Assembly: GCA_951406725.2 (NCBI GenBank)
Contig: OX597815.1
Location: 20,832,001 to 20,896,000, forward strand
Source of the DNA: Octopus vulgaris
Taxonomy: Eukaryota
DNA: 64,000 bases
Reading direction: 5' to 3'
Part shown: one piece after another, positions 1-64,000 of the stretch
How the letters are laid out: each line of letters opens with the position of its first letter
Position numbering within the stretch: the first letter of the stretch is position 1
The notes under the pieces: model-generated
Databases searched by the model: none
What the model saw: only the letters and a program-made list of their open reading frames with translations
Told to the model about the DNA's origin: nothing
Position numbers and translations under genes: made by a program

Positions 1-350
1 ATCAAAATTTTTAATTCCTTAATGTCATGTTACTTTTGAAAAATTCTTAATTTTTGAGATCATTCCCCTTATTTTGATTTGGTCTGACTTATCTGCGACG
101 TGTCAATTATGTTACTATCAGTGGAAGAAGTGTTAATTTCAAAAATCAGTGAAGTATTTGATATGATATTTAATTTATATTTATTCGTGCATGTATTACA
201 AAAAGCATTGTCCACTGTATGCTTTACACACACACTTACACACAGATACACAGACCCACACCACCACACATTCGCATATATGTGTTCATATAAATGTGTG
301 TGTATATACGTGTATACACACATTTGCATATATATATATATATGTATATA

Positions 351-710
351 GATGCAGGTGTGGCTGTGTGGTAAGTAGCTTGCTTACCAACCACATCGTT
401 CCGGGTTCACTCCCAATGCGTGGCACCTTGGGCAAGTGCCTTCTACTGTAGCCTCGGGCCGACCAAAGCCTTCTGAGTGGATTTGGTAGACGGAAACTGA
501 AAGAAGCCTATCGTATATATGTATACATATGTGTATATGTATGTGTGTGTATATGCTTGTGTATCTGTGTTTGTCCCCCCGACATCGCTTGACAACCGAT
601 GCTGGTGTGTTTACATCCCCGTCCTGGGGTCGATTTGCTCGACTAAAGGTGGTGCCCCAGCATAGCCGCAGTCAAATGACTGGAACAAGTGAAAGAGAAA
701 GAGTAAAGAG
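351..710 (+). mobile_element. tRNA-derived SINE type A (internal microsatellite, (TAAAAGA)-like tail), internally deleted
   Basis: Pol III A box (TGGCTGTGTGG) and B box-like (GGTTCACTCCC), then CCTTGGGCAAGT, TA/TG tract and 3' hairpin CAGTCAAATGACTG; homologous to 41165-41392, 48399-48890, 59497-59840. Confidence 0.9.
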
Positions 711-719
711 AGTTAATCC

Positions 720-921
720 AAACATGAAAGCAAAAAGAGAAAACACGACAACGTGAGGACGTGGAACAAGTATAGTGTTATTGGACGCTCAGGAAGGAAA
801 GAAAGAAGGAGGATTTAACGTTTCGAGTGGAGCTCTTTGTCAGAAACTTAGAAAAAGGAAAGGCCCAAGGAAGGGAAGACGAAGAAAGAAAATCGCCAAC
901 GATACACACGCGGTCACATTT
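720..921 (-). mobile_element. Penelope-like pLTR-type non-coding fragment with decayed hammerhead motif
   Basis: Shares GTATT..CGCTCAGGAAG..TTTCGAGNN..GCTCTT..CAGA with 25096-25285; ends at (TA)n. Confidence 0.6.
814..846 (-). ncRNA. Minimal hammerhead ribozyme motif (decayed, G8A)
   Basis: Minus strand ttt-CTGACAA-aGAGctccaCTC-GAAA-CG-TT-aaa; palindromic ACGT replaces helix III. Confidence 0.55.
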
Positions 922-1025
922 TATATATATATAAATCCTGAACTGAAAGACTTCGCCAGGTGGTGCTATTAAGTTAGACATGGCCTGGGCCAATACTGGC
1001 CAAAAGCTTTCTAAGTTATTCTAAG

Positions 1026-1252
<227 letters not shown>

Positions 1253-1942
1253 CACAAACATACATACACTCCCACATATGCGTGCATATGCGCACACATA
1301 TACATACATGTTTCTATGTGTTTGAGTGTCCGTATTCCTGCGTGTTTACATGTCTGCGTAATTGTGTGTGTATGTCCGCGTGTATAAAGCATTATAGGTG
1401 TTAAAACTTCAGATCGGAATTATGTCATATCCATATAAAATCGAGCAAATTGTGGTCATGCTATTAATGTGTTCTTGAATATAGAGAATTTCTAAAACAT
1501 TCTGGTGAAGCAACCAACATTCCATGTGACTCTTTACTCTCCAGTTTCTGTCTGAATACACCTGGAATATCTCTGGTCTTTGTCGCTATAACGATGAGAA
1601 ACATGATGAAACAGAATAATCAGGGAAGATCAAAGAGGCCCATAATCAATATACCACGGCTGGTTAAAACTATTCTGACCGCTAGAAGATATGATACGCA
1701 TATTGTATGCAGTATATAATACAATATTACATTACATAGAAAAACAAATTCCTTTTGATAAATAACTTGCGACTGGATGCTGCAAGATCTAAAATTTAAT
1801 GCATTAACAATGTCCGGTGCAGCTATTGTTTACTTCCTTTACTTCTAATTTTATCAATTACTTCAGGAGCCTGCTTGAAATAGCAGCTATATCTCTTCAA
1901 ATCACATCCTACTTTCAGAAAAGTAATGCAATCCTATGTAAA

Positions 1943-2335
1943 TCTATATATATAAAGCTGAAGCTGTCTGTGTGCGGCAGGTTTGGTAGCCTTAAGCTAA
2001 CACTATCTCCTCCGAGACCCTGCGGCGCAAGTTGACCAAAATTGAGAGTATGATAGAAGAAGACTTGCTCTTCATTCTGTAGCAGATAAAATTCAAATCG
2101 GACCATGTTAAGACCAAAAATTATTTACATCAAAAAGCTGCTTTTTTTTTTCTATAAAAATCCCTATTTTTTACGATTTTTTGACTGCTGTGTCGCCATT
2201 TTTCGGTGTATTTCAACCAGAAAAATGATCACTTAAAGAGAATAACAAGCTACATAATGCCAAAGTTTTACTTTTTAAAAATTCCAATTCTAAAGGGTCG
2301 AAACAAACCCGAGCAACGCCGGGCGATACTGCTAG
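1943..2335 (+). mobile_element. Non-autonomous Helitron
   Basis: 5' TC(TATATATATAAAG), subterminal hairpin CCCGAGCAACGCCGGG, 3' CTAG, inserted between A1942 and T2336 with no TSD. Confidence 0.88.
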
Positions 2336-2974
2336 TTATTTCTAAAAGTAAGTGTCGTTAACGACTAGAAATATTTGATCATAGGCCAGCCCAGTCTGGA
2401 ATAGCTTACGGTTAACTAAATCTTGGAGCTAACACGAATTTATGGAAGCAGCCATTTGCTTCGAAAGTATATGCCTCACGATTTGATGTTATACGAGATA
2501 CTTTGGTCAGTACGTCCTCTCATGTTTTCAGACTGAACAATAACTTATGAGCGAAATTTGTTAGACAGAAACCGTATGGGACTGTATCGTGCGCGCGTAT
2601 ATGTGTATTAGAAGCGATTCAAACGAAGAGAAATTCATTCATGTTCCACAACGGTTGGTCTACGTCCACTTTATATTTCGTATCGTATGTGAACACTGAT
2701 ATAAGTACCAGACAAACTGCTGATGTCACTAAAATCGTCAAAAACTGGTAAGGATTATCAACATGATCACAGTCTAAGAACTAAACCTAGCAGTTTTATT
2801 CTAGTGTGTTCCTTACTAAGAATATCTCTCAACTACATAAACAAAAACAAGCCTAAAGAACTTAACACTAGGGTCAATTTCTTCGACTAAATTCATCAAG
2901 GCGAAGCCCCGGTAAGACAGAAGTCTAATGAGCGAAACACGTAGAAAAATGCACCATAAGTTGTGACTTGTATT

Positions 2975-3032
2975 TGTGTGTGTGTGTGTGTGTGTGTATG
3001 TTTGTGTGCGTGTGTCTGTATGTGTGTGTATG

Positions 3033-3081
<49 letters not shown>

Positions 3082-3220
3082 ACATACATATATATATACA
3101 TACACATACGTGTACATATTTATATATATATATGTGTGTATATATATATATGTATGCATACAACACGTGTACATATATATGTGTGTGTATACAGGCATAT
3201 ATATATATATATATATAAGT
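2975..3220. repeat. (TG)n/(TA)n compound microsatellite
   Basis: Direct inspection. Confidence 0.95.
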
Positions 3221-4056
3221 ATATAATAAAACCACCCGCTTATCTTTTATGGGCGGGAGTGCAATTTTATTCTCATTTTTAAATTACTTCCTATTATATA
3301 TGCTGGAAAATACTATAACGAAATTGTAGTATATAGCTATACCCTTCAGATAAATCATCTTTTATTTGTATATTATTCAAGAATAAGAAGTGTTGGCCAT
3401 CTTTTAATGGCTTCTCCTCACTTTCTTCTTTTAATGAAACACCTTCATGGATATTGATTTATTTTAGTTTTTAGCACTCTACTTTCACTTTCATTCTCTC
3501 TGCTAGGAAGATTGTCACAACAATCTACTCGATCGAAACTGTGAGCTGTGCTGGTTAGAATTTCTGTCGACAGTTATCAGCAACTTTTGCCGACTAGCAC
3601 CTTTCTTAATACTATTCTTCACAGCTGTACCCACCCACTTTTGTCTCCTGCTTCTAAATAAGCTCCTCCTTCTTCTTCCATGCTTGATAATTGAATAACT
3701 TTACACACATACTCTCTCTCTCTCCTCTCCTTCTCTCTCGCACTCTTCCTCTCATCCTCTCTCTGTCTCTCTCTCTTTCTTGATCTCGATCTCGATATCT
3801 CTGACTCTTTCTTCTGACATACAAACATACCGCTGATGAGTTATATTCATTCTGTCGGACACTTCAATGCTTTTGAATTCTTTAGATCATAAAGTTTTCT
3901 TCCCTCTCACTTTCTTTCATTCATTCATTCCTTCATTCCTTCCTTCATTCATTCAATCATTCATTTAGTCATTCATTCATTCATTCTTTTATTTTTAGCT
4001 TCTTCCCGTCTTTCTTTTTATTTTCGTCTCTCTTCCTTCCTTTGGCTTCCCTTTGA

Positions 4057-4061
<5 letters not shown>

Positions 4062-4102
<41 letters not shown>

Positions 4103-4430
4103 GTTGTTGTTGTTGTTGCTGTTGTTGTTGTTGTTGTTATTATTATTATTATTATTATTACTACTACTTCTATTATTATTATTACTACTACTACTTCTAT
4201 TATTATTATTACTACTACTACTTCTATTAGTATTATTATTATTACTACTACTACTTTTATTATTATCATTATTATTATTACTATTATTATTTTTATTGTT
4301 GTTTATTATTATTATTATTGTTGTTATTGTTATTTTTATTATTATTATTATTATTTTTATTGTTATTTTTATTATTATCATTATTATTTTTATTGTTATT
4401 ATGATCATCATCATCATTATCATTATTTTG
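4062..4430. repeat. (ATT)n/(GTT)n/(ACT)n compound trinucleotide array
   Basis: Direct inspection; source of poly-L and poly-N ORFs. Confidence 0.97.
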
Positions 4431-4614
4431 TAATTTATCATTGTAATATCCCTCTCGGTCTCATTTTTGGCAATATAAGAAATGCTCGTTATTTCGCCTC
4501 ATCAGACGCCCCTGTGGCATATGAATCATCATCATCATCATCATCCTCATCAACACCACCATCACTCAAAATAACTGGCTCGGTTCCTTAGTCAGAAGTA
4601 TTTGTTATTATTAG

Positions 4615-4732
4615 TCGCTTTTGCCTTTCATCATTTTGAGGTCGATAAAATAAGTATCAGTTGAGCACTAAGAATCGATGTAAACGACTTTCCCCTACCC
4701 GAAAATTTTAGACCTTGTTCATAAAGTAGAAA
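4615..4732 (+). mobile_element. SINE type B, 3' fragment
   Basis: TTGCCTTTCATC..GGTCGATAAAATAAGTATCAG core; short-type 3' end followed by (ATC)/(ATT)n. Confidence 0.75.
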
Positions 4733-4816
4733 TGATCATCGTCGTCGTCGTCGTCATCATCATCATCATCTTCATTTTTTTTATCAATAGAATTATTATT
4801 ATTATTATTATCATTA

Positions 4817-4871
<55 letters not shown>

Positions 4872-4873
4872 CT

Positions 4874-5036
4874 ATTCTCTTTGCACAGCTTCTAACGCTG
4901 GAGACGTACTACGGTGTCACGGTGTCAGCCGTTCACCACCAGCGAACTAAGGTAACACCCCTCATTTTTCGAGCACCTTCTGGAGTATTCGAGCGATTCC
5001 AAGCAATGCTGTTTTCTGCAAGTGCTCCACCCTTAT
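4874..5036 (-). mobile_element. R4/Dong-like LINE 3' end
   Basis: Reverse complement matches 31110-31255; embedded in (ATT)n. Confidence 0.85.
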
Positions 5037-5056
5037 TTATTATAATAATAATAATA

Positions 5057-5098
<42 letters not shown>

Positions 5099-5099
5099 T

Positions 5100-5151
<52 letters not shown>

Positions 5152-5184
5152 GAGGAGGAGGAGGAGGAGGAGTTGTTGTAGTAA

Positions 5185-5400
5185 GGCGGTGAGCTGACAG
5201 AATCGTTAGCATGCCGGGCAAAGTGCCTAGCGGCATTTCGTCCGTCTTCGCGTTCTGAATTCAAATTCGAGCGAGGACGACTTTGCCTTTCACTCTTTCA
5301 GGGGTCGATGAAATAAAGTACCAGTCAAACACTGGTGTCGATGTAACCGATTACCTCCCTTCCCTCAAAATTTCAAGCCTTGTACCTATGCTAGAAAAAA
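5185..5400 (+). mobile_element. SINE type B (Meta-domain-like), short 3' variant
   Basis: GGCGGTGAGCTGACAGAA head, TTCAAAT B box, GCCTTTCA..GGGGTCGAT..AGTACCAG core. Confidence 0.9.
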
Positions 5401-5417
5401 ACTACTACTACTACTAT

Positions 5418-5490
<73 letters not shown>

Positions 5491-5491
5491 A

Positions 5492-5555
<64 letters not shown>

Positions 5556-5898
5556 TACTACTATTACTATTTGGCAAGTGCTGGGTGGTCTAGGCTGGTT
5601 AGGAGGAAACATAATCATAATTACATTTCTAATATTCTCCTGCGAGATGCCTCAATAGCACGACAGAAAAAATAATTCAGTAGAAAGATATAGAAAGTAG
5701 GGAGGGAGGAAAAGAAGAGGGGGAAGGAAGAGGAGGAGGAGGAGGAGATATTGACTAGGACAGAAATACACACTGTTAAAGAAAAACTGTGGAGTTGAGA
5801 GAATATTGCTTTGGAAAATTGAACTTAATCCGGAGGAAAGAAGAAAATTAGTCAATTCCCATTGTATATGTACATATGTGCGTGTAAGTGTATAATAT

Positions 5899-5948
<50 letters not shown>

Positions 5949-6181
5949 ATATATGATTGTGCGTGCATGCATATCTTTTACGCACAAATGTACACATACA
6001 TGTATATAAACATGAATATATACACATGTATATACATACTCATACGTGTGTATTTAGATGTATATGTCATGTAAATATATGTATGTATGTATGTATGAAT
6101 ATATATATATTGGTATATATGCATGTATATACATTTATATATATATATATATATATATAAATGTATATACATGCATATATA

Positions 6182-6277
<96 letters not shown>

Positions 6278-7127
6278 TATGTATATATTTTGTGTACACA
6301 CACACTCATGCATACTTACATACATAAATATACATACATATATACGATGGTTTTGAATTGTGAAATTGTTGGAAAATTGGCTTATTGAAGTACTAGTGAA
6401 GTGGTAGAAAATTTGATAGGTGTTGGTGGTGGATTTGGTGGTACTGTTGATGGTAGTGGTGGTGGCGGTGGTGGTGATTATCGTAATGGTGCTGGCATTT
6501 GTGGAGTGGTGTAAAAACTGATAGATAGGCGGACAGGGAAGACGTGGTGGAGGGATGGTTGAATATTGATATAGAAGAGTGGCAATGGAGTGATAGGAAT
6601 AATCATAGCCAGAGGAATAATGTTGTTAGTAGCGGTGGTGGGGCGGAAGGACTGGTAGATAGGGAAACGGAGGTGGATGAGTATAAAGATTGATAGCAAA
6701 TGAAGTAATGGTGGAGTGGTATGAAGATTGATGCATGAGAGAATGATGATGGTGCCTTATAAAGATTGATAGAAACTTCGTATGCTTTCTTCTTTTAAAA
6801 CTTGACTTGTTCTATAGAACCTTTATTCAGCTCTACTAATGAACATAGCTCATTCATAGGAAGGTTTCGTTTCCCCTATATTCTTATGTTTTCTTCCCTT
6901 TCGGAAAAGTAATATATTTCACTTGTGAAATGTAAAATGTTAAATCATTTAGTCCTTTGACAGATACAGATATACAAGTAACGCAAGCACGCGACTGTGT
7001 ATACAGCATATGTACATATATACATATGTATATATATACAATAACATAAATAAAATATAAATATATGTATATATACATACATATATGTACATACCTACAT
7101 CTATATGTATATATACATGCATATGTG

Positions 7128-7228
7128 GGTACAGGACACCACAAAAAGAAACTTTGAACACAATGAGAAACGAAAACCTAAAAACAAGAACATGGAAACG
7201 AACTTTTTTTCAAACAACGAAAAAACAA
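7128..7228. mobile_element. Penelope-like terminal fragment truncated by a LINE
   Basis: Starts ATGTGGGTACAG like the 18806 element, next to a (TA)-rich tract. Confidence 0.35.
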
Positions 7229-8200
7229 GTTGTGGGGTCTTTTTCTACTCTAATTTCTTTCGGAATAACATTGAAAAGAACAGGACCATTTCCAGTGAAG
7301 AAATTGTATCTCGACCTTTGTAGGAGACACATTGCAAGGGTATCTAGTCTTGGGTGAATTGTAAACGTAATCCCAATATCATTTGGATAATATTGATGGA
7401 ATATTTTTAACATGGTGCAAATAATATATCGCTCATGGTGGCGTTGCAGAGAATAGAGCTTCAGCTGTTTAAGTCGAGCCCAATAATCAAATCCCGTCGT
7501 GCCATTTATTGTTCTTTTTTTTTCTTTTTTTGGTGATTGATATTTGTGGCGCTTCGATCCTCATTAAGTCTAGTTGTTTTCTAGGGGGACCACAATGGTC
7601 AGCAGTATTTGAGGTCGACTCTGTCAAAGGCCTTGCTGAAATCAAGGTATATGACATCGGCGTAGGAGCCCTCAGTGCATTTAAGATGTCATCAAAGTGG
7701 TGAATGAGCTGTGTTAGACAGTCCTACCACCACGAAAGCCATGCCGGTTGCAATTTAGAAGATGATTTTGCTCTAGTAAGGCTGTTATTCTTGATCTCAA
7801 CACTCTCTTAACTGTTTTGATGATATGTGAGGTGAGATTGGAGGGTAATTTACAGGGTACGATTTATTCCTTTTTTAAAGATAGGAACAACTGACTAGGA
7901 GAGAAGGTTTTGAGGGATCAAACCGGCATCCAGGGATTTCCTTCAGAGATTTGCAAGAGGAACTACAAGTTGATGTCTGCTTTCCTTCAGCACTGTAGCA
8001 GAGAACCTGTCAGGACCCACTGCTGTATCAGGTTTCATTTCTTTTATTGCTGCTAGGATGTCAGTAGTATCGAAGGTTATGTCGGAAAGGACATGCTGAG
8101 GATTCAGAGTCACTGAAAACAGAGCGGTATTGACTTTGCAGAATCTCGGCCATGCCTTTGGCCTCAGTATGAAGGATGCCGTTTCCGTCAACCAGTGGGC
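7229..8200 (-). mobile_element. Degenerate CR1-like LINE ORF2 (RT fragment and C-terminus)
   Basis: Minus strand ILAAIKEMKPDTAVGPDRFSATVLKE, VVPIFKK, RHGFRGGR, VDFD-like/KLYSLQRHHERY, GPVLFNVIPKEIR; frameshifts and an internal deletion. Confidence 0.85.
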
Positions 8201-8599
8201 CGATAGAGTGAACGTGTCCTATATGTTTTTGCTAAAGAATAAAAAAAATCTTAGAATCATTCTTGATGTTTTTAATAGGCCAGGCTTTCTCTGCAGCTCT
8301 TTGGTCGCTTATGTGGGTTTTAATACAATCCTGCAGCTACTGCTTCTTTGATTCCAAGATTGTTGATGTTCTCGATTGGGAGTGCTGCTGATGGTGGTAT
8401 ATGCATTGTAATATTTTGTGACAACCAGTACCTAACACAACGAAGCTTTTACATTTTACTTTTGACAATCTTTTTCTAAAAAAGTGAAACCGGTCAAGTG
8501 AATAAACAGCTTTTAAAATTGCATTTTCAAACCTTCTTTCAAATATAATTCCACTCGAGCGGTATCTTACAACTTCACTTTGTTATATATATATACATA

Positions 8600-8704
8600 C
8601 AGAGAGAGAGAGAGAGTGAGTGAGTGAGTGAGAGAGAGAAAGAGAAAGAGAGAGAGAGTAAGAGAGAGAGAGAGAAAGACAGACAGACAGACAGATAGAT
8701 TGAC

Positions 8705-8778
<74 letters not shown>

Positions 8779-8781
8779 GCT

Positions 8782-8877
<96 letters not shown>
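8600..8877. repeat. (GA)n/(GACA)n/(GATA)n microsatellite
   Basis: Direct inspection. Confidence 0.97.
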
Positions 8878-9599
8878 TTAGCGCAAGCACACACAACGCA
8901 CACGCATATATTCCATATTTCACGTACTACTCGTTCGCCTTCATCATCTATCGAGAAAAGATCACAGTAATTTCGGCACCTTGTAATACAGTCGCTCCTT
9001 TCAGTGACGCCAATCTACGTTAGGAAAGAGAAATACGAAAACAATGTGAAGGATTATCTATTATTTGTATCAGAACAATGACGTTCACTCTGACTTATTG
9101 TGCAGCTCTAGCAATGAAAGAGATAGTTGCTTGTGTATCGATGATGATGCTCCCTTATTTATAGAAGATGAAGTTACTTTATCATTGACTTTATGCAAAT
9201 TTAATTTGAAATAAAGTCGATTGTATAATTAAAAGTTCATTAAATATTCATTTGTACAAAATAGATGCGGCGAATGTAGTCACCCAGAGATGGGTTTACA
9301 ATAACCTTGTCACATCCAGAGGCTCTGATATATGAAAGCTTGATAAATCGATATCAAGAGTTGGTTTCACAGCAAATCTACAAAATATTTTCCCTCTCTT
9401 TCTCGGCGGTTTTTTTTATATGTTAAGAAGGAAGAGATTAGATATGAATTGAGTAAATTCAAGATTGTTAATCAGGATAAGCAGTATTATATATCATTGT
9501 ATCCAGTATGATAATATCAAGTTAGCTAAAATGAATAAAACAAGACTTAACGTGTCGCAACTTGAACATTAGAAGATCTTCATTTACTAAGTAGTAGAA

Positions 9600-10980
9600 T
9601 GTTGTGGTTCGACTGAGACGCACTGTAGAACGAAGGTGATAAAACGTCAGACCAAAGGAAAAAGAATAAATAGTATGCCACCGCAAGAAGTTGGTAATAT
9701 AACGATGAGGAAATTTGTGAAGGTGAAAATCAAGAATACAAGTGTTAAAATGCAGTTGGACACTGGTAGTGATATCACCATTATAAACGAAAAATCGTGG
9801 AAATATGTCGGAAAAAGTAGCACAGGTGTTGCGGGAAAAAGACTACTCTTATTCGGTGAATTCGTATGTAATGTAGCATTTCGAGGTCTAACGAAAAAGG
9901 CAAATATATATGTATTAAAAGATTCACTTAATCTATTCAAATTGTGGGATACGTCCATAAGTGTTTTGTGTGGAAATATAGTCGGTTTCGTCAAAGGTTC
10001 GAATGCGACTGAGGAACTGAAACAAAAATTTGCAGTATAACAGAGTAGGACACATGTATGTAATCCAAAACGAAATAGAAAATTGCCCACGATAAAAAGT
10101 AAGCGTTGTTCAGAAGTAGATGTTCCGTGGTCGAGACTAGACATCGATTTCGTTGGTCCTTTAAATGGTTCTTACTGCTTAGTGGTAGTTGATAGTTGCT
10201 CGGAATAGCCAGAAATTTACGAGTGTAAAACACCAACCTCCTTAGTTGTGATTTTTTTTACACGAACTGTTTGCAAGATTTGACATCCCAGACAAAATAG
10301 TCTCTGACAATGAAACGCAATTTGTGTCTAGCGAATTTTTAAAATTTTGTGAAGCGTTTGCGGTAGAACATGTAACTACTACGCCATACCAACCCAGATC
10401 TAGTGCACAGGCAGAACCTTTTGTCGATACCTTCAAGAGGACCCCAAGAAAATCGAATATAGAAGTCAACAATTTTTAAGAGTGTATCGTATGACACCAA
10501 ATTCGAATACACCAGCAGGTAAATCACCAGCGGATCTGATGTTTGCAAGGAAAGTAAAATCAGTCGTTGATAAATTGCTACTTGGCAAGAAAAGAAAAAA
10601 GTGCCGGGGAAGACATAGCAAGATTCTTTAAAGTTGGTGAAAAGGTGAATATGAGGGCATACAAGAATAGAAAACAGAGTTGGGAAGATGGCGTAATTAC
10701 CAAATGCATAGGTAAAATGATGTATTGGTAAAAAACAGAAAATGTATACAAAAGAGACACAGGAACCAACTGAAAGAGAGATTTGTGGAAAGCGAACCAA
10801 AGAAACTAGAGGAGCTGATGGAATGGTTCCACGATACGTTCCAAGTACCAACGCCACTGCAGATGATGGAACCCAGGCGTATAGGTGGGAGGAAAAGAAA
10901 ACACAGAGTTCTTGAAAATAAATGTTCAGTGCAAAAAATACTGAATTGTACGAAAAAAAAATTCAAAAAGGGGAGTTGAG
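9600..10980 (+). mobile_element. Degenerate Ty3/Gypsy internal region (protease and integrase; RT/RNase H deleted)
   Basis: Protease motif VKMQLDTGSDITII; integrase PWSRLDIDFVGPLNG, ELFARFDIPDKIVSDNETQFVSSEF, PYQPRSSAQAEPFVDTFKR; stops and frameshifts. Confidence 0.9.
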
Positions 10981-11044
10981 GTGAATAAAAAAAATATTGT
11001 TAAATAAAATTACACTTCCTAAGAAAAACTTAAAAGGGGGATAT

Positions 11045-11237
11045 TGTAGGGGAATATTAATAATGTTCCTGTGCCTGGAATTGATTATAATGAGAGAAGG
11101 GAGTACAGAACTACACGTGTCGAATGAAATAACCTAGTCACTACAAGTAAAGAGGTATACGTAGTAGGCGGTCAGAGATAGTTGTGCCTTTACTGATTTT
11201 ACTAAGTGTACTGTATGCCGAAGGGGGCATTATAACA
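11045..11237 (+). mobile_element. Putative 3' LTR of the Gypsy remnant
   Basis: Polypurine tract AAAAGGGGG at 11032-11040, then TGT...ACA; about 54 bp repeated again at 11245-11298; no matching 5' LTR found. Confidence 0.55.
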
Positions 11238-11704
11238 GTCCAACATGTTCCTGTGCCTGGAATTGATTATAATGAGAGAAATGAGTACAGGACTTCACTC
11301 ATTTTCAAAGTACATTAGGTTCTTCTATAGGTGGCTTAGGATTGGTTGGAACAAATGGGGAGCTGAACGAATGATCCAAAGATTTTACTTCAGAGTACTC
11401 TTCTCCTAACAAGAACTACCTAAGAAGAACAAGAACTAGTGATAAACATCACTATCAGGCGGACATGCGGAACGTTGGTTAGTCATCTCAAGTGTTAGGT
11501 ATTTGTGTATGTATGTATGTATGTATGTATGCAAAAATGTTTATATGCATGTAAATTATGTGTGTGTGTGTGTGTATATATATATGTGTGTGTGTATGTA
11601 TGTATATCCAAACACAAACATGTACACACAATCTCATTTATGTATATATAAATACACACACAGACACAAACACAGACACAGACACACACACACAGACACA
11701 CACA

Positions 11705-11806
<102 letters not shown>

Positions 11807-12539
11807 CATACATACATATGTATATGCGTATACCTGTGCCTAGAGTGTATTGTTGTGCATTCGAAATAAATTCGCATCCTAAAACTCAAACCGAAATTCG
11901 ATGCTAATTTTAAAGTAAACATGGAAAGATGGTTCTGCCATTGACAACAGCCAAAAAAATAATAAAAAAAAGAAAGACTTAAAAATAAAAAAAAGGAAAT
12001 CCAAATATTTTTCTAAGTCTACTGAAAATAGAATTAAACAAAAATTATAAACAACGAACGTTGCAGTTAATTCTTATAGCAAAAGTTAGCGAATGTGACA
12101 CAGTGTTTATTGTTTCCTTGCATCGGCAGAATGCATGCTTTATATTAATCAAATGTCAGGTGGTAGCGACACAAATTTCATTTTATTTTCTAATCCTTTA
12201 TATATGCTCCGAGGCAAATAAAACCCAGGCCTTTATGATCTGAATCCTTTCTACATAAATAATCCAACATCCCACGTCATTCATAAATACTTATCTTCTA
12301 CTCTATGTTTTTACTGTATTCAGTCATAACAGGTGTTATGACGTTTCTGTTTAAGAAATATGGTAGATGAATATCAGCAAAGTTCAAAGAGCATTGATAG
12401 AAGAAAAACAAAATCTGCAAAAATTAAATAATTATATTGGACTTTTTCGGGAATCTGGTTTTCATATTTCAAAAATAGAATGGCCATATAATTCTTTCCT
12501 ATATCCTCGTTGTCAATAGATTAAAATGTCTCTGTGGTG

Positions 12540-12600
12540 TGTCTATCTATCTATCTGTCTGTCTGTCTGTCTGCCTGCCTGTCTGTCTGTCTATCTATCC

Positions 12601-12658
<58 letters not shown>

Positions 12659-12835
12659 TTATCTATCTGTCTATCTGTCTATCTATCAGTCTGTCTGTCT
12701 GTCTATCTATCAATTTATTTATCTGTCTGTATGTCTATCTATCTATATATCTATCTATTTATCTATCTGTCTATCAATCTACTTATCTATCTATCTATTT
12801 ATCTATCTATCTGTCTGTCTATCTATCTAGCTATC
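12540..12835. repeat. (TCTA)n/(TCTG)n microsatellite
   Basis: Direct inspection. Confidence 0.97.
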
Positions 12836-13133
12836 TTTTTTTTCTCTCCCCCTTTTTTCCTCTTTTTTCTTCCTTTTTTATTTTTATTTTCCTTTTTTCT
12901 TTTTTTTCTTTTTCCCCTTTTACGATCCCTTTTGATCGAAAACCTACGCCACTTTCTTTTGTTTCTTTTGTTTTTGTGTTTTTTTTTTTTGTTTTTTCAT
13001 CCCACAAAGCTCTACCTTGTAATTTGTCCCATCTGTGTGCAGCTCTGTGTGGCCAATAAAGAAACTTATCTATTTTTTATGAATCCATCTATCGGAATAT
13101 CCATCTACCTATATATCAGTTTATCCACCTATA

Positions 13134-13285
13134 AGGCATGCTGTTGTGGTTAAGGAAACGACTTCATAACTAGGAGCGTCTCCGTTCTATCTAGCTTAGA
13201 GGCAACTTCCACAAATAGTCTTCTATCATAGCTTCGAGCTGTAAAAAGACTTTGTTAAATGGAGACTGTGTAACCCGTATATTGA
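13134..13285 (+). mobile_element. Old degenerate SINE type A head
   Basis: GGCATGCTGTTGTGGTTAAG...GTCTTCTATCATAGC resembles the 351-500 head. Confidence 0.5.
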
Positions 13286-13425
13286 AGATACACCTGGAAA
13301 TGCTCACATCCAAACAAATTGTTTTCACAGTTCAAGATTTTCTAATATTAACATTTGTTTAAGGTTACTTTTCTGAGCTTCACGTCGCTGACATGCACAC
13401 ACATACACACACACACACATGCACA

Positions 13426-13463
<38 letters not shown>

Positions 13464-13707
13464 CACATGTACACACGCACAAACTCACACGTACATACGC
13501 ACAAACTCACACACACACGCACACACACATGCACAAACTCGCACACACAAACAGACAAAGACAGATAGATACATACATATATACATAAATACATACATAC
13601 ATATACTTTAAAAGATTTATTTAAAAAAAGATTTTGATACATCTCATCGAAATTTATATGTATATGTATGTGTGTGTGTGTTTGTGTGTGCGTGCGTGCG
13701 TGCGTGC

Positions 13708-13796
<89 letters not shown>

Positions 13797-13939
13797 TGTG
13801 CGTGAGTGTGTGTTCTTTAATCTACGCACACCACTCGTGGAAGTCGACTTCGAGTCGAGCGCAAATTTCGTTCGTGGCCGCATGAGATTTCATTGCGATG
13901 CCAACCTTTAGACACTATACAGTCCTGTGTCCCGCATAA

Positions 13940-14220
13940 GTTCATGGACATATATCTTGCAGGTTTGGCCACTAGACTTGGACGTCTTTCGAAGTTATGG
14001 ACTGATCTGTTCGACCAAAACACCAGCCTGCGAATTTTGTCCCTTTTTGTTTGATTGTGTGGTTGATTGGCGGTAAAGATCCATATAGTGATTTGTTACA
14101 TATATGGTTGACATAAAAGATAACATATGTTAAAGACCTTGCGCACTAGTCGAGTATATGTGCCTTCTAGGGATCCCTTTTGGGCCGCCGTAAGTGACCA
14201 GCATTCAGAGCTATCATGCG
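13940..14220 (+). mobile_element. Highly degenerate RTE-like LINE fragment
   Basis: AGLATRLGRLSKLWTD..NTSLRILSLFV resembles the RTE post-RT region. Confidence 0.45.
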
Positions 14221-14820
14221 GAGCAGATTCTACGTTAGTACGATGCATGCGCAGTCTAGGAGAGTGAGCTCATTGCAAGCCAGTACTGGAAGATTAGTTT
14301 CAGAGCGAATACAAAATAGTTAATCTATAATCGTTAGTCTGACAAAATATTCTGTTTCGCCTGTTAAGCCGTTGGCCGGAGAGAATATATATTTTGTCGG
14401 AGTAGGGATTAAATATTTTTTATATTTATATATGTATATTGTATGAAAGAAATTTATGAGAAATAAATGATTTTTTAATGTCATTGGGGTATAATATTAA
14501 AGAAATAAATAACTCCAAGTTTGATGATGTTACCGAAGTTTTGTGGCTGTTGGGGTTTTTTTTTCTTGTATCAATCAGCTCTTATCGAATAGGACCAATT
14601 ATCAAAGACATTCTAGATCTAAATATCCTTTATATTGAGGGGCAAGCTGCGACTACATTATTTATAGTTTTTTTTATATACCTTATTTAAAACGATGCAG
14701 AGTGATTTGGGGAAGATTTGCTATTATTTTTTTTTCGGTCGAACAACTAAGTAAAAGCGTTTGCGTTAGTTTGTTCTTTTTTTTTCTTTCAAATCATACA
14801 ATCCCTGATAAAACAAACCT

Positions 14821-15217
14821 CTTTCTTTACTGCCCACAAGGGGCTACACACATAGGGAACAACCAAGGACAGACAAACGTATTAAGTCGATTACATCGAC
14901 CCCAGTGCGTAACTGGTACTTAATTTATCGACCCCGAATAAGTCGACCTCGTCGGAATTTGAACTCAGAACATAATGGCAAACGAAATACCTATTTCTTT
15001 ACTACCCACAAGGGGCTAAACATAGAGAGGACAAACAAGGACAGACAAACGGATTAAGTCGATTATATCGACTCCAGTGGTACGTATTTAATCGACCCCG
15101 AAAGGATGAAAGGCAAAGTCGACCTCGGCGGAATTTGAACTCAGAACGTAGCGGCAGACGAAATAACGCTAAGCATTTCGCCCGGCGTGCTAACGCTTCT
15201 GCCAGCTCGCCGCCTTC
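14821..15217 (-). mobile_element. SINE type B head-to-tail dimer with 14-bp TSD
   Basis: GATAAAACAAACCT at 14807-14820 and 15218-15231; internal junction 14990/14991. Confidence 0.93.
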
Positions 15218-15652
15218 GATAAAACAAACCTATAATCGAAAAACGTTCCAAACATAACCATCCTTTCTATATTTTCTACCCCTTTTTATGTCATGAGTGT
15301 GTGTATTGAGGAAGATTTCGCTACTACTTCTATAATATTAATTAGTCGTTGTTTAAATCTTCCTGAGACAAAAAAAATATTCTTCTCATAAATGAAATTA
15401 AAAACACATCAGATCCAGTTTGAAAATTTAGATTAACGATAGAAACTTTTTGTCTTTAATTGGGTTAATTTTCATCAGCCAATAATTATGTAAGCAGCAA
15501 ATATATCTATTTATAAAGAAATTGCTTTTTCAGATATTTTCTTTTAATTGGCAATCACTGAATATTTGATGTAACGTGAAGTTAGAGAAATCATTGATTT
15601 CACTTCAGTTTCTCCACACATCCAGTATCATTTTTATTATTATCCTTGAGAG

Positions 15653-16202
15653 GGTGGCGAGCTGGCAGAAACGTTAGCACGCGGGCGAAATACTTAGCGG
15701 TTTTTCGTCTGCCGTTACGTTCTGAGTTCAAATTCCGCCGAGGTCAACTTTGCCTTTCATTCTTTCGGGGTCGATAAATTAAGTACCAGTTACGCACTGG
15801 TGTCGATATAATTGACTTAATCCGTTTGTCTGTCCTTGTTTGTCCGCTCTCTGTTTAGCCCCTTGTGGGTAGTAAAGAAATAGGTATTTCGTCTGCCGTT
15901 ACGTTCTGAATTCAAATTCTGCTGAGGTCGACTTTGCCTTTCATCCTTTCGGGGTCGATAAATTAAGTACCAGTTACGCACTGGTGTCGATATAATCGAC
16001 TTAATCCGTTTGTCTGTACTTGTTTGTCCCTTCTGTGTTTAGCCCCTTGTGGGTAGTTAAGAAATAGGTATTTCATCTGCCGTTACGTTCTGAGTTCAAA
16101 TTCTGCCGAGGTCCACTTTGCTTTCGTTCTTTCGGAGTCGATTAAATAAGTACCAGTTACGCACCGGGGTCGATGAAATCGACTTAATCCCTATGTTTAG
16201 CC
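15653..16202 (+). mobile_element. SINE type B trimer (184-bp unit)
   Basis: One head, junctions GAAATAG|GTATTTC at 15883/4 and 16067/8. Confidence 0.93.
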
Positions 16203-16924
16203 ACCCCGCACCCCCACTTGAGAAAAGTCACACATTTCCCTTTCCATAATAGGGCATTCATGTCTATTCAGAAAGAAGCAATGTTTTAATACTAGAGTTA
16301 TTTAACACCCAGCCAACCCCGATTAACCAGACCTATAATCAAAGACGTTCCAGTTATAATCATTTCATCCTCTTGTATAACAAGAACTATTTTATTCAAT
16401 GGGTCCGTCCTTCCGTCGTTAAATTTGTAGGATATGAATTAATGAAAATTTGGCTGCTGTTTTTTAGAAGACCAAGTGGCTTTATAGGGGTTCCCCTCAT
16501 TGATTCGTTGGCTAATACTGAGATTGTAGGAGTTGGTAGAAATAGAAATTATCTATTGTATCTAGTTCCGTGTCTCAGTTACCTTCATTTAAATTCAGAG
16601 AAGATACATTTTCTTTTAATCTTCCTAAACAATTAATTAGAAATCTCATCTTTCATCATACCAGGGTCGATAAAATAGAGAACCATTGAAGAAATGAGGA
16701 CGATTTAATCAATTGATACTGTTGTCTCGCTTCTTCAAGGCTGAGAATTCTAAAAGAGCCATCTTGGTGTTGTTTACACTTTCAGTGTCGATCAAGGATT
16801 AAACCTCAACGATCAGGGTATTTCTGAGAGCAGTGGTGACGTCAGATATTTATAGGTTTAAAATATATTATTTAGACGTAAATCGTTAGAAGGATGTAAT
16901 CATCTACAATTTCTCATACATGAT

Positions 16925-17312
16925 ATTCTTTTCTATTCAGGCACAAGGTCAGAAATTTTGGGGTACGTGTCAATTAGATCGACTCCAGTACGCAACTGGT
17001 ACTTAATTTATCGAACCCGAAAGGATGAAAGGCAAAGTCGACCTCGGCGGAATTTGAACTCAAAACGTAAAGACAAACGAAATACATATTTCTTTATTAC
17101 CCACAAGGGGCTAAACATAGAGGGGACAAACAAGGACAAAGGTATTAAGTCGATTACATCGACACCAGCGCGTAACTGGTACTTAATTTATCGACCCCGA
17201 AAGGATGAAAGGCAAAGTCGACCTCGGCGGAATTTGAACTCAGAATGTAATGGCAGACGAAATACGGCTACGCATTTCGCCCGGCCTGCTAACGTTTCTG
17301 CCAGCTCGCCGC
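16925..17312 (-). mobile_element. SINE type B dimer (long unit plus short-3' unit)
   Basis: Head at 17312, junction near 17085. Confidence 0.9.
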
Positions 17313-18028
17313 ATTTCTCCTACAGAATATTTCCCCCCTCCACTATGTCTTGTAGAAAGTAGCCGTTGTATTTTAAATATGCCCTTTTTTTTATAGACTA
17401 AACAAAATACTCTAGATTGTGCAAGGGGGATTGTCTTTTATCGTCTCGTACAATAATATTTTGATTCACAATGATCTCTTTTAATGTCGCAGAGATTCCG
17501 CCTTCAGAAAACATTCTCCCTATATTAAACTACTGGCTCATATCTGCTACCAAAATGGAATGGCGAAAGATCCAAGGAATCTTGCATGCAGCCTTGGATT
17601 AGATAACATCTTGATGTGACATACGATCACTACTTTGACAACACCACCTGACACACATCAATCGACGAAATAATGCGTTTTACAGGGAACATATGCTACA
17701 GCAAAAGTCTAGGTTTTATTGATGTTACCAAGCTAGACGAATACTCCACAAAACAGATTAAAATTTTTAAAAAAATGTAGTAAACTCATGTATATATTCA
17801 TAGCGGAATTCTTTAAAATATATCTACAATAGCTGGGTATATTCGTAAGATAACATATGAAATGATCAATACATTTTAAAATTTAAGATTACTGAAAGTA
17901 GGTATAGGAATGTGGAATTCTTCATTGTTAAGAAAGTATTTACATGAGATTTGTAAAATTGATTCTATAAAGGAGTGTGTGTGTGTGCGTGCGAGAACGC
18001 GCGTGTGTTTGTGTTTGTGTTTGTGTGT

Positions 18029-18069
<41 letters not shown>

Positions 18070-18460
18070 TACGGACATATGTTATCTATATGGTTGTATG
18101 AGAGTGTATGTTAGTGTGTAGTCATATAGATAGATTTAATGGATGCATATATGTGTGCGTGTGTGTCTGCGGGCATTTGTGCGTGAGTATGTGTGTATGG
18201 ATATGTGTGTGATATTTATAAATCGTTTTGACAGTTTTGATATATTTATAACTAAATTTTTATCTATCTAGTATCTATTCAGTCACTCTATCTGTCTGTC
18301 CATCTTTCTCTTTCTCTCTCTTTCTCTCTCTCTATCTCTCTCTCTATCTCCCTGTATATATATATACGTACACACGCACATGCAACACACGCACACGTAC
18401 TCACACATATATATATATGTGTGTGTGTGTGATCCCTCTCATTTGTACACACACACACAG

Positions 18461-18523
<63 letters not shown>

Positions 18524-18539
18524 CATACGTTTATATATA

Positions 18540-18747
18540 CAGGGTGTGCCAGAAATTGCGCACCGTCCTGGTTTTTATTAAAAGAATACACCCTTATTGA
18601 TTTCAAAAATATTTTACTGAAATTAATTGTGACAAATGCTCAAACTGAGCACCCTCTACAATAATACATGCCGAAAAAAATATAATGAAATAAAATGCTT
18701 TATTTTTAATAGAAACCAGAATGGTGCGCGACTTCTGGGACACCCTG
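18540..18747. mobile_element. Tc1/mariner-type MITE
   Basis: About 44-bp TIRs CAGGGTGT(G/C)CCAGAA..GCGCACC..CTGGTTT; TA on both sides. Confidence 0.92.
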
Positions 18748-18805
18748 TATATATATAAATAATATATATATGCATACACACACACACACACACACACATA
18801 TGCAT

Positions 18806-19299
18806 ATGTGGGTACAGTAAGTCCCTAGCGATAAACAGCATGAAATAAAAAATAAACAAATGAGTTCAATATGCTAACAATGAGAGAAACAAAGGGAAAA
18901 CAGGACAGTCTATCTACTCCTCATTTCGAGCATTGGACGACAAAATGAGTCTTCGAAGACGCTTGCTTCCATAAATACCAAAATAAAATTTGGGAATTAT
19001 GGGGGCTCAATGTTGGGAACAAAAACAAGACAGTGGCGACATACAAGGAAACCGAACGAAAACAAACATAGAGGATCGTTAGACCTGAACGAGGGTAAAA
19101 TAGCAAACGCTGGAGAAACATTTTCTTTGGAAAGAGAAAAGATACAAGAGATAGATTACGTCCAGTCCTTAGGACATTCCTGAAAAAAAAAAAACGGTCA
19201 CGTGAGGAAAAGAAAGATGGACGATGGTCACGTTTCATTCTTTGTGTTGCTTGTCCTATTTTCCATGTGTTTCTCTCGTTGTTTGCATATTGAACTCAT
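18806..19299. mobile_element. Penelope-like non-coding element with 48-bp inverted arms
   Basis: 18860-18907 is the imperfect reverse complement of 19252-19299, with a unique extension on the left. Confidence 0.6.
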
Positions 19300-19317
19300 A
19301 TTTATATATGCACATGT

Positions 19318-19460
19318 CTTTTATCTTTTACCTTTTATCTTTTACTCGTTTCAGACATTTTTGATTGAAGCCATGCTGGGGTACCGTCTTGAAAAGAATT
19401 CGGTAATTAGAAGAGTGTAGTTGCGATCTACAGACCCCTGGACTACGTGTCCAGTACTCT
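19318..19460 (-). mobile_element. SINE type A 3' fragment
   Basis: (TCTTTTA)n tail, GTTTCAGAC..GCCATGCTGGGG. Confidence 0.6.
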
Positions 19461-19480
19461 GCTTTGTATGTATGTGTGTA

Positions 19481-19524
<44 letters not shown>

Positions 19525-19553
19525 TATATACATATACATATATATACATATAT

Positions 19554-19614
<61 letters not shown>

Positions 19615-20736
19615 TATATATATATATATATATATGATATGTAATAAAATATAAACATGTACGCATTCAACGATATATATTTACATTAGCGCAGAAATGC
19701 ACGCGCACAATTAACTGTAATTGTATAAATCCCATGTGTCTGCATCATGCTGGCATATATATATATATGTGTGTGTGTGTATGTATATGTGTGTGTGTGT
19801 ATGTATATGTGTGTGTGTATATGTGTGTTTGTATGTGTGTATGTGCGTTTATGTATGTATGTTTATTACGAATGTGCGTATCAAAACCTATAGAATAGAA
19901 CAGAAAATAGAAGAAAATTAATTCGGGTACCAGTGATTTTGTGTGTATCCTGTTATATCGGAAAAACTTTTCAAGTCGAATCGGGAAGAGAAACACGTTT
20001 CGTAAAACTTATTAATTTCCCTCCGAGCTATCATTAAAAATTAAATCTAAATTATTATCTTTCTGAACAAACTGACTAGTGTTTGCTATAATAAATTAAA
20101 AAAGTTATAGAACCTCTAGAAGATTGTCCGTGTGCTACAAGCTGGTTGTCATCAGTGCACTTCTGTGTCTCAAGCACAGGGGTTGTGTATAGGTGTGGAT
20201 TGAAGTCAGTCCTCACAAATATATAACTAGTATTCCTTTGCCGGTGCTCATGTCTGGGTTTTATAGAAGTAGAAGGCCTGTGTGCAATAGAAAGCCAATG
20301 CTTCGCAGCAACATAACAGTATAACACAGTGGCCAGTGTATCACAGTAGCACACTTGTGTCTCAAATATATCAGACCTAAGTTATTTAGCACCTCTTCTC
20401 GGCAACCAGATTAAATCAGCGATGTGCGATAAAGCGTTCTAGCAAAAAATACAGTGTTGAATACCCGAAGCAGATTTGAACTCACTATCCACAAGCATGT
20501 TGCTGAATATGTATTCATCCGCCACTTCATTTCTAGTCATTTGTGGCACTATCTACAGACTAGACAAAGAGAAAAAAATGTTTGACTCTTGTCGTCGGCT
20601 CTGAATAACTACCTTCTTTTAGTTTATATATAAAAGTATATGTATATATTTTGGCGCATTATACTTTCCAATTTTAGTGTAGTTCGTGGTTTAATTTTTC
20701 GTTGGTAGTTGCGTGTGAGGATAAGAATTACCATAC

Positions 20737-20967
20737 CTATTTCTTTACTACCCACAAGGGGCTAAACACAGAGGGGACAAATAAGGACAGACAAACGGAT
20801 TAAGTCGATTACATCGACCCCAGTGCGTAACTGGTACTTATTTAATCGACCCCGAAAGGATGAAAGGCAAAGTCGACCTCGGCGGAATTTGAACTCAGAA
20901 TGTAGCGGCAGTCGAAATACTGCTAAGCATTTCGCCCGGCGTGCTAACGATTCTGCCAACTCGCCGC
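20737..20967 (-). mobile_element. SINE type B full monomer
   Basis: Complete head to AAAGAAATAGG end; GATAAGAATTACCATACC duplicated nearby. Confidence 0.95.
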
Positions 20968-22729
20968 CATACCACTATAGATGGTAAGAATTATAGATAA
21001 GAATTACCATACCACTATAGATTGAGTTTTCAAACATTAATCGCATAGCTTGCATTTATGTGTGTACATACAAATAAATTAATGGAACAACACTCACGGA
21101 TCAACTTACATAATAGTTAGTAGTCTTCTAATGTTCAACGAGCTTAATAATATTACGAAAGCAGACAGACCATAGTTACTGAAGATAAAATATATATATA
21201 TAGTATTTAAATTACTGCATATAATCAATGTGCATACTCGACATAACAAACTGATATTAGTGCGCTTTGTCGGAGCAAAGTGACAGATTCCTTTAGACGG
21301 CTGAGTGACTCTGGTTCCAGGGTTGATTTTTCGCTAACATTTCATAACTATAAACTACATTTCCTTCGGCGAAACTGTTTGGCGAGAAAACTCGCACATG
21401 TGTTTTGAAATTTGGGGTATCAACCGTAGGAAGTCTACCAGTGCTAATTTGTTGTGCAATATCCATGTAAGCGCTAATGACTCCCTTTTAATGGCAAGGT
21501 GTTCCCTTTTATGTTGATACATTAGGTCGTAGTTCTGAGTTGAGAAAATCTGAGATCTATGGCTTAAAACTTAGTAGGAGCCTCGCTACATAATCGTTTA
21601 TTTAACTAAATTTGTAGTCGATTTGTTTTTGCTGACTTTATTCTTCGTCTTTATTTAGAAATCATACACTTGCAATTCTTTCTAAATCATCTGCTAACTA
21701 AAAACTTACGGTTATATTTCCCATGATATATACCAACAAACATCGTTCATTTTCTTTTTTCAACTATTGCGATAAACATAAATATATCTTAAAAGTTAGC
21801 TATATCTATATCTAGCTATTTTCTTCAAGCTCATATAACCTACTTACCTTCAACACTTGTCACAACTCTACAAAGCGACAATTTTGAGGTTTAATGTTGA
21901 TTTTTACATCACTATTTACACTTATATTTATTAAACATTTTTTTCAAAATTCTAAACTAAATATAGTTCAGATTACTCCACAAAAACTTTTTCTGCGTAT
22001 TTATTCAACATCAACTATTAATAGTATAGTTTGGTTCCATAAAACAGTTCTAATGTCATTATATAAGTGTAGAAATTTATTACGTTTCTTTGATAAAATC
22101 AAGATTTGTTATTCCAAAAGAAAGAAAAACTCCAAACAAACCTTAACACATTCGGCTATTTTCAGTAAAGAAATAAGTGAACAGTATATATGTTGAGTGA
22201 AGGAATTCATTTTTATAATATTCTGTTTGCGTATCCTGAAAGTGCAAATATGATTGCATCAATGCTATTACTTTTGTTAATATTGTTTTTCTCTTTCTTA
22301 CTGTGCTTGTAAGTTACATGGATTTTCTATCTATACTTATCATTATATTTGGATATTTAGATCTAGATGCCCGCATGTATAGTTCACAGGGGCTCGCTGT
22401 TTCGTCGATGCACTTTGAGAAAAGCGTTGCAAAAAGTAAAATTAGAGATATCGGTTACATTGCTTATCGAGTCAGCTTATCTTGTCATTTATCCGGGGAA
22501 AGATTTCAATCGCGAAGAAGGATGTTTGATGCCAAAGGGGAATACGACAATGCATTATGTGTCAAGTCATATTTTCTGCAGGTTTGTCAATTGTTCATAT
22601 ATATAATTCCTGAAAAAGACATTCCAGCTTACAATATTAAAAAAAAAGCCTATATATTATTTATATCAATATATATACATACATAAATACACACACACAC
22701 ACACATATATATATATGTGTGTGTGTGTG

Positions 22730-22773
<44 letters not shown>

Positions 22774-23858
22774 GTATGTATGTATGTATATAAGTGTACA
22801 TGTGTGCATATATATACATATGTAAGTGTTTATGTGTGTATATTAAATGCATACACATACACAAGCACATTAGACTCTATTTTGAGTGTTATAGAAACTT
22901 CAATGTGTTTATAACTATATCTCAGTACACACACATACACACACACACACACACAAACGCACACATATATATCGGGGGGAATTGTCTGTATAAAACTATA
23001 GTTGCAAAATTATATGTATGTGTGCGTGTATATACATACATACATGCACATATACAATATATAATACACATATACATCAAAGGTTTATGTGTTTGTATAT
23101 ATACATATATACATTTATATAATAGTATGTGTGTATATATATATATATATAAGTGTATGTATATATATAAGTGTATGTATATATATATGTATTTATATAT
23201 ATATATATACATTCATACATTTATATATATGTATGTATGTATGTATATATGTGTATATATATATAAACATACATACATACATTTATATGTATGTATAGAA
23301 TATATTATATAATGTATAAATAGTATGTATATGTGTGTGTCTATGTCTAATTTATATACAAACAGAAATGCATACAGAGATAAATATATATATTTGTATG
23401 TCAGAGTATAAACATAAGCATATGAATGTGTGCAAATATTTGCGCGTGAATGAGGGCGCGTGAATATATGTATGTGAGCGCATGCGTATGCGTGTGAAAT
23501 ATATATAAAAATGAAGGACAAAGCTGGAAGCAATGGGAACAAAGAAATGCCAGTAGTTTAACTAACGACAAAATGAGAAATTTGCAGTGAGCAGTTTAGA
23601 TGGACGTTCTAAATTTGTGTCTCTAAGGACCACAGAGAGGTGGAGAGATATAAGATAGACAGAGAATGTAGCTTTAGAAGCTTTGTTCTTATCCTAAAAT
23701 ACCCGATCGTCTACTGGTAGTATCTTCGCTTTCTAGCACTGCTGGATGGAGTGGGCGATACGCTTGAAGGTGCCGATATCATTGTGATCTCTGGATGACA
23801 GCTGATAAGGGAAGTGACCGTCAGCGTAAGCTGCATGTACACTATGTATGTGTGTGCA

Positions 23859-23897
<39 letters not shown>

Positions 23898-24172
23898 ATA
23901 TGCGTGCATGTGTTCGTAAATGTATGTAATACGTGTTTTCATCCGTAAAGTGTGACAGTGTGTATGCTTGTGTGTATTTTTGCCCGTCTATAAGTGGGCG
24001 GCGTCGGCGTGTGTTCAATTAGGAGAAAGGGTTTCATTCATTCATTCATATTAAGTTAAAAACTACTAGAAAGTCTGTTAGCCAATTTAATATTGACTTC
24101 GTTTTATCCAACATTACATTACAGTTCTTAAACTGAGAAGAAAAGTCGCTTGAATATTCAGTCAGACGGTCT

Positions 24173-24556
24173 GGAGGCTCAATGGCCCAGTGGTTAGGGC
24201 AGCGGACTCGCGGTCATAGGATCGCGGTTTCGATTCCCAGACCGGGCGTTGTGAGTGTTTATTGAGCGAAAACACCTAAAAGCTCCACGAGGCTCCGGCA
24301 AGGGATAGTGGTGATCCCTGCTGTACTCTTTCACCACAACTTTCTCACACTCTTACTTGCTGTTTCTGTTGTACCTGTATTTCAAAGGGCCGGCCTTGTC
24401 ACTCTCTGTGTCACGCTGAATATCCCCGAGAACTACGTTAGGGGTACATGTGTCTGTGGAGTGCTCAGCCACTTACACGTTAATTTCACGAGCAGGCTGT
24501 TCCGTTGATTCGGATCAACAGGAACCCTCGTCGTCGTAACCGACGGAGTGCTTCCA
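24173..24556 (+). mobile_element. tRNA-derived SINE type C, young
   Basis: A box TGGCCCAGTGG, B box GTTTCGATTCC; about 9 differences by eye from the inverted copy at 36314-36697. Confidence 0.95.
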
Positions 24557-25055
24557 CATATTAGTCTAGAAACAATAAGGTCGAGTGGTTCGTATTAGCT
24601 CATATGTTTAGTGTCTAAATAATGGCTATTGTCCTACACCGAAGAGGAGAAAGATCGGTTGATCAACTGGCCAAACCTGTTGACGTTTTTAGATTTTTGA
24701 AGTTACGAAGGAATGTTACTCTAGCCATTATTTATAAGTTCTAACTTGAACTAGAAGTTATTCGATCGTTGTGTATTTCTGTTTTTAGCTGTTTATGATA
24801 TAACTTGAAGACGTTTTGATTCCTGTGAAAGAAAAACCAAAAAGTATTTTCAGCAAATCGTTCACAGCCTTGACAATAAGAATATGTAGAAACTTTTCTA
24901 TCGAGCAGCATATGTTGTTATTGTTATATTGTTGTGTAGCCGTAGATTGACTCTGATCAAACAGACCTATAATGAAAGATGTTCCACCCTACATCATACT
25001 GCCTATATTTCTTTTCAGACATAGCGTATTTGTCACTACATTATCTTGTTAAGCC

Positions 25056-25095
<40 letters not shown>

Positions 25096-25100
<5 letters not shown>

Positions 25101-25285
25101 GGAAAGTTTACGAAAATAAACAAAAGACGAAGGCAGGTAGTGTACAAACAAATAGATGTATTAGTATAGCGCTCAGGAAGAGAAAAAGTTTTTACATTTC
25201 GAGCCTACGCTCTTCTACAGAGATACACAGAAAAAAATAAGGAGAGAAAAAAATGTGTGTAGTAGCTAACGATCTATCATGGCGT
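25096..25285 (-). mobile_element. Penelope-like pLTR fragment with hammerhead-like motif (25190-25223)
   Basis: Minus strand CTGTAGA-aGAGCgtagGCTC-GAAA-TG-TA; follows (TA)n; related to 720-921. Confidence 0.55.
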
Positions 25286-25895
25286 CTGACTCGGACAGGT
25301 CTATATCCACCTTCAACTCCCGCACTATCTCGCATAGAAGGTCCTTTGTTAAGCAAAAGAATTGGTATGTAATTTTTAACAGTTGTTCTTGTCTAAATAC
25401 CAACAAGAAAATTTGTTCATTAGATTTTGACGCGCTGGTTTGTTGCCAAGTCTTGCGAAGTTAAATCTGCCGGTGGAATGAATTCCTAATATGGATAGAT
25501 ACGCCATAACTATAGCGCCAACTCTTGAGATCCAAGATCTACCACTCTATTGAAAAACAAGAAACCCGCACAATAATGATTTATATAAGTGGTGAGGATT
25601 CATATTTCATAGTGCCATTATATTTAACGCGATGGGAATATATCCAGTAGGAAGGGCAACCTAAATGAACTGGTAATTCCTTCCAGTTGCAGAATCTTGC
25701 AAAGAATCCAGTCTATGAGAATCCAGTCTACGAGAAACTGGCCTCGGGTTAACCTCCACAATATGTTTCTCTCTCAGAGTCTACTACGCTAACTTTTGTC
25801 TTTCTAGACTTATCCACAAGGCAGCAGGTTAGTGCAGAGTGATCGTTACCACTCGCACAGAGGCATGTTCTGACAACGACTTTATTCCTATAGTC

Positions 25896-25943
<48 letters not shown>

Positions 25944-25945
<2 letters not shown>

Positions 25946-26150
25946 CGGGATGGTGCAAAAGTATGAAAAAAGAAAATTAAGTTACGATATAAGTATTATT
26001 ATAGTTAAGATAAATGTATTATTATGATTAATGACACTGAAAATATCATAAATGAAGCTAACTAATTTTATGTGATAATAATTTTAATGAATCAAGTATT
26101 ATAACATTGATGTGATACTTATTGTATACCAACTTTTGCACCCAGCTGTG
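25944..26150. mobile_element. Degenerate Tc1/mariner-type MITE
   Basis: Imperfect TIRs CAC..GGTGCAAAAGT at both ends, TA context. Confidence 0.65.
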
Positions 26151-26194
26151 TATATATATATCATCAAAATAAGCAACAGGATACCAAGAAGTGA

Positions 26195-26280
26195 TGCAGT
26201 TCGATCGTTTCAAGCGGATCCTTTTAATTGAACAATGTAATCATTACATCAATTTAAATGCAGGGCTATCCTCAGCTGCA
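26195..26280 (-). ncRNA. Type-I hammerhead ribozyme motif with long helix II (U16.1 mutated)
   Basis: Minus strand tgcag-CTGAGGA-tAGC...GCTt-GAAA-CGATCG-AA-ctgca; perfect 5-bp helix I. Confidence 0.65.
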
Positions 26281-28344
26281 CAAATAAATAGAATTTTAAT
26301 CAGTCAGACACATTAATATAATAATATATATATCCATGACCTTCGAAAGATCCATGCTAGGTACGTCACTAAGAAAACACATTCGAAATGAGATCATTCG
26401 AGAACAGAGCGAAGTTAACGATGTGGTTGAAACGTACCGAAACTACAAGTTCTACTGAACCGAACATGTCACAAGGTTCACAGATAACAGTTAGATCCAT
26501 GCAGCTGGCGAGTGGTAGGTATAATCCCATGAGATCGGGAAAGGCCAATTGGTAGGCCTCCACGACGATGAAGAGAAGATTTAGTCCAGCAATTCCGTTC
26601 AAGATGAAAAAGAAAAATATTGTATGGTTAAGTTCAGATACACTTCAGATATGGATATTTCTTCTAAAATTAAAGACACAGAAAACTACTTCGAAATTTC
26701 ATCTCTACCCAGATTATAAATTCACTTTATAAATAATAATTTATACACTTCGTTGCCCTGGTAAATGTTTAAATGCTATTTAGTAATTGGGAATTTCAAG
26801 CCAAGATACTAACCAGCCAACACGCAGTTTTCAGATGCGTTAAGCAGAATGGTAAAAATATGCAAAGATTTTCTAAAATTCAATGTGTAACTGCCTTTCG
26901 TTTTTGTAATCCAGTGATGGGGTTTCGTCTCCTTGTTAGATACCAGCTTCTTTCTTATAGGAAGACCTCATGCAATTAACACGGAAACATATTGTACATG
27001 TATATGTACATATACAAACATTACGCGTATCTATGTAAGCGTACAATATTCACAATTGAAGTACAATCACATTTTTCTGATCGTGTAATGCTACTGCCAT
27101 CTAGTGGCCAAGTATTATCGAATTATTATTGCTAATTGAGGTTCTGTTTCCCAACATTCATGAAATTTCTATATATGTCTATCTTGACTGGATCCAATAC
27201 AGTAATTTCCTGAGCACAAAGTAATTTGACGAGGGAAAGAAATTGCTGCTATAACCTAAGAATAGTTGAATGATGAAAACTTTACGAACTCCCATACTGT
27301 CTATCTTCTTCTGATTTAAAGACAGTATTTATAACTTTCTTGTTCAGTAGTAACAGTCGTTTCAGTACCAGCATCACAATCAGCATTATCAACAGCAGTA
27401 ATAGCTTTCTCGTTTTATTAAATCTACTAATCATGAAATACATCTACCAGAGCAATCCATTACCATTATAGCTTCCAGATAAGAATCCTCAAGTTACTTT
27501 GGCACCATTAAGTCCGTTTGACCTTTTACATTATCAATATCAATAAAAGGGTTTTATGTATTTAATCAGTGTTGTATTGCTAAACCATTGCATCTCAGAT
27601 TTGTCCTTGCCTTTCTAATATAATTCTCCACTTTCAATCAGTCAGCCAGAACATCCAGAACATTCGTTGCCTCTATCACTTGGGAAAAGAAAACAGCAAA
27701 AACAAGAAAAAAAGCAAATAAATGCAAGTAAATGTAGAGATGCGCAAATGCATAGAGCAAAACCAAGCTAAGATGCAAACATCAAAAATAACAAATAACA
27801 ATAAAGCAACGGAGAATTTAGCATGGAACTATGAAGCTAAAGGTCATTAGCTTAGGGGAGAGAATACGGAGAAAGGTTTCATGAAGAGGAAAGAGAGAAA
27901 GGGAGAAAAAGAAGAAAAGCATTTGCAACCTAATGACATTTCTTTGTCTTCAATTCATTTTCATGAACTGCTACAGTCTGGTTCGGAATTTAACATCATG
28001 ACTTTTTACACCTGTGAAGCAAACTGATTCTTCTTATGCTTTTTCTCTGAAAACTTTCTTTCTCAAGAAGGTCATCACCCTTGTTGATGTTGACGACGAA
28101 CCCTCAATCAGCCCCGATCGAACATATCTATGTTCATATATCTTCCATCTGTAACCATCCGGTCTGTTTTATAGTCTTATTGCAAAGGCAAGACATTGGC
28201 GTTTTCAATACCTCTGATCACAGGTTTGCTCAGTCAGTCTAACTTAAGTTGTGTTTCGACGATTAACGAATACCCATATTAATTAGAAACATAAATGAAA
28301 AGTCGAATTTGAAGGAAAGAGTATAGTCGACCGTAAAGAGAATG

Positions 28345-28495
28345 AAAAAGGCTACGAAACGGCTGAATCGTAAGAGCGTAAGATATTTGCCGTTCAGTAT
28401 TTTATCTGGCCCTCTGTACGCTGACATCAAACTTCGCGGAGGTCAGCCTCGCTTTTCATCCTTTAGAAGTCGGTGATATAAAGTACCGGTCCGGA
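28345..28495 (+). mobile_element. Old degenerate SINE type B
   Basis: GCTTTTCATCCTTTAGAAGTCGGTGATATAAAGTACC core. Confidence 0.55.
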
Positions 28496-29210
28496 ACGAT
28501 GGATTGGGTCTTTTGTTTGAGCATTGGATTCGATAATTGATGATATTTGTTCCGGTGTTCTGACTTAATCCGTTGCCTTACCTAATACTTGGATAATTTT
28601 AGAGGGGCATTCTCAGCGGCAAGCATTTGGGTCGATTACGTTTCCGGTTTCAGGATAACTACCTGATCAAGAATAAATCTCGGAGGCACCGAAAAAGAAA
28701 AGACCAGCAAAAAAAAGGACGCTGACATTCATTCTGTGAAAAAGCGGTAAAAAGAGAAAAGTTAGTGTTGACCGGTTTTGAATATATAACGCAAAGAAAC
28801 AGCAACTACTACCATTTTGTATATCGATCTAGCGAGTTTATCGTCCTTGAAAATAATTTCAATATGAATTTCTAGACTGAAATCAATACGGAAACAGAGT
28901 GTTCAACATGAATTCTATATGAATTCTACTAAATTCTGCTGAATGACGTGCTACTTCCCACTAAAGTATTATCTTAACCGAAAGAAGACTGAATGGCAGA
29001 ACTGGTAGAGCAACAGATAAGTACTAGTCACATGCGAGATCATCATGTCAAAGTGGACAGTTAACCTATTTGGATTAACCTATTTGGGTTACAAATTTAC
29101 TGTGGCTGAATAGAATATTCTTTCCATAAACACGCTAATATCCGATATTAGGAGCTTTCAGTCGGTAGCATTGTATCTGCCACTTGCTTGCAAATAATAA
29201 TAACGAAAGA

Positions 29211-29257
<47 letters not shown>

Positions 29258-29258
<1 letters not shown>

Positions 29259-29785
29259 GCATTGGCTCACATGGCTTCTGATCATAACTGATTTAGAAGT
29301 GTTAACATGTACATGTTTTGTTTCAGTATACAATCTGGTTACAGCAAATATACTCATCAATACCAGTTTCGCTTGTCAGTTGTTTGACCATAACGAGTTA
29401 ATCATGTCCCTTTAGTGGCTGATGATATGTACGTCTCTGATCACGAGTAGTGGAGGAGAATCATAGCCATATGTCGAGAGGAATTCTTTGAGGTTTGAAC
29501 AATTTGCCTCTGGAAACATGGGTGTTTCTTCGTTCAACATCCTTGAACAACCTTTATTCAGGTGGTTACTCTACCTGAAGAAAATTCTAACTGGGCCCCC
29601 CCACCTGCAAGGTCATACGCTGTTTATCTTGATATGAGATCACCATGTCGCGCAGATATAGCTGTGACCCATGAGCCTGGTGTAGCCTGGTGTAGCCTTA
29701 TCAGATAGGTAGTCATGATGGGTAGGCTTGACTCCATATATTTTACCCCAGTCTCACTTTGATGGCATGAACTGCTCTCTCACAC
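29258..29785 (+). mobile_element. Unclassified non-coding retroposon-like repeat with (AAT)n tail
   Basis: Bounded by (AGT)n and ends CTCTCTCACAC-(AAT)n; no ORF. Confidence 0.45.
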
Positions 29786-29821
<36 letters not shown>

Positions 29822-29822
<1 letters not shown>

Positions 29823-31255
29823 GGTGTGTTAGTCTTGAAGAGGGTCAAAATCAAATGTATGGATGGGCTAACGGTACCGTTATGACAGAAAGAAATGACA
29901 GAAAAATTTAAGGTGAAGTACTTGCACAGACTGAGATTGATACTCAAGTCGAAATTAAACGCACGGAATAAGACCGAAGCTATCAACACGTGGGCGGTTT
30001 CACTCCTTTAAGTACTTGGGGATGTTGGAAATGGATAAATTGATGGAGAAATAAATGACAGAAAATTATAAGGTGGAGTACTTACGCAGACTGAGACTGA
30101 TCCTTAAGTTGAAATTTAACAGACGGAATAAGATTGAAGCTATCAAAACCAGGGGTAATCACATGGAAAGTAGACGAACTAAACAGCTTAGACACAAAGA
30201 AAGACAGGGAAGTTGCTAACTAGATATAGGATACTCCAACTAAAATGTGACAAGACAAACTGTATGTACCAAGAAAAAAAGAGGGAAGAGGACTTATTGG
30301 ATGCGAACACAGCATTAGTAGAGTAGAAAACAACATAGCATGGTATGTAAAAAGTGCTGCGGAACCGATATTGTTGGAAGTAAGAAGGCCAAGCTTGTGT
30401 AGAATGGAAGAATGCAAAGATAAAGCAATGTACAAGATCTTGAGAGAGAACGAAACCGAAAATAGGTGGATAAAGAAAATAATGCATGGACAATGGCTGT
30501 GTATGACTAAAAGTGATTTAAAACCGGAAACGGCAGCTCTAATCGGTGCAGCCCAAGAGTAAGCACTAAAAACAAACTACATAAAATACAGTATAGACAA
30601 CACATCAGAAAGTGATAAGTACAGAATTTGTAGACAAAACGGTGAAACCGTATGGCATATTACCAGACAATGTACGCCACTGGCCCAGTAAAAATATGAG
30701 AGACGCCACGACAATATAGACAGGCTTGTCCATTGGACACTTTGCAACAAGTATGGACTTGACAGAGCAAAATAAACAAACAAGCCTGAAGGCATCGTCG
30801 AAAATGGAAATGCAAAGATACTATCGGATTTTATGATTCAGTGCGACCATGAGATAGAGAATAGGATGCCAGATATAGTTTTAATTGAGAAAGAAAACAA
30901 ACTCTGCTGGATCATATATATAGCATGCCCAGCTGACAACAAGGTATGCGATAAGGAGGAAAGAAAAGAAGATAGGTACGATAGGCTAGCTTGGGAGGTT
31001 AAGCAATTGGTGGTCGATGAAAAAGGTGGCAGTAGTACCAATAATTGTCGGAGCCCTGTGAACAGTGAGTAAAAATCTTGAGAAGTACATGGAATAAATA
31101 GGGGCTGCAATAAGGGTGGAGCACTTGCAGTACTGCTTGGATCCGCTCGAATGCTCCGGAAGGTGCTTGAAAAATAAGAGGTGTTACCTTAGTTCACTGG
31201 TAGTGAACAGCTGATACCGTAGTCCATCTCCAGCGTTAGAAACCGTGCAAAGGCA
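29822..31255 (+). mobile_element. 5'-truncated R4/Dong-like non-LTR retrotransposon (decayed)
   Basis: RLRLILKSKLNARNKTEAINTWAVS, GRGL, MHGQ, AAQE, degenerate CCHC, YERRHD, MIQCDHEIENRMPDIVLIEK (restriction-like endonuclease); (AAT)n on both sides. Confidence 0.92.
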
Positions 31256-31260
31256 ATAAC

Positions 31261-31315
<55 letters not shown>

Positions 31316-31497
31316 CACATGCTCATGTATTTGTGTGTGTGTGTATATATGTGTCTGTGCATCTGAATAATTTATACGTGTTCTTGTGAGACTATAGAAT
31401 CAAACCATTGTTCTTCATCTCAACACGTCTTGTTAATGGGTGCACCGTTCTTCATCGCAGAAACAGCAGTAAGCCAATGAATGTAATGATCTAAATC

Positions 31498-31745
31498 AGT
31501 GGTTCCCAAACTTTTTGGGGGCTGCCGAGTCCTTGACATCCAGGCCTAGTTCCCCCACCCCAGCTAACCATCACAAAAACATAGACCTCTTTCTGAAGCA
31601 AATTCAAAGCAACTGTATTTCACAAATACAATTTAACCTAATGAACCCGTTATTTTGTTGTTTTTACATGAATCACTACCCCATTATTACCCCCACTTTT
31701 TACATGAACCGCTACCCCATTATCGCCCCACTTTTCTTCAACGCG
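31498..31745 (+). mobile_element. hAT/Charlie-like terminus with an internal ~38-bp tandem duplication
   Basis: CAGTGGTTCCCAAACTTTT start; TTTTTACATGAA..CTACCCCATTAT..CCCCAC twice; no second TIR seen. Confidence 0.5.
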
Positions 31746-31765
31746 ACCTTAGAACTTTCCGCAAG

Positions 31766-32042
31766 TTGAGAAAGACACCAAAAGCTCTGCCTGCAGTCAC
31801 CAAGGTGGAGCTAGTAACCAAGATCAAAGAGGTGTTCGAAGATCTGCTCAGGGACACACTGAGGAATGTATGCATCTGTTTTCCGAGGCTACCTTGACAC
31901 TACGAGGGAAGCAGGAACAACTACTTTGAATAAGCTGTTATCTTCCAGTCATAATTTAATTGATAATTTTAGCTATTTTAAAAATACTTTGGATGGGATA
32001 TTGTTTTTACTTTTACTCAAAATGTCAAATATTGCCCGAACA
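31766..32042 (+). mobile_element. Tc1/mariner transposase C-terminal remnant and end
   Basis: VEKDT..TKVELVTKIKEVFEDLLRDTLRNVC..FRGYL, typical of the Tc1/mariner C-terminus. Confidence 0.7.
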
Positions 32043-32056
32043 CACACACACACACA

Positions 32057-32178
<122 letters not shown>

Positions 32179-32399
32179 TGTGTGTGTGTGTGTGTGCGTG
32201 CGCATATGTCTTTATGGAATCTCCCATCAAAGACAACGTCTGTATACTTTTGCTTGAACGATCTGCAAGCACCTCTTGAGGCAGCGTCGATCTGATGGAG
32301 CGAGTGAGCTATTTAATCATCATACATTTAATCATCATACACAAATCATTTCACATATGATTTGTTTATAGTGATCAAATGTATGCATTTTACATTAGC

Positions 32400-32593
32400 T
32401 CACTTCTTCCATGAAATAGAAGTTGCCTGAAAAGGTGCACGCTTTACCAGACGTCAGGTGCCAAAATTATTGCAGAACAACGCGAGATGAATTGTTTTGC
32501 TCAAGAACTAAACGTACCACCCAGTGCAGAAATTTAAACCATTATGTCGAGATCATGAGTGCAACTCTGTAATCATTAGGTCATGCACCCTCA
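32400..32593 (-). mobile_element. Old tRNA/CORE-like SINE
   Basis: Minus strand GGTGCATGACCTAATGATTA...GTTCTTGAGCAAAACA. Confidence 0.55.
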
Positions 32594-33027
32594 TATGTAC
32601 ATACAAATATATGAAATATTTTTCATCAAACTATCAAAATGCCAACGCCTCAGTAATATATACAATATGTTTTAAACGGAGAAAATATATTAATTTAAAC
32701 CTCGACTGTATTTTGATGTTCCTGAGATAACACGGAAGCCGACGACTGAATGTAGATATCCGAGAAAGGCAACACGAACAGCGAGTGTTGTGGGCGGACC
32801 TAATCGTATAGGAGTAGTAAAAGCAAATACTTTTGATATACAGAGAAAATTCTTTACACGAAAAGCAACTTAGGAAAGGGATCGATAAACATGAAATGAA
32901 TTCATGAGTGCAATAATATAATGAAGTATGATAATGACTGAAACGAAAGTACAATAGAACATAAAATGATGTCATACTGTATGTATGTATGTATGTATGT
33001 ATGTATGTATGTATGTACGTAAACTAT

Positions 33028-33195
33028 TGGTCTTGATGATGAAATTTCGTAAAGAATCAGCGAGGCCACTAGTGACTTTGGCAAGCTTGACAAGCGTCTC
33101 TGGTCATGTCATAATTTATCTTTCCAAATTAAAGTTGAGGTTTATAGCTCGTGTACTGCCAACGTTGCCCTATGAAAGTAAGTGAGACATGGGTT
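33028..33195 (+). mobile_element. RTE-like LINE fragment
   Basis: LDDEIS*RISEATSDFGKLDKRLW; VLPTLPYES..ETW. Confidence 0.75.
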
Positions 33196-33526
33196 GTTTG
33201 GATGTTGAATGTGTCTAGAGGCAGACTCAACATCCAAACTTTATCTACCCATTCCTACAGAACAATGGAGCTAGCATGTAGGATATCGTAGCCTCTTGAC
33301 AGAAACGGACGTAAGGAACTGATCTTTAAATCTTTTACTCTTTCTTGTATTACTAGTATATATTTGTGTAGCACACAGTCTTTGCATGTGTATGTATTCT
33401 TATAATACTCTCTTTTGTTTTGGAATAAATAAACATAATAGAATGTCTACCGGCTGATGTATGTCATTTTTCTATCCCCTCCATTTTCTTTTTGCCGTGT
33501 ATGTATATATATATATATATATATAA

Positions 33527-34183
<657 letters not shown>

Positions 34184-34197
34184 GTGGGTTCGAGGTC

Positions 34198-34463
<266 letters not shown>

Positions 34464-34474
34464 GGTAAGACAGA

Positions 34475-34830
34475 TTCAGAAGATGTGTGCAAAGCGGATC
34501 AGCTCCTGAACATAAGATTTGTTGATCTCAGAAAGGTTTTTAACACTTGTGTCCATTTTCATATTGGCATACCGTCGAGTGGTCTTTTGCTATGTTCCAA
34601 AAGACTATCAAACAACGTTATTAAGCGCAAATATGGTGGCAAATTGTACAACATTCCCAAATTTCAAGCAAAGCGTGCGGTTAAACAGCCTACTATGTGT
34701 GAACTGTTTGCAGATGTTTGTAGGTCTTTTGTAGAAGATGAGGCCAGTATGCAAGTACGTTCACGTTATCATCATAGAACTGTATCAACTTTGGCTTCGC
34801 TATAAGTACAGCAAAAACAGAATTACTGCA
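34475..34830 (+). mobile_element. RTE-like RT fragment
   Basis: FVDLRKVFNT and GKLYNIPKFQAKRAV..ELFAD resemble RTE RT motifs. Confidence 0.7.
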
Positions 34831-35704
34831 TCAATCTTACTCGAGAATGCGTATTGTGTACAACTTCATTAATAATACATTGAACTGAGTTGAAAATATA
34901 GACAATTTTGAGTATATACATGTTTATTCGAAATATCGCTATGTATCTTTCTGCCTGTCTCATATATACATGCATTCACACACACACATATACATACATT
35001 GCTATGCGTACATATGTGCGTGAATCTGTATTCATATTTATATGTAATAATACATATAGTATATGCATATATATAGGTATATAAATGTCAGTATATATAC
35101 ATGCACATAAACACGCATACACACACATATATACGTATATATATGGAGATAAGGATAGAAAGTAATTGAAAAATATTACGCATGCTTAGATTCATGCCTA
35201 TTTATGTGTGTTTATTATGTTTTCCACCACTGTTTGTCTATTTATTAAATCAATTCATATTTATTAGAACATCTGAATTCTATCGCTAACTTCATCAACT
35301 ACATACAATTGGCCTCCATAAATTATCGGGACTGAACTTGGATCAACACATATTCAATATCTCGTGAAGATTTAAATGATTAATAGATATCATGGGTCTC
35401 ATTTATTTATATCTAAACGTTAGGATGTTGAAGGTGGTGTAAATGATATCAATTAGTTCTTAGAATTTATTGTATAAAGTTCACTGTATCACATTTTTGA
35501 TTGTATTCGACAATAAGGTCATACTTGCCTTTCATCTTTATGTGATCGATATCATAATACCAATAATATAATGGGACTGAACGATAGATCATATCTCTTC
35601 CTAAAAGAGCCTTGAGCCTACTCAAAAATTATTTATTTGCGGCATGAATCTGTTGAATCTGTATTTTTATATACTGCTTAATGCAGAAGAAATATATGTT
35701 TAAG

Positions 35705-35895
35705 TCTTGGCGGGGGAAATGCTTAACGCCATTACGTCTGTCTTTACGTTCTGAGTTCAAATTCTACCAAGGTCGAATTTTCATTTAATCTCTTTGGAGT
35801 CAATAAAATAAGTATCAGTTGAACACTGGGGTTGTTGTAATCGGCATTCCCTCTCCCCCGAAATTGCTGCTCTTGTGCCAAAATCTGAAACCATC
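35705..35895 (+). mobile_element. SINE type B, 5'-truncated
   Basis: GAAATGCTTA..TTCTGAGTTCAAATT..ATAAGTATCAGTTG. Confidence 0.8.
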
Positions 35896-36313
35896 ATTAT
35901 ACGTTTAAATTCAGAAATTGTTCATTGCTCAGAAATATTATTTCTAAAGTTATTTCATAATACGACCCAAGAAATTGATTGAACTACAAACAAATCTTGT
36001 TATATTGGAGACAATTCGATTGAATCCCGTCTTAAAGAAAATTTTCTTATTTCGCTTGTATAGATGATTACACAACACATGAATACTCCAAAGCCTGAAG
36101 AGGAAATAATCTTCATTTAAACTATACACCTTCATCTCTGTTGTAATCCTTGTCGGAAATAAATCAGGTATTAAATTGTTACTTTTCTAAACTGATTATT
36201 TTTGTTGCACAAATTTTCATTTTCACTATAGATGTAATTTCGAAATATTTCATAGTAGTTATTAAAGACTGTTTGTAGACACTGTTGTTTCTTCACAACA
36301 CCACAGTGTGATA

Positions 36314-36697
36314 TGGAAGCACTCCGTCGGTTACGACGACGAGGGTTCCGGTTGATCCGAATCAACGGAACAGCCTGCTCGTGAAATTAAAGTGTAAGTG
36401 GCTGAGCACTCCACAGACACGTGTACCCTTAACGTAGTTCTCGGGGATATTCAGCGTGACACAGAGAGTGACAAGGCCGGCCCTTTGAAATACAGGTACA
36501 ACAGAAACAGGAAGTAAGAGTGAGAGAAAGTTGTGGTGAAAGAGTACAGCAGGGATCACCACCATCCCCTGCCGGAGCCTCGTGGAGCTTTTAGGTGTTT
36601 TCGCTCAATAAACACTCACAACGCCCGGTCTGGGAATCGAAACCGCGATCCTATGACCGCGAGTCCGCTGCCCTAACCACTGGGCCATTGCGCCTCC
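36314..36697 (-). mobile_element. SINE type C with 11-bp TSD
   Basis: CAGTGTGATAT at 36304-36314 and 36702-36712; inverted near-identical copy of 24173-24556. Confidence 0.95.
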
Positions 36698-36861
36698 ACT
36701 TCAGTGTGATATAAGCTACTGTGCGATATTGATGGTCATGACATTTACACATAACCATCAAAAGCCAACCAATTAACTGTAAGTAGATACTACAGTGCTA
36801 TATGACTCAGTAAACCATTTCAGTGGCAAAGACGCGTAAACAGTTTAGTCCACCAAGCTCT

Positions 36862-36904
<43 letters not shown>

Positions 36905-37289
36905 TGTGTCAGTGTAGCATAGAGTAGTATTCTGTCCTGTCCTACGTCCATGTTCAAGTCGTTTGATTATCAATAGTCCCTTCTATTCAACTGTACATAA
37001 ATATAGTAAATAATATGGTTTGGTATAATTCTGTTTTGTATCCATGACTATTCACCTTCATCAGCCCAGTCTACCTAGCTGTCAGTAACTACCAAGATGT
37101 TTCAACACCCACGCTGTACTGTATCTTTCAATGACTTTAATGTCTGATCATCTGGTAATTGGATGCCTTCGGTATTAACTACCTGTCCCCTCCCCATGAC
37201 TAATATTGCACATCCCTAAGTGACACAGTTTAGCTTGTAATATATAGTTTCCAGAAAGTAATAATTAGTTAGCTTGTTATTATTATTAA

Positions 37290-37687
37290 GGCGGCGAGCT
37301 GGCAGAAACGTTAGCACTCCGGGCGAAATGCTTTATGGTATTTCGTCCGCCGTTGCATTCTGAGTTCAAATCCCGCCGAGGTCGACTTTGCCTTTCATCC
37401 TTTCGGGGTCGATAAATTATGTACCAGTCACGCACTGGAGTCGATATAATCGACTTAATACCTGTGTCTGTCCTTGTTTGTCCCTTCTATGTTTAACTCC
37501 TTGTGGGTAGTAAAGAAATAGGTATTTCGTCTGCCGCTACGTTCTGAGTTCAAATACTGCTGAGGTCGATTTTGCCTTTTATCCTTTCAGGGTCAATAAA
37601 TTAAGAACCAGTGAAACAGTGGGGTCGGTATAGTCGACTAGTTCCCACCCCGCAAATTCCAGGCCTTGTGCCTTTAGTAGAAAGAAT
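37290..37687 (+). mobile_element. SINE type B dimer
   Basis: Junction AAAGAAATAG|GTATTTCG at 37521/2; (ATT)n flanks. Confidence 0.92.
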
Positions 37688-37702
37688 TATTATTATTATA
37701 AA

Positions 37703-37918
37703 GGCGGTGAGCTGGCAAAATCATTAGCACAGCGGGTGAAATACTTAGCGGTACTTCGTCCGTTCTTCCGTTCTGAGTTCAAATTCCGACGAGGTTGACT
37801 TTGCCTTTCATCCTTTTTCGGGGTCTTTAAATTAAGTACCAGTGAAATACGGACGTCAATGTAATCGAGTAATCCCCTCCCCACAAATTTCGGACCTCGA
37901 GCCTTTAGTAGAAAAGAT
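37703..37918 (+). mobile_element. SINE type B monomer inserted in the previous tail
   Basis: Full head GGCGGTGAGCTGGCA, short 3' end. Confidence 0.9.
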
Positions 37919-37969
37919 TAATCTTTTTCTTCTCCTTCTTCTTCTTATTATTATTATTATTATTTTATA

Positions 37970-39450
37970 TACAACTGAGTAAACTGTTGGAAAAGAAAAA
38001 TTCCTAACAAGAAATCTTATATGCCAAGAACCCTCCTAAGAATTTTAGTTGTCCCTAACGATACTGTTTTCAGGAGCTGTACTAAACTAGATTTTATGCC
38101 TATTTCTTCTAACTAAATGTTCAAATCTACAACTACAGGGATACATTTTACCTACACTTTCCATAGTCTCTGTAACTCAATAGCAAGGTCCTGGTACTTT
38201 GTTATTTTCTCTATACCGCTCATTAACTTTTTCCTCATTTGGGACTCTAAAGGCAATTATATGGCACTTCCTATTCTCTTTGTTGACTTCTACTAAATCA
38301 GGCTTTCTAGCTTTTATTACTCTATCCGTTTGACTGTTGAAGTCCCCCTACATCTTAGGTTTCTTGCTTTCTTGTACTTTACTAGGTTCATGTTCATACC
38401 ATTTATCAGTATGGTCAAATCCTAGTTTTCTACATTACCCCCAGTGGTTTACTCTCCCTAGGTTGCCATGTCTTTTCTTGTATTCTTTCTGTGCCATTAT
38501 GCTACATTCACTTACTATATGAGTAATACTTTGCTCTTTTGATTTGCATAGCCTACATTGGAATCTACTTGTTTTTTTGTCTATTCCAGTATTTTGGCTT
38601 TTATCCAATAAGTCCTTACTACTTGATCTTGTTTCCTAACTTGTTCAGTTTCCAGGCTTCTATTTTACTCAGATCTTATCTTAAATTCTTCACTTTATTT
38701 TGTAGTCTCTTTTTCCACATTTGCCCTTTTTTAATCTTTTTCTGTGAGCTATCTAATCTTCTAGTGACTACTTGCCCCTCCTGCATAGATCAATAAGTTA
38801 GTGTCTCCTATATTTTTTGTATCTATCCTACTAATAACAGAATTTACTTTCCTAATCATTTCTAGCAGCTTCCCTCTGTTGGTGCCTTTTAATGCTGGCA
38901 ATCTTTTCGTCCTTCTCATTACTTCCTGTAACTCATCTAAAATCTTCTGGTCTTCCTCACTTTGTCACTGGAGCCAGTTGTCCCTTTCTTATTGGGAGCA
39001 CTGTTAATATTTTTTTCCTTTAGGTTCTTCTTTGGTCTGAGCTGTATCTCTTATGTTGTTGCTTGTATTTCCTTCTGCCTGGTCTTTCTTTTTCAGTTCT
39101 TTTCTGATCTCTTCTACCTCCAATTCTATCATCCACTTTCTTCTCCTAAAAGCATTAGCTTGATCTTCTAATGTCTGCTCAGTAACTTTAAACATACCCT
39201 TCTCTACCCAAAGTGTTAACATCCATTTTCTATAGCCCGTTCTTTTAGGTTCATTTTCTAAATAGCACATCACTATCCTGTTTTCTTCGCTAGTGTACTT
39301 CCTCCTCCTTACTCTGTTATCTTCTGATGCTGTATTAGGATAACCATTGCCGAGCGAGAGGCCTTCTCTTAAAGGTCCAGCTTCATTTTCGCTGTTACAA
39401 TCAGAATTTCTTCGAAAACTCCTGTTTCTCATAAACTGAGGTGGCGTAAC
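37970..39450 (-). mobile_element. Internally deleted R4/Dong-like element lacking RT
   Basis: N-terminal RRKYTSEENRIVMCY..GYRKWM..VTEQTLEDQ; joins directly to the QDQ/CCHC region and DFNSQTDRVIKARKPDL endonuclease; (AAT)n tail. Confidence 0.85.
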
Positions 39451-39454
39451 GTGC

Positions 39455-39823
39455 GGCACCAACAGAGGGAAGCTGCTAGAAATGACTAGGAAAGTAAATT
39501 CTGTTATCAGTAGGATAGACACTAAAACTATAGGAGACACCAAAATACTGATCTATGAAGGAGGGGCAAGTAGTCACTGGAAGATTAGATATCTCACAGA
39601 GAAAGATTAAAAAAGAATACATGTGGAAAAAGAAACTACAAAATATAGAGAAGACTTTAAGATAAGATCTGAGTAAAATAGAAGCCTGGAAACTGAACAA
39701 GTTAGGAAACAAGATCAAGCATTAAGGAATAATTGGATAAAAGCCAAAATACCAAAATAGACAAAAATAAAACAAGTAGATTACCAGTGTAGGCTATGCA
39801 AATCAAAAGAGGAAAGTATTACT
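39455..39823 (+). mobile_element. Inverted second fragment of the same deleted Dong family
   Basis: Diverged reverse complement of 38522-38886. Confidence 0.85.
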
Positions 39824-40608
39824 AATATTTTTTGACATTTGTTAGTTCAAGCAACTTTCCATTGCATCATTTGTTGCACCTTTGTGCTGGTATGGTGATG
39901 TGCTGCCTTTTTTGTGGGGGATATTGTATTGTATTAATATGTTTTATGGGGTTTGGTTTGAGTCTTCTGTTGTGTTAGTTTTTGTATTGTGCGTTTGTGC
40001 AGCGCAGGGGGTCCTTCTGTCGGGTATCGACCGTCTATGGCACATGTGAGCTTTGTTCATTTTGTTCGTTATTTACGGTATAAGTTTATTCCTGTATGTA
40101 TTCTATAGAGTGTGTTAATCATAAATCAACTATTTCATAGTATTTATGGTTATCTCTCCACCGTTCTTTCTCTTTTTGTTAGTTTTGTTATGGTTCGTTT
40201 TTACAGCGTTTACTTTTTTAACTGAACACCGCCCATGAACATATATTGATCTCTCTTTCGTAGTTATAATTATTATTGATGTATTGGCGAGAGACCGAAA
40301 AGAAAACAGCAATATGCATATATGTAGAGAGAGGTCTTGTATAAATATGGATGTATATGTAATTAAAATTTTACTCACATGTTTGCAGTTTTCGTATAGA
40401 AACATTGCAGTATTTACATTTTACGCACATGTTACTGTCTAGAGGGAAACTATTTTTTGTATATATATGTATATACTCCATGTAAGAAAAATCTTTCAGT
40501 TTCCTTCGATGGCTTACATTAACACAGTTTTCTTTCGTTGTTTTAACGCATTTTTAGACCAAAATGTGTCTATTGTTCTTTTATTATGCGCGTATTAAGA
40601 CATATGAA

Positions 40609-40922
40609 GGCGCATGGCTCAGTGGTCACGAACGCGAGTTGTGAGTTTGAATCCCGAACCGGGCTGCATGTTGTGTTCTTGGGCAAGACACTTTATTTGA
40701 CGTTGCTCCAGTTCACTCAGTTGTAGAAATGAGTTGCGACGTCACAGGTGCCAAGCTGTATCGGCCTTTGCCTTTCCCATGGATAACATCAGTGGTGTGG
40801 AGAGGGGAGACTGGTATGTATGGGCGACTGCTGGTCTTCCATAAACAACCTTGCTCGGACTTGTGCCCGGGAGGGTAACTTTCTCGGTGCAATCCCATGA
40901 TCAGTCATTCCGAAGAGGGTCT
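40609..40922 (+). mobile_element. tRNA/CORE-like SINE type D
   Basis: GGCGCATGGCTCAGTGG, GTTTGAATCCC, TGTGTTCTTGGGCAAGACACTTT..CACTCAG. Confidence 0.85.
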
Positions 40923-41164
40923 CGGCATCATTGAGACATCATATGAATATACAATGATCTTAGTACTTGGCTGGGGCTTTCATGAATGATCCTGGAGTAA
41001 TAACGGGAGAATTTGATCTCCTTTAAATTCAGATCGTAAAGGTCCGTAACAAATTGCCAAAAGACATTCTGTCAAACACTCAAACACTTCAGCCAATTTA
41101 TTCGATCTGATTAGGACCGCGATTAAAATGTTTTCAAGATAATTTTTCACAAATGTTAATATAT

Positions 41165-41392
41165 GTATGTGTGTGTTTGTGTGTCTGTGTTTGTCCCCCT
41201 AGCATTGCTTGACAACCGATGCTGGTATGTTTACGTCCCGTCACTTAGCGGTTCGGCAAAAGAGACCGATAGAATAAGTACTGGGCTTACAAAGAATAAG
41301 TCCCGGGGTCGATTGCTCGACTAAAGGCGGTGCTCCAGCATGGCCGCAGTCAAATGACTGAAACAAGTAAAAGAGTAAAAGAGTAAAAGAGT
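41165..41392 (+). mobile_element. SINE type A 3' half
   Basis: GACAACCGATGCTGG...CAGTCAAATGACTGAAACAA(GTAAAAGA)3. Confidence 0.92.
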
Positions 41393-43921
41393 AATTGGTG
41401 ATAGTATTCACTCTGATATTTATTGCTTCCTGAGAAACAAATGGCTCAGCGATAGATTTGTACTCAAAATTGAGAATAATCTGCTACTCCTCTCTTTGCC
41501 TCCTTACTGCTGTAAGCATGAATAATGATTTCTAATAAAACCATAAATGTGTAGACTGTGTAATATAGCGGGCTATATCTGTCCGGGATTGGAACTCAGA
41601 GCATAAAAGTAAGCAACTAAATACCGCAAGGCGTTTTGGTCGACAACTCGCTGTCCACTGAACGTGTATAATACTGTTTTCTTAAATAGATCCAAAACTA
41701 CTGAACATAAGTGATACTAATAAATATGAAAAATAAAATATTTATAGCTGGGTAGATTTATGCTTGTCAGTAGAAAATAAATCCACGACAATGCAAACAA
41801 AAAAGAATACAGTTTACATTGAATTACTTCTGTTATAAAATTGTTATATCATTACTTTTGATTTATGGTTTGTCTGTTTTCCATAATTTTGACTTCTTTT
41901 GACAAGACCCAAAGTCTCATATTTATAGACAATATATTCTGCTATATTTATTATATTTTATTAATGATGTAGTGGAGTCAAGAGAGAATCGAAACCGGTC
42001 TGTCAATCACTTGTTATATTATTAAAAAGTAGTTAACCTTTCTTTTCTTTTAGAACTTTGAAAGTAATTGATTATCACAAGTAAATCAGAAAATCCTTTT
42101 AGAAAATCTTTTTAATATACAAATCAATCTGATGAAAGTAATATATGGATGCTAATATAAAATACATATAAATATGCCTGTGATAAGCTCCAAAAATCTA
42201 TACATAGATTTGTCGATAAACATGTAGAAAAATAAAAGTCAGAAAATGTCAGAAGTATTTCACAACATATCGAATAACAAATGGATATTTGGTATAGTAA
42301 AAGATGTAATTGCTAAAATGCATAGGATATGTGAATACAAAACTTCCAATAATATGGAAAACAAAAATATGCCACAAATATAACTGAACGTCTTAGAATT
42401 ATATTTCTTTAAATAAAATATACTTGTTGAACTGGGATTTATTTCAGTAATTCGTCGGCAATCTTAACGGAACCAATATAGAAATAAAGCATATAAGAAA
42501 AATTTAGTATATAGTTTGCTGTAGATGCAAGGACTGATGATTATATATATTTGTGCATAGAGTTGTTTGCAATATTTTCTTTTAATTATTTAATTAACTT
42601 TTGAATAAATATGTATTAAAAACACTTTGGAGAGTGCAACTATTCAACATTTTAAAACATTTTTTCCTTCAAATTCGAACATCAATTATATAAAGTAACA
42701 TTTTTAATCATAGATAAATGTCAGTATTAAGATAAAACAAATATTTTCTTGGATTATTTTAAGAACGAAAATATTTTTCATGCTGTTAAATTCAGATAGT
42801 TAAATTGTTCCATCCATATAAACATATCTGGAAATTTGCTAGCAAACTGCAAGCGTTTTGATTTCCCTAGAGACTCAACTAGTTGTACAAGTGCTCCAGA
42901 ATAAATTTTAGAAATTAGACGCTAAGTATATTACCAGGATGCAGTAAGGTTTTACATTTGAAGTTTCTCGTCGTCTGTGTTGCCAAAGAATCAACTGTTT
43001 TATCGTTAATATGTCAGGATGAATTTGGTTTTGTTCTCTTATTTGAAACTTTTAATTCTTAAATAGATATTACTTGATGTGTTTATCTAGATACTTAAGA
43101 ATGTATTTGCTGCATGCTACAATACTTCTTCACTCCACGAACACTGTAACTAAACAAAAGAAATTATTACTGATAGTAAGACAAATGCAGAAATCCCGCG
43201 GATTAATTTCCGGATTTGTATATATAATTTTATACAACCCATAATAATAAACTGTACAATAGTTCTGTGTTTATATCTGCGTATGTGCGCTTACTATTGA
43301 AAACAATACTGTATCCCATTTATAATAGGTTTAATTTTAATTGCATTGTTTCCGTGTGTAAATATTGTTTATATGTTGTCTACATTTCGCTAATTTTAAA
43401 CTAATTATGCTGTTGACATAATCTCATCTTATGTGTATTTAAAACATTGAAGCTCAAATGTGTACCGTTGATTGAATTCACTCTACATTCAACCGTGCAC
43501 TTCATTTTGCTGTACTATTCCAGTTCCTAATGAAGAAGGTTTAATATTTTACAACATTGAATTCAACGTCTATTATTGCATAGTTTTCACTCTGTTTTAT
43601 CTTGGATATTTTGCTTGAAAATATGTAAACAGAGGTGCCTTTCATTCGACTGTAAACACTAGATGCATTTTCTATTTTGTATACGGTCTTATTATTTTTG
43701 CTTTTTTTTTCTAATTTATACATTAAGAATCTCAACTAAAACCATACTAGAATATGAACGCGTTTTGGCGCTCCTTAGTCATTGCAATCTAGCTTTTGAC
43801 CCAGTAACACAGCCACGTAACACTTTAACATGTAAACTTCAAATGCTTGTCTCGTACGTCCCGCTGTTCTAAATCCTGCTTCATCTCAATGATTTATTTA
43901 TACATACATACATTTGTGTAT

Positions 43922-44134
43922 AAGAGTAAACAAGAGAGACAGAGATAGGCAGAAACAAGGAAAATGACACTTGTATTTGAACACTATACAAATATTCTTT
44001 AAAAAAAAATTTCTTTTAATTTTTCTAAATTTAATTGTTTAATTCTTACAGTTGGAAAAGTCTCAATGTCTGAAACCGGTACTGAAATGTTTTTTAGAAA
44101 ATTATTTTAGCATTTTCTATCTTGACTTTTTTCC

Positions 44135-44135
<1 letters not shown>
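43922..44135 (+). mobile_element. ~220-bp HHR-bearing short element, copy 2 (HHR 44049-44084)
   Basis: cag-TTGGAAA-AGTCtcaatGTCT-GAAA-CCGG-TA-ctg; ends in (TA)n. Confidence 0.75.
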
Positions 44136-44168
<33 letters not shown>

Positions 44169-44727
44169 GTATATATGTATATGTGTGTATGTATGCTTGT
44201 GTGTATGTATGACTGTGTGTATGTGTGTGTATGTGTGTATGTATGTATGTATGTATGTATGTATGTATGTATGTATGCATGTATGTATATCTTTATGAAA
44301 ACTCTTTGTGAGACTAATGTAATGTCGACTAGTCTTGCAGACCTACTTTTTTGTCGTATGGTCCGAATATGAGATGATCTTCTAATACTTATATCGTTCT
44401 CTTCATCGCTTGAGTGAGAGTTTATGTCTCGTGTGCGTTCAAGAAGTTGAGGAATAACAATGCATTGTTGTTTCTGCCTGTCATATTGATTTTGATTTGG
44501 TTACTGCAATCTTTGTCTGTGAAGCTCTTGCTCTGTCTGTCCTTGTACATAGATGTTCATTGTTATGACAATGATTGCATTTGTCATGAATTTTTCCACA
44601 CTGACTATGACTGACTATGTCGACCTCCCTTTCTGCCTGTTCAACAATGTCATAACTTATGTAAGGCAATTGTAAAAGCTGCAGAAGACTGGTGTACAAA
44701 ATGCCATGACGGTGCCGCTATCACTCC

Positions 44728-44955
44728 TATTTCGTTACTACCCACAAGGGGCTAAACACAGAGAGAACGAACAAGGACAGACACACGGATTAAGTCGATT
44801 ATATCGACCCAGTGCGTAACTGGTACTTATTTAATCGACCCCGAAAGATGAAAGGCAAAGTCAACCTCGGCGGAATTTGAATTAAGAACGTAACGGCAGA
44901 TGAAATACGGCTATGCATTTCGCCCAGCGTGCTAACGTTTCTGCCAACTCGCCGT
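44728..44955 (-). mobile_element. SINE type B with 10-bp TSD
   Basis: CTATCACTCC at 44718-44727 and 44956-44965. Confidence 0.93.
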
Positions 44956-45269
44956 CTATCACTCCATCAGCAGTGGAGAGTTCCAGCAAACAAATACATC
45001 CATTTGCGAACTTATTAAAGCGCATGCGAATCTAAGGATTCCTGTAAAATGACTTCCGGCACGTTTTCTTTCAGATCGTTCTTGAAACAAAACAAAAGTT
45101 CTTATCGGGCTTGTCCAGAATTTGTTTCAGTATTTCAAACATGTCTATATGTGATGAAACCTTATCCTACATGTGTCTTCCCATAAGATACTATAAATAG
45201 AAATTATTATACTTCCTTTTCTAAATACTTATAAATTACTCTAGAAATTCTCTAGAAATACTTATAAAT

Positions 45270-45642
45270 TCTCTAGAAAAACGACGTCGCCGTGGTGATC
45301 TCATTCTTGCTCACAACATCATAAGCGGAAAGTGTAACTTCTCGAAAGAGCTGTTCTTCACTCCTGCTCCAGAGCGTCGGCTGCGGGGTCACTCCGAAAA
45401 GCTCTATCTACGACGATTTCATCTCAATCGAAGGAGAGGGGCTTTCTCCGTCCGGGTTGCGGATCCGTGGAATAAGCTGCCGGACGAGATAGTGAAGATG
45501 CCGACGACCGCTCGGTTCAAAGTCTCTCTTGACCACAAATGGCCTGAACTCTTTGCATGAACACCCTCCCTGTACATAACTCCATGTGCCCCTACATGGC
45601 CTTGCTTTTTGCTTTTTGAGCCCAAAAATTAACTTAACTTAC
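45270..45642 (+). mobile_element. CR1-like LINE 3' end
   Basis: LEKRRRRGDLILAHNII..RLRGHSEKL..RRGAFSVRVADPWNKLP..FA*, 3' UTR and (TTAAC) tail. Confidence 0.93.
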
Positions 45643-45679
45643 TCCGCCGTGTACCTGACACATGGCAAGGATATTTATT

Positions 45680-45896
<217 letters not shown>

Positions 45897-46149
45897 GCGC
45901 ACGCGCCGTTGTGTACATATACATATACACTATTCTTTTAAGGCCGAAAATATTGACTTTGAACCAACATATGTAGATGTTAAAATTGCTAAAAACAAAT
46001 ACCGTCTTGTAAATCCTCTGATGACAATGATGCAATAGCAGCCGTGGTGTACAAATATGGAGGTGATGTACTTATGAATTATCTTTTAGATTCGTTCGTT
46101 TTGATTTCGAGGAATTATAAGTTTCCTGAGGAAACTGATCTATTTAAAC

Positions 46150-47550
46150 AAAAAATAGAAAAAAGAATTGTGCGGCAACCATCGGAGTATATCATTGTGG
46201 CGAACAAGATACTTGATCGAGTCCTCTACAGAATAAAAATTGACCTGGTAGATCCTGCTTTTCCTAAACCACAGTGTAGCTTTAGGGCTTGGGGAAGAAC
46301 AATAACTGTGATGTACTGATTGCAACAGATTGCAGAGAATGTATGTGAGAAGAGAAGTGAATTATTTATAGTCTTTGTTTGTTTATCAAAGGCTTTTAAC
46401 TCCGTCAACCTGCATTGTAATTAATCCTGAAGAAGACTGACTTTCCTAATAAGATATTCAGTGTTCTAACATCCTTCCATGAAAAGATAGAGGCTTCTGT
46501 TAAGTCAGATGATTCTTCATCAAATCATTTTCGTGTAAGGAATGGTACGAAACAAGGTTGCCTAGAGGTCTCAGTTTGTTTGCTATTTAAGTTTCTCTTA
46601 TGCTAGAATATGCTTTGAAAAATTTGATTAGTGGTGTTTTGTTTGAATTTAGAACATCAGGTGGCATCTTCAACCACCAAAAATTTAAGGTGAGGGCCCT
46701 TACTAGGAGAAAAATGTTTACAGATGATGCAGATCTAGAAGCTAAGTCTTTCCGGGAAGCATAAGAAGTCTTGAGACTGTTTCTTTCAGCGGCAAAGCGT
46801 TTGACAATAAGTGTGAAATGACAGAAGTCATACACCAGCTAAAACTAAAACACATACCTAAATAAGTGGCATGACACTACCTAGGCCTCAATATAGTGCA
46901 CTATCACGTCAAATTCTTGTAGACAACAAGCCTCTAAAGTATATGAAATCCTTCCAATACTTAGGGAGTAAAATCAGTTAGAGCCCTTCTTTGTATGATG
47001 AAATAGTAGACTGAATTGTCAAGGTTAATAATGCTTTTGGAAAATAGCGAGCAACGATGTGAAATGAGAGCTGATGAAGTTTGAAACCGAAATCTCAGTT
47101 TAGCACGGAACTGTCGTCTCACCATTGCCGTATGGTGTGAATCATGGACATACTTTCCAGAAGAGATGTTTTAGAAACATCTGCGGTTTCACATAGAAGG
47201 ACAAAGTCTCTAATGAACAGTTGTTTCATAAATGTGATATACAAAGTAAAGTATCCTTCTTCATTCGTGCAGTTTCAATTACGATGAGCTGACCATGTTT
47301 CTAGGATGAAGGATGAGAGACTGAGAAAATTCTGGCTTACAGCGAACTTCAGGCGAGTGTACAGAATGTAAGAAGACCTCTTCTTAGATATAAGGATAAG
47401 CTGAAGAATAATGTCAACCATATTTGAATAAAAACATCAGAATTTGAAGAATGTGTTGCTGGCCGTAATAAATGGAGGGAAATCTGTGAAAATGCAATCA
47501 GGAGACGTATCTACGCAAGCATTAAGCGCCTAGGTGATCAAAGGCAAGGT
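46150..47550 (+). mobile_element. Degenerate RTE-like LINE (RT to C-terminus)
   Basis: PQCSFRA, FIVFVCLSKAFNSV, NGTKQGC, MFTDD, FQYLGS, RRPLLRYKDKLK; many stops. Confidence 0.88.
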
Positions 47551-47778
47551 TAAAAGAATGAAGTTTTCTTTCAACATTTATGCGTGAAGGATGTGGTCTT
47601 CTTTGCGAGAACAAAGCAGGTGTAGTGCCTCATAGAAGACACAAACGCTAAAATGTAGAGTAATAAAAGAAAAGTAAAATTCTTTGGCTTTCATGTGTCG
47701 GACACGACAAGAGAGTCCATTATATATACATACGGACATCCATACATACATATGTAGATACATACACATATACATATA

Positions 47779-49463
47779 TATTTGTAGGGTAATATATGGA
47801 TTCATAAAATCGTATGGCTATCACTGAAAACTCCTCTGGTGCACTCGGTTAGCGGACCACATAATAATCCAATACAAAAGGATGTAATGCGGAGTACTGT
47901 GTAGCTGAAATCAAGGAGATCCGAGATAGTTTCGAACAACAATAATTCTCAGACAGGGAAAAAACATCAAAAGACCACACAAAAAAGCTTATGGATCTTA
48001 ATTTAATCACATGTTCTAACTATGCCTCAAAATACTTTCTCAATGAATTATGGTGAAATCAAAACATTATTCACTTCTGGAAAGTATTTAACTGTGTAAA
48101 ATGTTTTCAATATAATATCAGTGCTTCACACAATACGGCAATAGTGAGACGATAGCTCCGCGGTAAACTGAGATTTCGGTTTCAAACATGTACGAAAAGG
48201 CATAGACCACACTTAAACAGCTGTATACTCTTATACCCATTATTATAAATACAGGCCCCACAAGGACACGAACATTAGCACACAAATAGACACACATACA
48301 CACAAACACACATGTATATATAGATACACGCTCATATATACATACACATCCGTGCACACATCACACACGCGCATATATATATATATGTACTCAGATATAC
48401 TCTTTTACTTGTTTCAGTGGACATGCTGGAGCACTGCTTTTAGTCGAACAAATCTTCCCCAGGATTTATTCTTTGTAAGCTTGTACTTATTCTATCGATC
48501 TTTTGCAGAACCGCTAATTTACGGGGATGTAAACACACCAACATCGGTTGTCAAGTGATGGGGGAGGCAAACAGACACACATACAAATATACACACACAC
48601 AAATATACACACACACATACATACATACATACATACATACATACATACATACATACATACATACATACATACATACATACATACATACATACATACATAC
48701 ATACATACATACATACATACATACATACGACGGGCTTCTTTCAGTTTCTGTTTACCAAATCCATTAACAAGGCTTTGGTCGGGCCGAAGCTATAGTAGAA
48801 GACACTGGCCCAAGGTACCACGCAGTGGGACTGAACCCGAAGCCATGTGGTTGGGAAGCAAGCTTCTTACCACACAACCATGCTGCACCTGTGTAAAGAT
48901 TTTATATATAAATGAACATAGGTACAACAATGTAAATGCAAACACACATGCCTATTTAAATATACATATTTAGGTGTACTTCTATACACATGTGTGTTTA
49001 TGTGTGTGTGTGTGTGTGTGTGTCTGTCTGTCTGTCGGTTTGTCTGTATGTTTGTGTGTGTGTGTGTGTCTATGTATGTATTTGCACGCGTGTGTATGTA
49101 TCATAATTGTTTCTCAAGACACTTGTTGTGCAATTGCGTGTTGAAATAGATGTTGTTGCATCTTGAGAGGGTCACATAGCCTAGACGAAAAACACTGATT
49201 CTATTTCACTTCTTTTTCTTATTAATCAAGCAACTAACTAATTTACCAATAATATAATTGATTGTTTGATGAATTAATCAGCTGAATATTTCTTTGTCAT
49301 CTCATCAACGAAACACACTCATTACTCCAGACCTACTCCACACAGTACTCAGTATTACATTCCTTTGTATTGGATTCCTATGTGGTCTGCTAACCGAGTG
49401 CGCCAGAGGAGCTTTCTGTGATAGCCATACGATTTTATGACTCCATATATTACCCTACAAATA
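47779..49463. repeat. Pair of 124-bp inverted repeats (47779-47902 and 49340-49463)
   Basis: TATTTGTAGGGTAATATATGGA(T/G)TCATAAAATCGTATGGCTATCAC.. at both outer ends. Confidence 0.85.
48399..48890 (-). mobile_element. SINE type A, near full length, with expanded (TATG)n
   Basis: Head at 48890, tail at 48399. Confidence 0.9.
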
Positions 49464-49639
49464 TATATGTATATGTGTTTGTATGTATGTACGTATGTAT
49501 ATATGGACTCTGAAATTTTAGAGTGAAATGGAACCAGTTTGAATGTTTCATGCTGTCAAAATATTTTCCCAAGTTACAGTACACAGACACGTACACACAC
49601 ACACATACTCGCATACATGCGCACACAACACAGACACAC

Positions 49640-49642
<3 letters not shown>

Positions 49643-49672
<30 letters not shown>

Positions 49673-50122
49673 TGTATGTATGTATGTATGTATGTATGTA
49701 TGTATGCATGTATGTATGTATGTATGTATGTATGTATGTATGCATGCATGTATGTATGTATGTATGTATGTATGTATGTATGCATGTATGTATGTATGTA
49801 TGTATGTATGTATGTATGTATGTATGCATGTATGTATGCATGCATGTATGTATGCATGTATGTATGTATGTATGTATGTAAGTATGTATGCATGCATGTA
49901 TGTATGTATGTATGTATGTATGTACGTATGCATGTATGCATGTATGTATGTATGTATGTATGTATGTATGCATGTATGTATGTATGTATGTATGTATGTA
50001 TGTATGTATGCATGTATGTATGTATGTATGTATGCATGTATGTATGTATGTATGTATGTATGTATGTATGTATGTATGTATGTATGTATGTATGTATGTA
50101 TGTATGTATGCATGCATGTATG

Positions 50123-50156
<34 letters not shown>

Positions 50157-50174
50157 TGTATGTATGTATGTATG
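49643..50174. repeat. (TATG)n with CATG variants, about 530 bp
   Basis: Direct inspection; source of the 190-267 aa ORFs. Confidence 0.98.
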
Positions 50175-50352
50175 GATGTAGGCATGGTAAAGTAAGAGTT
50201 GTAAAGTATATTAAAATGACACTCTACTCCACCTCAGACCAGTCTGTTGATGACAGTATAAACAGCCGGGCATGGAGTGAAACTCAGAGTACATTGCCAA
50301 ACTATACGTTTATAGGGTTGTACTGAGAAAAAAGAATACTTAGTGTGAGGAA

Positions 50353-50569
50353 GGCGGCGAGCTGGCAGAATCGTTAGCACGCCAAGCAAAATGCTAAGCG
50401 GCGTTTCGTCCGTCTTTACGTTCTGGATTCAAATGCCAACTGGTCCACTATACCTTTCATCATTGTGGAATCGACAAAAAAGAAGTACTGATTGAGCTCA
50501 GAATCGACATAATCGACTTAGCCCCTTCTCTGAAATTGCTGGCCTTGTCCTAAAATTTGAATCAAATGT
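50353..50569 (+). mobile_element. SINE type B with 13-bp TSD
   Basis: TTAGTGTGAGGAA at 50340-50352 and 50570-50582. Confidence 0.92.
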
Positions 50570-50595
50570 TTAGTGTGAGGAATTGTTTATTTATA

Positions 50596-50994
50596 GAAAT
50601 ATTAAAATTTCTAAGTCTCTCTAAAGGAGTACTGGAAATTAACAGTTATCGCCAAGCTAATATGGCAGTCCATAAATATAAGACTAAAGCTGCTGTTGAT
50701 TAACTCCAAGAGGCCATCGCCTCTAGCTAGCTATATGACACACGAACCTGTGTCCATTATAACCTTCGAATAGGGAAATTCAGCCGCTTCCCCTTGCTGG
50801 TCAGGCATCTGCAGACATGTTTCAGAGTATTTGTCCTTTATCAATGCAGAATAGCCAGACCCTTTTCGAAGGTTATAATGGACACAGGTTCGTGTGTCCT
50901 ATAGCTAGCTAGAGGCGATGGCCTCTTGGAGCTAATCAACGGCAACTTTAGTCTTATATTTATGGACTGCCATATTAGCTTGGCGATAACTGTT
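50596..50994. mobile_element. Foldback element: 139-bp inverted arms, central hammerhead, 15-bp TSD
   Basis: Arms 50637-50775 and 50860-50998; TSD AATTGTTTATTTATA at 50581-50595 and 50995-51009. Confidence 0.9.
50809..50849 (-). ncRNA. Type-I minimal hammerhead ribozyme, U3-A8 core variant
   Basis: Minus strand ctgca-TTGATAA-AGGacaaatacTCT-GAAA-CATG-TC-tgcag; GUC triplet. Confidence 0.72.
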
Positions 50995-51942
50995 AATTGT
51001 TTATTTATATGCTATTAAATCGGGTACAGTTGATCATATAAGTAAAACATAGAGCTGAAAGTTAGATTTGTGTAGTAGTTCATATGTCTACTATACAATC
51101 TTTTGTTCAAAAGCGGTTGATGAGATGAATGATCACAAAAACATGAAGATGGCGAAAGAGGTGACTTGTAAATATTTCATAATTTCTTTGTGCAGAACAT
51201 TTTAGATCTAGTCTTCCCAAATTTTCAAATTCACGGAGCATAAAGATACAGCAATGACTATGTGCTGACTTGTGCAATTTCAGCGATGATAGATGGAGCT
51301 TAGATGAACTAGGTGCAAGTTGCCTACTTTTATGAATTCCTATCAGTCTCATATGTTTTACGAATGTCGATCGGTTTGTGTGTTGGGTTATAATTATGTG
51401 TAGGTGTTACACACGCAGAACATTTGCAGACATATATTACAAATTAAGCATAATCATAGAATAATTTCATAAATATAATTGGGTATTCATAACAAATAAC
51501 AGTAACCAAATTAGCTTAAAGACATATCAGTAAAAAAAAGTTTGAAATTAATAATTAATAATGCATATAATTGTATGAAACGTCCAGGTATTCAAAACCA
51601 CTCTGATCATAACTTCGTCTTACTTATCCTTTCCTACCTTTCTCTCTTTGCCATAAGCTTCATTCTTTCTTTTAGCTCCTCTTTCCCCTATTTTCTTTGG
51701 ATTTACGGAAAAGCATTCTATTGTTTTAGCGAGATACACTTTGCTTCGAATCTGATATTACTTATATAATGCACGCATTCAGATTATATGTCAAGCTAGC
51801 TCTATATCTTAAGCGAAATAATCGCGTTAGGTTTAGCTTTTCACTTGATTCTACGTTGAATGTTTTCACTTTTATTTTCAGAAAATCTTTTATTTTGCTT
51901 TTTTTATTAACTATTTCTTTTTGTTACATGTAAAACTGGCAA

Positions 51943-51990
51943 TTTTTTTCTTTATTTTATCTTATTCCTCTCTCTGTTTGCAGGTAAGAT
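51943..51990 (+). promoter_or_regulatory. Candidate recursive splice site (AG|GT at 51983/51984)
   Basis: About 38-nt pyrimidine-rich tract and TTGCAG immediately followed by GTAAGA. Confidence 0.45.
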
Positions 51991-54150
51991 ATTCATATAT
52001 TCATATATACCTGGTTATTTTACTTGTTTCTTTATTTTTGCTTGTCTGTTTTGTTTGCTTATCAAAGGTTTTTGCTTTTATGTTTTTAATTTTTCACTTT
52101 ATATACATTATGTTCCTTATCTACATGAAGATTGGTTTGTTTTGTTTTTTGTTTTAAATTTCGGTAAATTTAAAGATTACAAAGTAGATAAAGCTTATCA
52201 TTCAGGAATGATCTAATTTGCCGTAGGTCAAGAATAATACTCTGTATATGTGGGAGAAGAGAAGTACTGTATTGTAGAACTGCTCTGAGATCGTATACAA
52301 TGAACATAGAGTGTGAAGAACATGTGGCAGAATAAACTATTAGTGAGTTTTCGATATTGCTTCGCTTCAGTCGTTGATTTGCAACGGTTTTTTAACGAAA
52401 TGTTAACGGTAACAGCCTTACCTGTGTCTGAAGCACAGCAATGATAATGAGCTCGGCCAGTTCCTCTTGACCAAACTAATAAACCAAATATTATTGTTGT
52501 CTATCGCCAAGGCAGCGCTGATCGAAAAGACCAATGATCAACGATATGCCAGCTACGATAAAGATGACCCCGCTTTCTTACAAGCATGTGTGTGTGTGCA
52601 TTATTTTTCTTTGAGTTTAATTTAGGGGCCTACTCTTTCTGTAAATGTTGCTGTTGCCTCCAAGCTTACAGGAGATGTACCCATACATTGCTTTTTATTG
52701 GTGTGATGCCTACTTTTCCTCCAAGCTTCTACTTAGGTAGGCCGTTCCGGACTCCTTTGGTTCGCACGGGACAGATGTATTCTCATAGCTCTGCAACTCT
52801 GACGATGTTGTTACTCTCACCTTTGAGTGTGTATGGAATATACTCATTGTATGTACGTATGTTTGTATGTATGTATGTATGTATGTATGTATGTATGTAT
52901 GTATGTATGTATGTATGTATGTATGTATGTATGTATGCATGTATGTATGTATTTATGTATGTATGAACGGACGTACGTATGCATAAGTATAGGTGTGTGT
53001 GCGTGTGTGTGTTACTGTTATATAAGTAATTTTTTTTTCAAGATGGTTGATTGTTATTTCTAATAGATCGATGTACCAAGTATACTGTCTCTCGTTGGTT
53101 CGTCCACATATTTATGTTGCTGTTATTGCATTTATTGTGGTAGAGGATATGACTAAATTGTGAAGTCTGAGACGCCTTCGACCATAAGTTTGCACTTTTA
53201 GAGCTGAGCAAAGTAAACAACAAGAATGACAAAATATTGGTATACACTTTACACACCACACACAGAGTACTTCATGTTTGAGTTCTGTTCGTGTGGATAT
53301 CATGCACATTATTCAATAAATGGTTAGTATTGGTAAATTCAACTTAAGGTGAGTAGGTATTTTCTCAACGTACTCTTAATCCTATATATTTTGTTTTCAA
53401 ATCAAATCACAGATTACTATCGGGAATTTCGTAGCTTTAATCAACGAGTTTTGACGTATGATTCTAAATACTTATGTTTGCTTAATTAATGAATGTCTGG
53501 TGAAATTTGGTCGAAATAGAAGCGTACTAGACTAAGTGTAGCTTCAGGTCACCGCTGGTTCATTAGTACCGTACATTACAGAGAACTAATTCACTTTTCT
53601 TAATGTTTAACTAATGTTTAAGTGGAATCTTGTCCTAATTCGCCTGTGAAATTCATTTTTCCGACGGTATCTATACCAGTAATATATAGCGTTCAATTCA
53701 GTATACTGTACCTTTTCCCTGTACAGCTTAGCCTTGTGCCCGATCAAAAGGAGCTACTATAGTACCAATTCTAATTGATGTGCATGATTAATAGAAATAC
53801 CATTCATTAACCTCAGTATAATGAACTGGAGTGGTTGTAAAATGAGACGTCATCAATGTCTGGTCGATTTACCATTACCAGATAAGTGAACCTTTGATTT
53901 GTAAACAGTATTACATGGTTGCGAGCGAAATTATCACTTATAAAGTTCTATAGCAAGTCCTTTCACAATAATTTCTTCAGCATAAAATGATTTTCATTAC
54001 CTAAAATCTCCTCTAACATTAAATACTGTTACGTTTTTCTCTCACCGCTTCTTTTCACCTTCGCAAATATTTTAGGCGTTCAAAGCTGCAAATTGCACAC
54101 AAGGGTACTGTGATGAAAAGTAAGTACTTTCGCATCCTTATTATCATTAC

Positions 54151-54216
<66 letters not shown>

Positions 54217-55153
54217 TTATCTATCTTCCAGCAATTGTGCCATAAAACAATCACTTCCTTTTTTATATATATTTTTTCAATGCCAGGCTCCCTTTATATA
54301 TTGGTAAATTTGATTACTTTAAATTCTTACGTTGTTATTGATAAATACATTCAACATAACCTGAAGGGTACATTTCTGTGAATAAGTAAATACATATAAG
54401 CATAAGGGCATTGTTTTGTTTTTTATTTTTTTAGTTTTTCGCTTCTGTGTTCATTGACATCATATAAGATCGTTGTTGTTTTTTTTTTGAGAAATATTTT
54501 TTAGGTTTTTTTTTTTTATTTTATCTGACGTGTCTTTTTTTTTTTTTTTTTACATTCTACCGCTGCCCCAGCGAATTCTGCCTTCACCCATAATTTGTCA
54601 TTTGCTAATTGGGTCACTTCAAAAGAATTCATTAAGTGATGCCTTTCTATAAATATTTCATCAAGTTATACTTCCCGATCAGTGACCTTCACGGAAGTTT
54701 CAATAGACAAAGACAACCAAGCACTCACTCGTTTTATAACTGCGTCGATAATTCACAAAACTTAGAAGCGAAAAGAGAAAAAATCGGATGAAATGATCAC
54801 ATAAAAAATAATAAAAATTCTTTATATTGCTCTTTTTATTTATTTATTTTGTTTCGGCTGCAATATCTTATTGTTCCTATTGTACAAACATATTTCATTG
54901 TATTTAGACGCGCCTGCGCACATGAACCAACCCTCTTCTTTATGCCTTTCTTTCTTTTTTTTTTCTTTTCTTTGATTCTCTCCTTTTCCTTTTACACTTG
55001 GTCGTTTCTTTCCTCCCATTTCCTGTTTCCTCCAGTTTTCATTTCCACTCCCCATCTCTTTTATGTAGTATATACACAAATACACGCAATCAAACATCTA
55101 TATGTGTAGTATATCTAATGTATATGTATGTGATGTGCGCATGTACTTGTGCA

Positions 55154-55219
<66 letters not shown>

Positions 55220-55402
55220 CATGCATACATACATACATACATACATACACACATACATGTATGTATATATATATAATATACAACACGCACTTAAATGTAC
55301 ATACCTGTATACATACACTCACAGACACACACACATATACTTACATATATATATATATATATACATATATACATATATATATACATATATATATATATAT
55401 AC

Positions 55403-55465
<63 letters not shown>

Positions 55466-58084
55466 TGTATGTATGTATGTGTGTATATATAAAACTTACC
55501 CTTTCGACAGTTTTTACGATTTATTCTTTACTTTTTATTCTTCTTTCATTCATTATACTACTCCTGACTCCTCACATGCCTGCAGCCAACCCATCACCGA
55601 AATAATCGTTTCCAGTTTCGATCAACAATGGTTGCCTCTGGAGAATTAACAATATGGTTGAGTAGCGAGAAGAGGAAGGTGGTTGATGGCAAAAGAAAGC
55701 AGAAAAATGGGCGGGAAAATCACTTTTGGACTCCATTCTTTTTACCTTCTATCCCTCTCCCTCTCTTTCTCTCTCTCTCTCTTTCTTGCTCTCTCTATTT
55801 CTTAATTCTTGTGACATTATTTTCCATGTGTAAGAAAAAGAAAATTGACGGGTGGTTCTAAGTCACTTATTGTTATTGTTTTTCATGTTTATAACTTTGT
55901 TATTTGATTGCAATTTTTCTGATTGATATTACGTTGTTGTTGTTGTTGTTATTGTTCGTTTTTTATTTACGTATTCATTTATTTCTTATTTAATTTCTTC
56001 TACTGTCTCCCATCATGTTTCTTTTCTTCCTTTTTTTTTTACTTCTACTTTTTCCTTCATTTTTTATCAAAGTCATATAATTCTTGCACTGAACTTTTTG
56101 CCTTATCGATTTACATCCTGTAGCTTCCTCAAGTATATTTTCGTCAATGCAATCTAATTTTTTTTATCTGTTTGTATAGTAATAATAATTTTTTTAGATT
56201 TTTTTTATTTCTTCCTTGTTCTCACTATTTACTTTTTACTCTTTGACTTTTTTCGAGTTTGTTCCTTTCCAATTTATATTTTCTGAAATTCCGTATTTTT
56301 TGTTGAAGCCACCATCCGAGTTTTAGGTTGCTTCATTTTTTTCCCTATGCTCTGGCTATGTTGCTCACTTTTACTACTCTTAATGCGTCGGTTAGAGTGT
56401 TATTATTATTACTCTGTATGCCGATGTGCGTGATTGTGTGCTCCCATGTTAATGCTTTTATCTTACTATATGTGTGTGTGAGTAAGAGACTATTGAATGT
56501 TTCGCCAGCCTAGAATCCTCAAATTTCCTGCTTTCTTTTATAAATGCCTATTTTTCTGAATTCTTTTGCTTCTACTTTTTATATTATTTTCGTTTAGCCT
56601 TTACAATTCCATTACCAATTGGATTTTTTTTTTTTCACAAGCAATTGTTTTCATTCGAAATATTCTCCAGGATCCAGAGAGGTTCCCTACTTTTTTGTTT
56701 GGCTTGTATTGTTAGCATTAGACAATTAAAAATCCTATTAATGGAAGGGATCAGTCAAAGTAAACTCAAATTAAGATTGACTTTAGTTCGAAATATTTCG
56801 TATATGTGTTGAAGACTTCTTCGATGTAAAATCTCAACAGTGATGAAATTCTCAGTAAGATTAGATGTTATAGTTACAGAGATCATATATCAGCAAAGAT
56901 AAGTGAATTTAAACAGATTAAACTTGTATATCAGAAATATGTTCAATAAATTTAATATCATATTCGAAACGAATGAAATGTGATGATAAATTCAAAATCT
57001 TCATAGTCTGAAAATATTTCTGCAACCTATCAAAATTTTTTTTCGATCATTTTGTTTGAAGTATTAAGTCAATAACTTGTGGAAATAGTTTTGGTATAAA
57101 CAACTAGAAATTATAAGTGAAGTAAGTGTCTGTCGTCGAAGTATCATGTTGTCTACTTATGGACATAATTTTGGAATAGATTAGAAATAATTCTAGGGGA
57201 AGCTTAAACTACTACTAATTTTAATGGTTTGTCTAAATACATAAACGTCCATACCTTGGAATTCTGAAGCAATATTTACAATAGGTTAGTCAGAGTAAAA
57301 CGGTCATTGCCCACGGACTTGCTGAAATTCACGTTGAAATTATATCTGAATGTCTTTTGTCATATCTTTTGGTATTTTTGGCTTCCTTTTGATCATAAAT
57401 CCCACTTATTTATGTATTGTATTTCGTCAGTATGTTTTGTCCTCAATGTCTTGGCTCTTGTGGTCAACAAAAGAAATCATTATCATTATCATCATGTTGA
57501 GTTGAGGTTTGGAGACAAGTCTCCACAAATCTCAAGAATCTTTCTTAGGATTCTTGAAGAATATGACATGGATCAAAAATGCGTTTCTCAGTCCCAGTAT
57601 CCTTTAGTCTAGAAAGCAACATAGGATAGTCAAGTGAAACTAGCAAAAGACTATAACGGTCCTATATTGAACCATTATTTATCTACATATTTTTCTGTTT
57701 CATATCTCATACTGAACATTTACAAAAGGTTTTGCTGCTTGTTGGTAGGAATATAAAGGCATAGCGGACATCCTACTCATAGCACATTTTATTTAATAGC
57801 CGAAATCACGCAATACACTTTATGCTCAATATAAACATCTCATATCTTATACACTTATCTCCCAATAAAATAACGTAAGTCAAAGATCATCAACTCTACA
57901 AATATACATATAACACAAAACATACTCTTACATATCTGACAACGATACCTCGTTGCGCACACAACCAGCAGCTCGCATAACTGTCACCCAATAATGTAAC
58001 ATAACCTTTACAATGTAATATACTCCACATTATAACTATTTGACATTAAAACGTATATAACTCAACTCATGCACCGCAAAATTT

Positions 58085-58615
58085 CAATGAGACCAAGAAT
58101 TGAGTATTACTGCTACAGCTGGGATGCTGTTGCCGCTACTGCTGCAATTGTTGCGGCTGCTGCTGCACCCACAGACACCTGAGACGTTATCTAGAGAAAG
58201 GCCGCTCTTCTGGTTGGTATAAAATCACTCACAGGCCCACAGGTTTGCTGTCTTCTCTCTTTCTATCTCCCCACTCTCTCCCTCTATCTCTCTACCCCTT
58301 CTCTCTGCTTTTCTACCGCTACTATGATGGCTTCTGTTCCGTGCATTTTTCTAATCTCGTATCTTCTTTACTCGGGTATTCTTGATACACTCTTCATTTC
58401 TTTTTATCATTTCCCTTTCCTGTGCTCAATTCCCACCCCCATTGCTCTCTGCTCAAACTACTAGGCCTTGTCTTTCCTCCTCAGAACATCGGCTCTCTGG
58501 AATCCCAAACTCTGTTCATGTCTTTCCTTCGGATGCCGCCTTGCAATAACTTACGTGACACATTAGAACATCGATCTCTTCAGCCAAAGAGAGCTTGCAA
58601 AGGCATTTGACACTG
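58085..58615 (+). mobile_element. Degenerate Jockey/CR1-group LINE C-terminus
   Basis: RPRIEYYCYSWD, RKAALLVG, AHRFAV, FYRYYDGFCS. Confidence 0.65.
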
Positions 58616-58972
58616 CTCTTTTATCCATAGCCGGCAAGTAACAAAACGAAAACATGTTAAAACAAACACCCACCCACCACTGAAATATTGGATAATAAAT
58701 ATTCTACGCAACAAACAGGAAATGCGTAACAGCAGAAACAATAAAGCAGATATCACAAACAAAAAAGCCAGAATTGGGGTAGCATAGAAACTCTATGCTG
58801 TGACCGGGATGTTTTCTTTGCAACACAAAACCAAAGCGTTAATACACAAGAAACTACCAAATATATATAATAGCGAAGCAGAATACAATATGTAATTTCA
58901 GAAGATACTGAAGATCTGAAGGTAGGGGAGACAGAGACAATCATAATGTTTCTAGCTGTCTTGTATTAATCA

Positions 58973-59030
<58 letters not shown>

Positions 59031-59153
59031 ATGTATGTATGTATGTATGTATGTATGTATGTACTTGTAAATTGAGGATCTAATCATTAAAATGATTATA
59101 TCAGTGGCTAGCCTATAAAAAATACCCACCATATCGGTAAAATTAATATCTAA

Positions 59154-59467
59154 GTATATAACTATAAAAATGTAATTATAATTAAGGGCGCTAGAAGGCA
59201 AACGCCAGTACACTAGAAGTAGATGTCAAATGTCTACAAGGCACTCTAAATTTGTTTTCTATTTTATTATAACTCAAGACTGAATGCGAGGGAATGGGCA
59301 AGAAGATTTAGAAAATTTTGGATAGCTCTAAAATTTTGCCATTTCCCTTGCATTCAGACTTGTGTTATAATAAAATAGAGAACAAATTTAGAATGGCTTG
59401 TAGATATTTGTATTGGCGTCGGCCTTCCAGCATCCTTAATTATAATCATATTTTTATAATTATATAC
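59154..59467. repeat. Imperfect palindrome with ~150-bp arms (foldback element)
   Basis: 59154-59312 pairs with 59328-59467, with a 16-bp indel in the left arm. Confidence 0.85.
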
Positions 59468-59496
59468 GTAAAAAATATATGTGTTATCTTTTATAT

Positions 59497-59840
59497 TTTA
59501 CTAGTTTCAGTCATTAGACTGTGGCCATGCTGAGATCTCTCTCTTAGAGAACCGCTAAGTTACGGGACGTAATCACACCAATAGCAGTTTTCCTGCAGTA
59601 GTGCGGGACAAACACTGACACAAAGGCACACACACACACATACACAGACATATATAATGTTATAAATATATATATACGACGGGCTACTTTCAGTTTCCGT
59701 CTACCAAATCCACTCACATGGTTTTGGTCTACCCGAAGCTATAGTAGAGGACAATTATCCCAAGGTGCCACGTGGTGGGGCCAAGCCCCGGAAGCATATG
59801 TTTGGCAAGCAAACTTCTTACCAGAAGCCACACCTGCACC
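59497..59840 (-). mobile_element. SINE type A, internally deleted
   Basis: Homology to 351-710. Confidence 0.88.
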
Positions 59841-59853
59841 TATAAGCTCCGCC

Positions 59854-59895
<42 letters not shown>

Positions 59896-60736
59896 TGTAT
59901 GTATACATGCATACATGCATACATACATATATACATACATACATACATACATACATACATACATACATACATACATGCATACATACATACATACATACAT
60001 GCATGCATACATATATACATATATACACACACATATACATACATGCATACATACATACATACATACATACATACATACATACATACATACATACATACAT
60101 ACATACATACATACATACATAATATATGTAATGGAGCAATCACCAAGAGACTGATTTGGGAGATTTGAAGAAAACGAATTTTTTTCACTTTATATAAGGA
60201 AGCACTAATGTACAAACCACGGGCTTATTGCACTGAAGAAAATGTTCTAGATAAGGATAAAACAACAGGAGGAATAAAAGAATAAAGATACATAAATTCA
60301 AAGGGAATTTCTCAAGATAAGAGAGAGAAAAATGTGACAAAACCTGCTCAATATCCGATAAGGTTCGATCGAGTGCAAGTGAACCAGTGTGAAATCTATC
60401 ATTTCTCAAAAGCTTTGGCCTAAAACTTTAGATGGACGGTCTTATTTTAGCTGCACTTGATCAATGAATAGTCGTAATAAAAAGCTACAAAAAATATTGA
60501 AACTAGAATCTAAAATTAAATGCAAGACAAAGCAATCGGGATACAAAAACGACTGGTTTCACTCCTACAAACAACATACTTGACCAGTTGGTACTGATGT
60601 GCATTCTGTAAGATTCAGGATTCTAATACTTCGACATGACTAAGTAGTGTGAGCATGCACCACAGTGTGACAATAATATGACGATGATAATCAAAAACAT
60701 ACCTATCCAGGCTGACAAGTCTGTCAAAGTGAAATT

Positions 60737-61315
60737 GTTAGTTAGTTAGTTAGTTAATTTGGCTCAAAAGCAAATAGCAAGGCCACGTAGGGGGACATGG
60801 AGTTAAGTACAGGGTGGTGTTCATGTAAAGAGTTCAGGCCACTTGAGGTCAAGGGAGGCTTTGAACAAAGCGGTCGTCGGCATCTTCACCATCTCGTCTG
60901 GCAGCTTGTTCCACGGATCCGCAACCCGGACGGAGAAAGCTCCTCTCCTTCGATTGAGATGAAATCGTCGCAGGTAGAGCTTTTCGGAATGACCCCCGCA
61001 GCCGACGCTCTGGAGCAGGAGTGAAGAACAGCTCTTTCGAGAGGTTACACTTTCCGCTTATGATGTTGTGGGCGAGAATGAGATCACCACGGCGGCGGCG
61101 TTTTTCTAGAGAATAAAGGTCGAGCGTCCTCAGCCTTTCTTCATAGGAAAAATTTTGAGACCATGAACCATGCGGGTAACCAGCTTCTGGACTCTTTCGA
61201 GATGCTGTATGTCTTTGAGGAGATAAGGAGAAGGGGCTTGAATCCCGTACTCCAATATGGGTCTCACCAGCGTGACATAGAGTGGTAGGAATATGGCTGC
61301 TGTGAGCATTCCGAA
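60737..61315 (-). mobile_element. CR1-like LINE 3' portion (same family as 45270)
   Basis: LYVTLVRPILEYG..LERVQK..RRRRGDLI; (TAAC)n tail. Confidence 0.93.
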
Positions 61316-61530
61316 TTGGAAGTTATCATCAAAGACATGAATGAAAATAGGAATATCTTGATAAACATTGCGAAAACCTAAGATGTACGAGAAGTCGAAA
61401 AACTATCGAAGAATAAATGAAAGTGGAAATAACCAATATGTGAAGTACGAAAGTAGAAGTAGTATCAATCATGCTAGGGACACCATAGGAAAAATTACGA
61501 GCAGACTCATAAAAAAGAATCATGCCAGAG
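61316..61530 (+). mobile_element. Possible very old Dong-like endonuclease fragment
   Basis: ILINIA..EVEKLSK..KVEVVSIMLG resembles the RLE C-terminus. Confidence 0.35.
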
Positions 61531-61967
61531 TTCAAAATTTAACACATGGGTTAAAATATAACACTTAAATACATAGTTGCACTTTAAACGCAGCACATAT
61601 TCAGTTAATAGTACAATTCACCCAGTTCGTTCATCTTCCAATACTATAACACGATTTACACACCACATACGCAGTACAGCCACCACCCAATAAAATAACA
61701 CAATTTAACACATATTCTACAGTCATTTTTAAATGCCATTTAAAAAGAAAATTTCACAATAAAAATACGAAATACTAAAATGTCACAATGAATAACGTAA
61801 AGCAGAAAATTAGATATAACATGCAAAAAACACCTTCCCCACTCTTCCAAATGTCGATAGGGCACACACTTCAGGAAAACAACTATGCACCTGGCAGAGC
61901 AGAAAAATACTAGCGTGAAACTAGCGAAAACAGCAACAAGAATAACATCTGCAGTAGCAACAGCAAT

Positions 61968-62046
61968 AGTGATGATGATGATGATGGTGGTACTACTACT
62001 ACTACTACTACTAATAATAATAATAATAATAATAATGGTGATGATG

Positions 62047-62111
<65 letters not shown>

Positions 62112-62116
62112 GGTGG

Positions 62117-62147
<31 letters not shown>

Positions 62148-62175
62148 GATGATGCTGATGATGATGATGCTGATG

Positions 62176-62207
<32 letters not shown>

Positions 62208-62277
62208 AATGATGATGATGATGCTGATGATGATGATAATAATGATGATGATGGTGATGATGATGATGATGATAATA

Positions 62278-62323
<46 letters not shown>

Positions 62324-62331
62324 GTAATAAT
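61968..62331. repeat. (ATG)n/(AAT)n compound trinucleotide array
   Basis: Direct inspection; source of poly-M and poly-H ORFs. Confidence 0.98.
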
Positions 62332-63256
62332 GCTTATTTCAATACAATTCCATAGAACCGAAACCACAAAAATGTAACAAAAAACTACATCCACTCAAGG
62401 CAAGAAGTCTTAAATTTAAGACGACTGAAACAACAACAATACTGATCATAATAATGATGATGATGTTCATTTTATGTTATTTTATGTTCATGGCAACAAT
62501 TTCAACACCTAAGACCATTCCAACTTATTAAGCACAATTTGTCTGAAACACTAATCATTATCAACAGAAATGTATTTCTGTCTTTATCTTAAATGCCAAA
62601 CAATAAAATATTGATAGATAGACAGATACATAACGAGATAGTTTGATAGATAGTTTGGAGAGAGAAAAGGTTGCCCTGATTCCAGGAAATTAACTCTCGT
62701 CAACTCTCGGTGCTGTTGTGAATAGTCGAGAATGTAGCCCACACTTTCGTTTTAACATAAAAATAACACCGCCTTCTGTCAACTCGTCTTTTATGCATAC
62801 ACACTTGCTTTTCTCGTTATTTGACAAATACTTCGACTGAACAGCCTTCTCAAGTGCTCTGACAAACACTCCAAAACGCCATCAAACAGTAAAAATCTTC
62901 AACTCCACTGTCATCATATCACGCATAAAAACATGCGTGTCAACCAGCTACCGACCGCTAAGATCAATCGAGGAGCATGCCTGCTCGCACGTGACTGACG
63001 TCACCATCGACCAAGTATTTTTCTACGCGCCAGATGGTATCCGGTCATTCTAAAATCAAGAGTGTATGGTGTCCGTTAGTTCCTGTTTGCATTTATCCTG
63101 CACACGCAAATGTGTATATGTGCGCGTAGATCCCAGACTAGCCACATTTTCACCCACTCTTCCTTCTACAACTGTTTATATTTATCCGTAAATCATAGTG
63201 TTTTTAGAAACACGTGTTTATGCATGCATAATTCTGTTTCAGTGAACCTTTTTTCC

Positions 63257-63309
<53 letters not shown>

Positions 63310-64000
63310 GGCGTTTGGTCTAGAGTTTGACAACTTCGTTACTCTAATCTTGACATTTCAGGAAGAAATAACAAAGCAAAACGAAACAAAAAGTTGTAAT
63401 TTGTATGACCTACTCAGGCTACTCAGACTACTCCCACTGTGGTGCTCCAGCACTGCCAGAATACTATTGATTTAAACCAATTTAAAACACGCACTCGCAG
63501 ACGCATAGACAACACATACACTCACACACACACACATACAACATCTTATCGCACGAGCACATGTATAGACATATTACATAAGAACGAATGCTTCTGCCTA
63601 AAAATATATTGTGTGCAGAATTCCATGTTAACGAGATACTCGTCAATTAAGCATAGTTCCTTCTGCTTTCAGCAGTGAGCTGCACAACTATAATATAACA
63701 TGTATGTACAACTAACACTTCAGGGAAATTAATTTACATATTTTGCATAGAGCTTATGTATGCAAGAGACTTAAAATGACCGCCAACCGGATGTTGTAGT
63801 ATTTTAGTTTCTAAACTGAGCTACAAATATATAAAATAAATTATACTTTCTGTAGATAACCGTTTGAGATGGTTGATATTTGCACCGTCTTCTATATATT
63901 CCAACATTAAAAAAAGAAGAAGCTATATTTAAATGCGCAAATTAGGGAATGTCTATGTAGTCGACTTACCTGCTGAAAATAGCAACCAAATCTCTCTTAA

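What the first reader, a model, noticed from the sequence alone, without database searches (positions are those of the whole stretch)
50581..51009. Discrete 399-bp insertion: a hammerhead displayed in the loop of a near-perfect 139-bp hairpin, with a 15-bp TSD
Seen: arms differ at only about 6 positions by eye, and the 84-nt spacer holds a complete HHR (5-bp helix I, GUC site). An exact 15-bp direct repeat flanks the unit, with about 40 bp of unpaired extension on the left. Inference: a young, target-primed insertion of the inverted-pLTR type. Its RNA would be a rod-like dsRNA with a self-cleaving apex, and a possible ADAR or Dicer substrate.
Basis: partly seen in the sequence, partly recalled or inferred. 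Interest (0 to 1): 0.8.

Follow-up and report, generated by a model that had tools for sequence, protein, structure and literature searches.

The report
Two-armed retrozyme insertion with Penelope scars
This 399-base hairpin is two clipped copies of a very common 361-base non-coding repeat with a hammerhead (self-cutting RNA) motif, joined head to head and likely pasted in by a Penelope-type jumping-gene enzyme; the hairpin itself is likely a dead by-product, but the regular ends of such copies give a testable picture of how these elements insert.

Summary
In detail: 139-bp arms with 5 mismatches, 84-nt spacer, exact 15-bp TSD, 41-nt one-sided extension. The hammerhead is on the minus strand. 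It is a minimal, dimer-type motif with a U3-A8 core.

The insert is two 5'-clipped copies of an ORF-less 361-362-nt tandem repeat (non-LTR retrozyme type; 1,531 exact unit junctions in this genome), joined head to head. Family copies end at two fixed points 53 nt apart. Of 39 inverted copies with both ends at these points, 37 use one of each. Both arms carry the same subfamily alleles (95% against 54% permuted). In 18 of 37, neither arm contains the other. This fits a Penelope-like enzyme priming both target strands on one RNA (inferred).

A hammerhead in the loop is incidental (1 of 12 junctions in a sample not anchored on it). This copy's helix II is weakened and it has no dimer partner, so a self-cleaving apex is unlikely. 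The insert appears shared by two species labels, so it is not very young. Transcription and editing are untested.

Retrozymes, inverted-plus-tail insertions and U3-A8 are each published. The scan noted this family before in this genome, and the pattern in others.

The parts
50581..50595 (.). Left copy of the 15-bp target-site duplication (AT-rich)
   Evidence: its last 3 bases also match the template beyond unit position 361
50596..50636 (-). One-sided tail: unit positions 309-361, here 40 nt instead of 53 through a 13-nt deletion (plus one unpaired base)
   Evidence: deletion length read from the sequences
50596..50862 (-). Long arm: unit positions 82-361, ends at the outer start point (361)
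50637..50775 (-). Paired part of the long arm (left arm of the hairpin)
50776..50859 (-). 84-nt spacer: the part of the long arm that the short arm does not cover
50808..50850 (-). Minimal type I hammerhead, U3-A8 core (U3 at 50844, GAAA from 50823, predicted cut 3' of 50814), palindromic helix III, weakened helix II
50860..50862 (.). Head-to-head junction of the two arms (unit positions 82 and 169), 3-bp microhomology
50860..50998 (+). Short arm: unit positions 169 to about 308, ends at the inner start point; its last 4 bases overlap the TSD
50995..51009 (.). Right copy of the 15-bp target-site duplication
   Evidence: contigs of four other runs leave the window sequence at 50995-50997

Best explanation
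The insert is two 5'-clipped copies of an ORF-less 361-362-nt hammerhead repeat (non-LTR retrozyme type) joined head to head between a 15-bp target duplication, likely made in one event by a Penelope-like RT/GIY-YIG enzyme that primed both nicked target strands on the same RNA. Steps: (1) tandem loci are transcribed and the dimeric hammerheads cut out monomers that circularise (inferred from published retrozymes; not shown here). (2) A PLE enzyme nicks both strands of an AT-rich site about 10-15 bp apart (TSD shown; enzyme inferred). (3) One strand is extended from unit position 361 and the other from position 308, 53 nt apart, which leaves the one-sided tail (end positions and their pairing shown; simultaneous priming inferred). 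(4) Both cDNAs stop early, here at positions 82 and 169, and are joined through a 3-bp microhomology (shown in the sequence). The hairpin is simply the overlap of the two copies. The hammerhead is in the loop because the short arm stopped before it. This copy most likely does not self-cleave and is not a spreading unit.
For: Family: 344 exact matches to a 35-nt hammerhead pattern, 0 control; 1,531 exact tail-to-start junctions, 0 control; arrays of up to 5 units at 360-364-bp spacing, 99.2-100% identical within and 86-99.7% between arrays. Upstream of unit position 1 lies the tail in 30 of 32 blocks. tblastn with 40 PLE proteins hits 1 of 75 loci, a 28-aa fragment beside the repeat. End pairing 308/361: 19 of 21 and 18 of 18 in a separate sample; pooled 37 of 39, p 1.4e-9 against 0.5; single-direction copies use both ends (12:8 and 10:3). 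Arms agree at 655 of 689 subfamily-variable sites over 43 loci against 54% in 2,000 permutations, maximum 69%. Neither arm contains the other in 9 of 19 and 9 of 18. Whole hammerhead in the unpaired part: 1 of 12 junctions in the 3'-anchored sample. Loop-3 hexamer palindromic in 111 of 124 motifs in three main versions, U3-A8 in 121 of 124; inter-unit helix III predicted at P 0.83-0.999 in four tandem arrays and 0.61-0.87 in a fifth. PLE proteins nick and extend both strands, start internally at two sites that define the tail, prefer AT-rich DNA and do not need hammerhead cleavage (PMC11167929). An abundant PLE with a 781-codon RT/GIY-YIG frame, a U3-A8 hammerhead with the same loop palindrome and its own two ends is in this genome.
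Against: No autonomous partner was tied to the family by sequence: blastn and a profile of the monomer found no pLTR homology in the 66 PLE loci held, only inserted copies of the repeat itself and one weak hit, E 2.6e-4, not followed up. The tail is 53 nt against 30-40 nt in described PLEs and about 36 nt in the local PLE. In this very copy the short arm lies wholly within the long arm, so fold-back of one cDNA is not excluded for it. 17 of 56 inverted copies had an end elsewhere and were left out of the 37-of-39 count. Three of the 18 'neither' cases miss containment by under 20 nt. Arm concordance could also come from gene conversion between inverted repeats. A first arm test (within-copy identity against the best other copy) favoured the own arm in only 4 of 42; it is biased by taking the best of many. 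In vitro PAc showed no difference in start site between strands. A circular template is not proven: a homogeneous multimeric transcript fits as well. 8 of 9 Xenopus retrozyme dimers did not cleave in vitro.
Confidence: 0.72

Rival explanations
1. Same family and PLE-type enzyme, but the hairpin arises by fold-back or self-priming: one cDNA is made, snaps back and is copied in reverse, and the endonuclease trims the second end at position 308.
For: This copy's short arm lies inside its long arm. Arms share alleles. Some junctions sit on small palindromes (L050, L081, L011). Self-priming was proposed for head-to-head PLE repeats in Adineta (PMC3846280, passage), and EN-mediated resolution for the tail (PMC8557442, passage).
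Against: In 18 of 37 copies neither arm is contained in the other, which one folded cDNA cannot give. Position 308 is also the end of 11 of 33 single-direction copies that end at either point.
Confidence: 0.14
2. The 399-bp hairpin with a hammerhead in its loop is itself a spreading unit (a fold-back mini-element or MITE-like subfamily) whose rod-like RNA cuts itself.
For: The best DNA hits often have the hammerhead in the loop, and junctions near 82-83/163-170 recur (L001, L038, L004, L008, L010). Outer ends are fixed.
Against: Those hits were chosen by likeness to the query. Junctions vary widely. The loop hammerhead points either way relative to the tail. Hairpins occur in several subfamilies, each with matched arms, so they are made anew. 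TSD length varies and the two ends are unequal. Helix II is weak here.
Confidence: 0.05
3. The repeat is the pLTR of an autonomous PLE family that my searches missed, and this is an ordinary stub of that element.
For: The anatomy equals that of PLE stubs. Only 150 of 6,136 GIY-YIG candidates were scored.
Against: Long copies cycle back into the tail (30 of 32 blocks), form 5-unit arrays and have 1,531 exact tail-to-start junctions. No locus of 75 runs into an RT/EN frame.
Confidence: 0.07

Closest known systems
Metazoan non-LTR retrozymes (Cervera and de la Pena 2020, PMC7229834: passages and Discussion read; Li, Clavereau and Pollet 2026, bioRxiv 10.64898/2026.07.22.740005: parts 1 and 3 of 5 and passages read, supplements closed)
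   Same: Short non-coding tandem monomers with a type I hammerhead; mussel and axolotl units are of similar size; axolotl motifs work better as dimers; PLEs are proposed as the mobilising enzyme.
   Different: Here the hammerhead has a U3-A8 core, and copies show two fixed ends, inverted arms and TSDs. In the main text of the first paper 'inverted' and 'target site' occur 0 times; in the second 'tail' 0 times and 'inverted' once, in a reference. Cleavage and circles are shown there, not here. This locus is a partial, two-armed copy, not a tandem.
Complex insertions of endonuclease-positive Penelope-like elements (Pen2a_Av of Adineta vaga, PMC3846280, passages; PMC8557442, passages)
   Same: Inverted 5'-truncated copy head to head, tail at one end only, TSD of 8-10 bp there, microsatellite bias.
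   Different: No RT/EN frame and no detectable pLTR homology; tail 53 nt; TSD mostly 10-15 bp; the unit is a circularly permuted monomer.
PAc (Poseidon of Anolis) in vitro mechanism (PMC11167929: main text, parts 1-2 of 4, read)
   Same: Two internal start sites that define the tail, both strands cut and extended, AT-rich targets, hammerhead cleavage not needed.
   Different: That work saw no strand difference in start site and no homology to the cut DNA. Here the two sites are paired in 37 of 39 inverted copies, and ends often share 2-4 bases with the target (not tested against chance).
Minimal PLE hammerheads, including the U3-A8 variant of Schistosoma Cercyon (PMC4209133: parts 1-2 of 4 read)
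   Same: U3-A8 covariation, palindromic loop 3, dimer-type, pairs of motifs 100-700 bp apart on opposite strands.
   Different: Here the motif is in a tandem non-coding monomer, and three loop palindromes interchange between subfamilies.
L1 twin priming (recalled, no call)
   Same: Both target strands prime on one RNA, giving a 5' inversion with a TSD.
   Different: L1 inversions copy non-overlapping parts of the RNA and start at a poly(A) tail; here the arms overlap and start at two fixed internal sites.

Membership tests
Metazoan non-LTR retrozyme | Short tandem monomers with a type I hammerhead in two or more consecutive units | tested here: met
   Family level: arrays of 2-5 units at 360-364 bp, each with the motif. 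This locus alone is a partial copy.
Metazoan non-LTR retrozyme | No coding capacity | tested here: met
   No family ORF; PLE-protein hit in 1 of 75 loci, outside the repeat.
Metazoan non-LTR retrozyme | Self-cleavage of the transcript | not testable with these tools
   Only covariation and folding.
Metazoan non-LTR retrozyme | Accumulation as circular RNA | not testable with these tools
   Needs RNA data; near-identical units within arrays are compatible with it.
EN+ Penelope-like insertion pattern | Adjacent inverted, 5'-truncated copy | tested here: met
   This locus and 56 of 92 sampled family loci (30 of 52; 26 of 40).
EN+ Penelope-like insertion pattern | Tail at one end only | tested here: met
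   37 of 39; length 53 nt, longer than the 30-40 described.
EN+ Penelope-like insertion pattern | Variable TSD at AT-rich or microsatellite sites | tested here: met
   15 bp here; 10-13 bp non-simple TSDs at 8 others of 25 loci; many copies lie in TA runs.
Autonomous Penelope-like element | RT plus GIY-YIG reading frame | tested here: not met
Non-autonomous derivative of a named PLE family | Sequence homology to that family's pLTR | tested here: inconclusive
   None beyond the hammerhead core in 66 PLE loci held; only a small share of PLE copies was examined.
MITE / DNA transposon | Equal terminal inverted repeats, fixed short TSD, constant interior | tested here: not met
   Unequal ends, variable TSD and junction, single-direction and tandem copies.
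Minimal type I hammerhead | Core letters with a 3-8 pair, helices I and II, palindromic helix III | tested here: met
   Family. This copy keeps the core but has two changes in helix II.
Minimal type I hammerhead | Second motif in cis for the active dimer | tested here: not met
   One motif only in the 64-kb window by my descriptor.

The most novel reading that the evidence does not exclude
Animal retrozymes are pasted in by Penelope-like enzymes through coupled twin priming: two RT units on one RNA circle start 53 nt apart, one on each strand of a staggered cut, and can roll round the circle several times. This single rule would give the tail, the head-to-head repeats and the tandem arrays of the whole class. 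The insertion scars of this family (37 of 39 paired ends, matched alleles, non-nested arms, near-identical arrays) would be the first direct genomic record of it that I could find in print.
Probability: 0.5. Interest if true: 0.65.

Novelty: new variant of a known kind. Interest (0 to 1): 0.42.

Why it matters
Two questions are stated as open in the papers read: which enzyme moves animal retrozymes (PLEs are 'a strong candidate', PMC7229834; support so far is co-occurrence and pLTR phylogeny, bioRxiv 2026.07.22.740005), and how PLEs make tandem and inverted insertions with a one-sided tail (PMC8557442). A 361-nt RNA with two mapped start points and more than a thousand insertions is a small substrate for both. 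The hairpin at this locus matters little in itself. As a by-product, more than half of the sampled insertions are long inverted repeats, which would be dsRNA wherever they are read through.

Tried and rejected
Rfam: no hit at gathering score in the window, six unrelated weak hits at E up to 10 around the locus. Expression: no RNA holder listed among 24 runs; this says nothing either way, and I laid no RNA run. The A>G differences come from DNA contigs of other copies and are not editing. Empty site: no joint skipping the insert was among the 15 joints shown (92 not shown); the loose letters at the site were not displayed, so I have not read an empty allele. Depth sums were not used as copy numbers. 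Host gene: Pfam on 36 of 70 window ORFs of 110 aa or more gave no cellular gene, only weak or low-complexity hits and an aspartyl-protease fragment. Partner search: GIY-YIG search, 16 fetched regions, blastn and nhmmer found no homologous pLTR. The PLE and repeat side by side in L122 are separated by a TA run and point towards each other, so I read them as separate insertions. The within-against-best-other arm test was biased and was replaced by a permutation test. The idea that 5' ends pile up at the hammerhead cut (unit position 130) was rejected: only 2 of 94 counted ends fall in 120-139, with peaks at 80-99 and 160-179 (that tally includes a few spurious junction rows). Paper searches: 'Penelope' + 'twin priming' + 'inverted' gave 2 unrelated papers; 'retrozyme' + 'inverted repeat' 8 listed; 'retrozyme' + 'Penelope' + 'target site duplication' 8 listed; 'octopus' + 'Penelope' + 'hammerhead' 4 listed; 'hammerhead' + 'U3-A8' 1; PLE + both strands + dimer + tail since 2022, 2. 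Those not named as read were seen as listings only. Subscription journals are largely absent from the library.

Full report
Observation. The described features are in the sequence. Arms at 50637-50775 and 50860-50998 are 139 nt long and 84 nt apart with 5 mismatches. The 15-bp direct repeat at 50581-50595 and 50995-51009 is exact (chance about 3e-6). It encloses 399 bp, of which 41 nt on the left have no partner. The fold is far beyond shuffles (z -33.5). The hammerhead is on the minus strand at 50850-50808. It was the only hit of my descriptor in the window, and Rfam does not detect it. It has U3 and A8 in place of C3 and G8, a variant described in Schistosoma PLEs (PMC4209133), and a palindromic helix III of the kind that works as a dimer.

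The family. The own genome (2.8 Gb) holds many relatives: 95 matches from 40 scored of 2,461 candidates, 344 exact matches to a hammerhead pattern, 509 to an arm pattern and 1,531 to the junction between the end of one unit and the start of the next, each pattern with 0 control matches. Mapping copies on one 361-nt unit from L023 shows a circularly permuted monomer: upstream of position 1 lies the unit's own 3' end in 30 of 32 blocks. Arrays of up to five units are 99.2-100% identical within and 86-99.7% between arrays. No family ORF was seen, and 40 PLE proteins hit only a 28-aa fragment next to 1 of 75 loci. The hammerhead looks selected at family level: 121 of 124 motifs keep U3-A8 while position 7 varies, and 111 of 124 loop hexamers are palindromes in three main versions. 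In tandem copies of one subfamily the inter-unit helix III is predicted at P 0.83-0.999 in four arrays and 0.61-0.87 in a fifth. This meets the sequence definition of a non-LTR retrozyme; cleavage and circles are untested. The host looks octopus-like; that rests on my recall of the neighbouring SINE and on earlier AI notes, not on a test.

What this locus is. It consists of unit positions 82-361 on the minus strand (50862-50596) and 169 to about 308 on the plus strand (50860-50998), joined head to head over 3 shared bases. The extension is the segment 309-361, shortened from 53 to 40 nt by a deletion. The spacer is the part of the long arm that the short arm does not cover.

How the family inserts. 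I sampled loci in genome order by three different anchors, removed 8 duplicates from the first two, and classified ends. 56 of 92 were inverted. Ends fall at position 308 or 361. Single-direction copies use both (12:8 and 10:3; 3 others end elsewhere), so independent choice would give under 50% mixed pairs. Among inverted copies with both ends at these points, 19 of 21 and 18 of 18 are mixed (pooled p 1.4e-9); 17 inverted copies with an end elsewhere were left out. The two arms of a copy agree at 655 of 689 subfamily-variable sites in 43 loci, against 54% when arms are permuted, and share 48 rare variants against 7 expected. Hairpins therefore arise anew in each subfamily from one source molecule or locus; later gene conversion cannot be excluded. 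In 18 of 37 mixed copies neither arm is contained in the other, which a single cDNA folding back cannot produce; three of these are near misses. The window's copy is nested, so for it alone fold-back remains possible. Non-simple TSDs of 10-13 bp flank 8 others of 25 loci; many more lie in TA runs where a TSD cannot be read.

Mechanism. The published in vitro work on an anole PLE shows nicking and extension of both strands, two internal start sites that define the tail, AT-rich targets, and no need for hammerhead cleavage (PMC11167929). The simplest reading of my counts is that such an enzyme primes one target strand at 361 and the other at 308 on the same circular or multimeric RNA, and that the two cDNAs are joined where they stop. 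End positions, pairing, allele sharing and TSDs are shown; the enzyme, the circle and simultaneous priming are inferred. A candidate enzyme exists: a PLE family with 781-codon frames bearing RT and C-terminal GIY-YIG (its Cys-rich linker suggests the Neptune group, judged by eye), a pLTR with a U3-A8 hammerhead and the same loop palindrome (685 pattern matches), and two ends of its own about 36 nt apart. I found no further sequence homology to the repeat, so the pairing is unproven.

The hammerhead in the loop is incidental: it is seen in 1 of 12 junctions in the sample anchored at the 3' end, and it can point either way relative to the tail. It recurs among close hits because 5' ends cluster at 80-99 and 160-179, on either side of the predicted stem that carries the motif. 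This copy has two changes in helix II, predicted at P 0.07 against at least 0.97 in a family monomer, and no second motif in cis. Single minimal motifs did not cleave in vitro. A self-cleaving apex is therefore unlikely. On age: contigs of X1 and X4 (organism A) and X5 (organism B) run from the right flank 26-30 bases past the TSD into the element, just under the tool's 31-base rule, and X4 and X5 differ from the window at 14 of about 336 bases. Contigs of X7, X8, X11 and X15 (organisms C, D, E) leave the window sequence at 50995-50997 and continue for 28-67 unlike letters, as expected of empty sites, though I did not see those letters. Other copies have identical arms (L054, L058, L060). The insertion is recent in the genus sense, but not among the youngest. 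ADAR or Dicer action would need read-through transcription, which I could not assess.

Comparison and novelty. The inverted copy with a one-sided tail and TSD is described for PLEs (PMC8557442, PMC3846280; passages). Retrozymes and their proposed PLE partners are described (PMC7229834; bioRxiv 2026.07.22.740005), and so is U3-A8. I found no paper that reports PLE insertion scars on retrozymes or the pairing of the two start sites; supplements of these papers were not read and may bear on this. Earlier AI notes of this scan reached like readings for other copies in this genome and for PLE stubs in other genomes. I saw them after my own tests; they are not independent support.

Verdict. Real feature; a probably dead, two-armed insertion of a known kind of element in a new variant. 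The interest lies in the family's insertion rule, not in this hairpin. Interest 0.42.

Noticed in passing
window:50340-50582: A SINE-like repeat (about 50353-50564, very high contig depth; likeness to an octopus SINE is recalled) has its own 13-bp direct repeat at 50340-50352 and 50570-50582, which overlaps the element's left TSD by 2 bases: two insertions at almost the same nick.
   Followed up: partly
L111:1-5172 (G000:C16:20835000-20840171): Full-length PLE with an upstream ORF, a 781-codon RT/GIY-YIG frame and 99%-identical pLTRs; many intact 781-codon copies genome-wide, so probably recently active. Its hammerhead is U3-A8 with an AT-only, weak helix I.
   Followed up: partly
L118:1321-4483: A second PLE family with a 766-bp, 100%-identical inverted repeat, tail on one side only, and a hammerhead-like motif whose core reads C at position 4 (seen by eye).
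   Followed up: no
L036:850-1925: A repeat arm abuts a PLE ORF fragment, and the joint appears again in inverted form about 900 bp away: a nested or re-mobilised chimera.
   Followed up: partly
G000:C1 (first 100 of 1,401 matches): Besides this family, many other minimal hammerhead-like motifs with the same loop palindrome, including C3-G8 versions in small families; control 90 matches.
   Followed up: no
L171, L172, L174, L182 and the window: The short arm stops at unit position 169 in several unrelated loci, next to an 11-bp internal inverted repeat that closes the hammerhead-bearing stem: a likely RT stall point.
   Followed up: partly
window:9591-10040: Weak aspartyl-protease Pfam hit (E 3.7e-4), probably an LTR-retroelement fragment.
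   Followed up: no
window:49630-50175: About 550 bp of (ATGT)n microsatellite 400 bp left of the element.
   Followed up: no
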